A DNA stretch of 64,000 nt from Macrostomum lignano (Eukaryota). A model generated the notes under the pieces. That model was not told the DNA's origin. It searched no databases and worked only from the letters and a program-made list of their open reading frames with translations. The stretch spans positions 248,001 through 312,000 of the forward strand of contig NIVC01000841.1 of NCBI GenBank assembly GCA_002269645.1, written 5' to 3'. Within the stretch, counting starts at the first letter, position 1. The number at the start of each line of letters is the position of its first letter. The position numbers were made by a program, and so were the translations under genes. Of this stretch, positions 1-64,000 are shown piece by piece.

Positions 1-2150
1 AACAGATATTTTGGCGCCACTACCGAACAGATATTTTGGCGCCACTACTGAACAGATATTTTAGCGCCATTTACTGAACAGATATTTTAGCGCCACTACT
101 GAACAGATATTTTGGCGCCACTACTGAACAGATATTTTGGCGCCACTACTGAACAGATATTTTGGCGCCACTACCGAACAGATATTTTGGCGCCACTACT
201 GAACAGATATTTTGGCGCCACTACTGAACAGATATTTGGCGCCACTACTGAACAGATATTTGGCGCCACTACTGAACAGATATTTTAGCGCCATTCCTGA
301 ACAGATATTTTGGCGCCACTACTGAACAGATATTTTGGCGCCACTACCGAACAGATATTTTAGCGCCACTACCGAACAGATATTTTGGCGCCACTACCGA
401 ACAGATATTTTGGCGCCACTACCGAACAGATATTTTGGCGCCACTACCGAACAGATATTTTGGCGCCACTACTGAACAGATATTTTAGCGCCATTTACTG
501 AACAGATATTTTAGCGCCACTACTGAACAGATATTTTGGCGCCACTACTGAACAGATATTTTGGCGCCACTACTGAACAGATATTTTGGCGCCACTACCG
601 AACAGATATTTTAGCGCCACTACCGAACAGATATTTTGGCGCCACTACTGAACAGATATTTGGCGCCACTACTGAACAGATATTTTAGCGCCATTCCTGA
701 ACAGATATTTTGGCGCCACTACTGAACAGATATTTGGCGCCACTACTGAACAGATATTTTAGCGCCATTCCTGAACAGATATTTTGGCGCCACTACTGAA
801 CAGATATTTTGGCGCCACTACCGAACAGATATTTTAGCGCCACTACCGAACAGATATTTTGGCGCCACTACCGAACAGATATTTTGGCGCCACTACCGAA
901 CAGATATTTTGGCGCCACTACCGAACAGATATTTTGGCGCCACTACTGAACAGATATTTTAGCGCCATTTACTGAACAGATATTTTAGCGCCACTACTGA
1001 ACAGATATTTTGGCGCCACTACTGAACAGATATTTTGGCGCCACTACTGAACAGATATTTTGGCGCCACTACCGAACAGATATTTTGGCGCCACTACTGA
1101 ACAGATATTTTGGCGCCACTACTGAACAGATATTTGGCGCCACTACTGAACAGATATTTGGCGCCACTACTGAACAGATATTTTAGCGCCATTCCTGAAC
1201 AGATATTTTGGCGCCACTACTGAACAGATATTTTGGCGCCACTACCGAACAGATATTTTAGCGCCACTACCGAACAGATATTTTGGCGCCACTACCGAAC
1301 AGATATTTTGGCGCCACTACCGAACAGATATTTTGGCGCCACTACCGAACAGATATTTTGGCGCCACTACTGAACAGATATTTTAGCGCCATTTACTGAA
1401 CAGATATTTTAGCGCCACTACTGAACAGATATTTTGGCGCCACTACTGAACAGATATTTTGGCGCCACTACTGAACAGATATTTTGGCGCCACTACCGAA
1501 CAGATATTTTGGCGCCACTACTGAACAGATATTTTGGCGCCACTACTGAACAGATATTTGGCGCCACTACTGAACAGATATTTTGGCGCCACTACTGAAC
1601 AGATTTTTAGCGCCATTCCTGAACAGATTGTTAGCGCCACTACTGAACAGATATTTGGCGCCACTACCGAACAGATATTTTGGCGCCACTACCGAACAGA
1701 TATTTTAGCGCCACTACCGAACAGATATTTTGGCGCCACTACCGAACAGATTTTTAGCGCCACTACCGAACAGATATTTTGGCGCCACTACCGAACAGAT
1801 ATTTTGGCGCCACTACTGAACAGATATTTTAGCGCCACTACTGAACAGATATTTTGGCGCCACTACTGAACAGATATTTTGGCGCCACAACCAAATAAAT
1901 ATTTTGGCGCCACTACCGAACAGATATTTTAGCGCCATTCCTGAACAGATATTTTGGCGCCACTACTGAACAGATATTTTAGCGCCATTCCTGAACAGAT
2001 ATTTTGGCGCCACTACTGAACAGATATTTGGCGCCACTACTGAACAGATATTTTAGCGCCATTCCTGAACAGATATTTTGGCGCCACTACTGAACAGATA
2101 TTTTGGCGCCACTACCGAACAGATATTTCGGCGCCACTACTGAGCAGAAA
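1..2150. repeat. 25-bp minisatellite (AACAGATATTTTGGCGCCACTACYG), ~85 copies, intronic in TRPM-like gene; continues beyond window start
   Basis: Unit read directly; 24-26 bp variants; no unique spacers. Confidence 0.97.
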
Positions 2151-2180
2151 TTTAACTTAACCCCAAACACTCATTTACAG

Positions 2181-2612
2181 CTAGCCTACATAATATTCCT
2201 GGGCCTCTATTCCTACACTTTGCTATTTCACTTTCGAGACGAGACTTCCTTTCTGCACCCTCTGGTGTTTGCCTGGCTCTGCTGTGCAACTATTGAAGAC
2301 ATTCGGCAAGCTCTGTGTCAATACGAATCCATTTCTGGCTACCTGTCAAGCATGTGGAACGTTATTGACGTGACTTCAATTGGCATATTCATAATTGGAG
2401 CTCTGGTGTTTATCATTCACTATTCGGAGCCAACAGTCAGTGCTCTGTTCTCCGTGCACAGCGAAGCGGCTCTGCTGCTTCTAATAGACAATATGCGCAG
2501 ATTCTGCAGGATCTGTTTCGCGCTAGTGCTAGCATTGCTGATCGTTAGAACTTTGAGAATATTTTCCATTCACATCAGTTTGGGACCTGTGCTGCTTATG
2601 GTGCAGCAGATG
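2181..2612 (+). CDS. TRPM-like cation channel, exon encoding S1-S4 and S4-S5 linker (gene incomplete at 5' end)
   Basis: Acceptor tttacag at 2180, donor gtgagt at 2613; translation includes WNVIDV and RTLRIFSIHISLGPVLLMVQQM, typical of TRPM S3-S5. Confidence 0.85.
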
Positions 2613-2717
2613 GTGAGTTTTGGGTCTTTGCTTTTTGAGTTTTATGTGTATTTTTCTCCTTCAATTAGGTACCTCATGTCCTTTCAGTATTTCGACTCAG
2701 TACACCAAATTTCTCTA

Positions 2718-3290
2718 ATTTTGGCGCCTCAACTCCTTTTGTTTTGGCATCTCAATTCCCTTTATTTTGGCACCTCAATTCCTTTTATTTTGGCGCCTCA
2801 ATTCCTTTTATTTTTGCGCCTCAATTCCCTTTATTTTGGCGCCTCAATTCCCTTAATTTTGGCGCCTCAATTCCCTTTATTTTGGCGCCTCAATTCCCTT
2901 TATTTTGGCGCCTCAATTCCCTTTATTTTGGCACCTCAATTCCTTTTATTTTGGCGCCTCAAATTCCTTTTTTTTGGAGCCTCAATTCCCTTTATTTTGG
3001 CGCCTCAACTCCTTTTTTTTGGCACCTCAATTCCTTTTATTTTGGCATCTCAATTCCCTTTATTTTGGCGCCTCAATTCCCTTTATTTTCGCACCTCAAT
3101 TCCCTTTATTTTGGCGCCTCAATTCCCTTTATTTTCGCACCTCAATTCCCTTTATTTTGGCGCCTCAAATTCCTTTATTTTGGCGTCTCAATTCCCTTTA
3201 TTGTGGCGCCTCAACTCCCTTTATTTTGGCACCTCAATTCCCTTTATTTTGGCGCCTCAATTCATTTTATTTTGGCGTTTCAACTCTCGT
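2718..3290. repeat. 23-bp minisatellite (ATTTTGGCGCCTCAATTCCCTTT), ~24 copies, intronic
   Basis: GGCGCC recurs at 23-bp spacing (2838, 2861). Confidence 0.95.
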
Positions 3291-3429
3291 ATCGCGTAAT
3301 TTCTCTTCTCATTTGGTCTTTTAGTCTTTTTATTGCCACCAAAAGCATCATTGGCAACTCGGCAGATTCAAAAAGTACAATTAAATCCCGTATTACATGC
3401 GTAAATATTCCAATTTTTCCAACTTTCAG

Positions 3430-3625
3430 ATAGTAAAGGATCTGCTACCATTTATGCTAATACTTTCGATTGTAACTTTCGGCTATGGAGTGGCCATGTG
3501 GAGTGTGCTGTTCCCTCTGACAGATCCGGACCCCGAAACTGCGATTAAATCAATATTTAAAGTTCTTCGAATATCCTATTTTCAAGTGTTCGGCGAACTT
3601 AACCTTGATTTACTGACAGGAGAAG
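3430..3625 (+). CDS. TRPM-like channel exon: S5 and pore helix
   Basis: tttcag acceptor, GAAG/gtttgt donor; IVKDLLPFMLIL...YFQVFGEL; phase 0 to phase 1. Confidence 0.85.
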
Positions 3626-4173
3626 GTTTGTTGCTTTTAGTTAATAAATAAAAGACAAAATAAGCTCTAAATCATGTCGGCCTAAATATTCAGATGTCCA
3701 ACTTTTTTAGCCTGATGTACATTGACTAGCGTCACTGAGAGTATGTACATTGCTGAGGAAAGCAATAAAATGGGGTGTTGGAGGGGGACGAGGGTAGAGA
3801 AGAGTTCGCGTATGGAAGACACGGTCAGAGGGGGGAGTTTGGGGGAGGGTGGTAGGCGATCGATAAATGAGCCAATAGAAATTCAAATAGGACAGAGAGG
3901 AAAGCATCGGTGTACAGTCTAGTTAAAGTCTAAAATTGGGTCATAAAAAGTAATCGTCTGGCAATGTACACACTGTGTTTTTTGGGGTTGACCCTCATAG
4001 AGGTAAATTTTATCTTAATCATATCTGGGGCCTTATGGCATTGACAGATTATAGGTTCTCTTTGTGCCTCAGCTTACTACTAATAGTAGCTAAAAAGATT
4101 TTCTACATCCTTTCGAAGCAAAATCATTTCTACTCGTAAAAACACAAGAAATATATATTTTTTAAATTATCAG

Positions 4174-4306
4174 CTGTCGACTGCCGAGCTCCGAATTCGA
4201 CTAACTGCCCGGATCCTTGGGGCGCTTGGATCGCTCCGGCAATGCTGGGCGTTCACGTCATGCTGTCCAGCTGTTTGCTCATGAACCTGCTCATCGCAAT
4301 GTTCTC
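4174..4306 (+). CDS. TRPM-like channel exon: Cys-containing pore loop and S6
   Basis: ttatcag acceptor, gtgagt donor; VDCRAPNSTNCPDPWGAW...LLMNLLIAMFS; phases match both neighbours. Confidence 0.85.
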
Positions 4307-4506
4307 GTGAGTGAGTTGTTTGCTAGGCCAATTCAGCTCTTTAGGAACTAAAAAACTAAAAAAAACTCGTAAACAATTGAACCTATAAAATCATAAAATC
4401 ATGAACACCTAAACTATGAAAACTCACTCACTAAATAATCAGAAACTCATCAACTTTCTAACTCACGAGTGTAACAAATGCACCCACTGACCCCTCGTTA
4501 AACCAG

Positions 4507-4709
4507 GAGTACATTTCAGCTCATCCAAGGGTCCAGTTGGCAGCACTGGAGTCTACTCCGCTACCAAATTATGAAGGATTTCTCGGGCTACAGTCCCATC
4601 GCTCCGCCGCTAATTATTATATGGCACCTTATTTTGGCAGCTCGCCAGCTGCTGATGCGGTGCAGTCACGCTAAACGGCTGGGATTCAATTCTGTTAACG
4701 ACGCTTTTA
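4507..4709 (+). CDS. TRPM-like channel exon: TRP helix and proline-rich post-TRP segment
   Basis: ccag acceptor, gtgagt donor; STFQLIQGSSWQHWSLLRYQIMKDFSGYSPIAPPLIIIW resembles the TRPM TF..VQ...WKFQRY...PPP pattern. Confidence 0.8.
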
Positions 4710-4765
4710 GTGAGTAAAATTTCTATTTCTAAGATTTAGACTGTAGAAATCGAATCCAGGACCAC

Positions 4766-6170
4766 TGCAGTGTGCCATTCCCCACTGTGCCATTCCCCAG
4801 TGTGCCATTCCCCAGTGTGCCATTCCCCAGTGTGCCATTTCCCACTGTGCCATTCCCCAGTGTGCCATTCCCCACTGTGCCATTTCCCACTGTGCCATTA
4901 CCCAGTGTGCCATTCCCCAGTGTGCCAGTCCCCAGTATGTCATTCCTCAGTGTGCCATTCCCCAGTGTGCCATTCCCCACTGTGCCATTCCTCAGTGTGC
5001 CATTTCCCACTGTGCCATTCCCCAGTGTGCCATTCCCCACTGTGCCATTCCCCACTGTGCCATTTCCCACTGTGCCATTCCCCAGTGTGCCATTCCCCAG
5101 TGTGCCAGTCCCCAGTATGTCATTCCTCAGTGTGCCATTCCCCAGTGTGCCATTCCTCACTGTGCCATTCCCCAGTGTGCCACTCCCCAGTGTGCCATTC
5201 CACAGTGTGCCATTCCCCACTGTGCCATTCCCCAGTGCTATTCCCCTCTGTGCCATTCCCCAGTGTGCCATTCCCCAGTGTGCCATTCCCCACTGTGCCA
5301 TTCCCCAGTGTGCCACTCCCCAGTGTGCCATTCCCCACTGTGCCATTCCCCACTGTGCCATTCCCCACTGTGCCATTCCCCAGTGTGCCATTCCCCAGTG
5401 TGCCAGTCCCCAGTATGTCATTCCTCAGTGTGCCATTCCCCAGTGTGCCATTCCTCACTGTGCCATTCCCCAGTGTGCCATTCCCCACTGTGCCATTCCC
5501 CAGTATGTCATTCCCCAGTGTGCCATTCCCCAGTGTGCCATTCCCCAGTGTGCCAGTCCCCAGTATGTCATTCCCCAGTGTGCCATTCCCCAGTGTGCCA
5601 TTCCCCAGTGTGCCATTCCTCAGTGTGCCATTCCCCAGTGTGCCATTCCTCACTGTGCCATTCCCCACTGTGCCATTCCCCAGTGTGCCACTCCCCAGTG
5701 TGCCATTCCCCACTGTGCCATTCCCCACTGTGCCAGTCCCCAGTGTGCCATTCCTCAGTGTGCCATTCCCCAGTGTGCCACTCCCCAGTGTGCCATTCCC
5801 CACTGTGCTATTCCCCAGTGTGCCAGTCCCCAGTATGTCATTCCCCACTGTGCCATTCCCCAGTGTGCCACTCCCCAGTGTGCCATTCCCCACTGTGCTA
5901 TTCCCCAGTGTGCCAGTCCCCAGTATGTCATTCCCCAGTGTGCCATTCCCCAGTGTGCCACTCCCAGTGTGCCATTCCCCACTGTGCCATTCCTCAGTGT
6001 GCCATTCCCCAGTGTGCCATTCCTCAGTGTGCCATTCCCCAGTGTGCCATTCCCCACTGTGCTATTCCCCAGTGTGCCATTCCTCAGTGTGCCATTCCCC
6101 AGTGTGCCAGTCCCCAGTGTGCCATTCCTCAGTGTGCCATTCCCCAGTGTGCCAGTCCCCAGTGTGCCTG
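4766..6170. repeat. 15-bp minisatellite (TGTGCCATTCCCCAG), ~90 copies, intronic
   Basis: Unit read directly; the CAIPQ/VPFPS/GNGTL ORFs are its translations. Confidence 0.97.
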
Positions 6171-6711
6171 AGCTGCCCATTTTAGCAACCTGTAGCTTAG
6201 TAGATATCTATTTTCGAAGTATCCACACGAAGCATGTCTAATGTCTATTTTTGTCAGCGAAGCCAAAACTGTCGGCATGACTGGGTTGGATGGACTGCAT
6301 CCAGACGCAAGTCCTTTGACTGGAGATTGACACTTTAGCCGGCTTAAAAGATTTTCCCTTTGGGAATAAAAATAGCAGAGACATATGCGAGGTCTAATAG
6401 AAGTTCTCAGGATCACTTTTTTATCCATCTGTCCACGACAGAAAAGAAGACGAAAACAAAAGCGAATACGGCAGCCCTGGATGATATTATAATATTGCAG
6501 CAAAGGAAATGTACTTTTTAGTCTATTTGACGGCCTGACATTAGATTTTCTAATTTACTTTCATGCATAAGGATTATACACATCTATGGTTTGTTTTATT
6601 AATCCGGGCTGCTCGCTGCTATTCACAGATCCAGGGTTTAATCCGCGATGGTTTATGAACTCCAGAGCTTCTTGTGTGTTAAACGACGTTCTCTTACTGC
6701 CAATCCACGAT

Positions 6712-6950
6712 TTCTAACTACCAATCTGCCATCTCTAACTGCCTATCTGTCATCTCTAACTACCAATCTGCCATCTCTAACTGCCAATCTGCCATCTTAA
6801 ACTACCAATCTGCCATCTCCAACTACCAATCTATCATCTCTAACTACTAATCTGCCATCTCTAACTACCAATCTGCCATCTCTAACTACCAATCTGCCAT
6901 CTCTAACTACCAATTGGCCATCTCTAACTACCATTCTGCCATCTCTAACT
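6712..6950. repeat. 21-bp minisatellite (CTCTAACTACCAATCTGCCAT), ~11 copies, abutting the 3' splice site
   Basis: Unit read directly; last unit ends ctaactgcag, the acceptor. Confidence 0.9.
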
Positions 6951-6954
6951 GCAG

Positions 6955-7301
6955 AGACGAGCTACGCAGACGACAGGCAGAAGGAGCGCCAGCTCATGCA
7001 GTGGGAACGAATCCGGGCCCTCGAGTTCCTCCGCAACCTGGAGGAGTCGCCTTCCGGACAGTCGGCCGGGGTGTCCGGGACGGCTGCAGCCTCGGCCGAG
7101 GCCAAGCCGATGGTGCTGCGGGCGGCCGGGGTAAACAAGGAGCTCGAGGCGGTACGCAGCCAGCTGGAGGAGTCCTTCAAGGAGTCCCTGCGCGAGGTGG
7201 ACGGCCGGGTGAGGCGGCTGGACTCGATGGAGGCGCAGCTGGGGCAGCTGAAGGACCTCCTGGAGGGCCTGAGGGACCGCCTGAGCGAGCGGCACATCGA
7301 G
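6955..7301 (+). CDS. TRPM-like channel exon: C-terminal helix and coiled coil
   Basis: Phase-1 join to 4709 gives F-K-TSYADDRQKERQLMQWERIRALEFL; heptad-rich LEAVRSQLEE...LKDLLEGLRDRL; donor GAG/gtgaag is non-optimal. Confidence 0.75.
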
Positions 7302-7309
7302 GTGAAGCG

Positions 7310-7367
7310 CCTGTGTCTGTCTGTCTGTCTGTCTGTATTAGTGTCTACCTGCCTGTCTGTCTGCCTA

Positions 7368-7406
<39 letters not shown>

Positions 7407-7573
7407 TAGTGTCTTAGTGTCTGTCTGTCTGTCTTAGTGTCTGTCTGTCTGTCTGTCTGTGTGTCTATCTGTCTGTCTGTCTGTCTGTCTGTCTTAGTGT
7501 CTTAGTGTCTTAGTGTCTGTCTGTCTGTCTTAGTGTCTGTCTTAGTGTCTTAGTGTCTGTCTGTCTGTCTTAG

Positions 7574-7606
<33 letters not shown>

Positions 7607-7661
7607 TAGTGTCTTAGTGTCTGTCTGTCTGTCTTAGTGTCTGTCTGTCTGTCTGTCTGTG

Positions 7662-7694
<33 letters not shown>

Positions 7695-7765
7695 TAGTGT
7701 CTTAGTGTCTTAGTGTCTGTCTGTCTGTCTTAGTGTCTGTCTTAGTGTCTGTCTTAGTGTCTGTG

Positions 7766-7802
<37 letters not shown>

Positions 7803-7877
7803 TAGTGTCTGTCTGTCTGTATGTCTGTCTGTATGTATGTCTGTCTGTCTGTATGTATGTCTGTCTTAGTGTCTGTG

Positions 7878-7922
<45 letters not shown>

Positions 7923-7997
7923 TAGTGTCTGTCTGTCTGTATGTCTGTCTGTATGTATGTCTGTCTGTCTGTATGTATGTCTGTCTTAGTGTCTGTG

Positions 7998-8042
<45 letters not shown>

Positions 8043-8169
8043 TAGTGTCTGTCTGTCTGTATGTCTGTCTGTATGTATGTCTGTCTGTCTGTATGTATGT
8101 CTGTCTTAGTGTCTGTCTGTCTGTCTTAGTGTCTGTCTGTCTGTCTTAGTGCCTGTCTGTCTGTCTTAG
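7310..8169. repeat. (GTCT)n microsatellite with CTTAG and GTAT variants; left part, split by LTR insertion
   Basis: Direct reading; 120-bp higher-order period at about 7741-8100. Confidence 0.95.
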
Positions 8170-8248
8170 TGTGAAGTTATGAGCCGAGTACGCAAACGAG
8201 ACGAAAGCGCAAATGTGAACGAGCACAGAAAGCGCAAATGCAAGTGCG

Positions 8249-11200
8249 ATGGGCGACCCACAGCGAGGGTCCCAACAAGCAGCAGCCCAACAGTCAAGCA
8301 GAGATACAGCCAACAGAATGAGTATCAACATATCGCCACCGCAGCCGTTTCTGCCAGCCGCTGGAGCAAAGCCGATTGAATGGAACCGATGGAAAGCAAT
8401 GTTCAGCAATTACCTGCTAGCATCGGGAGCTATCGATCTGCCGGAGCAAAGAAAACAAGCGTTGCTCATTCACTGCTTGGGTGCAGAAGGTCAAAGCATC
8501 TACATGTCTCTGCAGGCCTGCCGCAATCAGGAGGAAGGAGAGCATCCGCCAGCAACAGTCGATGACACGCTGAAGCTCCTGGATACGCACTTCGAACCCA
8601 AGGTCAACGTAGTTGCTGAGAGGCACAGATTCCGACAGAGAGCTCAGCGACCGGGTGAGAAGATCAGCGACTTCGTTGCCGCGCTACGAAACCTGGCTTC
8701 GAACTGCGACTTCAAGACCTTCCAGGAGGAGATGCTGCGTGACCAGCTCGTCGATAAAGTGCTCAGCAACCACATCAGGGAGCGACTGCTTATGGAGTCG
8801 GAGCTGACCTTGGCGACAGCAGTGCAGTTGGCGGTGCGACTGGAAACTGGACTGCTGGAGGCCCAGGCCATCAAGGGAGGCAGCCACGCAGACCCAAGCA
8901 GCTCGTGTGGAGTCCCGCAGATCAGCAAGGCCAAGAACAGTGGAGCGGCGGCAAGACAGCACGAGGCACTGAAGCCGGCAACCGACGGCCGGAGTTGCAG
9001 CTACTGTGGCTCAGCAGCGCATTTCGGTGGACAGACCTGCCCAGCGAAGGGGCAGAAGTGCAAGTCCTGCGGTAAGCGTGGGCACTTCGCCAGAGTCTGC
9101 AGGAGCGGCAATCGAGTGCGACAGCTTCAGGATGAGAACTCCATCTGCACTGTGTCGACAGCTGCGGCAGCAAGCAAGCAATGCGAAGTGCTGTTGAACG
9201 AGAGGCCTGTCAAGCTGCTCGTTGACTCCGGTTCGCGAGTCTCCATCATCACCAAGACGACGTACAACAGACTTCTGTCCAACGTGCCCCTGGAGGCGTC
9301 ATCACGGAAGCTGGTCGCTTTTAACGGCAGCAAGATCTGCGTGCTTGGTGACATCCTGACCTCGGTGCAGCTCAAGGACAAGGTAGTGCCTTACGTCAAC
9401 TTTAGCGTGGTCAATACCGGATCTGACATCCTGGGGTGCGACCTCATGGATCAGCTGGGACTGAGGATCGTCACTGCAGACGGTGAGCGAGTGCAGACAG
9501 TCGGCACGAGAGCCCTGCCAGACTGGATCCCAGGCCGATTCGACCTGTTGACTCAGGGACTCGGACACATCAAAGGATTTCAGCACAGGCCGCGAGTCAA
9601 CCCCGCGGTGCAACCGACTGCTCAACCGTTGCGCAGGGTGCCGCTCAGCCTAAGAGATTCGGTTCAAAAGGAGATCGACCAGCTGCTGCAGCAAGGCATC
9701 ATCGAGGAGGTCGACGCCTCAGACTGGGTGCCAAACCTAGTCGTGGTGCCAAAGGCGAACGGATCGATCCGGACCTGCAATGACCTGAGAGGCCCAAACA
9801 AGAGCATCATACCGGACAGATACCCACTTCCGACGTTTGAGGAGCTCTCCACCGAGTTCACCGGGTCGCGATGCTTTTCCAAGTTAGACCTGAATTCATC
9901 TTATCTGCAACTGGATTTGGCCGAGGACTGCAGAAATCTGACGACGTTCGTGACGGAGCGAGGCCTATATCGGTATCGGAGGGTGTGCTTCGCCCTGAGT
10001 AGTGCACCGGCTGCGTTCCAGTAGGTGATGGCTAAGATCCTCAGTGGCATCAAAGGCGCAGTGCACTTTATTGAAAACATCGTTGTTCACGCGGCATCAA
10101 GAGAAGAGCACGACAAGCGCCTGTTCAAGTGCTGCAAACTCTGATGACGTACAACGTGACTATCAATACGGCCAAGTGCACCTGGCGCCAGGACAAGGTC
10201 AACTTCCTAGGCTATGAACTGAGCGCTTCTGGAGTCCGCCCGTTGCAGTCACACATCGAAGCTATCGAGAAGTTACAGCCGCCAACGAACACCAAGGAAG
10301 TGGCTGCGTTTCTAGGCGTCGTGAAGTACTTCGGCAACTTCATTCCCAGACTCTCCAGAACGGCGGAGCCCCGCATGAAACTGCTGAGGAAGGACGAGCC
10401 GTGGAAGTGGACGAGTGAGTGCCAGCAGGCTTTTGAGCAGCTGAAGGCAGGAGTGTGCAAGCCACCTTGCCTCAAGTTTTTTGACGCAGATCAGCCGATC
10501 ATTGTCGGCTGCAACAGCTCAGCATCAGCTCTCGGTGCGATGCTTCTTCAGGAAGACTCCGACGGCCAGTGGCGCCCGATTGCCTTTGCTAGCCAGACTC
10601 TGAGTGCTACGGAGCGCCACTACTCAGCGAGCGAGAGGGAAGCCCTGGCCTGCATCTTCGCCTGCGAGCGTTGGAACTTCTTCTACGGCCGACGGTTCGA
10701 GCTCCACACCGATCACCAGGCTCTCACCACGCTGCTGTCAGCATCTGGGAACGGGCACCGGCCACTCAGACTGCACCGCTGGGCCGATCGTCTGTTGAAC
10801 TACTCCTTCACCGTCAAGTACGTCCCGGGTGCCAAGAACATCGTGCCCGACTTTCTGTCGCGCTGCCAGGACACGGCCGAGCCGACGGAAGGCGATGCAA
10901 CTGATTATCTGGAAGTCCAGAGAGTGCTCCTGGCGGAGGCGCTGACCGTGGTCACCGAGGACGAACTGGCCGAGGCAACTTCAAAATCCGAGCTCCTGGC
11001 CCGAGTCGCTGAGTTCACAGTTGCCGGTTGGCAAGAAATGCAAGAAAAAGCTCAATGAGCGCCTGCTGCCCCTTCTGGAGTGTCAGGAACGAACCGACTG
11101 TCTGGAGCAACGGCAGGTGCTTGGCCATGGGAACTCGCGCCGTTATACCGGAAGAACTGCGTCAGCGAGTGCTCGACTTAGCGCATAAAGGTCACAAGGG

Positions 11201-12039
11201 AGTCAGCAGGACCAAGCATCACTGCCGAGACACCGCGTGATGGCGCAAAATGGAAAGCGACATCGAGAGGTTCGTCAGCAGCTGTTCTGCGTGCATCCTC
11301 AGTGAAGAGCTTCAAGCCGCATCGGGCAGTGCTGACCCCGACCGAGTGGCCCAAGGAACCCTGGACAGAATTGCAGATCGACTTGTTTGGAGAGCTGCAC
11401 GAGGGTGCACCACAGAACTGCCGCTTCATACTCGGTGTACACGACCTGCATTCAAAGTGGCTGCAGTGCAGTCTGATGGAAGCGGTGCAGTCCATCTTGT
11501 GGGCGCACCGATCGACACCGCACGCGCTAACCGGCATGACGCCAGTGGAGCTAATGCTTAATGGTCGCAAGATCACCTCGCCGCTGTGGACGCTGCAGCC
11601 GAGGCGAGCGACTCGAGAACACCCACTGGCCGATCAGATCCAGGAGCGGCGAAGACGGCAATTCAACCGGCTCAACAGATCCCGGCAGCCTCCGCGCCGA
11701 TTCCGGGTCGGCGACCTGGTGCAAGTGCGGTCTCCGCGGATGCGAGGCAAGCTGCAGAGCCACGTGTCACCACCTCTGCGAGTCAGCGACATCATCAGCC
11801 CGACGATCGTCTGGTTAGAGGATGACTCAAGGTGGCACACCAGCGTCTGTATGCCTCATGCGGAGCCCGAGGGTGCCAGAACGACTTCGGCAACGGCAAT
11901 GCCGCCACAGCCGCCAGTGGCTGCGGAGCCGGCAGCGCCAGAAGGCCCGACGGACCCGCCGCCGGCGACCGCTGTACTGCGGCGCAGTATACGACTGCGG
12001 GCACCGCCGTTGTGGTACGGCCAGGTCGTGACGCACTGA
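8249..12039 (+). pseudogene. Gypsy element 1 gag-pol (gag with CCHC knuckle, protease, RT, RNase H, integrase), disrupted
   Basis: CKSCGKRGHFARVC, LLVDSGS, RCFSKLDL, IAFAS, FELHTDH, AHKGHKG; stops at 10022, 11056 and 11238, frameshift near 10130, integrase core missing. Confidence 0.92.
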
Positions 12040-12070
12040 TTGGCAGCTGTGATGGGAATTAGTGACTGTT

Positions 12071-12190
12071 AAGGAGGAGGGTGAATGTTGTAAAGTGAGT
12101 TTACTCACTGGTTCGTTCGGCTAGTTAGTAAGGGAATGCGATGTACTTGCGTACTCTGATTTTATATGTACATGCGTTCCTGATTAGATA
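12071..12190 (+). mobile_element. Polypurine tract and start of the 3' LTR of Gypsy element 1
   Basis: AAGGAGGAGGGTGAA at 12071-12085 directly followed by TGTTGTAAAG; right boundary uncertain; no matching 5' LTR found. Confidence 0.6.
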
Positions 12191-12330
12191 TAAATTTCTG
12201 ATCGAACAGTGCAAGTTCAAAGAAAATCGGTTGAGCCGTTTTTGCTAAAATCGATCACATACCTAGATACCGACAGACCATTTTTAGTAAATGGAAGTAA
12301 CTCCACCCTTCGTGGAAGGGTTTGAATTTG
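12190..12330. mobile_element. Helitron/Helentron-like non-autonomous fragment at the junction of the two Gypsy elements
   Basis: ~45-bp core (aaatttctgatcgaacagtgcaagt...gaaaatcggtt) shared with ~51917-51963; hairpin ACCCTTC-gtg-GAAGGGT at 12305-12321; family assignment is inference. Confidence 0.4.
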
Positions 12331-12361
12331 TTTTCTGGACTAAACCGGACTGGAACGGCGC

Positions 12362-15300
12362 CTAGAAAACATGCCGAATGCCGTTACGCCTTGCGAACTC
12401 GCCGAACTCCGCGGAGGTGAACTGCGTGCCGTTGTCGGAGACCAACACCCGGGGAATGCCCAGTCTGGCGACGACCTCGCGAAGTTGCTCGATGGTGGCA
12501 GCAGACGTAAAGCTGTGCAACTGATGAACCTCCGGCCACTTGCTGAAGGCGTCCACGATGACCAGGTACGTGCGACCGTTAACGGGGCCGGCGAAGTCCA
12601 GGTGCAGCTTTGCCCAAGGTTCAGCAGGAAACGGCCACGGTTGCACCGGCGCTTTGTGCGGGTCGGCCTGGTTCAGCGTACAGGTCCGGCACGACTTGAC
12701 GGTCATCGCAAGCTGCTCGTCCAGGCCGGGCCACCAGACGTAGCTGCGGGCTAGCGCTCGCATGCGGTTGATGCCGGGATGCGCCTGGTGCAGCTCGTCC
12801 AGCACGCCTTGTCGCAGAGCCGCGGGCACCACGACGCGGGCGCTCCACAGCACGCAGCCCTGTTCAACGCTCAGCTCGTCCTGCCGCCTCGAGAAATCGA
12901 TCAGGTCAGCGCCAGCCATTGGCGCGCCAGTCTGCAGACAGCGAAGCACCCGGCCGAGAATGGCATCCGAGCGAGTGCTGCGCGCGACCGCCTGATCCGT
13001 TATGGCGGACCCGGTCTCCTCATCCAGCAGCAGGGCGTTGACGGCCGGCTCCTCAAACTGTCTCGGGAGTGGCAGCCGGGACAGCGAGTTGCAGTTGGCG
13101 TGCTTGCTGGTGGGCTGGAACTCCAGCGAGTAGTCGTAACCGGCCAAACGGATCGCCCAGCGCTGCACGCGAGCCGCCGCGTGCTCTGGAATCGCCTTGT
13201 TTTCGCCGAGAAGTCCTAGGAGCGGCTGGTGATCCGTCACGATGACAAACTTGCAGCCTTGGAGAAACTGATTGAAGCGCTGGAGGCCGAACATGATCGC
13301 TAGCGCCTCCTTGTCTAACTGCGAGTAGCCCTTTTGAGCCGTCGTCAGGCTGCGGCTGGCGAAGGCAATGGCTCGATCCGGGCCGTCCACTCGGTGTGTC
13401 AGAACCGAGCGGCAGCTTGGCGTCATATTGCATCAGCACCGGAGACTCGACCAGAAGACGCTTGGACTTCTCGAAGGCTATCTGCTGAGGCTCCCCCACG
13501 TCCAGCGCGCGTTCTTAGTCAGCAGCTGATTCAGGGAAGCGACCACCGTGGACAGATGAGGCAGGAATTTGCCGTAGTGCGTCAACATGCCCAAGTAAGC
13601 TCGGAGCTGACTGCAGTCTGCGGGTGGCGGGGCGTCCTGCACCGCCTTCACCTTCTCCGTCAACGGCCGCAGTCCGTTGCTGTCGATCCGGTGGCCCAGA
13701 TACTCGACAGAATCGCGGAACAACTCGCACTTGTCATTGTTCAGCCGTAGGCCCGCCTCCTGTAGGCGCTGAAGGACCTTGATAAGATTCTCGCGATGAT
13801 GCTGCAGCGTCTTGCCCGTCACCAGGATGTCATCCACAAAGACTTGCACAGACTCCAAGTCACCGAGCAGCGAGTCTAGCGTGCGCTGGAATACCGCACT
13901 GGCGCAGTTGATGCCGTACGGCATGCGTTTCAGCTGGTACAGGCTTCGCTGCGTGTTGATGGTCAAGAAGGGCTTGCTGTCCTCAGACAATGGCAGCTAC
14001 AGGAAGGCGTTTGACATGTCCAGCTTGGACCATTTGCAGCCGCCACCCAGCTTTGCATACAGTACAGCTCCGGCCTGGACTCTGCGTTGTAGGTGAGCTT
14101 GTAGTCGCCGCAGATCCTTACCGAACCGTCCTTCTTGACAACAGGCACAATTGGCGCAGCCCAGTCGGAATGTTTGACTGGCGTGATGATGCCGTCAGTC
14201 TCCATCCGTCGAAGTTCCTGATCGACGCGCTCCCGGAGTGCATCGGGGACCGGTCTGGCCTTGAAAAAGGGCGGCTTCGCCTCGGTCGGAATGTGCAGTT
14301 TCACCTCGCCGTGCCGATAGGTGCCAAGGCCGCCTTGGAAGACCTCGGGGAACTGCGCGAGCAGATCAGCTGCTTGTCCGGTCACTGAGTTGCTGAACCG
14401 CGACCTCTGCCTGTCCGATGGGTCGAAAGCTCTCGCCCGTGTAGGTGCGCAGCACCGTGGATGTCGGCGACAGACGGAGACCCGGCAGAACATCCTCTTG
14501 GAGACTCTTCGGGATTACGGTGAGGGCGGAGCCGGTATCCACCTCGAAGCGACATGGCTTGCCTTGGAGCAGCAGCTCGACCGCCAGACCCTTGCTCGAT
14601 CCGCTCTGCCTAATGCTGAAGAGGGGCTCCTGCAGCTCAGCCGGCTCTGGGTCCAGCTTGTGCAGCTTTGAAGACCTGCACACCTTGCGGATGTGCCCGA
14701 CTTTGCCGCAGTTGTGGCACTTGGCCTCGCGAAGCTTGCACTGCTGCCGACTGTGGGCGCCGCCGCAGCTTGCACACGCGCCTGAGGCAGCAGCTGCCCG
14801 CATAGCGTTGGCTTGAGCTCCGGGCGGCTGCCGGGGAGCCTGCTTGTTGAATTTGTTGAGCTCTTTGGGCGCAGCGGGCTTCTTGTGGCGACGCAGGTGG
14901 GCGACTGCTTCAGCACGGTGCGCCATCTCCGACGACGATTTCTCCGCTGCCTCCAAAGCGTCGACTCTGGTCACGAGCGTCTTGAAGTCGGGCTGTTCGA
15001 TCTCCAGCAGCTTTGCACGGTGCATGTCACTGCGGAGACCGAAGACAAACTGGTCGCGCAGTCTCTCGTCCAGAGTGCTGATGCAGTGGGATCCGTCTGA
15101 CCCGTCCAGAGTGAACTCAAATTTGCAATGCTCCGAGGCAGCCTTTAGGCCAGCAATAAAGTCCGCGAGACTCTCGCCCGGCTTCTGCACGCGCTGTTGA
15201 AAACGGAATCTGGCGGATAGCATTGACGTCTTGGCAGAGTAATGTGCCTTCAAGACAGCAGCTAAGTCTGAGTATGACTTGGAGGTCACCGTTTCCGGCA

Positions 15301-15472
15301 GGCACAGATTCCGAAGAACCTTGTAAGCGTCTTCTCCGATGGCGGTCACCAGCGTGGCGACCTTCGCCTCGTCTCGGACTTCTTTACAGATGAAATATTG
15401 TTCGAGCCTCTCTAGGTATACCTCAATGTCAGAGTTTGCAGAGAGTTCTGGAATTCTACCAGTTGTAGCCAT
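12362..15472 (-). pseudogene. Gypsy element 2 gag-pol, frameshifted, integrase truncated at 12362
   Basis: CHNCGKVGHIRKVC, FEVDTGS, VRICGDYK, VFVDDIL, IAFASRSL, LHLDFAGP, SDNGTQF; several frameshifts. Confidence 0.92.
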
Positions 15473-15475
15473 TTT

Positions 15476-15659
15476 CTCGTCGCCAATGAGAAGTTATGAG
15501 CCGAGTACGCAAATGAGACGAGTATTTGCAAATTGGAAGTAGGAAAATGGCAAGGGTGCACTAGAACTAAAACTCAAATAACAAATACGAGTAATGATCT
15601 AGCTGAGTGAACTATTAAGTGGCCATGCAATGCCATACGTATAACCAAGCTATCTGACA
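15476..15659 (-). mobile_element. 5' LTR (15487-15659, 173 bp) and PBS (TGGCGACGAG) of Gypsy element 2
   Basis: Minus strand reads TGTCAGATAG...CTTCTCA, one spacer base, TGGCGACGAG, then the gag ATG. Confidence 0.85.
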
Positions 15660-15759
15660 CTTAGTATCTTAGTGTCTGTCTGTCTGTCTGTCTGCCTGTC
15701 TGTCTGTCTGCCTGTCTGTCTGTCTGTCTGCCTGACTGCCTGTCTGTTGACTGTCTGCC

Positions 15760-15808
<49 letters not shown>

Positions 15809-15903
15809 GCCTGTCTGTCTGTCTGCCTGTCTGTCTGTCTGCCTGCCTGTCTGTCTGTCTTAGTGCTTGTCTGTCTGTCTTAGTGTTTTAGTGTCTGTCT
15901 GTT
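15660..15903. repeat. (GTCT)n microsatellite, right part
   Basis: Same repeat as 7310-8169 resumes after the insertion. Confidence 0.9.
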
Positions 15904-15968
15904 TTTAAAGTAAAATAGTATTAACCCATAATAAATTGGACACCAAAACTTTTTTCACACTTTTGCAG

Positions 15969-16004
15969 GTCATTTCCAGTATACAAGAGGAGTTTGAAAC
16001 CTAA
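15969..16004 (+). CDS. Probable terminal coding exon of the TRPM-like gene (VISSIQEEFET-stop)
   Basis: ttttgcag acceptor; phase 0 matches the donor at 7301; short, so support is moderate. Confidence 0.6.
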   Translation, partial: VISSIQEEFET

Positions 16005-16336
16005 AAGCATTCGATCGCAGAGAACTTCTTGCCTTGACAGAAAAACATTTACTCATTTTCTTAGAGATTTCTTGAAGATTTGCAAGATTTTTATCCTTTA
16101 TATTTACTCTTGCCTATTCAAGCAGATGCCAAAAAAGTACACAGTTAAACTTTTTTAATCGCCCCGTCTATGGCCGGAGCTGGAATCTGCAGTTCGATAG
16201 AAAATGCCCCTGTTTTCTCAGCCAGGCAAACTGCTATTTACCATAGACTACTGCTGCCGCCCCTTAGTTTTCTATAGCAGAGTCGAATAGCGAAAGACCA
16301 GCTAAGGGAAGTTTGCTTGAAGCGCGGTATTATTAC

Positions 16337-18288
16337 TGTAGAGAAAACTAACGATTGAATTATGAGATATTTAATTGGAGTTAAATTGAACCTAAGATAA
16401 GCCAGTAAGTGGGCGCAGGGCCCAAACAAGTATATTTATACCAGACATTAACTTAGGGGGGTTAAATTGCAGATAATAAAGAGAGGGGGTGGAGTGCGCG
16501 ACTGAGGAAAGAGGCGAGAACGGAGAGCCAATCAGAACGCAGCAAGGGAGAGAGAGAGATAAGAATAACAAGATTGAGCTGGACAGAGAAGAGAGAAAAC
16601 AGAGTAAACAGAGACAAGTGAAGGTGAACTAAGAAATGACTAGGAAAGTCGCGACACTCCCCCCAAAAAATGGAACATTTTTTGAATTTTCGAGTACCAA
16701 TAGAATTATGAATTAGAGTTCAAGAAACAACTTTAAAACAAATTTAACAATGGTGTACGAGCTACAAATACGACTAAGAATTTCAATACAAAAACTGTGG
16801 AGACTAGAGTGAATGCAAAATTGACCAAGAAATTTCACGTGTGCGATTTTAATGAATAAATTTTTACGAGTATAACCAATGAAAAAACTGACTGCATCTA
16901 CCCCCCCCCCTAAAAAATTATTTTAATTTTTTACATTGTGAAAGAAAAAATTGAATGACGAATTAACGAGGCGATCCGGCAGGCGATGAGCGAAGAGACG
17001 ATCCGGCAGGCGAGCCCTGAGGCGCCCCGGCCGAGAATTTGAAACCGAGAGAGACCGAGGACACCGCAGGACGCACCCCCGGCAGACGATGAGTGAAGAG
17101 AGTCGAGACGATCCGGCAGGCGAGCCCAAAGGCGCCCCGGCCGAGAATTTGAAACCGAGAGAGACCGAGGACACCGCAGGACGCACCCCCGGCAGACGAT
17201 GAGTGAAGAGAGTCGAGACGATCCGGCAGGCGAGCCCAAAGGCGCCCCGGCCGAGAATTTGAACCGAGAGAGACCGAGGACACCGCAGGACGCACCCCCG
17301 GCAGACGATGAGTGAAGAGAGTCGAGACGATCCGGCAGGCGAGCCCTGAGGCGATCCGGCAGGCGAGCCCCGCGGCGCCCCGGCAGAGAATTGGAAACCG
17401 AGAGAGACCGAGGACACCGCAGGACGCACCCCCGGCAGACGATGAGCGAAGAGACGATCCGGCAGGCGAGCCCTGAAGCGCCACGGCCGAGAATTTGAAA
17501 CCGAGAGAGACCGAGGACACCGCAGGACGCACCCCCGGCAGACGATGAGCGAAGAGACGATCCGGCAGGCGAGCCCTGAGGCGCCCCGGCCGAGAATTTG
17601 AAACCGAGAGAGACCGAGGACACCGCAGGACGCACCCCCGGCAGACGATGAGCGAAGAGACGATCCGGCAGGCGAGCCCTGAGGCGCCCCGGCCGAGAAT
17701 TTGAAACCGAGAGAGACCGAGGACACCGCAGGACGCACCCCCGGCAGACAATGAGCGACGACTACATGTAGATGAAGGAGCACCGGCAGACAGTCGAGAC
17801 GAGATGAGATGGGATGAGACTGCTCCGGCCGACAGTTGACGAGATGGGAGGGCGCAGTCGACAAACGATGAGACGAGGAGACTGGTGGAGGGCTACGACG
17901 ATGGCATGGCCTTTGCCAGCCTTACTGAATTGACTTATAATGACTAAATTGCCCCACATTGGGCGCCATGTAGAGAAAACTAACGATTGAATTATGAGAT
18001 ATTTAATTGGAGTTAAATTGAACCTAAGATAAGCCAGTAAGTGGGCGCAGGGCCCAAACAAGTATATTTATACCAGACATTAACTTAGGGGGGTTAAATT
18101 GCAGATAATAAAGAGAGGGGGTGGAGTGCGCGACTGAGGAAAGAGGCGAGAACGGAGAGCCAATCAGAACGCAGCAAGGGAGAGAGAGAGATAAGAATAA
18201 CAAGATTGAGCTGGACAGAGAAGAGAGAAAACAGAGTAAACAGAGACAAGTGAAGGTGAACTAAGAAATGACTAGGAAAGTCGCGACA
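16337..18288 (-). mobile_element. Non-autonomous LTR retroelement (TRIM/LARD-like), 1952 bp
   Basis: 320-bp direct LTRs at 16337-16656 and 17969-18288 with TG...CA ends, identical by eye; TSD ATTAC on both sides; PBS TGGCGCCCAATGTGGGGC at 17968-17951; PPT next to 16657; no gag/pol motifs. Confidence 0.95.
16975..17760. repeat. GC-rich ~103-bp tandem repeat (~7-8 copies, some with short indels) inside the LTR element
   Basis: GGCAGACG recurs at 17537 and 17640. Confidence 0.92.
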
Positions 18289-18365
18289 ATTACATCTAAT
18301 ATCGATCGACAAGGGGGCCACACGAGTTTACACAGTCGCTTGAGCAACCACCTTGCGACGACAAT

Positions 18366-18640
18366 ATGCATTTCATCGTGCGCAGGGCCGCTGCCGCTCC
18401 AGCCACCAAAGCTCCACCGACCCAGCCGCCGTCGTACGCGGAGTCGGCCGCAGCCAAATCAAATAATAGCGGTGGCTCAAGCGGCTTCGACATATTCCTA
18501 GTGCTCATAGCGGTATTCTCAGTGCTCAATATCGGCTTAATTATTGCGGTTATTATTCTTAGCCGAGCAAAAAATCAGTCTGCCACAGCGAGATCTACCA
18601 GTCAAACTGGCTCTGGCAGATCGACTAGGATTGGGTCCGT
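18366..18640 (+). CDS. Small single-pass membrane protein, exon 1 (unknown function)
   Basis: ATG 18366; hydrophobic FDIFLVLIAVFSVLNIGLIIAVIIL followed by SRAK; PPSY motif; consensus gtaagt donor at 18641 in phase 2. Confidence 0.55.
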
Positions 18641-19835
18641 GTAAGTTTCGGCATTATATAACTGGATTTTGTGTATTGCCCCAAAAAGGGCCGTTTTGCG
18701 ACCAAAATAGCAGATTATTAAGAATATATGCGATTGTACATTATCTTGTTGTCAATGTAGCTAGCCAGAAAGTTAAAAAAAGTTGCTGTTTGCCGGAGCG
18801 TTGCTGTATTGTAAATAAACCAATCTTTTAAAAAGCGATACACAGTATAAATAGTCTATATAAGTTTATTCGTTTTGTGTGTATTAAGTTAAGGCTTCTG
18901 TTAAGCCTGCTGTTTTCATAGCCTGTACCTTCCTTATTTTATATCGCTAACTTTTATGGTTACTTATCAACATAAAGAAGGTTTAATACATGGCCCAAAC
19001 ACGCAATTAGTTCAGAGCTGAAACTATATTTTCCAATTTTTCTAAACTTGTTATAACACCAGGAAGAAAACAAAAAGGCAGTTCCGAAATGTATCCCGAT
19101 GTAAGATTGTCTTAAAATTTGGGAATTAACAACGAAACAAAAATCTTTCCTCTCGATACCTAAATTTTAGGTTTGAGGATAGCCAGATAACCCAACGGGA
19201 GGAGAGAATTTCATGGAAGCTGGAAAAGTACTTTCGCGAGCCGAGGTAGAGCGGAGCAAAGTATTTTACTACTCAAAAACACAGCCTGATAACTGATGCT
19301 CGATTTGGGCCATGTGCGTACCAGTAAGCCAGCAGTTTCAAAGAAATCCAAAGACAAAAATTGCAGCATCCAAGAAATATTTTTTTAAAGAATTTTTTTA
19401 TTAAGTGTTTGCACTATTTTTTACGAGCGATTTACTTTTAAACGTCTCAATACGTTTTTTTTCTGTAAACCGTTGAAGACATTATTATACTTCTGGTTTT
19501 CCTGCATTAAATAATCTTTGCTGCTATAGTGTGTTTTGCGCCCAACTGAGTGTACTGTTTCGGTAAAGACTATAATATGTATATTTAGAAACCTCTCCTA
19601 CGCTTAAAAGAACAAAATAAAACAGACTAAAAAAGATGGAGTAACAAAGACTTTTGTATCGCGTTGTTTGCCTCCCATTTTATCGCGTTTATACGTAAAA
19701 ATGTTTTAAAAAACCCACGACCTGCGCCTTTCAATAGTTTTGTTCATTTACTAGCATAAAGAGGGGGTTTAAAATTAATAAATGATCAATTCAAACAAAA
19801 AGTAAAAATAAAACAAAACATCGATTGTTTTGCAG

Positions 19836-19974
19836 TGCCAAACCAAAACGACCAGTTGGCACGCTGTTGGAATGGCGATCGAAGACCAGCGTGGGTACTC
19901 TCGATGCCATCATCACCGATATGGCAAACAAAGAGCGGCAGAGAAGACTGGACCTGCAAGGAGCTGGACAATAG
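19836..19974 (+). CDS. Small single-pass membrane protein, putative exon 2 (total about 137 aa)
   Basis: ttttgcag acceptor; phase-2 join gives V-AKPKRPVGTLLEWRSKTSVGTLDAIITDMANKERQRRLDLQGAGQ-stop; GC-richer island in AT-rich DNA. Confidence 0.45.
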
Positions 19975-20062
19975 TAGGTAAATAAAAGCTTCTATTTTGA
20001 TGTTAAATTAACATACATGTAGATATTCGAAGTTTTAATAATTTCCGGACAAGATATAAGCA

Positions 20063-20245
20063 AGGACTGCTCAAGTAGAAGAACGGGAGGCTACGTTTCA
20101 TAGAAACTGTTTAGGAGGCTGGTTTTCGCCGAAAAATGCACTAGCTACCGAGATAAAAAATTTTCATTTTTTCAGCCAACAGAAAACCAGCCTCCTAAAC
20201 ATTTTCTAAAAACGTAGTCTCCCGTTCTTCTAGTTGAGTAGTCCT
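20063..20245. mobile_element. MITE-like inverted repeat (~64-bp imperfect arms)
   Basis: 20063-20127 is the near reverse complement of 20182-20245. Confidence 0.75.
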
Positions 20246-23200
20246 CGGATATAATATTTGTTAAACTAAAGCAGAATTAGTCACATTTGACTTCGTGCAA
20301 TATGGCCGGCTCCTACATTATAATAAAATAAATCAATCAAGATTTAAAAGCATAGTTTTTAAGTATAAGGATATAAAATTTAAAAATACTATTTCCCAAA
20401 CACAACATCCATCCGTCATATTGGTTAAGTAGGCTTAATTTGACGGGCATAAATAACCTAAGCATTGAAACATAGTATAAACAACTAAGAAACTTATTTT
20501 ACTCTAACGAATCGAAATGAAGTGAAAATTTAAACAAAATGCGAGTTAAAATTAAAAAATCGAATCAGATATCTGCGTGTTTTAATGCTGCTTGTTATAA
20601 TTGATTTATCATTTTACTTATATTAGTTCACCCATATTTTAAAGAAAGTAAAATTTCATTCACAGGAACAACGAAAGTAGCGTAGACCTTTAACGTAATC
20701 TTCTAGTGGTCCCTGCTCGAGTATTGGCGGATACCATGGATGGTCTACGGCTTTAACATCTAAAAGAGAAGCAAAAAAATTGAACAGCAAAAAAACTGTG
20801 GCAATTTTTGTTTAAATGCTTTACTTAGTTTACGAAATAGTTGTTGGTAAATAAGTTTGTCAACATTACTACATGTTTTTACTAAACTGCATGCCGTTGC
20901 TGCAACTCTTTGCAGAGTCTTATGACACTCTGTCCAGTTAAAGTTTATTTTCTAAAATAAAGATTTCTCTACATTCGTCGTTCTGCGTTTAATTACGACT
21001 TCCATTTTTTGGAGTGCACAATTAGTTTTATTAATTTTCATCAATTCATGGGTTATATTTAAAAGCAATCATACAATAAAAAATCGATATTTTAATTAGC
21101 ATTTATGGTGCTGGCGCCTCTGGCGCTGGAGTCCCTGATGCTAAAGCCTGTGGTGCTAAACCTCTAATCAAGCGGAGTGGCTACGTACCTACGAGTAGTT
21201 TTCAAGGTTCTTATGATTCTCAGAAGCTAGCTAATGCTCTTATTTTACCCAATATTTGTTGGTGTTCTTGCCGCAGGAAAATATCAGTTTATGTCATGGT
21301 TAATCAATAATTTTATTGCCTAAAGTCATAAAGTTTTAACTGTTCTAATCTGTTCTGAAATGTTTTGTGATATCTATAAAGGTTCGAGATCTTAATCAGC
21401 CTTAGAAAATGATTTAGTCTGCATAGTTACATAGAACCGTCCGTGAGTTAATCCGAGTTTTTGTTTCTTAGGTTTCTATAAAAACAACAGTGAGCTAGCT
21501 TGCTATGAGCTATATGCGTAGGTCATCGCTCAAAATAATATTCTTAGTGAACCCTGCGCAGCCTTAAACACGAGCAAAAACTGCTGCTGCTGCATGCATG
21601 CGGTCAATGGCGTTAAATTTTGCTTGCAAAAGAGATGCAGCAAAAATGCACTTTTACGAGCGTAGAGCTTCCACGCCGAGTAGTGCCGTATATTGTGTCG
21701 CAAAGCTGAGCTCCAGGGTTTTGGCTAAAAAAAGCTCGACATCAGCGTCCCATCGCTCGTGCACACTGCTGAGGGATCAACGAAACTTGGATAAGCGCGC
21801 AGGGGAGGGCTTGGATGGTATACGGTCGTGAAATATTAATAAGTTTATGCGGCATGAAAGAAAATTGCATTAAAAGCGACTGTAAACCGCATGCATCTTT
21901 CTTCCCAGGTGCACAGCTAAAGTAGCTAGATCGACTGACATGCCCCGAAGAGGGGTCGCGCAACTAGTCCAATGTTACTAAAACCCCGCTGCGGTACTCC
22001 TAGGAAAAATAACTTGAAAAACTACGAGCATATATTGTCGTCAACAGTAAAAAAACATTTTACTATTCAACCTTTTTTGTTATCATTTATAGAGCTCTGT
22101 TGCTATCCAACTTTTTAATTAAATAATAAATGCCAGACTGTCTGGCTTCTAGAGAGTTTACAATGCGATAGTTAATAAATTTTTCAAACCATTATATTTA
22201 TAGCCACATGTTTCGTCTGGAAAAGTTTGATCACACTTTCATCGCACGTGCTGTGCTGGTGTTTGGGACTCAAATTTCCTCGAGATGCATTTAACTTTAT
22301 TCGTGTGCATTCAAACAAGCGTACATTGATTGCACAATTTAAGGTCAAATTATTGACACTGTCAAGCACAGAGCATGAGCGCGGATAAAGACTGCATCAG
22401 CACATATTGAACTTCTTAACTGACCGAATTGCAAATGAAGCTTTTATCCTACTAGGGATTAATTACGTTATTTGATGAGTCGCATTTTTTACCCAAAATT
22501 ATTCATTCAGAAAATTGTCTATCTATGGTAAACTAACAGATCTCGGCGATCCACGTATATAAAGAAAGAATGGCGGACTCGAACTTGGCTTTGGTGGTCA
22601 GGTTTAGTGTACACTAGCACACTTGGACTCTTTGACCTACTCTGTAGATCCCATCATTAAACACCGCTAGTCCATTAAATGTAGGACCATGGAAATCGAG
22701 AACCCCGCCGTTATTAGCAAAATATCTCGGCATCTAGAGGTCAAAGTCGGCTATGGCATCGTTTTATTCCAGAATATCTAAAAATGCATGTCAAAAAAGA
22801 AGTATAAGTTCTTACCGTTTCTTCCCTTCTTTGGCCCGAATTCCTCGGCTGAGAGCTCGTTTCTTAGCTCGTAGAAGCGATCTCAAAGCCGGGGACTTTG
22901 GGCCATAGACAGAAAGAAACAGAAAGAATATATTTCTTCCAAACTTGGACCGGGCCAAAGAAATGATTGGCCCGGCCAAAGAAATGAAAAAAACATTTAA
23001 CCATAGACAGACACGGCCCAGTCAAGTGGGGACGAAATCAATTTCTCCCCCTTAGAGAAGAGCCAAGACGTATTGGCCATAGACAATTAAGTTGGGCATG
23101 TGCAATTGTTAATAAGAGAACGAATCCCATCACCTAAAAACTCCAGCTTCACTATTAGCCATAGACTATAAATTTGCTCTCACTGCTAGAAAAACTCTTT

Positions 23201-24691
23201 AGATAGAAAGTGAATCAGGTAAGCCATTTTCGCAGGTAAATTTTCTAGGTAGAGATCTCAGGAATAAACCGAGCCTATTCATAGCGATTTGCAATCGAAT
23301 GAACCAATTTGCAGAAAAATTGATTCGCTTTTAAAAATGCATTACAATCAAACTAAACGAACAAACAAACAGATAGACAGACAATAGGTAGACAGACGAG
23401 AAGTACAGGACTTGCCGTCAAAGAGAAACTCAGTTTCTAAATCGGCCGATTTACACGTATTAACGGAGTCAGCCGCCGGAGTAATATATAAAATACCCAC
23501 CATGCGACGTCATCGGATGTCGGGGTATGTCGAATTACGTGGGAATGTCGCATGGGATTGAGGGTAAATGTATATTTTGGTCCGTAGCTAGACATTTTTT
23601 CGTTCGGTAAAACAGGTGGTCAAAATAAATGCATGGTCACGCAGGTGCGCATTTATCTATTAATAGACATTTCAGTTTCAGCATTGATTCGTACAAAGCT
23701 GGTATTTGTTGATAATTATAAAAGCTAACAGAATAACAAATCAAAAACTATTTATCACATTATGGATATCAAAAATAGATCTAATAAACGCCTATCCGAC
23801 ACTGCACCGAAAATGAAGCCAGTTAACACCCGTGCGACAGATATGCCATTAGCTAGTGCTGCCACCATGCCCTACTGTCATTGCATGGGCTGCTTTCTCT
23901 CCTGTTAATAGCTAGTGCAATAAATTTAGCTTGCCCATGCTGCCGCCAAAATATATATGGAAAACTGAACTGCTCCACCAAGGAGTGTTAGAGCCAGTGA
24001 GCATCTGGATAGTCGAATTCTGAACTCAATTTTCGTCTCCTTTTCTACGAATAAAGTGCTTCAAAAAGGCTACAACAATTTAACCTGGGCTTTCAAGTCT
24101 CCACGTAACTTTGCAGTGAATATTTTGTAGCTTTTTAGCTCCTCTTCTATTCTCCTAAGTGGCAAAATTTCATCATTGGCCTAAAGTCAAAACACGGCTT
24201 GCTGTCTAGACTTCTAAGCTTTAGGCGTCCATGACTAGTTGCACCCAACAGATAAACAAATCCTAAGTAGAACAGAGTAGAGCACAAGCGGCGATTAAAC
24301 AAAGTAAAACTTCGCACAATGCTCCAATTCGAAGACAGATCTAAGCAACGTTTATCCAAAATTTAGTCGATAATCTTTTTGCGATAAAGCCTTCAGACAG
24401 ACGCCTACGAGCAAACAGTGGTTGTGCAATCCGCGCTTAACCAATCCGCAAGCTTCGCAAACTGCATTGGCTGGGTTGTTGGCTGCGATGGAGCAGCGAA
24501 ATGAAGATCTATCTACAGCATCTACCTTTCGTCTAGGCGCGCCACTTTTTATTGGACAGACGGGTGCAAGCAGCTCTTGTAGCGGCATACAAAAAAGGTT
24601 GTCCAACGCCAGTTTCCTAGATGACAGCTGCCTAATCAATCACACCTGCAAACAGCAACAGCAGCCGACGGACTTATAAAGTCAGCCAAGG

Positions 24692-26485
24692 ATGGACAAG
24701 GCGCTCCAAGAATCCGCACACTTCCTGAGCGTGCCAGTGCCGAGTCCAAGGACGTCGCTTCGAACCGAATCAATGCCTAATTCGCCGAAACAGCAGCCAC
24801 CGCCGAAGCTGCACCCGCAACAGCAGCATGTGCCGCATCCTCGGTGCAACAGCAGCAGCAGCAGCGCCGGCGGCAGCGGCCTCAACCGAGACCGATCTTT
24901 GAAAGGCCGCTTCTACCGCAGCAGATTTGTGGCCTCGAGCGAGTGCCTGTCTGATCCGGGCATGACGAAGCAGGCCTCACTGCCGGATCGCATGCTGCCG
25001 CCAACCTCGGCCGATAAGAGGTCTGCGGCGGCTGCAGCGGCGATCGCAGCAGCCTCGCGGGCGGCAACGCGGATTGCCTCGCCGGCGCTGAAGCCGCGAT
25101 CCGGATCTCAGAAGCACAGCAAGCTGCCCTTCATCAGGCACTTCAAACGGTTCAACAGCAGTAAAAATGTCGAAGACTGGAGCTCGGAGACGTTCCGCTC
25201 CAACTCGCTTCTACAAGACGCTAATCGGCTCTACGAGGCAGTCGAGCACAACGACGTAGCCGCGGCTAAAGCGATTCTCGCCCGTAGGCCGCTACTGAAG
25301 AACTGCATTAACGACCTGCAGCTCAGCCCGCTGGACATGGCCCTGATTAGAGGCCATCAGAGCATCGCTCTGCTCCTGCTCAGCCAGGACGCCGTGGGAA
25401 ACCCGCGCTTGCTGCACTGCATGGAGCGGCACCTGGTGGAGACGGTGCATCGCCTAGCCGAAGAGATGGTCAGCGCATCCGCCAAGCTGATCAGCCGTTC
25501 GTCCACCAGCAGCAGTCAGGACGCCGAAGAGGAGCTGGAGAGCCTGGAGCACAGCCACCGTCTGGCGCAGCAGCTGCTTGCGGACTTTCGCCTCGCGCCG
25601 CCGGCTCCGACGCCAGCCTGCGTCAGCTTGGAGGTCTCAGGCCTGGAGTCGCTCAAGGTGATGGTGACTCCACAGCCGGCCTGGGCGGTGGTTCGCTACC
25701 GCATCGAGTGGGCGCACAGCGAAGCCTTCAGCCCGCTGCTGGGACATCGCGAAGTTGAAGGCCGCCTGCCACGGGCCGTCTATCAAATCCACCGCCTGCC
25801 TCCGGGTCAGCCGGTCTTCGTCCGTGTCGCCGCGTTTAACCTGATCGGCTGGAGCGTCGCGAAGGCCTCCCTGCCGCCCTGCCTGGCACCGTCCGCCTGG
25901 TGGCAGGTGGCCGGACCGGCCGCAGCGTGTCCGAGGCCGGACAGCCCGACAGGTGCCGAGGTTGCCGAGCTGCGTAACTCGGCAGCCGACGAGCTGACTG
26001 CCTGGCTAGCCGGCAGCGAAGACGTCGAGACAGCGTCGGCTTCGTCCTCTTGTGCACCAGCTGGCGGCCCGTCTCAGGCCTCCGATGTCGCTTCGTCCTC
26101 GCATGCGACTGCCGCGGTGAACCGATCGCCGATCAAGAAGCGATCCAGCCTGCACAAACTCTTCTCCGGCACTAACAAGTTCGTTCGCCGGCCGAAGCAG
26201 GGACTCTACCTGACCATGCTGATGCACACCGGTGAGAAACTGCTGCTCAACGAGGACTCGCTGCCGCACACCCCGATAGAGTCGGAGTTGGCAAAGCCAG
26301 CCGGCCTGCAGGCTGAGCTGGTCTGGCTCAACCGGCTGATCTCAGACGGTGCGGCCCTGCGGCCGCTGTCCCTGCGCTTGGAACGGCTGGCAGCGCCTCC
26401 AGGCTCCCAACAGCTGCTGCGACTGGCGCTGCTGCAGGCCGCGCGCCGACTACAGGAAGCTCTAGGCACCTGCCAGCTGGGCCAG
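24692..26485 (+). CDS. ANKFN1: Ankyrin repeat and fibronectin type III domain protein (ANKFN1 / wide awake-like), exon 1
   Basis: LYEAVEHND, SPLDMALIRGH ankyrin; FN3 with YRIEW and VRVAAFNLIGW; LF..KF.R..KQGLYL; donor CAG/gtaacc. Confidence 0.82.
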
Positions 26486-26684
26486 GTAACCAACTTGGAT
26501 AACCTGCATATCAATTTAACTGTTTTGAAGCTGAGATTTTGCCAGTGTAGTAATAAAAGCCCGGAAACTTCTTATCTTGTCAATCTATGTTTGGCGCAGA
26601 CCTGCCTCCGATGTACCCAAGTAGCCACAGTAGAAAGATCTTGTCGATTACAATGTTTGCCTTCATGCGCTTCAAAATTGTCAG

Positions 26685-27739
26685 GTGTACCCTAGCATCC
26701 TCGGCAGCGGCGACGCTGCATCTCCAGCCTCCGCTACATCGGCCCGCTTCATCGTGCTCGTCTGCCGGCAGGCCTCCACCCGCCGGGCGGACCCGCCAGC
26801 GGCCTTCCGCTGGTCTTCGCTGGCCACACTTGGCCGGGCAGCCAGCGAGGATCCCGTGCTAGCCGGACACCTGGACGAACTGGTATCATTTTCAACGCGT
26901 TCCCTTGTCGGCTTGGATGCCGGACTCTACCTGGGCTACCTGAAGCTCTACAGCTCACTAGACAGTGTCAGTATTTTGGTAGACAATGGCCAACCAAACT
27001 GCGTGCCCTGCGTTCGACTGCGATCCAACTCGCACGTCAGCGAAAAAGAATGGCGCCAGGTGGCTTGCGACTCGGACTCTGGCGGGGCGGGGTTCAGCGG
27101 CAGCTTTCGGCGACTACTACGAGCGGGACTGGACCGACTGTGTTGCGAGCAGTTGCAGCTGAGCAGCGACAGGCGCGGCCTGCGAGCCCGCATGCGATTT
27201 TACACTGGCGGAGTCATCCAGCTGACACCGCGGCTCAGCCTGCTGCTGGTTTTTCCTCCGGCCGAGCAGGTCTGCGACCCGCCTGGCGGCCCGGACGGCT
27301 CCCCCGCCCTGCCGCCCGGCTGCTCCCGCCTGCCGTTGAGTCACTTCGAGCATCTCAGCTTGAGCACCTACGCTAGCCGATGGTATCCGGATTTGGCAGC
27401 GCTCGGAGCTCAACTGGAACTAGTCATCGCCATCGCGATGCACGCCCAGCGACAGGCGTTCACCGATGCCGAGATGGCGGTCGCCAGGGCTCGCCTGACG
27501 CGGCTGCAGGCGCTGCAGTCTCGCCAAGAGGCCGCCTGCCGGGCGCACCGATGGACCGGCGCTGTTATCAGCGCCGCCCGCGACCGCAGCGGCCAGGCGA
27601 GCTGCGTTCGGCTTTGCGAGCGGCCGTCCTCGCCGGCCTCGCCGCTTCCGTCGCCGTCGTCGCCTGGCGCGATCGCCCTGCATGCTGGCTCGTCATCAGC
27701 GGCAACGCTGTCCGTGTTCTTCCCGCCAAACTGCTCAAC

Positions 27740-27776
<37 letters not shown>

Positions 27777-28148
27777 TGTTGCCTGAGCCCTACCAGCATC
27801 CGGGTGCATGCAGACTACGTTCCCGAGCTGGCATCAGCCGTAGTCACGCTTCAGGTGACCAGCCAGACTTCGGCTCGAGAAATCTGCCACCGTGTGGTTG
27901 CTCACGTGAACAAACTGGCTCTGTCTGCTGACCTCTCCGGCTCGCCCTACTATCCGCCGTCCGAGTTCGACCACTTCAGCCTGGTGGCCTGCCTCGGCGA
28001 GCTCGACCGTCCGTTGCCGCACGACTTTCAACCGCTGCTGATGCTGCAGTCGCCCTGGACGGACTCTCGCCTCTGCGTCCGGCACAAATCTGAATTGTTG
28101 CCTGCGTGGTCTGCCGGGGACGCCGATTCAGGTGTTATCGATTTGTGA
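26685..28148 (+). CDS. ANKFN1: ANKFN1-like exon 2 with C-terminal Ras-association-like domain (spliced product about 1085 aa)
   Basis: tgtcag acceptor in phase 0; LYLGYLKLYSSLDSVSILV; IRVHADY...VTSQTSAREI; poly-Q near 27741-27776. Confidence 0.82.
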
Positions 28149-31100
28149 CTTTGTAGAATGTCTCGGAATACCCATGTTCATATTATGGACAGCTAAAGTA
28201 CGTTTAGAAGGAAGTTACCCTCTCATTCGTAGGTTTTTAATGGAAAAGGCATTGGCAAGATCTGACAACCCTCGGAACTTTTGAGCTGCAAACGGAGCCA
28301 GTATGTCTTTTTTAACGCGGTAAAGCGTCCGACTCTCAAGCCACGACCCAGCTCCTTGCGATCCTGCGATTCGAACCCATGAGGGGCAACTCCTAAAGCA
28401 CAGAGAGTGTACATACCGGACCGATTAGAAAGTCATGGCCGCTGTACACCTGTGTGAGCGTGTGTGCGTGCCTGAGTGGGACGATTAGGTCCAATTACGG
28501 TCCTAAGCCGGGGCCTTGTGACGCAATTTGCATCACCCACAGTTGAGACGAGAACCGCATGTGAATTGCGTCACTTAAGCCTGCAATCTGACAAAAGTTG
28601 AGAACTGATTAAGGGGGGGGGGGCGGAAGCTTCTGTGTTGCTGGATGTACATATAGCAAAGCTCTCTTTACTAGACTACTACACGTATAATTTTTGTTGT
28701 CAACTTTAACCATGACCTCGAAAATTTTTTGTTTATTTTCACTTTTTTGCGTTCCTAAAACACCTCAACAAGATTTATTTTGCAACATGCAGGTAGCCCA
28801 TAGAAAGTTTCATTCTTGTCTGTCATTTTTGTAAAAAAATTTATTCAAAGAACAGATTAGTTGTGGCCCAATTATGTTATTTTCTAAGATTTATTACGCA
28901 GAATTTCTTAATACGCGCACTGCACTCGTAGCATCACAAATAGCGTTGGTATGGCTACATGATTAAAATGACTGTAGCAATAGTTTTACTCTGTAGCACA
29001 GTACCAACTATTATGGTACCAAAGCATCGACCGTTTTTGTTGTTAAATAGATTTAAAAAAATTAAATTTCACAAGTCCAGTGTATTAAACAAGTACATCA
29101 TGTACTGTATTGTCTTAATTCTGCATTGCGTGCAAGAAAGCCGAATGGATTTGTGATGCTTGCCAAATTTGGCATGATTTCAGCCAAATCCCCTGCTGCC
29201 CGTGGTCAGCCTGATCTGGGGGGATTTGGGATATGGGCAGCATTAGGTAGAAAAACTTAGCATGCACTGATAAGTTCTGCACCAGGTTACACCTGGACCT
29301 GTGTCAGCATGTAAGCCATTTCTGCAGGGCGTCTGGCGCGATCACGTGGTGGCTTTATATATTTATTCGCCCACGCAGTTATTGGATATCTTATGCTTGT
29401 GCAATCTGATACGGACTTCTACTCGTACAGAAAATTAGAAATATCTACAGCTTGTAACCTAATTTTGTTTTATTTGGGCAGACAGTGCAGCCAAAAAAAG
29501 ATAATACACGGTGCTCCGTTTGCCCCCAAATTGTAGTTGTAGTTGTCTGTGCACCGTAGCCTCCGCACCATCATCCATACACGAGGCTGGATTTGAATGC
29601 CGAAGATAAAGAAGGGTGAAAAGGGCGATCAACTGAGGTCACATGATCGTGTGCCTGTAGGCACCTGTCTATATACGTGTTTAATTATATGCAGCTTTAT
29701 CTAGCCAAATGCGTTCAGAATTTTTAAATCTCTAGACGAGAAACCGTCGAAAGAAAGCAGGGTCAGAAAATTTACGTGTGTGCAGCGTGCACAGTGTAAA
29801 TTAATGGGAAAACCATTAGATTAACAAATTCAAAACGGTTCAATTTCAAAACGCGTGTCTGAGTACGAAGGGAATGGGCGTGTGACTGCCTGCATGCCGC
29901 CTTGACTCACGGCAGTACCAAATAGCCGTTTTAACAAACTAACACCTGAACAGCAATCCAAACGCCGGGGTTAAAAAATCTCCTTGTTAGCCTTCTTGTG
30001 TATAATATTGCGCATAGTATTATTATTATTATTATTATTCTACGTATATAGTTAAGTGGAGAGTTGCTGCTCAAGATTCTGGCGTTTGAAGACTGTCTTA
30101 GGCCACATGTGCACACATGCAGATAGTTTTCAAGGCATTTCGCCAGGTACCTATACTAATTATATAATTAATCAGGACACAAACGCGCGCACCCTACGCA
30201 AAAGAAGGCGATTGAAGCAAAGTTGACTAGATATCCAGGCCACTCTGCCCCAAAGCTGTCGTCGTATCAGCCAAAATTGCTTTTAGCTATAAAAGAATAT
30301 TGCGTAAAATAAAATAAGTCGTCAAACGAAACTGTATAAAAATGGATTGTCGCTTTTTCATTTGCTAATTAGTTTTGGTCCGAAGCATTTCTGCACCTAG
30401 CGCTATCGAATATACACTAAGTAACATCGAAAAGTTGCCATCACAGAAGATTTCGTCTGTGGTCGCCACTTTTGAGAGCGCAGGTAAAGTCTCTCAATCT
30501 TTGCGAGTGACGCAACTTAGCTACGCCGCGGCAGACTTGAGTTGAAGCGGTTAGCGAGGGTTGGACGGATTAAAGCTACCCCTCATTTTCTCGCATCTTT
30601 TATTGCAGAATAGTCCAAGAGAAATTGCTCACTGGCGCATAGAGTGGCGACTTTTCAATGTTGCTAAATAATTACTGAACTGACTGGCTATACAGAGTCA
30701 TCTTCAATTTTTTAACCACTTAACATTTTTGCTTTAGTCGAAAGGAATTTTCACCTGCTGGAACAGAGGCTCATTTGTCGGACAGATCGAGCTCATGTTT
30801 TGGAGAGAAGGTGCGGTGTCACTTGTTAGACAGCATAAGGTCACTCTAGCCGGTTTGCCAAGCTAAATTGAAGCATCGATATTTCATCGTTATCGTTACT
30901 TCTTCAATAATCACACCTGTTACAGGTGGGCACTTCAATAGCTTGTATCAGACTGATTCTGTACGTGACTGGGACGAAAGTATAATTCGGATTTCAGACA
31001 GGGGGGCAGGATGGAGAGGAGGTCGGTTAGTCTGCGGTAATTACTAGTCCAGCCATCGGCCCAAAGAAAGGAGAGGACGGCAGGAGACAGCGAGATCAGA

Positions 31101-32676
31101 GGCTTCAGCGCGGAGCACGAAAGAACTTGCCTTTAGGAAAGGACAGGCTGCTGTTGCTAAACGGGCGGCATGTGTGCGCATGCGAAACTCCCTTGTCACA
31201 CAGCTCAAGTGAATGAGAGGGCCATGCAGCAGTCTAAAAGGGAGACGCAAGATAATTCCTATGACTGCATGACTGCAATTTCGACCCTTCTCCTCATCTA
31301 TTTAAAACTTTGCTGGCTTGTAGGCTATGTTTTGACTTGCTGCTCCCCCGAGCGTCTTTCTTGTCCTCCGCGACTAACAAGGAAGCTGCAGGGCGTTGCT
31401 TCTCATTGCAATCAAATCGTCATAGACGACGAAAAGAACGAAGCTTCAGGTGGAGAGGCAGAAGAAGCGCAGGGAAAGAAAGGATCAAGAAAGTGGGTGG
31501 GCGCAATATAATTTGCGACTGTCACCTGCTGCTTAGGTAAAAGCAGAAGCAGATATACACGCTCACGCAATGGCAGAAAATTATACTCGCTAAAATGCAC
31601 ATATTCTACATACTGCAGCACAGGTTGCATCAGGTGTCATCAAGACAAGGAGACAATTGCATTGAATCATTTGTTTAACTGCGACCAGAAAGCTTTCTAT
31701 ACCTCAGAAATTGACGCTAATTCAGTTACAAAACATTTAGCGAAAAACTCTTGCTTAAGGAACTTTATAGACTTTACTTGTACAGCACACGAGGACATTC
31801 CAAGGATTTAAAACCCATGACCCAGTGGTCCGATAGCGAGTAAGTACGAGTAAATCGTACGCCAAAACAGATGTCATTAGCAGTTGCGAGTTCCCTTGTT
31901 CACTTCGGCAACTTTTACTTGGCTATTAGCTGCCAAACTCGAATTGTTAGGGCCGCTGAACCCGGACAAACCATTCAAAACGAACGAGGCAACCTGAATA
32001 TAAAACACCTGCGTAACGTTGCTGCACATAAATTTCGGGGGCGAGAGCTGAACGAGTCGAACCAAAATTGAATCCCTCGATTTCGTAATTTCAGGTTGTT
32101 CAAGAAGCAAAATGACGGATTTTGCGGGCGAAGGGGGGCTATGCGCGAACATTATTATTTCATAGTAATCCCCGATTGATATCCACTGATAGCTAATGAC
32201 CATGAAAGTCTGCTCTGTAATTAGCAACCTGGTTTTTGCGTGCAGGTTTTTATCTGAGAAAAGATCAGGTGTCGATTGGGTAGCGGATAATCACGAGACA
32301 GATGTTCACGAAGAATAATGAATGCACTGAAACTTGCTCAAATTTGCTTGCTACCGATGTCTTATCAGTCGGTGTATGCGGTCGCAGTGTAGGCAAATAC
32401 CGATCGTATTTTTACCAAGCTTTATTAAGCACCGTGACAAGTCATGACCAAGAGAGATAAGGATAGTCTAATTATTAAAGACCGCCGGACAACCAATATC
32501 AAGAAGCATAAAAATCTAATAAAACTGTTTGATGACCTCTTGCTTAGCTTACAACTTGTTCTGTTTACTGATCCAAGTCTTATTTGCCAATCTTTTATTA
32601 GCGATGTGAAGCAGATATGACTCGCGCATAAAAGCGGAATGCATCTCATAAAATAGCTCTCATTTTGTGAATCAAA

Positions 32677-34440
32677 ATGGAAAAAGAGTTGGCGCAGGTC
32701 CTACACTCAGACGACATATCCCGGCTGAAGTGTCTGCTGCTCCAGGTGGACAAAACAACCTGGGTAGCCGACAAACTTCTGCTTAGAAAGCTGTGGACGC
32801 CAACGTGTCAAGAGGTAAAAACCTGTAGCGACAGCGCTGAATTTCTTAAAGCACATTCGACTTTGCTGGAAGTAGCTTTCTGCTGCCTGTCCTCTAACTG
32901 TCTGCATTATTTGCTAGCAAACTACGGCACAATCAATTTGAGAAAAAACGACTGCAAAGTTTGTCCACTACATTGCCTGATAAGTGGACTGGCCTTAGCT
33001 AAAACAAACTCCAGCTGGAAGGCTGAGGCGGCAGTGCTGTTACTTGATCAACTGCGCAATCAACATTGGAATCTGCTGCTGCAATGCATGGATGCCGAAT
33101 CTATTTGTGGATACAATGCACTAGAGTGGGCGGTGATTAATAGACAATTTCGAATCGCGCACTGGATTTTAGACTCGCCCAGATACATAATCAGTGTCCA
33201 ATATGACCTCGGAGTGAAAAAGTGCACGCTGGACTTGACTGACTACAGCTTCCCGTGGGGTGAGCGGCAGTATCGAAACCCGCTAAACACCCTATCGGAG
33301 ATTGTAGGCGAGAACGTCAATGTTGACAAAGATGTGAAAAACTTCATGGATTCGACAATTGTCTCCAGCTGGACTGAGCACATGACTAGCAAATCTAGGA
33401 AGCTGATGGCTGCAAAGATTCTCATCATGGCATTTTGCAAGATACATTTTGTCATGTTAGGCAGCCTGTCGATGTACAGAAGTGTTTACTTTGGTCCAAA
33501 TTACCGGGAAGCATTGTCAAGCAATTGGACGAAGCAATGCGCCATGCTGAACATTTTCAAGGCACTGTCAGAGTCAGATAGTATATTCCACACGGTAAAT
33601 TCTCTATCATATATAAGTACCATACTGATGACTTTCGAAGCATTGTTAGTATTCACGTTCGTGGTGATCTATTTGTGCGTAACCAAGTCTGGAACTCCCA
33701 GTTGGCGGCTAATCCTCAACAGCACAGTAATGGAGCCAAAGTTCACACTGTCCTTTGTATTCATTATATCCGTTGCTTCCGTTATGTACGTGTACCACAC
33801 AATGAACAAGCTGCCTTTCAATTCGGTGCCAACAAACGTTGAAGAGTTCTGGAAGCAGAGCAGCGCACAAGCGTACGACATCAATGCGGTTAATATCACC
33901 GATTGGTTTGTATTCACCCTATGCTGGACAGTGCTCTTTGCCACCGCATTCGAATGGACACTACTAGCCGATCACATGTGCATGGTATGGAAGACTGCCG
34001 TGACTTTTCAAAACTTTGGCTTAGTAATATTCGTGGCAATCATACTCAGCTCCTGGATCATAGGCTCGATAGTGCCCTGCGAGCCGTCTTTCCTCTATGC
34101 GTCGAAGAACAATTTGTTGAGCATCTGGACAGCCGTGTACAAAGCCATCGTATTCGGCACCATATCCAACTTGTCAAGCAACCGACTTGGCGTATTCGCC
34201 ATGGCAATGCACGTATTGCTGTACCTGTTTTTATTCAACTTCCTAGTCGCTATTATGGCCAATCGAATATCGAGCATCTCGGCCAATTTGCACTACGTGG
34301 CACTGGGAAACAGGTTGAACATTATCTTTACCATTGAGTTTAGTCTCGCCTGGATGTTGTCGCGCCTGTACAGACGACAGTTGACACAGCAGCGAGGGAC
34401 GGCGAAGAAAATCCTATTAATCAGTTTGACGAGACACTGA
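32677..34440 (+). CDS. Divergent intronless TRPV-like channel (degenerate ankyrin N-terminus plus multi-TM region), 587 aa
   Basis: CPLHCL and GYNALEWAV ankyrin-like segments; QYDLG..LDLTDY..PLNTLSEIV..SSW resembles the TRPV pre-S1 linker; S6-like LFLFNFLVAIMAN; downstream AATAAA. Confidence 0.6.
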   Translation: MEKELAQVLHSDDISRLKCLLLQVDKTTWVADKLLLRKLWTPTCQEVKTCSDSAEFLKAHSTLLEVAFCCLSSNCLHYLLANYGTINLRKNDCKVCPLHCLISGLALAKTNSSWKAEAAVLLLDQLRNQHWNLLLQCMDAESICGYNALEWAVINRQFRIAHWILDSPRYIISVQYDLGVKKCTLDLTDYSFPWGERQYRNPLNTLSEIVGENVNVDKDVKNFMDSTIVSSWTEHMTSKSRKLMAAKILIMAFCKIHFVMLGSLSMYRSVYFGPNYREALSSNWTKQCAMLNIFKALSESDSIFHTVNSLSYISTILMTFEALLVFTFVVIYLCVTKSGTPSWRLILNSTVMEPKFTLSFVFIISVASVMYVYHTMNKLPFNSVPTNVEEFWKQSSAQAYDINAVNITDWFVFTLCWTVLFATAFEWTLLADHMCMVWKTAVTFQNFGLVIFVAIILSSWIIGSIVPCEPSFLYASKNNLLSIWTAVYKAIVFGTISNLSSNRLGVFAMAMHVLLYLFLFNFLVAIMANRISSISANLHYVALGNRLNIIFTIEFSLAWMLSRLYRRQLTQQRGTAKKILLISLTRH

Positions 34441-35149
34441 GTGTTTTCGGTGATTAAGCCATAAATAATAAAAAATATATACGCTAAGAGATCTGCTAAC
34501 ATTATATATAATTGCATCAATTATTAAGTATCAATATTACCATGCAAATAATTCTATATTTAATCACGCTACAATAAAATTTCTATAGGACAAGACGAGA
34601 ATATTATGCATATTATGCGTTGTTGCTATCCGTAATAACTCTACACAAAATTGGATATAGATGGAAAGAATTAGGAGAGGACATGTACTGAAAACAAAAC
34701 AAAATACTACAAACAACAAAACGTATTTTTAACAAAGTACGCAGTTGAATCGCTTGGAGATTTAGGCATCGGCTGGTTAATCAATCCGTAGCATTGATAT
34801 TTTAATTGGTCTCAAAAAGAAAGCGCGTACCGACTGATTCAATAAAATAGACAGCGCTACTTCATGATGAGAGGCAACGCTTGTAAGACTTTCTATGAAG
34901 TGTTTGTTTTTTATTCAGTTTTTTAATGCAATCAACACCCGAAATTTCAATGCAATCAACACCCATAACTTCAAAATACCTTTTTTTATAGAGGCAGGGG
35001 GGTTGTGTGCACCCTGGCGCACTTTAAGCGACATAGGCACACAACCGGCGAGAGGCATTACTGCCCATTCCGCCGACTCCCCTGAGCAGGCATACAAGCG
35101 CGCGGATACGTACGCAGGCACACACTCACACAGGAGTGCACAGCGGCCC

Positions 35150-35337
35150 TAACTTTATTTTATCGTTAGGCATGTACACTTCACTGCGCCTTGGGGGTTG
35201 GCTCTCAAGGCCGTTAATTGCACGAGCAGACCCAAGCCGAGATTCCAATTCAGCTCCAAATTAATGTGACTGCACTTGGAATCGAGCCTGGGTCGCTGGC
35301 ACACCAGAGCCTGCGCTAAACCGCTGGGCTACGGCCC
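35150..35337 (-). mobile_element. tRNA-derived SINE-like element
   Basis: Minus strand begins GGGCCGTAGCCCAGCGG (A box), has GGCTCGATTCC (B-box-like) and an A-rich tail; cloverleaf incomplete. Confidence 0.5.
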
Positions 35338-35572
35338 CCCCCCCCAAAAATACATGTTACAATGGACTGATGTTTTTATCAAAATGACATTTGACATTGA
35401 CATTTTTTATCAAATTGGCAACTACGCAATCAATTTTCAGTCCCACATAGGTGAAACAAGCTTCCAAAAGCAAAATAATCACCAGAAAAACAAAGACTTA
35501 AAGATAGGTCTGTTTATTGACTTTTATAAGTAAAACTGTATATGTACCTGATGTTCACATACGGATGCATAC

Positions 35573-35965
35573 CTATTCGTCCATAGTATCATCTACAACA
35601 TCATCTTGACCAGCATCAGGAGAAGCTGAAACTCCAACTGAATCGTCAGCAATAGCAGCGGCAGAAGTGGCGCCACCAGACGCGCCACCGTTTGCCGCGC
35701 GCTTCTCAGCTCGTATCTCGTCTAATAACTGCACAGCGTCCCGCTTCAGATCCATAGTAGATTGAGCCAAACTATTGAGAAATTCGTCAATTTCGTCTAC
35801 CGTATTCTCAAGATCGGCGTATTCTGCTAGAAAATCTTCGGCATCGCTTGCGTCAGCAGGCAGTTGCTGCTGTTGCTGCCCTTCGTCTCCGCTATCATCG
35901 GTTCCGCTGCCAGTAGGGGAGGCGGCCGATCCGTTTGAAGTGGGTCTATTAGAGTTGGCTGTCAT
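35573..35965 (-). CDS. BBLN: Bublin coiled-coil / UPF0184 (C9orf16)-like protein, 130 aa
   Basis: AEYADLENTVDEIDEFLNSL...LLDEIR follows the UPF0184 pattern EY..IN..LD.I...LD.LE; ATG at 35965; AATAAA downstream. Confidence 0.7.
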   Translation of the reverse strand: MTANSNRPTSNGSAASPTGSGTDDSGDEGQQQQQLPADASDAEDFLAEYADLENTVDEIDEFLNSLAQSTMDLKRDAVQLLDEIRAEKRAANGGASGGATSAAAIADDSVGVSASPDAGQDDVVDDTMDE

Positions 35966-36419
35966 TTTGTTGCCTTTTTTGAACCTTGGGATTCTTTTAT
36001 TTAACATGAAAAACAATTGGAGACGGGACTTTAAGTAACTGAGCGTTTTTCCAAGGTAGGTAGAGAAGGAAAAGGTAACAAAGGGTAGGTAATAATGCAC
36101 ACAACCCGAAAGTTGGACCTCGGATAAGGGAGAACAAGCAAGGGGATAATTAGGGACTCTACTTTATGAGCTTAAGTTGACATAATATCCCAATTATCCC
36201 TTGCTTGTTCTCCGTTAGATTTAAGGTTAAAAATGTAAGTAATGATACTCCACTATATTCTTCCATTCGTCAGTATTCGAGCTACTATCCAAGCAAAATT
36301 AAATAAGCAACAACAAAACCAAATTATGCCACTGTGCACACTGAGCAATAAGATGTATTTATACTTGAACTGAACTTTTTCAAAAGAATTTTGTTGCTCC
36401 AATGAAGAAGAAGAAAGGT

Positions 36420-37202
36420 TCAGCTTATCTGCTTGGGCTTCAGCAGCATGATTCGAATCTCTGGACAACAGTACTCAGGATGCATATCATCAAGTGGCAC
36501 TTCGAAAGCGACTTGAAAATATTGAAGACAGGCTTTAAAGAATCTCGATTCCAATTCTGCTTTGTCCGGCCGGGCCTCGTAAGCGAATAGTACCCCAGCG
36601 TCGGTTGCTAAGCAACGCATCGCGCATAGCAACGGTTTTAAAGCGTCCTCATAGTAAAGACACTCGCACACAACTAGAAACCGTTGACCAGTTGGTGAGC
36701 ACCAGCTAGGCAAACAGTTCTTGTCGTTGTCAAGTAGACTGGCCCAGTCCAGTTCGTGACAAGTCACTAACGGCATCTTAGATTGATAATTCTTTATTGC
36801 CTCAATGTTTGCATCAATATTCTTGCGCAGCAACGGTAAGCACTCCGCCAGATCGGTGAGGCGCACTTTTTCATAGCCTAGCTGAGCCAACTTTAAGCCG
36901 ACCAGACCCGTGCCGGAGCCCAGTTCGATAACTGTAACAGAGTCCGGATTTGGAAGGCCTGCCGCGGCAACTCTGTCAAACCGATCCAACCATTGCGTCA
37001 GTGCCAGTGCGGCGTCCCAGACGACGCCGCCAACATCGCACACGCCGGCCTGCCAGATAGCGAGGCTGGTTAATCCGCTGTCGAACTCTACTACTCGACA
37101 GTAGTAGTCTGACCAACAGTCATCGCCGGGGCAGGTGGCGTCGGTGGCGGCGGCGGCAGTAACGCTCGTTTCCTTGTCGCCTGACTGTTGATCAATTAGC
37201 AT
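36420..37202 (-). CDS. VCPKMT: METTL21-family lysine methyltransferase, VCP-KMT-like
   Basis: GGVVWDAA, VIELGSGTGLVG, TDL, CECLYYE, YEAR, HPEY motifs; N-terminus uncertain. Confidence 0.82.
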   Translation of the reverse strand: MLIDQQSGDKETSVTAAAATDATCPGDDCWSDYYCRVVEFDSGLTSLAIWQAGVCDVGGVVWDAALALTQWLDRFDRVAAAGLPNPDSVTVIELGSGTGLVGLKLAQLGYEKVRLTDLAECLPLLRKNIDANIEAIKNYQSKMPLVTCHELDWASLLDNDKNCLPSWCSPTGQRFLVVCECLYYEDALKPLLCAMRCLATDAGVLFAYEARPDKAELESRFFKACLQYFQVAFEVPLDDMHPEYCCPEIRIMLLKPKQIS

Positions 37203-37259
37203 CAGTACTTTTATTTGTTTGTTCAATAATTAGTTACACACAACCAAGCCAGCAAACAA

Positions 37260-38110
37260 TCCCTTGACTGCATCGTCAGCACAACAATCAACAATCTATA
37301 TTGACTGCATCGTCAGCACAACAATCAACAATCTATATTGATTGCATAATCAACACAACAATCAACAATCCATATTGATTGCATCATCAACACAGCAATC
37401 AACAATCTATATTGATTGCATCATCAACACAACAATCAACAATCTATATTGACTGCATCATCAACACAGCAATCAACAATCTATATTGATTGCATCATCA
37501 ACACAACAATCAACAATCTATATTGACTGCATCATCAACACAGCAATCAACAATCCATATTGATTGCATCATCAACACAACAATCAACAATCCATATTGA
37601 TTGCATCATCAACACAACAATCAACAATCCATATTGATTGCATCATCAACACAACAATCAAAATCTATATTGATTGCATCATCAACACAACAAACAAAAA
37701 TCCATAATTAATTGCATCATCAACACAGCAATCAACAATCCATATTGATTGCATCATCAACACAACAACAAAAATCCATATTGATTGCATCATCAACACA
37801 ACAACAAAAATCCATATTGATTGCATCATCAACACAACAATCAACAATCAACATTTATTGCATCATCAGCACAACAATCAACAATCCATATTGATTGCAT
37901 CATCAACACAACAAACAAAAATCCATAATTAATTGCATCATCAACACAGCAATCAACAATCCAGATTGGGTGCGTCATCAACACAGCAATCAACAATCCA
38001 GATTGGGTGCGTCATCAACACAGCAATCAACAATCCAGATTGGGTGCGTCATCAACACAGCAATCAACAATCCATATTGATTGCGTCATCAGCACAACAA
38101 TCAAAAATCC
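37260..38110. repeat. 37-bp minisatellite (AACAATCCATATTGATTGCATCATCAACACAACAATC), ~23 copies
   Basis: TGATTGC at 37561 and 37598. Confidence 0.95.
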
Positions 38111-39014
38111 ATTCTGATTGCAGCGTAAAAACAACCAAACCGAATTCTATTAAAAATATTGAAAGTACCGAATGGGTGGCTATAAAATGCAGGTATAAAA
38201 CTAGAACTACCAAGTCCAGAAACAGTTACAAAACCAAAGCTCAAACTAAGATTAACAAAGGTCGTTCTAAAATGCTAATCATTTTTATAACTTGTGATTT
38301 TACACCAAAATTGAGCCAGAAATCTAAATTATTCAATAATATTGCATTAGGACTATAAACCCTGAATTACTAACTAATAAAAACAAAATATTAAACAAAA
38401 AGAAAACCTCGCGAATTTAATTAGAATATTATAATTAGGAATATTAGTATTATATTATGCTACACAAGAGATACAGAATGTTAAATTGTTTAATGTTTGC
38501 AATTTTGTCAAATTAAAAAATAGACAAATGCATAGTATCCGTAGTCACTGCCTACTTATACAAGTAGACTGTTCTACTCATACCATAGGAGAAAAATTTG
38601 AGAAAAAAGTACGGCTTAGCCTGCAAGCACTAGCAAATCATTAAATTAAGTATAAAAAAAGAACTCAGAAAAGTAGTACACTATTTAGTTGCCTAAAGTT
38701 ACTGTTGGTAAGATTATTTTATTGTAGAAAATATGCGCAATTTAAAACAATATTTTTATAAGCTAAATGATTGAAATGAATTAATACTAATAATATTTTT
38801 CTTTTTTCATAACTTTTCATAACTATAAGCTTTTACTTAAGCTCGTACTAAGCTTTTCAATAACTATAAATTCTAGGTGTTCAGTAAAATTTTTCCTCAG
38901 AACCTCAGTGCTAGAAATGTAGTGGATCGACTAACCAATTTAGGAATTTGTTGCGACATTTAAAATAAAAACTTACTAAAACATTAAAAAAAAGTACGAG
39001 TACACTGTGACCTT

Positions 39015-39545
39015 CGACCTTGAAGGGAAATCCCTACCACATTAAGGGAAAATCCCCAACGACAGTGAAGAGAAATTCCCTAAGACCTTGAAGGAAAATC
39101 ACCTACAACCTTAAGGGGAAATCCCCAACGACCGTGAAGGGAAATCACCTACAACCTTAAGGGGAAATCCCCAACGACCGTGAAGGGAAATCACCTACAA
39201 CCTTAAGGGGAAATCCCCAACGACCGTGAAGGGAAATCCCCTAGGACCTTCAAGGGAAATCATTTACAACCTTGGGGGAAATCCCCAATGACCGTGAAGG
39301 GAAATCACCTACAACCTTAAGGGGAAATCCCCAACGACCTTGAAAGGAAATTCCTTACGACCTTGAAGGGAAATAACCTACAACCTTGAGGGGAAATCCC
39401 TAACGAACGTGAAGGGAAATCCCCTACGACCTTGAAGAAAAATCCCCTACGACCTTGAAGGAAATCTTCAGCAACCTTGAAGGAAAATCCACAGCGACCT
39501 TGAAGGGAAAATTCCTGCGACCTGAAAGGAGAAGGACCTTGAAAA
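39015..39545. repeat. ~23-bp minisatellite with 46-bp dimer period (GAAGGGAAATC...)
   Basis: ACCGTGAAGG at 39131 and 39177. Confidence 0.9.
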
Positions 39546-39720
39546 TAAAATAGCATTAAAGGGAATCCCCCACCTATAGGTGTATGTGTAACAAGACAGT
39601 TTAGAAAAATGACAAATAGAAGGTTTTATCTCATTATTTTTACCCGATCAACCCAATAATAAGCTTGCTACTAAGTGACCCTCAATAAATTTACTTATTA
39701 ATTAAGAATCACTGAATCAA

Positions 39721-40232
39721 TCAAATCTCTTGACAGGATGCCAACAGAGACAAAGTAGCCGCAGGCTCTTGAACACACTGACCCTGCCCGCCGCCGCCAA
39801 GTCGGCTCAGGCGTTGCAGTCGGTGTCGAATGTCCGACACAGATTCAGCTGTACGACCGGCCGCTTCGCTGCGACGTAAAAAATCAGACAGCGGAGCAGC
39901 GGCCAGTTCAACGGCCTTGTCGAGCCGGTCATCGACTTCGGGAAGCGACGACGACAAAGAAGTTGTTGAAGTGGCCGAAATCGATGCGGCAAGGCGAGCC
40001 AGTTCGCAGCGAAGCTCGACAACCGTGGAACGAAGCTCAACAGCGTCCTGGAGTCTAGCTAATTCGATGTCGTCAGCTTCTTCATTGGGATGGCCGGCGC
40101 TTCGAGTTCCCTCCTGTTGCTTCTGCTGCTCTTGTCGACGCTGGCGAAGCCGTTCTAACAGGCTGGCATCGGCGTCAATGCCAGAGCGGAGTCGACGAGA
40201 CAACATTCTCGTTGAATTAGGACGATTGCCGC
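39721..40232 (-). CDS. HAUS7: HAUS7-like (augmin subunit 7) exon 3, coiled coil
   Basis: agcag acceptor; phase 1 matches the exon 2 donor; open to TGA at 39721. Confidence 0.65.
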
Positions 40233-40339
40233 CTGCTTCAGATTGAAAATATGTATGAAAACATGCACGATACAGCACAACCAAGCGAACTGGCTCTGCA
40301 CCCAAACTTGGACAAACAGATATTTGGACACATATTTTG

Positions 40340-40613
40340 GACAAACTAACGGACTGACTAACGGACTGACTAACTAACCAACTAACTAACTGACTAATTA
40401 ACTAACTGACTAACTAACTGACTAACTAACGGACTGACTAACTAACCAACTAACTAACTGACTAATTAACTAACTGACTAACTAACTAACTAACTAACGG
40501 ACTGACTAACTAACCAACTAACTAACTGACTAATTAACTAACTGACTAACTAACTAACTAACTAACTGACTGACTAACTAACTAACTAACTGACTAACTA
40601 ACTAACTGACTAG

Positions 40614-40699
<86 letters not shown>

Positions 40700-41132
40700 G
40701 ACTGACTAACTAACTAACTAACTGACTAACTAACTAACTGACTAACTAACTAACTGACTAGCTAACTAACTGACTAATTAACTAACTGACTAATTAACTA
40801 ACTAACTAACTGACTGACAAACAAACAAACTAACTAACTGACTGACTAACTAACTAACTAACTGACTAACTAACTGACTAGCTAACTAACTGACTAATTA
40901 ACTAACTGACTAATTAATTAACTAACTAACTGACTGACAAACAAACAAACTAACTGACTGACTAACTAACTGACTGACTGACTAACTAACTAACTGACTG
41001 ACTAACTAACTAACTGACTGACTAACTAACTGACTGACTAACTAACTAACTGACTGACTAACTAACTGACTGACTAACTAACTAACTAACTAACTGACTA
41101 ACTAACTGACTGACTAACTAACTAACTGACTG

Positions 41133-41163
<31 letters not shown>

Positions 41164-41265
41164 GACTGACTGACTGACTAACTAACAAACTAGCTAACCA
41201 ACTAATTAACTATCTAAGTAACTAACAAAGAAATAGACTAACTAGCTAACAAACTGACTAACTAT
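40340..41265. repeat. (CTAA/CTGA)n microsatellite filling HAUS7-like intron 2
   Basis: Direct reading. Confidence 0.95.
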
Positions 41266-41328
41266 CTAGCTGGCTAAGGCACAAAAGCAGAGCATCATCA
41301 ATCAACAATGCTAATAAACAAAGCATAC

Positions 41329-41682
41329 CCAGATTCTCTTCCTCGCCGCTGTCATCATCAAGCACCTCGGACTGGTCAGTCGCAGCCATACGACAAGCTA
41401 AAGCGTGTCGCAAATGCGGCGGCAAAGGCATTTCCGGTTCCGGTTTATCACCGACTCGTTGTCGAACCTCCCGACTGCCAGCTACCAATGCCTTAGTCGG
41501 TTGCAACTGTCGACAGCAATTCGCTAGCGATCCGCTGCATACTTGATGCAGAAATTGCTGAATATTAGCAATGTTTCCATTGACTGAGGATTTCTGCTGA
41601 GGCTGGTTCTGGTGACTGCCGCCATTGCCGCTGCAGTTGCTGCTGGTGCTGGGATGACGAACTTTCGCAGTTCCGATGCAAT
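41329..41682 (-). CDS. HAUS7: HAUS7-like exon 2
   Basis: gcttag acceptor, G/gtatgc donor; open frame in phase 1 at both ends. Confidence 0.65.
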
Positions 41683-41749
41683 CTAAGCAAAGGTTTTAAC
41701 CCATTTACGGTGCACTTATTACACAGTTAAAGTACAATGCATGTAGAGA

Positions 41750-42172
41750 GCTGAGGAACTGAAGCTTGTGGGGTATGCAGGGAGTTGAGCAACTGAAGCT
41801 TGAAGGGAATGCAGGGAGTTGAAGAAAGGAAGCTTGTAGGGAATGCAGGGAGTTGAGGAACTGAAGCTTGAAGGGAATGCAGGGAGTTGAGGAACTGCAG
41901 CTTGAAGGGAATGCAGGGAGTTGAGGAACTGAAGCTTGAAGGGAATGCAGGGAGTTGAGCAACTGCAGCTTGAAGGGAATGCAGGGAGTTGAGGAACTGC
42001 AGCTTGAAGGGAATGCAGGGAGTTGAAGAAATGAAGCTTGTAGGGAATGCAGGGAGTTGAGGAGCTGAAGTTTGAAGGGAATGCAGGGAGTTGAGGAACT
42101 GCAGCTTGAAGGGAATGCAGGGAGTTGAGGAACTGAAGCTTGAAGGGAATGCAGGGAGTTGAGGAACTGAAA
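41750..42172. repeat. 34-bp minisatellite (~12 copies) filling HAUS7-like intron 1
   Basis: AGGGAGTTGA at 41881 and 41915. Confidence 0.93.
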
Positions 42173-42248
42173 CCCTTAATGTGAAATTTACAAGCAAAGC
42201 CTATAGACAGCTTATTGTCAATAAATTGTAAATCAAGGCAAAACTAAC

Positions 42249-42810
42249 TTGCATTGGCGCCAACTGACTGCGCACTTGTGTCCAATAGGCCGCAGAAACT
42301 ATTTGCAGGCGTGGACGAAAAAATCGGCCTGGACACTGACGAGAAGCTGCTGCTAACGACAGAACTGCAGCCAGAGCTACTGTCGGCACCCAGAGTCGAC
42401 TTCATCAAAGCTAAGAGACGGCTGTACATCACCAGCTGCGAGTGTCGAGACGCGGCACCGCTAACTAAATCAACTCCTTCGCTAACATTATTGACATTGG
42501 CAACGCGAAGCGACACTAATATAGCTAGCGTCGCTTCTGGATCGTTGCTAGGCAGAGCGGTTGCCTTAGTAACGCCATATAAAAGCCATTCTAATAGGCT
42601 TGCCCGCCCAGGCTCGTCGCCTGAGAACAGCAGACGATCGTAAAAAGTTGATAACGTTCTATTCTTGTCCGCCGACGAATTGACACTGGCGCAAGGACTC
42701 GTACCGGACACTAATGGACAACGAAGCTGGTGCAGATCTGCTATGACTGAGCGACGGAGGGCTTCTGTGCTGGCGAAGCTGTGCGTCATATGGCTGCTGC
42801 ACTGAAACAT
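42249..42810 (-). CDS. HAUS7: HAUS7-like exon 1 (start at ATG 42810 or 42789)
   Basis: DLHQLRCPLVSG, RASLLEWLL and DLVSGAASRHSQL resemble recalled HAUS7 segments (KLKDLNCPFLEG, RLEILEWM, ELLKGCACAQKQL); donor A/gttagt. Confidence 0.7.
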
Positions 42811-43301
42811 ATCGATATGGATGATTGAAACTTAACTTTCTGATGCTAACCTTCCCCTATAAGTGTCCCTTTGCTCTTGACTAGAAATTGAACTGACACT
42901 GATATTTCTACCGATAAGTTACAATGACCGAGACAATCAAAAAGCAAATATAACATTGTAAATTTACGAGTCTATTATTGCGCGTGACTAAAAACTTAAC
43001 ATATTTTTTTATTTCATTGTTCTCTTACTTTTCTATTATTTCTACTGTTAGTAGAGTAGAAGAACTACTAAAGTAGTAATATTCTTCTGCTTTAACTGTA
43101 AGTAAAGTACTCGTTCAAGAAAGATGCTAGATATTGTAGTTGTATATTACATTTACGTACTAGCCATGAAACCGAAATCTTGTACAAAACCAGATGTTAA
43201 ATGTTATTTAGATTTGTTTATTTAATAAAAGAATCAAAGCACAAGTTTTCATGTTGATTCTCTTTTTTAATAGACTAATCACTAAAAGTCAAACAGTATG
43301 T

Positions 43302-43832
43302 TTACTGTGCAGACAGAACATTGGCGCTAAACAGCTGATATAGTAGACCCATGACGGCATCAACAAAACAGACCGGGGCCAATAGTGAGTTACTATAATA
43401 GGCCACTGAGCAATAGGCACTAGCGGTGATGGTAGACAGTAGAAGTGCAGCAACGCAACTACCAATAACGAGGTACTGCGTCACGCTATCGCATCTTGGA
43501 CTCTCTGAGATCCACTGACGCTCTCTAGCCAAGGCCAAGCCGCATACAACAAATAGAGCAATTAGACAAGCAAACGTTAGTAAAGCCGTGATCTTTACTG
43601 CAACATTTGGCACGCTGAATAGGCCGACTGTGCGAGAGACCGCATCAGCGCTACCATCTTTACTAACAATCCACCAGTGCTTTAGGCACACGCTGAGCAG
43701 GCACAGGAAGGACAATACGATACTACTAGCAAACTTGTACACGGACAATCCTGCTCTAAACGGCCGAGCCGTATTAGTAGCTGATGCGCGGCTAATACAA
43801 TCAACGGACACGGTAGCATAACCATTAGCCAT
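43302..43832 (-). CDS. Multi-pass membrane protein B, 176 aa (claudin/PMP22-like topology)
   Basis: ATG in ACCATGG context; about four hydrophobic stretches, TM1 followed by HWW. Confidence 0.55.
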   Translation of the reverse strand: MANGYATVSVDCISRASATNTARPFRAGLSVYKFASSIVLSFLCLLSVCLKHWWIVSKDGSADAVSRTVGLFSVPNVAVKITALLTFACLIALFVVCGLALARERQWISESPRCDSVTQYLVIGSCVAALLLSTITASAYCSVAYYSNSLLAPVCFVDAVMGLLYQLFSANVLSAQ

Positions 43833-44152
43833 GGTGAAGCTAAGCCAACTAGGCTACTGCTGAACACTAGCATAGCAAGGGTGTAAAATATTGCGCAAGC
43901 TCCCGTAGTAAACATTGCAACGCTACGAACAGCTTCGGTAACAAACACGGCCAGTAGTAAAACCAATAGATTAGCAATGGCTAGCAGCATGGCTATGAAT
44001 ATAGTAGACATAATCACTGCAACACTGGCGCTAACAATGCTAGCATAGAATGCCGGATGCCAATAGTCAGTGAACGCGGCGACAATTGAAAATATGAATA
44101 GTTTTGTTGCCAGAACTATACTGATAGCGTCGTAATAGCCAGTGAAAGCCAT
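43682..44152 (-). CDS. Multi-pass membrane protein A, 156 aa (claudin/PMP22-like topology)
   Basis: ATG in GCCATGG context; TM1 followed by TDYW; several hydrophobic stretches; overlaps ORF B by 151 nt. Confidence 0.55.
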   Translation of the reverse strand: MAFTGYYDAISIVLATKLFIFSIVAAFTDYWHPAFYASIVSASVAVIMSTIFIAMLLAIANLLVLLLAVFVTEAVRSVAMFTTGACAIFYTLAMLVFSSSLVGLASPWLMVMLPCPLIVLAAHQLLIRLGRLEQDCPCTSLLVVSYCPSCACSACA

Positions 44153-45006
44153 GGCGATTTAGTCAGACAAATTATTTATTAAACTTGGCACCTTCTCGAG
44201 ATTTTCTAAGTCAGCCACCAAACTTACTGACCATTTGTACCCGAGCTAACATTTCGGCCATAGACAAAAGTCAGCAACTAAAATTAGATTGCTCTGTTAT
44301 TAATAATTTTTGCTCACGTAACGGTAATGCTACTGATGGTAAGCAAGTCTTCATAGTTTGAGGCAATATTAAACCTGGAAAAGTAATATAAACTTCTACA
44401 TTACGCACTACTTGTCTCTAAAGTGGATTTTTAATGAGTAAGAACAAAGAGACGATATTTTGCTCAAACCACAAATTCTAAAATAACTAGATGGGCCACT
44501 CAGGCATATATACTTAGTAGTACAGCTTCCTATACTTTCATTTCAGTAGCAAAGAAGAATACAGAGGCTATTTTATAAAAATAAAGTCAGCTGAACTGAC
44601 TTTGATAAGTTTAGAAGGCCAAGCTTGCAGGCGTAAACAATTTGCTAATTGGTTCAGCAATAATGTACATTAGCCACTAAAATGTACATGGCAGCTTTAG
44701 GCTGGAATTCCGAGAAAGGCAATAAAAATTGAGGCGGGACGAGGGGGTAGTGTGGAAAGGCGCGGTGGTAGGGTTTAAGCTAGGGGGAAGAGCCAATAAA
44801 TGAGCCTTGGCTTTAAAAATACATTAAAATGCTTCTGTTCAACTTACTACTGAACTGAAAGTAGCTTACACGCAAATGTGCTGCGTGGCCCATCTTATTA
44901 TTCTCGTATCTATTGGTCAAAAACTGAGCACTTTTTACAAACGGTTGTGCTACTAATTTATTGCTAGCACACAAATTATCAAACATTTCTCTGCAGTCAG
45001 ATAAAA

Positions 45007-45606
45007 TCAGCTAGCTCTAAACAGTTTACGAAACAACGGTCGATGCTGGATAAATACAGTCTCAGTTAACAGACTAAACTTGATTGGTCCGCCAGGCTTT
45101 TTAATAGTAAATTTAACATGCCTGTGGCCAATATCTGAGATGGCTAGGCTAGACACCGGAGCGATAACAGGCTTCTTAAACAGCATGCTTAGTGGAATAA
45201 CTGTCACCGTAGCCCCATCGGGGCTAAGCAACACACTACGAACCACGCGTTTCGGCGCAATCAGACTGCGATGAGCAAAATAAGCAGATGCTGGCAGTAC
45301 AATTGTCAGACTAATAGTGCACATCCAACTTAACAGTTCGTTTCGTTTGCCTTTGTACAGCTGGTAGTAAGCCAACAGACCGCTGCTACTGCTAGCAATG
45401 ATGATACCGCTGGCTGCTAATCCAGCATAGAGTTGTTGAAATCTGCGCAGCCGACTACGTACTGGCACATTGTAAACTAGAATCTCTGAGCCATCTTTCA
45501 GGGCTTGAGTCTGCGACTGAGCAGTTGCAAAGCTTCTACCTAGGAGGCGGCCAATGCCAACAAGTTGACAATGGCAGAATCCGCAGGTTTTCGACAGAAT
45601 CTGCTG
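45007..45606 (-). CDS. TMEM223: TMEM223-like mitochondrial inner-membrane protein; no in-frame ATG before the first TM
   Basis: RVVRSVLLSPDGATVTV and KFSLL...PLF resemble the TMEM223 family; frame open from acceptor tttacag; presequence-like GRLLGRSFAT; AATAAA at 44962-44957. Confidence 0.65.
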   Translation of the reverse strand, partial: QQILSKTCGFCHCQLVGIGRLLGRSFATAQSQTQALKDGSEILVYNVPVRSRLRRFQQLYAGLAASGIIIASSSSGLLAYYQLYKGKRNELLSWMCTISLTIVLPASAYFAHRSLIAPKRVVRSVLLSPDGATVTVIPLSMLFKKPVIAPVSSLAISDIGHRHVKFTIKKPGGPIKFSLLTETVFIQHRPLFRKLFRAS

Positions 45607-45819
45607 CTGTAAAGATTAAAGAAATTTTGTTATTTAAACTATGCACTAATTTCCTACTGCAAGTAGGCTATTAAGCTAATGGGCTAATTTTAGTCCATTT
45701 ACAGTGAATATTGGGAAACTTCCAAGATGATTGCTAAAGATTACTAAAGCTAATAATTTTGAAGCCTTTAATGAAACTAAATCATTAAATTCTGATACTA
45801 ATATTTATTTTGATAAGGA

Positions 45820-47147
45820 CAGTGTTGGGAAAATTACTTTGAAAGAGTAACTTCTGGTTTTGTAACTTCCAGTTCCAAGGAAAGTAACTTCTGGCACTTG
45901 TTTCAGTACCATTACTTTTTGTAAAAAGTAACTTCCAGTACTTCCATTACTGGTCCTTTCTAATTTTAATGAACTGCCAATTAAAAAGTGCTCAAACATG
46001 TCTTTATGAAAAAAAACAAAAAGTATGTATTGGTCTAGAGTTAAACAAACTGTTATTCCTCAAATAAAGATGCTACATAATATTATTTATTACTCGTATC
46101 ATTGCATACAAAATTTGAGTGAAAAAAACCTTTACAAAACAAGAATTAGTACTATCTGATATATCAGGAGGCTACACTTGCAATTTGTAGAAAAAAATTT
46201 TGGAGGCCAATTTTCAAGTGTTGATTCTGACTCTTCTGAAGTACTATATGGAGATAATTTTTGTCAAATAGGTGTGTGTGTTGCAATAAGTAGAATAGTT
46301 TAGAGGAATTTTAGTTTGTGTGGGTCATTCTAGTTGCCCTACTAGTATTGTGCTATAATTTTATAGCAGCTATACTTTTACAGTAGTGTAAATATACTTT
46401 TGTACAACTGACTCATTTAAAATCAATGATAATCTTTTAGCAGCCTTGGAAATTCCAGTTAACAATTAAGAGAAAAGATACAAGGACAACAAATAGCTGG
46501 AATTTTATAGATGGACCAATGCACAAGACTTTAAATAACTTGATTTAGTGCCATACGCTAGCTGCAATTAGAAAATTATAATTAGCCTCAAAAGAGTTAA
46601 AAGTCAAAACACTTAGAATGCATCACTCATGTTGTCCTGCATGAATATCAAAATTAAGAAATTGGCCTTCAAAAATTTTCTACAAATCAGGATTGTAGTG
46701 TCTTGATGTACTGCTAGTTATCCTTGTAAGAAAACTTGCAAGGTGTTATTAAAGGATGTTTTATTGTTCTGAAAGTTTCTTGTTTTAGCATTAGTAGTTA
46801 CCAATTATTACTTTAATTCTATGATTCTATAATGCTTAATGCCTTAACTTAAAAAGTAAAAACTGCATGATCTAGAATAATCTCTTTTTTACCTTTTCAT
46901 ACTTACCTGTACTATAAGTATTTTGGTAAAACTTTGGTGAAACTTTGGGGAAATATTTTAGTGCTAAATTGGCTGTTTGGTACCTAAAATTTCATTTTTA
47001 AGTACCGGAGGACTGGACTTATCAAAAAGTAACTTCCATTACCCAAGTCAAGCATTCTGAAAAAAAGAACTGGAAAAAACTACCACTTTAAAAAAGTATC
47101 TTCTGGTATTAAAAGTGCCAGAAGTGCTAGGATTTTGCCCAACACTA
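45820..47147. mobile_element. Non-autonomous hAT-type DNA transposon, 1328 bp
   Basis: TIR CAGTGTTGGG / CCCAACACTA; 8-bp TSD GATAAGGA at 45812-45819 and 47148-47155; subterminal AAGTAACTTC repeats. Confidence 0.85.
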
Positions 47148-48759
47148 GATAAGGATTCTAAAAAGATTGAGTTATACCACTTTGCTTAGTTAAAAAAAGC
47201 CAATCTGTCTTTAAAAAGGGTCTTAACCCATATGCATTTGCCTGCAGAAAAGAATTTTGTAGTTTGCCAAACATGAGTTTGAGTAGATATTTATTGTTAC
47301 AAAGTTTTTAACAGTTTGCTTCTTAGACATAACCATATAGTTGGATTTTTCAAAATTCCAAACTATAATATATAGTTTAGCAGTCAATTTAGTCAATCAA
47401 TTGAATGCCTCTTTAGTAAGAACAATTTCTTTTGATAGCAACAGTAAAAAGCTTTGTTTAACAGATTTTGGATAAAACATGTATGAACAAAGATCCTTGG
47501 TGCTTTCCAAAATGCTTGTTGACTAATATTGGCAATAGTATTATTAAGTTACAAAAACTTTGTAGATTTTTTATAAGCCAATCTCAAGCAAAAAAACAGG
47601 ATTTTTTAACCTTAAATAACTTGATTTGCTCTTATAGTAGGCCTAGCATATCTATGGGATATAGGAATATATAAGTATTCTTCCATTTTGAGAAATAATA
47701 AGAAACAAAAAGGAGAAAAAATAAAAAAGCTAAGCAATTTGTTATTTAGTGAAATTGGCAAAATGATACAAAAAAATATAATAAATTTTAATTAAAACTC
47801 TAAATTGATCACTTACCTATCCACATACTTAGCAATAGACCATTTTTTGTACATTGGATATTTATAAATAATATTTCCACAAATCCTCACTTCCAAAATT
47901 ATCATAGTCAAGATAGACACCTAACAACTACTTTTTGATTTTAAAAAGTTAACTAATAATGGTATAGGTACCTGTTTTATATAAATAAAATATATACTTG
48001 TTTCATATATATATATATATATATATATGGAACAAGATATGAATATAGATAAAGCAAATAATCATAAAAATGATATTTTTTGACTAAAACTCTGACCTTT
48101 TTAGTTACTTCACCCTTGATTTCAAAATCTTAGTTAGGGTATCAGCTTTCTATCTTATTATCACATTGATTATAAACTGTAGGCATTAAAGATAGAACTT
48201 ATAAAAAATTATTTAAGAAATTCACAAAAAAAATTAAATAGGCCCCTATATCTAATATGAAAGATCACCATTTTTGTCATGATCATGACCCTGATCATGG
48301 TCAATTCCTACCTACATGTCCAAATATGGTCAAAGCCACATAGCTCTACTATTTATTTAGCAAGTTTTGAATTGCTCTTTTGGGCTAACAAGAGACTAAG
48401 ACCAATCCCTTATAGAAATTGTCATTGTCACTAATACCAATGCAATGTTTAGCATTTAGAGTATTGAAGAAAAGAGTCTATTTTATTGTTTACAAGCTAT
48501 TGAAACCTGGGGATTTTGAACCCGGGGAATTCCAATACCCGGAACTACTTTTGCATGTATTCTGAAATCTAAGGCCATACACAAACAAAAACTTGTTAAT
48601 AGTTAGTAGGATAGAGGTAGACATAAAATGGAGCACATTCGTGTAAAATTAGGGTTTGAGACATTGTTGGCTGGGGTACTGCGCAGAATGTCAGGCAATG
48701 TCTGTCTGACTCTAAAACATATATTGCTAAACTCTGGTCTCTCCCTGACTCTCCCTACG

Positions 48760-49850
48760 TCCCTTGGATCCTTTAAAATTTCTATCGTCTCTTTGTTTCC
48801 TCTCATCTCTCTCATCCCTCGTCTCTCCTCTCTCCCCTCTTCTCTTGTATCTTCCCTCATCTCTCTTCTCTTTCATCTCTCTTATCTCATCTCTTGTCTC
48901 TTCTTTTCTCTCTCCTCTCTCCCCCTCTCCTCTCTCCTCTCACCCCCTTTTCTCTCTTATCTTCCTTCTCCTTTCTATTATTTTCTCTCTTCTCTTAACT
49001 CTCTCCTCTACTCTCTCATCTCTCCCCTCTTCTCTCGTCTCTTCCCTCACCTCTTTTCTCTCTCGTCTTTGCTCTCCCATCTTTCCTTTCTCTTCTTTTA
49101 TCTTTTCTCTCTTATCTCTTCTCATTTCTCTCTGCTCCCTCTCTCTCTCTCTCTTCTCTGTTATCTCTCCTCTTTTCTCTACTCTCTCCCCTCTCCATTC
49201 TCCTCTTTCCTCTCCTCTCTCCTCACTCACTTCTCTACCTTTGTCTCTCCTCTCTCCTCTCGTCTCTGTAACCTCTCCTCTGTTCTCTCTACTCTCCCAT
49301 CTTTCATCTGTTCACTCTCGTCTCTGCTCTCTCATCTCCCTCTTTAATCTGGCATCTCTGTCTTATATGTTCTCTCACCTCTCTCCTCTGTACTCTTTTC
49401 TTTCCCCTCTTTTGACTCCTCACTTTTCTTTCTCCTTTTTTCTTTTCTCTTCTCTTCCCTTTTCTATACTCTGTCTCCCTCTCTTCTCTCACTCCACTTT
49501 GCTCTCTCCATTATCTCTCATCTCTCCTTCCACCTCTCTCATCTCTACAACCTTAGAGATGTAGAGATGTATCTTTAATCTCTTCTCTCTTCCCTTTACT
49601 CTCTCATCTCTTCTTTCACCTGTTTCCTCTCTGCTCTCCTCTCTGCTGTCTCCTCTCTCCTCTCATCTGCAGCTTTCTGCTCTCTCATCTCTACTCTCTC
49701 CTCTCGCTTTTCCTCTATCCCCTCTTCTCCCCTTCTCTCTCATTGTCCTCACCCCCTCATCTCTCCTATTATCTTTTATCTTTTCTTTTATCCCCTCTGT
49801 TGCCTCTCCTCTCTTCGAATCGTCTATTCCTTCTTCTTTCCACTTTCATC
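48760..49850. repeat. CT-rich low-complexity polypyrimidine tract
   Basis: Direct reading; S/L-rich and R/E-rich ORFs are artefacts. Confidence 0.9.
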
Positions 49851-50639
49851 TGCCCCTCAGCTATGAGCTGGATTCTTTATCTGGCCTTTGAGGTAAAAGT
49901 CTACCCATCCCTGCTTGGAAAGCCAGTTTGTGGGACATAGTACTCTCATGGTTGTTCTCATGCTTTGATCATGTTATCTTTCTTGCCAATTTGCAGCCCT
50001 AAAAGGAATTTGTATATCTTCAGCTCCACTGCAGTCTGCATCAGTCTAACAACCAAGGAAATATGCATTTCTTAGGAGGCCATTTAATATTTACACAGTA
50101 CCTTTAAAAGAACCCTAAAATTTTCATGGTGTGCCTAATTTAGTAGGGTTGTATTGCATTGCATCTCATCGCCTTTTCATAAATGTTTTGCTTTAACAAA
50201 CCATGCTGGATTCCCTCGATTTGCCAATTGCCATCCACTGTTAAACTGCTGCAGAGTTTGCCAATACAGAGGGGAGGGCAGTGGTTAAAATTTCTCACTG
50301 AACTGTCATGGCTAAATGTAGCCTCTCCACTCTCGGGGTGCGAGATTGCGAGAAGGCTATAAATAAAGTTATTCCAAAACACTGTACATTTGCTATGTAT
50401 ATTCAGTCTTATTTATACATAGTGCTTCTTTTCTTTTTTACATGACTTTTCTTCTATCAGTGCCCCCGTGGTGGGCCAACAAAGAATGTAATAAAAAATT
50501 GAGTAAAGTACATGTACTTTGAAGTAGTTTCTGACTTTTGCTTTGACATCTCAGAAACCCCCCCCCCATAATCTCAGTTATTCTCCGTAAGCCTTGACAT
50601 CTCAGTAAGTCTCCCCAGCACAGCACAATAGCTTCATTT

Positions 50640-51410
50640 AATTTTTACATGACACTTCTTTCATGTCTGACATGACGCTTCATTTGATTTTTACATGACG
50701 CTTCTTTTATTCTTCCATGACGCTTCTATGATTTTTCAAATGACACTTCCATTACTTTTATATAAGGCTTACATTATTGCTTACATGACTTTTCTATGAT
50801 TTTTTACATGACGCTTCTATGATTGTTTACATGACGCTTCTATGATTTTTTATATGACGCTTCTATGATTTTTTACATGATGCTTCTATGATTTTTTACA
50901 TGACGCTTCCATGATTGTTTACATGACCCTTCTATGATTTTTTATATGACGCTTCTATGATTTTTTACATGATGCTTCTATGATTTTTTACATGATGCTT
51001 CTATGATTGTTTACATGACGCTTCTATGATATTTTACATGATGCTACTATGATATTTTACATGACGCTTCTATGATTTTTACAAGACGCTTCTATGATTG
51101 TTTACATGATGCTTCTAGGATTGTTTACATGACGCTTCTATGATATTTTACATGATGCTACTATGATATTTTACATGACGCTTCTATGATTTTTACAAGA
51201 CGCTTCTATGATTGTTTATATGACGCTTCTATGATTGTTTACATGACGCTTCTATGATTGTTTATATGACGCTTCTATGATCTTTTACATGACGCTTCTA
51301 TGATATTTTACATGACGCTTCTATGATTTTTACAAGACGCTTCTATGATTGTTTACATGACGCTTCTATGATTGTTTACATGACACTTCTATGATTGTTT
51401 ACATGACGCC
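50640..51410. repeat. 23-bp minisatellite (TTTACATGACGCTTCTATGATTG), ~30 copies
   Basis: CATGAC at 51356 and 51379. Confidence 0.95.
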
Positions 51411-51459
51411 TTTTGTCTTTTATTTGTCCTTTAATAAAAGCTTTTAATAAAAAAAACTT

Positions 51460-51534
51460 TTCACTACTAAGATTCGAACCCAGGTCGCTGCATTTGCAGT
51501 CCAGTCTGTTCACATCTAGGCTAGCTATAATGGA
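51460..51534 (-). pseudogene. Degenerate tRNA-Cys(GCA)-like sequence or SINE head
   Basis: T arm CTGGG-TTCGAAT-CTTAG, anticodon loop CT-GCA-AA, partial acceptor stem, downstream T run; D arm degenerate. Confidence 0.4.
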
Positions 51535-51879
51535 ATTTATAAATGAAATTGTAGCACTTATATAATTCAACACTCACTCACGAAGCAGTTATGACATAAT
51601 CAATTTCCCAGGCAAGTCAGTATCAGTCTCAATTAAAGTTGACAATATGGTTACGCAATCTAAATCACGTCTAGTGCTACGCTTCTACACTGCATTTTCA
51701 ATACTGTGGCGCAATTCAAGTTGGGAGTTACAATTCAGTTATGATGCAATCTATTTCAGAATCAGAATTCAACCAGTCAGTTTTTTTCTCTAGCATTCTT
51801 ACAATGCATTTCAAGTCAAAAAGTATGCTTGACCTTTGCAAAAAAGCATGTTTTTTGAATATTTAATCCCTTTAGCATT

Positions 51880-52196
51880 GAGCAATTTCTTAGCCAAGAC
51901 ACATGTACCGTCATGGGAAATTTCTAATCGAACAGTGCAAGTCTCATGAAAATCGGTTAAGCCAGTCAGGAGAAAATCAATTTCGTACAAACATACAAGC
52001 AAGATTTTCATTTTTAGTATATAGGAAAGATTCAAACTTAGGAAATTTTAAGGTAGCCTATGACACTTTCCATAGGGAATTTAGGGTGGGTGCAAAATTT
52101 GGTATGAAGTGGTAGAGCGGTTTGGGAGTCCATGGCGAAGTAATTTGTACACACACACACACACACACACAGAGTTTTGATTTTTATAGGTAGAGA
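51880..52196 (-). mobile_element. Two tandem Helitron-like 5' end fragments
   Basis: Minus-strand starts A|TCTCTACCTATAAAAA (52196) and A|TCTTTCCTATATACTAAAAA (52030), followed by (TG)n or TGTATGTTTG; the second has an accgattttcatg core; family is inference. Confidence 0.45.
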
Positions 52197-52558
52197 TTTA
52201 TAAAATTTTATATTCAATTTTTATATATAATATAAAGCTGTAATTAGCTAAATAGTAATATTATTAATAAATTATTAATTATAAAATTAGGCCAGAAAAA
52301 TTGTGAAGTATTATAATTTTTACAACATTAAACCCAACATATACAATATGATCAATGGCCCTATTATAATGAGCTGTTTCTCTCCAATCCCAATTGCAAT
52401 TTAGAGGCTATACACTTGACATCCTACACATCACACAAAATAGTATTATTAACTTATTCAATAGTTCCTAGGGCCTATACCTTCTAGTTCCTATAGTACA
52501 CCAATAGTTATGGTTGACAGTCGTTTCATCTGCTGCCATTTTGTCTGTTGCCATTTCA

Positions 52559-53006
52559 GGCCTTGGCAATCAATCTTCTAGTTTTGCACGTTTAATTATT
52601 TTAAAGCATTTTTAATTATTTTCAACAAAGCAATCATAGCTAGGCACCCTGCAGCACCAACAATTATCATTCTGGTCCCAGACCTATGACCTGCTGCTGA
52701 ACCACCGGCTGCACTTTGTGGACCCTAACCACCTAGAAGTCCATACAAACACAGTAGAGGGCACATGGGCCCACACTAAGGCCCGTTTCAGGGCCATGCA
52801 TGGCACGTCCAAGGCCCTGTTCGACACCCACTTGGACGAATTTCTCTGGCGTCGTTGCCACCTGTGCAATATCTTTGGGAACATCCTTTTCTGGGTGGCG
52901 CACTATTATGCCATCTGAGGCATAAAACAGAAAACAAAACTGTCGTTAACTGTCATTTTAAAAACAGTTTGAATTAAATGTGCGAAACTAGAAGATTGCC
53001 CAGGCC
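52559..53006 (+). mobile_element. Internally deleted Merlin (IS1016/ISXO2-like) DNA transposon, ~450 bp
   Basis: ~40-bp imperfect TIRs beginning GGCCT; fragment NHRLHFVDP..VHTNTVEGTW...HLDEFLWRR..IFGNIL matches the ISXO2 transposase C-terminus; no TSD found. Confidence 0.75.
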
Positions 53007-53507
53007 TTCTTGAACTTTATTTAAAGAATTAGGATTTTATGTGAATTTTTCATTCTATGTACATATTTGCACGTATAAAATATATATCTTGTGCCTAAAA
53101 ACCATTAAAATAGCGCGGCTCAGATTTTTGGTTTTATGAGGCTATTTTATCATTCTTAGCTGACTCTGTAACAAATATTTGTAACAGAGATGATAAAATG
53201 GATTCATAAAACCAAAGATTCGAGCTGTGCCATGCATTTTTATGATTTTTAGGTACAGGAAATGTACGTAGAATAAAAAATTCACCTAGAATCCTAATTC
53301 TTTGAACGATAAACTTTATGAATATCAATAGAGCAATAAGAAAGGCACAACATATCAAAATGTGAACACTGGATCTGCCTCCTATCAAAAGCAATAGCAA
53401 TTTTTGTGCTAAAAAATGAAAGCTTCCTATCTCCGACGTATAGTGTATTATTTTTTCGGGAAAACCTGCCTTTTAAAATTTTCTAAGAAACGAGGTTTCC
53501 CGTCCTT

Positions 53508-53767
53508 GGGCCTTTTCATATTGCTTGCTCTGGTTCCAGAACCAGAGCCAATTTGTAAAGTATAACTTTTTGTCTCCATAACTAGAGGGAGATACGTGCT
53601 ATAAAGTTTTTATTATTGAATGACAATCGCCAAGAAGAAAGTGAAAAATTGTGCGAAGTTAGGTTGTTAAGGCAGTCAAATATTAACAGAGTTTAATAGT
53701 TATACTGCCGTTTTTCTTGGAATTCCGAACCGATTCTGGTTCTGGAATTGGTAATATGAAAAGGCCC
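53508..53767. mobile_element. ~260-bp MITE copy 1, TIR GGGCCTTTTCATATT, CTT on both flanks
   Basis: TIR at 53508 and its complement ending at 53767; possible 3-bp TSD. Confidence 0.75.
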
Positions 53768-53827
53768 CTTCTCCTTAAGTCGTCCTTGCTGAATTACTGT
53801 AAACCGACACTATGAGGTGCTTCCAGG

Positions 53828-54090
53828 AGGCTTTTCATATTACCAATTCCAGAATCAGAATCGGTTCGGATCTTCCAAGAAAAACAGCAGTAGTATAACT
53901 ATATAATTCTGTTGAATGTTTGACTGCCTTAACAACCTCACTTAGCATAATTTTTCACTTTCTTCTTGGCGATTGTCATTCAATAATAAAAACTTATAAC
54001 ACGTATCTCCCTCTAGTTATGGAGACAAAAAGTTATACTTCACAAATTGGTTCTGGTTCTGGAACAAGAACAAGCAATATGAAAAGGCCC
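53828..54090. mobile_element. ~260-bp MITE copy 2, inverted relative to copy 1
   Basis: Near reverse complement of 53508-53767. Confidence 0.75.
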
Positions 54091-54323
54091 CTTGTCATAT
54101 ATGTAGACCAGCAGCTGAACTTTCGCTGGAATAGCTTTTCCCGAGCAGCAAAATTATACGTATCCAATAGTTAGTTGAACGTCTCCGATACGTAACTTGT
54201 CGTAAATTGTTTAAAAATTGACTTATATTAGCTGTTTACGTACAGTATAGTTAGTAGCAATTTGCTTGTTACTGTTATGGATAAAGTCGTAAAAAATTAA
54301 AGAAGACGGTTTTCATCTACATG

Positions 54324-54509
54324 CAGTGGCGCAACCAGGGGGGCGGGGGGCGGTCGCCCCCCCCCCCTTAGGCGGGGGACCGAAAAAAATCAAAGGGGGG
54401 ACCAAGCGAATTTTCGCCAAAAACAGAGCCACCCCTCCGCCGCCCCCCCCTCCCGGGACTTTACCCTCAGAATCCGCCCCCCCTTCAAAAATTTCTGGTT
54501 GCGCTACTG
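54324..54509. mobile_element. hAT-type MITE, 186 bp
   Basis: TIR CAGTGGCGCAACCAG / CTGGTTGCGCTACTG; 8-bp TSD TCTACATG on both sides. Confidence 0.9.
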
Positions 54510-55865
54510 TCTACATGTACATGTTTGTGAGCACGCGCGCGGGCCTGGTGAAACGAAAAATTATCACTTTTTCTCCCTACTTTTTGGCAGCATGCGTATT
54601 CCGATTGGGCTGGATTGAGTGACATTAATTGTCCCAGCTCCTTTATTTTCGTGAGACAAGCTATTCTACCAAGCGTTGCAACATGAATTTTGTGCAATAA
54701 AATAAATCCAAATCTGCATATTGTACATTTACACGATGCGACTTAAGTACAGTAAAATTTGCATGATTCGAATCGCAAAAATGCAATAATTATAGCGTCG
54801 CAATGATCCGTGCACATTAAGTTACATGTAATAAACATGTAGGAAGACTTTCGTAAATTCTTCACACGTTATTTGATAGTTGCATGTTCATGCTATATGT
54901 TATCATCGTGTTTTTAGTTATTTCGGTAATACCATGTACATCGTGCCCTTTTTACATGCATGCATAAAGTACAATAAAAGCACACAAAAACATAACGTTG
55001 ATAGACACAGTCAAGACGCTAAAAAGAAGCAATTAAGTACCGTAACAGTAAATGGACGTTTTGGCGTTTTGGCGCAGCGCTTGAAAATGGGTATGAGTCT
55101 TATCACACCATATACATGTATGTTCGGCCCACCTATGCGTCTTTATTCGCTGTTGCAATTTAAGAATAGCAATTTTATCCAGCGACATCGATCCATCGAC
55201 CTCGCATTGGTACGTCGGATCCAAATTAGCGGACGTCGCTACGTTGTACGGGATGGATGCACAGGAAAAGAAACAATACATCAATCGCAACAAAGGTGGC
55301 GTAGCATGTGTTAAAGTCTATACATTGTGCACCTCGTAATGAAGAAATACACGTGAATTCAGCGTGACATTAAGTTATTGAATTATAGTTTACAAAACAC
55401 GTACGATTGGATTGTGCATTTGTTAGGAAAGCTTTTATCTTAGGTAGAATCGAATTAAAACTTTAAAAATAGGGACAGGAGCAAGAGTAAATGTATGTAC
55501 ATGTACTGTACAAATATCATCAGTCATTTAAGATTTGGCTTTTTTGATGGAAACTTCTTTTGAAACTGTTGCGACCATATACTAGCGTAGTAGGTACTAA
55601 AATACCTAGCCCGTAGATATGTCACTCGCAATTGAAGTTGTGAAAAAGCAGAGCGTATGTTTTAGTCTTTTTTTCAGTAGTATGCCTGCGGAGGTGCCCT
55701 AAAAATTTACTGTGGCCGGCGGCTAAAATTTCCTTTCCTTCAGAGTTTGCGGCCTCAGTAGCAATGTGGGGTTAAGAATGAATAACAAGCATTTAACTCC
55801 ATGTACACACAAGTGAAAACAAGACGGACGAAACTCAGAGAGCAGTAAGGAGAGAGAGAAAGTGA

Positions 55866-55897
<32 letters not shown>

Positions 55898-56267
55898 AAG
55901 AGAGCAAAGTCAGACAGACGAAACTCGGCCTAGGGGGCAGGTCCAATCTGGCTCAGCCAATGAGAGAACCGAAGAAAAAAGGCCCAAGTCAGACACAAGC
56001 CGGCAAGAGGAAAGCCAAACTGTTTATCGGTCTGGCTTGGGGCTGGGGCGCCACTTCCTTTTTTATCTTGCTCGCTATGCACACGCTTTGGATTTGGATT
56101 AATAAGTTTTACTGTAATCTTCAATCTAAAATTGATTCTGTTACATTTTTCAAAAAAAGATATTTGACCTTAACATTTTTATGAAGGCAAAACCGCAAAT
56201 TTTTACTGAAAAAGTAGTGGAACACTTTTTTGCAAGCGATATATCAAGTTATTTCAGTACTTGCGGC

Positions 56268-56615
56268 TTAGACATCACTAATATTGTCGTACGGCGCTTT
56301 CAAACGCTTATTAGCTGGCGGCGAGACGACGGCAACCGTGGACGAGGACACCACGTAGTGCCGCCTATTGGAGTCCGGTTTGGTGGCCAGATTTTCTGCC
56401 GCAGCGGAGGTGCCGCATAGAGGAGTGTAGGACACTATAGGGCCCGCTGTGTAGTGCTGATGCTGAAGGTCGCCAGCACCGTTGTAGTTGTCCTCGCAAC
56501 GAGCTGGAGCACCAGTGCGACGCTGGGATCCAGCCTGCGTACCGAGTGCAGCAGCAGCAGCTGCGGAAAGGTCCGTCTCCGAGTGGAATGCCTCCGGTCT
56601 GGCATTGAAGGCCAT
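56268..56615 (-). CDS. Hypothetical 115-aa low-complexity protein or first exon
   Basis: ATG preceded by an aatcaag acceptor-like site; poly-Ala; NLS-like PPANKRLK; no family recognised. Confidence 0.3.
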   Translation of the reverse strand: MAFNARPEAFHSETDLSAAAAAALGTQAGSQRRTGAPARCEDNYNGAGDLQHQHYTAGPIVSYTPLCGTSAAAENLATKPDSNRRHYVVSSSTVAVVSPPANKRLKAPYDNISDV

Positions 56616-56692
56616 CGCTGATTGGCGACCTTGATTAAATAGATAGATAGATAGATAGATAGAGCCGCTAGTTTATGGCTAGGCGTCACCCT

Positions 56693-57638
56693 TGTCAGCC
56701 GTTCCCTCGCCCTCCCTTTGGGTTGCTGTCTGCCGCTGGTCAGCTTCCCGCCCTCCTTTCGCTTGCCTGTTGCCCCCGTGTCCTTTCCGCCCTGTTGCGT
56801 TTCCGTTCTCAGCCCTCAGTCTCTCGACTGTGGGCTGTCTCTGTTTCGCTCCCGTCCCGTTTTCCCTGTCTTGTGAGCAAGTCACATGACAGTTCTTGCG
56901 TTCTTTGAGTCTTAAAGTGCAGTAAACATGTTTACTGCACTCGTTGGCCCTGTTTACCGGGTGAGTCACGTGCTTTCGGACCCTTCCCTTCTCTAAGGAG
57001 AGGAGTGACTCATGTTGCTAAAAATAGCAACTGAGTCACAGCCGCGTGTACTCTGGCCGGGGACCTCAAGTGACGTCAGTTCTAAAAATAGAACAAGTCA
57101 CGAGGTCTTCCGCGCGCTTGTACCCTGCCCAAGACTCTCGAGTGACGTCAGTTCTAAAAATAGAACAAGTCACGAGGTCTGGAGCGTGGGAATTTCCCGG
57201 CTATAAATAGGAGCCCTCTCCCCCTTGTTTCCGTCAAGGAGTCTTCCTTCTGTTCAACCTCGAGTTCTACGTCCGCGTGTGACTAAGTCCCGAGTGTCCG
57301 AGTCTTTGCGCACATTGATTCTGTTCCTATTGCTCCGACTGAGACCCGACCAAACCAATCCAAGTCTACGAGAGGCTAACTCAGCCCTCCCTGTACCATC
57401 CAAGCCCGGCAGGTGCTGCTGACGAGACGCCTTATACGTTGAGCTGCAAATCTGCACGTCGTGCTGTGTTCGTTGACTTCATTATTTCGTTCCGACGGGA
57501 AGCTCACCTCACCGAAGGCCGAGACCTGAAGGAACTGGTGGCAGCACTACCTACGCTACTAAAGTTAAGAAGGCTTCTAAGTGAGAGGACGGAGCCCAAG
57601 TCACTGCGCTGTACAGCAGGACAACCACAGGTACAACA
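56693..57638 (+). mobile_element. Putative 5' LTR (~950 bp) of Gypsy element 3
   Basis: TGTCAG start, ACAACA end, followed by PBS-like TGGTGACGC at 57640; TATA-like TATAAATA near 57202; 3' LTR outside window so left edge unconfirmed. Confidence 0.65.
56916..57210 (+). promoter_or_regulatory. LTR U3 motif cluster: Forkhead, AP-1, E-box, MEF2, CRE, NF-kB-like sites and TATA box
   Basis: Exact consensus matches: TGTTTAC/GTAAACA x3, TGA(C/G)TCA x3, CTAAAAATAG x3, TGACGTCA x2, GGGAATTTCC, CACGTG. Confidence 0.6.
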
Positions 57639-58906
57639 CTGGTGACGCAGCGGTGAGATCCGACTACGACACACCCAAGCCAACCGCTCTTTCGAGAACG
57701 ACATCGGCCAGCGACTACGACGAGTTCAACATGTTCAACGAGCGAGACGAGAGCCGGTGCAGCAGCCGGCTGGATCAGCACATCAGCAGTTCGAGGCCTG
57801 CGGCAGCAGAAGCCGCCGCAGCAGCAGCAGCGATCAACGACTTTGGTCAGCAGCCAACGCCGAGGCAAGGTGCGAGAAGCGACGTGTCCGACGACCCGCC
57901 AGACGAGCTTCTGCAAGGCCTGGACAACATCGGCCGGAACATCACGCACCAGGACGAGAGGACCATGATGGCAGCTCTGCAGCAGCAGATGGAGCGGCCT
58001 GTGAGTAAACAAGTTAAGATTGTGAAGTATACTCCAAGTCAGGACATTCATGTCTGGCTTGCCGCGTTCGAGCAGCGTTGCGAGATGGAGCGCATCGTCG
58101 ACCCGTTCGAGATGAAGCAACACCTCATTGCGAGTCTTGATTTGGCTACTGCATATCCTTCTTTGCTTAGTATGAATCTCCCGCGTTTCGCCAGCTACGA
58201 GGAGGTCAAGCAGCGTCTGATTGAGCGATTTGCCCGTCATGGTGGTGCTGATGAGTATAGAGAGCTGTTTAGGCGTCGTCAACAAGGCAAGAATGAGTCA
58301 GCAGAAGAGTTCGCTGACGCCCTGAGAACTCTGGGTGAACGTGCATATCCTCGAATGCATCCTGAAGACCGCGAGAAGGAGATTACTGATCAATTTCTTG
58401 CTGGTATCCGGACGACTCCAGATCTGCGCGAACGGCTGTACTGGGTTCGCCCGAACAATCTTCTTGCTGCGATTCGAGAGCTACGACGACTAGAAGGCGC
58501 CAAAGAATTGGCGCACCGATCTGCTCAACCCCCGGTTAGGATGTTGGACGGGGAGGAGGACGGCGACCCGAAACCCGACGTCACCGCCCAAGCCTTACTG
58601 ACTCTAACCGACTTGATTGAGAAGCAGCAGCGAATGCTGGATCACCTGGTGCAGCGTGACCAACAGCAGGTAGCCAGCCCGCCAAAGAGAGCTATAATCT
58701 GCTATAGCTGCGGACAGCCCGGTCATCGCAACACCCAGTGCCCGACGCGCCAGAACCAGGGAAACGGCCAGGCGGAGAGCGACAACGGCACCGCCCTCCG
58801 CGAGGTCCAAGCCCAGGCTACTTGGCAGACTCCGAGAGGTCACCAGAAGAAGAGGATGTCGGCTGTGCAGGCGCCAATGCCCAGTCCGACAGTCGCTCGT
58901 CAGTAA
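57581..58906 (+). CDS. Gypsy element 3 gag with CCHC zinc knuckle
   Basis: WLAAFEQRCE, RRRQQGKNESAEEFADAL, CYSCGQPGHRNTQC; true start uncertain. Confidence 0.88.
   Translation: MRGRSPSHCAVQQDNHRYNTGDAAVRSDYDTPKPTALSRTTSASDYDEFNMFNERDESRCSSRLDQHISSSRPAAAEAAAAAAAINDFGQQPTPRQGARSDVSDDPPDELLQGLDNIGRNITHQDERTMMAALQQQMERPVSKQVKIVKYTPSQDIHVWLAAFEQRCEMERIVDPFEMKQHLIASLDLATAYPSLLSMNLPRFASYEEVKQRLIERFARHGGADEYRELFRRRQQGKNESAEEFADALRTLGERAYPRMHPEDREKEITDQFLAGIRTTPDLRERLYWVRPNNLLAAIRELRRLEGAKELAHRSAQPPVRMLDGEEDGDPKPDVTAQALLTLTDLIEKQQRMLDHLVQRDQQQVASPPKRAIICYSCGQPGHRNTQCPTRQNQGNGQAESDNGTALREVQAQATWQTPRGHQKKRMSAVQAPMPSPTVARQ
58759..58765 (+). other. -1 ribosomal frameshift slippery site G GGA AAC (gag to pol)
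   Basis: In gag frame just after the knuckle; the -1 frame is open into the protease (LLDSGS). Confidence 0.75.
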
Positions 58907-61900
58907 GTGACGCGGAGTGCGGAGGTTTCGTGGACACCTCCCCGAATCAAAAAATCCATGCGCGTGAGGCCGATCCGTACGTCACAGGTCGAGTTGCGAG
59001 TCGAGAGGTCCCTTTCTTGCTAGACAGCGGCAGCCGGAAAAACTTTCTTGGTTCGTCAACCTGGGCCGCTATTAGACGTCGGATGCCTCGTTGTATTATA
59101 TTGCATGCTAATCCCGATTGCGTAACTATGTATGATGGGACGCAGCTCCCACTTGCTTGTAAGGTGACCATCCCGTGGAGTTTGGTGATGTCGTCGCGGA
59201 CACCGAATTCCTCGTCACGGTCTCCGATTGTGAAAATTTGCTTGGCGTATCGTTTATGCGAGAGCACTGCCAGAACTTGGACTTCGCTCAAGGAATGCTA
59301 ACGTTCAACAATGGCACGTGTATCCCTGTTCGTTATTCGCGTCGTGAGCTTCAAACCTGCCGAGTGTACACCTCCGAGAAGTGCACCCTGCCGCCTAGAA
59401 GTTCAGCGCTGCTTCCCGTCAGATTGGATGACGGCCATTCCGAGAATCGAGGATCGCCATCAATTGTCGAGCTGGTTAAGTCGAGGCTGCATCCCAGCTG
59501 CAACGCTCTGGAAGCAGCGCCTGCTCTGATGACGATGCCTGAAGGTCGCGGCTACATTGAGGTCGTCAACACCGCCGACAGCGAGGTGTTCCTGCAAGCC
59601 GGTATCCGTGTTGGTGTTGCGACGCCACTCCGAACTGCCGACCTGATGTACTTGAGCGAGACGCCCGAACCTGAAGTGCGACACCTCCCGAAGAACTCTG
59701 AAGAGTCCAGCACAGCATGGCTAGATGAAGTCGAGATCAACAGCGAATTGTCCAAAGAACAACATCAGCGAGTGCGAGATCTACTAGTTGAATGTCAAGC
59801 GGCCTTCTCCAAGCACCTGCTAGACGCCGGCCTGACTCACCTGGTGACCCACGAGATCATCTTGAAGGACCGACACCAGTTGCGCTACCACCACGCCGAA
59901 TCCCGCCTCATCTGAAGGACAAGCTCGACGCCTGCTAGACGAGATGCTGGCGAAGCACATCATTCGCCCTGCCTACTCGAGCTACAATTCGCCAATGCTC
60001 ATCGTGCCCAAGAAGGACGGCAACATCCGACTAGTCCACGACTTCAGAGCTCTCAACGACAGGTGTGTGTATCACCCGTATCCGCTCCCGCACATCCAGG
60101 AAACCTTCGCGAAGCTTCGTGGTGCTCAGTGGTATTCTAGCTTGGACCTTGCTCAAGGATTCTGGCAATCCCGCTGCGCGACTGCGACCAGCACTTGACG
60201 GCATTCTCAGTGATCGACCGCGGCCAATTCTGTTTTAACGTTCTACCGATGGGTCTCCACGATAGTCCCGGCAGCTTTCAGCGTTGCATCAATAAGCTCC
60301 TGGACGGCCTGACGCCAAAGACTGCGCTTGGCTACATGGACGACATCGTGGTGCACTCAGTGACTTTCGAGGAACAGCTGGATAACTTGCGAACTGTACT
60401 CCAGCGCATCATCGCAGCCAAACTCAAAGTGAAACCGAAGAAGTGTCATTTGTTCCTCAAGGAGCTGCATTATTTAGGTCACGTCGTGACTCCCGACGGC
60501 CTGAAGACCTGTGAGGACAAGATTGCGCAGATCCGTGATTGGCCCGTGCCACAGTCCGTTACTCAACTGAGACAATTCCTAGGCCTCGCCAATTACTACC
60601 ACAAGTTTGTCGACGGCTACGCTGGAGTGGCTGCGCCGCTGCATGCCCTGACGCGAAAGGACATTGGCAGCCTGCGGCAGCATTGGACTCCCGAGCATCA
60701 GTTAGCGTTCGACACTTTGAAGAAGAAATTGTGTTCTACTGAAGTTCTCGCTCTGCCTGAATTTAATTCTGATCCTGCTGTGAAGTTTGTCCTCGACACG
60801 GATGCCTCTGATATTCGAATAGGCGCTTGCCTTGGACAACTGCAATCCGACGGCGTCGAACGTCCAATTGCATTCTTTAGCCGTAAACTTCGCGATCCTG
60901 AGAAGCGCTACACGGTCACGAAAAAGAGCTGCTTGCAATTGTGGACGCTATGCGACATTTCCGTCATTATTTAATTGGCAAGAAGTTTGAAGTTCGATCC
61001 GATCATCGGGCCTTACTGTGGTTACTGAACCAGACTCAGGCCACAGGTATTTTAGGCCGCTGGATCGAACGCCTAAGCGAGTTCCGCTTCCAGCTCAACC
61101 ACCGCAAAGGCAAGGACCACGCCAACGCTGATGCCCTGTCAAGAAGACCGGAGGCGCCGCCGATCTCCTGCGAGCATGGCCGACTGCTAGAGCAACCTGG
61201 TTCTGCAGCCCGACCCGGTGACAACCACGACCTGGAACCGGATTCGGACCTGACACCCGAGGCCACTGCCAGAGCAGCCCTCCAGAAGACAGTCCAATCT
61301 CGCTGCTTGGAGGCCGAGACTGACCTGGACGAAGACCTGGAAGCCACCGCGCCAGCAGCCTTCCAACACGACGCCCACCGCTGCAGTCAACGCCTGGAGA
61401 CCGGCCTGGACGACAACTCAGAGGCCACTGCGACAACAGCCCTCTGCCGCGATGCCCATGCCGCCCGCTGCAATTTGGAGACCAACCTGGACGAAGACCT
61501 TGAGGCCACTGTGGACACAGACCTCCTTGACGACGCCCAAGACTACAGGTCTCGGACTCTGGAGACGCCCCCGGACCAAGATTCAAAGGCCACCGCACCA
61601 GCAGCCCTTCTGATGACGGCCCGCAACGCAACTCCAGGCAAGCAATTTAACTACAACCCTTCCGAGCCTTTCGCTGGGATTTCTCGCCGTGTTGACAGAG
61701 GCCAGAATCTCGCGCCAGCTGCAAGGTCGAAGCTCTGTCCCCCGGGCCGACAGACAGCTGCTCATCGCCTGTGCGGAAAGTCGAGTCCCCCTTTGCGACA
61801 CCGCCCAGTGCAGGAGAAGACTCACCCAATTTTGACGACGACTGAGCCGACGGCTACGGCTGCCTGCGACGAAGCGTGCTTCACGTGTTGCGTCCCGCCC

Positions 61901-64000
61901 TACAGCCAAGAGTCGCCTGTGCTATGCAGTGGAGGCATGCGCGCTGCTCCATCTGCGGATTTTTCTGTCTGAGAGCGATGAAGAGAACTTCGAATCGAGA
62001 TCAACGGACGTACGCCGACGTTGTGAGACAAAGTCCCTCGGAGCGACCTAATCCTGACGCCGACAAGACGGTGCCGTGTGATCGACCTGGAGCCATTAAA
62101 GCGGAGACTGCGGGAATCCGGACCCCTCAGCCATGCCGCGCTGTGCTCACTGATTTTCTGAAGCTGCCGATGACTCGCCAACAGTTCGTTGAAGCCCAGC
62201 GCGCTGATCGAGCCATCAGCTACGTGCTCAACTTGGTCGAGAACGAAGCCCGAAGCCTGAGTTCGACGCCCGGTTGCGACTGAAGAAGGAGCAGCGGAAC
62301 CTGCTCGGATACTACGAGAACCTGCAGGAGGACAACGGCCTGCTGCTGATTGACCTGTCCGATGGCCAGCAGCCGCCAAAGGTTGTTCTGCCTGAGGCCC
62401 TTGACGCCCAGGTGCTCCAGGAGCTCCACAGTTCGCCACTGTGTGGACACCTCGGCGAGACGAAGACGTTACTGCGGCTACGAGAACGGTTCTGGAGACC
62501 CGGATTAGCCCGTGCTACCAAGACCTTCATCAGTAAGTGCCGCACTTGCCTTGAAAGTAAATCGCGACGGCGAGAGAGAGTTCCGGTCCAGAGCTTCCCA
62601 GTTTGCGAAGTTCTGGGTAGAATCCACTGTGATGTAGTAGGACCAATCGCGCAGAAGAGCAAGAGCGGCAACCGCTACATCCTGACCTTGTGCGATGCGA
62701 CGTCGAAGTATCCATTCGCCTACCCGATGAGAAACCAGAAAGCCAAAACAGTCATCAAGCTTCTGCAGGAGCGCTTCATCCCCGAGTTCGGTGTACCATG
62801 CTGGATTCACACCGATCAAGGCACCAACTTCACCGGCTCCGCCTTCAAGAAGTTCTGCGACCTGTTTGGCATTCGGCATACGACAACAACACCGTACAAT
62901 CCAGCTTCCAACGGACAAGTCGAGAACCTCAACAAACAGCTGAAGAGTGTCCTCACCTGTCTGCTCGAGCGCAACCATAACGACTGGGACACCTTCCTCC
63001 CAGCTTGTCTGATGGCTCTCCGTTCCAGCGTGCACCCGGTGACAGGTTTCACGCCTCACTACCTGGTGTTCGGCCGTGACTTCCGACTTCCGATCGACAA
63101 CTCGCTAAAGAAGCTGCCCGAGTATGCCAACCTGCCCGACTATGTCAAGGACTTCCAACGTCGCCTGGACGAGGCGACTGAGCTAGCCAAGGAGCGCCTG
63201 CATCTGCATCAGCAACTGCGAGACGAGCACTACTCGAACCTGCCCGTCGCCAAGAAGCTCCAACCCGGCGATCTGGTCTTCCTCAACAACCCGGTACTCG
63301 AACCGGATGAGGCGGCGAAGTTTCATCGACCTCGCAAAGCCCTATACGAAGTCGTCGAGCCCAAGGGCGAGGTCGTCTACAAGATTCGACGGAGACTGCC
63401 CAACCCGAGAGCCAGACGAGACGAACTAATCGTCCATCGCCGGAACCTCCTACTCGTGCCTGACGCCGATTACACGAGGACTTCCGATCCTGAAGTCGAC
63501 AAACCGAAGAAGCGTCGGCGACCGCCCGACGTCCCCGACGGCGCAGGACCCGCGACCCTGACGCCGATTCCCGAGGACGACCAGGACGACCCCGACGACG
63601 ATGATGATAACGGCTACGACGCAAGGCCGGCCTTCCGATGGCACTTCCGGCCTTTGGCGATCCCGGAGGTGCAGCCAGGAGGTGGACCGGTCACGACACC
63701 AGCGAACCAGGCAAGTGCACTTCGGCGTGAGCCAGTGCCGTATGGTGAATGTCATTTGCATGAGCCTGTTCTTGATGCGTCTACGCCTGTTGTTTCTTTT
63801 CCGCCCGTTTCTGCTCCCGCCCCCAGTGCTGCTTTTTCTGTGGTCCAGACCCCTGGGCCGTCGCTATGCACCACTCCGGTGGAAGCGTCATTAGGAACTG
63901 TAGATGCCGGTAGGCCGGCTAGGAACCGTAGGCAGCCTGAGAGGCTGATTATTAATCCTAGGGCTAAAACTTACGTTAGCCGCACCGCCCGCATCCGCGC
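58760..64000 (+). pseudogene. Gypsy element 3 pol (PR, dUTPase-like fold, RT, RNase H, repeat linker, integrase), multiply frameshifted, runs off window
   Basis: LLDSGS, WYSSLDL, YMDDI, DTDAS, SDHRAL, HSSPLCGH, CDVVGP, TDQGTNF, NGQVENLN; frame breaks near 59175, 59890, 60190, 60930 and at the RNase H/integrase linker. Confidence 0.9.

What the first reader, a model, noticed from the sequence alone, without database searches (positions are those of the whole stretch)
45007..45620. TMEM223-like ORF lacks a start codon and begins in frame at a splice acceptor: candidate spliced-leader-donated AUG
Seen: the minus-strand frame is closed by TAA at 45618-45616, followed by a pyrimidine-rich tttacag acceptor and two more in-frame CAG. 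It then reads QQILSKTCGF...GRLLGRSFAT, and the first in-frame ATG lies beyond the first TM segment. Known: flatworm spliced leaders end in AUG, which can serve as initiator Met; TMEM223 proteins are about 200 aa. Inference: SL-AUG plus this exon gives a 200-aa protein with a presequence-like N-terminus, so the gene may depend on trans-splicing for its start codon.
Basis: partly seen in the sequence, partly recalled or inferred. Interest (0 to 1): 0.7.

Follow-up and report, generated by a model that had tools for sequence, protein, structure and literature searches.

The report
Flatworm gene borrowing its start codon
A small single-exon gene of the flatworm Macrostomum lignano, probably a TMEM223-type mitochondrial protein, has no usable start codon of its own and most likely takes its AUG from the trans-spliced leader RNA, a mechanism already shown in other flatworms.

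Summary
On the minus strand a TAA (45618-45616) closes the frame. A pyrimidine-rich tract then leads into CAGCAGCAG (45609-45601), and the ORF runs from there to TGA (45009-45007). The first in-frame genomic ATG is at 45324, after the first hydrophobic span and behind three out-of-frame ATGs.

The window is Macrostomum lignano (Mlig_3_7, NIVC01000841.1). Its single 35-nt spliced leader ends in ...TTGCATG, and its trans-splice acceptor motif [T/C]TNCAG matches TTACAG here. All three AGs put the SL AUG in frame, giving 198-200 aa.

The ATG-less 5' part behaves as coding sequence:
- It has 0 stops in 93 codons, against 5 and 4 in the other frames.
- Codon usage favours this frame.
- GC steps from 0.30 to 0.50 exactly at the acceptor.
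- It has no substitutions against a second genomic copy whose flanks differ by about 2%.

Both GenBank gene models start within 0-3 nt of the third AG, and the second copy's entry is named "partial".

The TMEM223 label is only weakly supported: Pfam PF06979 scores below threshold, and a shuffle test gives P of about 0.005. No RNA data were available, so trans-splicing at this site is inferred. The mechanism is established (Cheng et al. 2006), so this is a new example of a known kind.

The parts
45616..45618 (-). In-frame TAA that closes the reading frame upstream of the acceptor
45607..45624 (-). Pyrimidine-rich tract plus first 3' splice acceptor (tttctttaatcTTTACAG). TTACAG fits the M. lignano SL trans-splice acceptor motif [T/C]TNCAG
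   Evidence: motif from PMC8629364
45601..45609 (-). Three tandem CAG acceptors 3 nt apart (AGs end at 45607, 45604 and 45601). An exon start at 45606, 45603 or 45600 is in frame with the ORF in each case
   Evidence: The paralog's GenBank CDS starts at the ATT that corresponds to 45600
45007..45600 (-). Single coding exon: 197 codons (ILSKTCGF...KLFRAS) plus TGA at 45009-45007. With the SL-encoded Met it gives a 198-aa protein
45493..45600 (-). N-terminal 36 codons with no acidic residue and 4 Arg/Lys. They include an amphipathic stretch IGRLLGRSFAT (hydrophobic moment 0.66) and an RSF|A match to the R-3 cleavage pattern. Presequence-like by simple rules only
45370..45426 (-). First hydrophobic span (residues 60-78, Kyte-Doolittle 1.51), wholly upstream of the first genomic in-frame ATG. 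It aligns with TM1 of vertebrate TMEM223
45280..45336 (-). Second hydrophobic span (residues 90-108). It is followed by the RS...VRSVLLSPDGATVTV motif, the best match to TMEM223
45322..45324 (-). First in-frame ATG present in the genome (residue 94, inside TM2). It would give only 105 aa lacking TM1
45426..45494 (-). Three out-of-frame ATGs (45494 in the strong context AAAGATGG, 45470 and 45428). A scanning ribosome would meet them before the in-frame ATG at 45324
44957..44962 (-). AATAAA poly(A) signal about 45 nt after the stop codon. The gene is therefore compact, with one exon of about 0.66 kb

Best explanation
This is a single-exon nuclear gene of Macrostomum lignano (exon about 45600-44940, minus strand). 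It encodes a roughly 198-aa two-span membrane protein of the TMEM70/TMEM186/TMEM223 type, most like TMEM223, an inner-mitochondrial-membrane factor for early COX1 assembly.

The pre-mRNA is transcribed from the AT-rich upstream region. The outron is removed by spliced-leader trans-splicing at the TTTACAG/CAG/CAG acceptor cluster. The 35-nt SL (CGGTCTCTTACTGCGAAGACTCAATTTATTGCATG) is joined so that its terminal AUG becomes codon 1, in frame with ILSKTCGF... If an upstream AG is used, the N-terminus is instead M-Q-ILSK or M-QQ-ILSK.

Without the SL the message has no AUG for the full-length protein.

- **Shown:** the anatomy, the frame relationships, the coding character of the ATG-less part, the organism and its SL, and the position of the annotated 5' ends.
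- **Inferred:** that trans-splicing happens at this site, that the ribosome starts at the SL AUG, and that the protein goes to mitochondria.
For: 1. **Organism and leader.** The window lies in M. lignano contig NIVC01000841.1. The species has one SL, ending in ATG and followed by GTAAG in the SL RNA gene. About 30-39% of its genes are trans-spliced, and the acceptor motif is [T/C]TNCAG (PMC8629364; PMC5730564).
2. **Local anatomy.** There is an upstream TAA, then a pyrimidine tract, then TTACAG|CAG|CAG, and no in-frame ATG for 93 codons.
3. **Frame.** A model mRNA made of the SL plus the exon has the SL AUG as its first AUG for all three AGs, opening a 198-200-aa ORF. The next three AUGs are out of frame, with ORFs of 3-17 aa. 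The in-frame genomic ATG is only the fifth AUG.
4. **The ATG-less part is coding.** The frame is open (shuffle P = 0.0068) and codon usage favours it by +16.8 bits against -17.4 and -13.5. GC steps up at 45601/45600.
5. **Second copy.** The copy on NIVC01000306.1 has 3 differences in 594 CDS positions, all at third codon positions, with no indels and none in the first 497 nt. The flanks differ by about 2% and carry indels. Fisher P = 0.0095, and P(0 differences in 279 nt) = 0.004.
6. **Annotation.** The Mlig_3_7 gene models come from RNA-seq, and their boundaries were set at mapped SL sites where such data existed (PMC5730564). The paralog's product (PAA85733.1, BOX15_Mlig017677g1) is named 'partial' and starts at ILSK. 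The window copy's product starts at LSK (its GenBank name is hidden by the tool). Both start 0-3 nt from the third AG and have no upstream exon.
7. **Family resemblance needs the upstream part.** Pfam PF06979 matches residues 70-177 (E = 0.0075). A collinear alignment with vertebrate TMEM223 shows 20-28% identity and places the conserved pre-TM1 motif and TM1 upstream of the first ATG.
8. **Precedent.** The SL AUG serves as initiator Met in S. mansoni and is needed by more than 40 cDNAs there (Cheng et al. 2006, as cited in PMC9851317). The same is reported for E. granulosus (PMC3510090). [quoted passage not shown]
Against: - No RNA evidence could be examined. No SL-exon junction read, cDNA or peptide was seen.
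- Exact look-ups of M+ILSK..., M+QILSK... and M+QQILSK... found nothing in the protein collection.
- Whether the annotated 5' end here came from an SL peak or from the end of read coverage cannot be told from the record. Neighbouring models also begin with non-Met codons, simply because the ORF caller extends ORFs to the transcript end.
- The motif favours the first AG, while the annotation favours the third.
- By position in the published SL, the SL AUG has U at -3, a weak Kozak context.
- Family assignment is below threshold, and similarity of the N-terminal half to TMEM223 is not significant on its own (shuffle P of about 0.05).
- The two genomic copies may be very recent duplicates, so the conservation argument rests on small counts.
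Confidence: 0.7

Rival explanations
1. A cis-spliced upstream exon that the annotation missed carries the real ATG. The CAG cluster is then an ordinary intron acceptor.
For: Acceptors for cis- and trans-splicing look alike, and parasitic flatworms share sites between the two (PMC12582326). In the 10 kb upstream there are two phase-0 ATG...GTRAG mini-exons (donors at window 47890, 'MIILE', and 49050).
Against: - Both candidates are what chance would give. One lies inside GA/CT low-complexity repeat, and neither is identical in the second copy.
- RNA-seq-derived gene models of both copies stop at the acceptor and carry no upstream exon.
- The upstream region is AT-rich (GC 0.23-0.33) with frequent stops and negative codon scores.
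Confidence: 0.1
2. Translation starts inside the exon. It begins either at the first genomic in-frame ATG (45324), giving a 105-aa protein without TM1, or at a near-cognate codon such as CTG at 45597. The SL AUG is irrelevant or absent.
For: An in-frame ATG exists at 45324, and CTG at 45597 happens to be the first codon of the window copy's annotated product. The SL AUG has a weak -3 base.
Against: - Three out-of-frame ATGs, one in a strong context, precede 45324.
- The 93 upstream codons behave as coding sequence and show no substitution between copies.
- A 105-aa product would lack TM1 and the pre-TM1 region that align with TMEM223.
- On a trans-spliced mRNA the in-frame SL AUG comes first. 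Efficient non-AUG starts are rare in eukaryotes (general knowledge).
Confidence: 0.1
3. It is not a working protein gene but a decaying or truncated copy, or a mis-called ORF. On this reading the missing ATG simply reflects loss of the 5' end.
For: No homologue was detected by single-sequence searches of 5.8 and 1.84 billion proteins apart from its own copy. Pfam is below threshold, and the AlphaFold single-sequence model is poor (pLDDT 52.7).
Against: - The 197-codon ORF is intact in both copies.
- The only differences are at third positions, with no indels, while the flanks carry 2% substitutions and many indels.
- Codon usage is positive and a canonical AATAAA lies 45 nt after the stop.
- The gene is in a transcript-based annotation.
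- The resemblance to TMEM223 is collinear over the full length, at the right length and topology.
Confidence: 0.07

Closest known systems
[quoted passage not shown]
   Same: The SL ends in AUG and the acceptor sits at the very start of the coding exon. The SL AUG is in frame, and no other AUG can give the full-length conserved protein.
   Different: The species is different: a free-living macrostomorph rather than a neodermatan parasite. Use of the SL AUG is inferred from the genome and annotation here, whereas it was shown by cDNAs and in vivo translation there.
Echinococcus granulosus SL-bearing cDNAs that need the SL AUG (PMC3510090)
   Same: These include small mitochondrial and OXPHOS-related proteins whose N-termini match orthologues only if the SL AUG is the start. 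The authors argue that the usage is phylogenetically conserved.
   Different: That work had cDNA evidence, and no TMEM223 case was seen in the passages read. The tandem CAGCAGCAG acceptor seen here was not among the features read there.
slORFs: ORFs created by SL-donated start codons in nematodes, Oikopleura and trypanosomes (slORFfinder, PMC9851317)
   Same: The concept is the same: the leader supplies the start codon.
   Different: Those cases mostly use near-cognate NUG codons and often create alternative or extended ORFs. Here a canonical AUG supplies the only plausible start of the main ORF.
Vertebrate TMEM223 (Pfam PF06979; human protein characterised in PMC8719881)
   Same: The length is about 200 aa. 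Two hydrophobic spans fall at equivalent positions and are followed by a C-terminal domain of roughly 90 aa. Shared motifs are (D/E)(V/I)L(L/V)(F/Y)...R.R.F before TM1 and RS..V(R)SV.L..G..VT after TM2.
   Different: Identity is only 20-28%. Pfam gives 16.7 bits, below the 22-bit threshold, and hhalign gives 18% probability. The loop between the spans is much shorter. TMEM70 and TMEM186 were not tested as alternatives.

Membership tests
Flatworm mRNAs that take their initiator AUG from the spliced leader | The organism has an SL whose last three bases are AUG | tested here: met
   The window is M. lignano Mlig_3_7. The published SL is CGGTCTCTTACTGCGAAGACTCAATTTATTGCATG, followed by GTAAG in the SL RNA gene (PMC8629364). 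No SL RNA gene lies in the window itself.
Flatworm mRNAs that take their initiator AUG from the spliced leader | The coding exon begins at a 3' splice acceptor of the SL type with no upstream cis exon | tested here: met
   A pyrimidine tract leads into TTACAG, which fits [T/C]TNCAG, followed by two more CAG. GC steps up at the junction. Transcript-based models of both copies begin there. Only two chance-level upstream mini-exon candidates exist.
Flatworm mRNAs that take their initiator AUG from the spliced leader | The SL AUG is in frame with the main ORF | tested here: met
   It is in frame for all three AGs, giving ORFs of 200, 199 and 198 aa.
Flatworm mRNAs that take their initiator AUG from the spliced leader | No genomic AUG can give the full-length protein | tested here: met
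   The first in-frame ATG is at codon 94, inside TM2 and behind three out-of-frame ATGs. The upstream 93 codons are coding by frame, codon usage and conservation.
Flatworm mRNAs that take their initiator AUG from the spliced leader | The SL is physically present on the mature mRNA at this site | not testable with these tools
   No RNA-seq or cDNA collection was available. Exact look-ups of the SL-AUG-initiated proteins were negative.
Flatworm mRNAs that take their initiator AUG from the spliced leader | Translation starts at the SL AUG | not testable with these tools
   This needs ribosome profiling, N-terminal proteomics or a reporter assay.
TMEM70/TMEM186/TMEM223 family (Pfam PF06979) | Score at or above the Pfam gathering threshold (22 bits) | tested here: not met
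   The score is 16.7 bits, E = 0.0075. It is the only family hit, matching residues 70-177 to profile positions 26-137 of 157. A primate-like TMEM223 sequence scores 174 bits.
TMEM70/TMEM186/TMEM223 family (Pfam PF06979) | A hairpin of two membrane spans followed by a C-terminal domain of about 90 aa, in a protein of about 200 aa | tested here: met
   Hydropathy peaks fall at residues 60-78 and 90-108. The alignment with TMEM223 is collinear.
TMEM223 subfamily | Sequence similarity to bona fide TMEM223 beyond chance | tested here: inconclusive
   hhalign against 15 vertebrate TMEM223 gives E = 0.0013 and probability 18% over TM2 plus VRSVLL..G..VT. HMM score against shuffles: 5/1000 for the full length, 2-4/1000 for the C-half and 46-49/1000 for the N-half. 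BLASTP against a recalled human TMEM223 sequence is not significant. TMEM70 and TMEM186 were not compared.
TMEM223 subfamily | Inner-mitochondrial-membrane location and a role in COX1 assembly | not testable with these tools
   Only composition rules were applied to the N-terminus. Human data are in PMC8719881.

The most novel reading that the evidence does not exclude
In this early-branching free-living flatworm, a mitochondrial assembly-factor gene depends wholly on trans-splicing for its start codon. The spliced leader is then an obligatory on-switch for translation, because an unspliced transcript cannot make the protein. SL-AUG initiation would also be older than the parasitic flatworms in which it was first shown. 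A practical corollary is that an unknown share of the M. lignano GenBank proteins labelled 'partial' are in fact complete once the SL Met is added.
Probability: 0.65. Interest if true: 0.3.

Novelty: new member of a known kind. Interest (0 to 1): 0.25.

Why it matters
The value is mainly for annotation and as a clean test case.

- **Annotation.** The gene (paralog PAA85733.1, BOX15_Mlig017677g1, 'partial') would be complete with the SL-encoded Met. The same correction may apply to other M. lignano models.
- **Test case.** M. lignano can be made transgenic, so this compact one-exon gene with three in-frame tandem acceptors is a convenient substrate. It could show directly that a flatworm SL AUG is used as initiator, and which AG is chosen.

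It does not open a new mechanism. SL-donated start codons have been known in flatworms since 2006.

Tried and rejected
- **Rfam scan of the window:** no hit, and no SL RNA gene in the window.
- **Single-sequence homology searches:** nothing beyond the gene's own second copy among 5.8 billion proteins or 1.84 billion cluster representatives. One other hit, P0003, matched only residues 33-63 and was judged spurious.
- **PDB sequence search:** nothing meaningful.
- **AlphaFold without an alignment:** pLDDT 52.7, too poor for a fold search, so none was run. A run seeded with the TMEM223 alignment was considered and rejected as circular.
- **Exact look-up of the three possible SL-AUG-initiated proteins, both alleles:** absent from the collection. 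The neighbouring 137-aa product could not be looked up either, so I could not learn from gene names whether the downstream genes share one transcriptional unit.
- **Papers not held:** Cheng et al. 2006 and Wasik et al. 2015. They are cited only through papers that quote them.
- **A second profile search to reach invertebrate TMEM223:** not run, because the 120-row output limit would again be filled with vertebrates.
- **Off-by-one explanation:** I considered that a strand-specific off-by-one in the annotation explains why one copy starts at ILSK and the other at LSK. The two neighbouring models do not start at AG acceptors, so this stays a guess.

Full report
**What is there**

Read on the minus strand, the sequence is ...aaatttc ttTAAtctttaCAGCAGCAG|ATTCTGTCGAAAACC....
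- The in-frame TAA lies at 45618-45616.
- The three CAG occupy 45609-45601.
- The frame then stays open for 197 codons (ILSKTCGF...KLFRAS) to TGA at 45009-45007.
- The first in-frame ATG in the genome is at 45324-45322.
- AATAAA sits at 44962-44957, about 45 nt after the stop.

The unit is therefore a compact one-exon gene of about 0.66 kb, bounded by a 3' splice acceptor and a poly(A) signal.

**Where the window comes from**

The exact protein is encoded on NCBI assembly GCA_002269645.1, contig NIVC01000841.1.
- Window position plus 248,000 gives the contig coordinate.
- The second copy's protein from this assembly carries the name '[Macrostomum lignano]', and Mlig_3_7 is the M. lignano assembly described in PMC5730564.
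- The second genomic copy lies on NIVC01000306.1. Its product is GenBank PAA85733.1, 'hypothetical protein BOX15_Mlig017677g1, partial'.

- The leader is followed by GTAAG in the SL RNA gene.
- About 30-39% of genes are trans-spliced.
- The motif enriched at SL acceptors is [T/C]TNCAG (PMC8629364; PMC5730564).
- The first acceptor here, TTACAG, fits that motif.

No SL RNA gene and no Rfam family is present in the window itself.

**Is the ATG-less 5' part really coding?**

Four independent lines of evidence say yes.
1. **Open frame.** Frame 1 has 0 stops in 93 codons, while the other frames have 5 and 4. Only 136 of 20000 shuffles of the same bases keep the frame open.
2. **Codon usage.** A codon-usage score trained on other coding ORFs of the window gives +16.8 bits in frame, against -17.4 and -13.5 out of frame. 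The 282 nt upstream of the TAA are negative in all frames.
3. **Composition.** GC is 0.23-0.33 in every 60-nt bin for 240 nt upstream (45840-45601) and 0.50 from 45600 on. This is a sharp edge exactly at the third AG.
4. **Conservation.** The two genomic copies differ at 3 of 594 CDS positions. All three are third codon positions (two synonymous, one K/N), there are no indels, and none falls in the first 497 nt. The 2 kb upstream differs at 39 of 1981 aligned positions and has 38 gap columns. The downstream flank is similar. Fisher P = 0.0095, and the chance of 0 changes in 279 nt at the flank rate is 0.004.

The copies may stem from the recent large-chromosome duplication of the DV1 line (PMC8629364). 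The counts are therefore small, but they all point the same way.

**What the spliced leader would do**

I joined the published SL to the exon at each of the three AGs.
- In all three cases the SL AUG is the first AUG of the mRNA, at nt 33-35. It opens the long ORF: MQQILSK... (200 aa), MQILSK... (199 aa) or MILSK... (198 aa).
- The next three AUGs are out of frame: 45494 in the strong context AAAGATGG, then 45470 and 45428. They open ORFs of 5, 17 and 3 aa.
- The in-frame genomic ATG at 45324 is only the fifth AUG. It would give 105 aa without the first membrane span.

Under ordinary scanning, the SL AUG is therefore the only sensible start for this protein.

**Indirect RNA evidence**

The Mlig_3_7 annotation was built from RNA-seq.
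- SL-containing reads were trimmed and mapped.
- Transcriptional units were cut at the resulting peaks (TBONE).
- ORFs were called by TransDecoder (PMC5730564).

The model of the second copy starts at ATT, the base after the third AG. The model of the window copy starts 3 nt further, at CTG. Neither has an upstream exon, and the second copy's entry is named partial.

This is what a 5' end created by trans-splicing would look like. I could not see the underlying reads, however. Neighbouring models also begin with non-Met codons: His at 42783 and Arg at 35986, neither directly after an AG. The 'partial' flag alone therefore proves nothing. If taken at face value, the annotation favours the third AG, while the motif favours the first. 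Because the AGs are 3 nt apart, the conclusion does not depend on the choice.

**Could an upstream exon supply the ATG?**

In the 10 kb upstream there are 18 GTRAG donors. Only two are preceded by an open phase-0 stretch that starts with ATG.
- The first has its donor at window 47890 and encodes 'MIILE'.
- The second has its donor at 49050 and lies inside a GA/CT low-complexity array.
- Neither is identical in the second copy.

This is chance level, and neither appears in the transcript-based models. It cannot be excluded without RNA data.

**What the protein is**

Single-sequence searches find nothing but its own copy.
- **Pfam.** It gives one hit, PF06979 (TMEM70/TMEM186/TMEM223), E = 0.0075 and 16.7 bits. 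This is below the 22-bit threshold. Residues 70-177 match profile positions 26-137.
- **Obtaining real TMEM223 sequences.** I used a human TMEM223 sequence recalled from memory as a lead. The database confirmed it: 98% identity to Hylobates and 97% to Pongo TMEM223, and 174 bits on PF06979. All comparisons were then made with database proteins.
- **hhalign.** Against 15 vertebrate TMEM223 it gives E = 0.0013 but only 18% probability. The match covers the second span plus RS...VRSVLL..G..VTV.
- **MAFFT.** The alignment is collinear over the whole length at 20-28% identity. It includes the (D/E)(V/I)L(L/V)(F/Y)...R.R.F motif before the first span.
- **Shuffle test.** An HMM of the vertebrate proteins scores the real ORF above all but 5 of 1000 global shuffles and 5 of 1000 window shuffles. 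The C-half reaches 2-4 of 1000. The N-half reaches only 46-49 of 1000.
- **Hydropathy.** It shows two spans at residues 60-78 and 90-108.
- **AlphaFold.** Run without an alignment it was too uncertain to use (pLDDT 52.7).

I therefore regard 'TMEM70-family, most like TMEM223' as probable but not proven.

Human TMEM223 is an inner-membrane protein with two spans and both termini in the matrix. [quoted passage not shown]

The N-terminus here has 36 residues without an acidic side chain and 4 Arg/Lys. It also has an amphipathic IGRLLGRSFAT stretch and an RSF|A match to the R-3 cleavage pattern. This is presequence-like by rule of thumb only. No trained predictor was available.

**Comparison with what is known**

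The SL 3'-terminal AUG of flatworms has been shown to serve as initiator methionine.
[quoted passage not shown] 2006, quoted in PMC9851317, and PMC12582326).
- The same was inferred for E. granulosus, including small OXPHOS-related proteins, and was argued to be conserved in Neodermata (PMC3510090).

My literature searches found no paper that lists M. lignano genes needing the SL AUG, and none that mentions this gene. The case is therefore a new member of a known kind: the same mechanism in a different species and gene, with direct proof still missing.

**Verdict**

- I put the probability that this gene takes its start codon from the SL at about 0.7.
- The remainder is shared among a missed cis exon, an internal or non-AUG start, and a non-functional copy.
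- Interest is low to moderate. It is a tidy, experimentally tractable example and an annotation fix, not a new phenomenon.

Noticed in passing
window 45847-45935 (minus strand): Four exact copies of GAAGTTAC, mostly as GGAAGTTAC or CAGAAGTTAC, lie within 90 nt, some 240-330 nt upstream of the acceptor. The window holds 7 copies in all, against 2 expected by chance. All four are kept in the second genomic copy. The GGAAGT core resembles ETS/GABP-type sites (from memory), so this could be a promoter element of the gene or part of a repeat.
   Followed up: partly
window 43302-44152 (minus strand): Two overlapping ORFs of 156 and 176 aa with several hydrophobic spans lie between the TMEM223-like gene and the next annotated gene. 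They start with ATG at 44152, have no Pfam hit, and are absent from the list of called genes. This may be an unannotated gene with an intron or frameshift, possibly a downstream member of the same transcriptional unit.
   Followed up: partly
window 42783 and 35986 (minus strand); L001 12815-19178 and 19612-20025: The two neighbouring GenBank-derived gene models also start with non-Met codons (His, Arg), although an ATG lies 2 codons upstream or 7 codons downstream. Neither start follows an AG directly. The multi-exon model is 699 aa here (with a Methyltransf_16 domain) but 468 aa in the second copy. The 5' ends and 'partial' flags in this annotation therefore need care.
   Followed up: partly
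window 8249-12039 (+) and 57581-61972 (+): Pieces of retrotransposon-type reading frames. Pfam hits are PNMA/gag, gag aspartyl protease and RVT_1 at 8249-10024, a zinc-knuckle gag at 57581-58906, and RT_RNaseH at 60941-61972.
   Followed up: no
window 48798-49767 and 50631-51409: The desert upstream of the gene holds a roughly 1-kb CT-rich low-complexity array on the plus strand. It also holds a tandem array of a 23-nt unit (about 34 copies, with higher-order periods of 46 and 114 nt).
   Followed up: no
L001 10592-12591 against L002 10595-12594 (window about 43007-45006): Downstream of the gene the two genomic copies differ by large insertions or deletions: 790 gap columns in a 2-kb comparison, although aligned bases are about 99% identical.
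   Followed up: no
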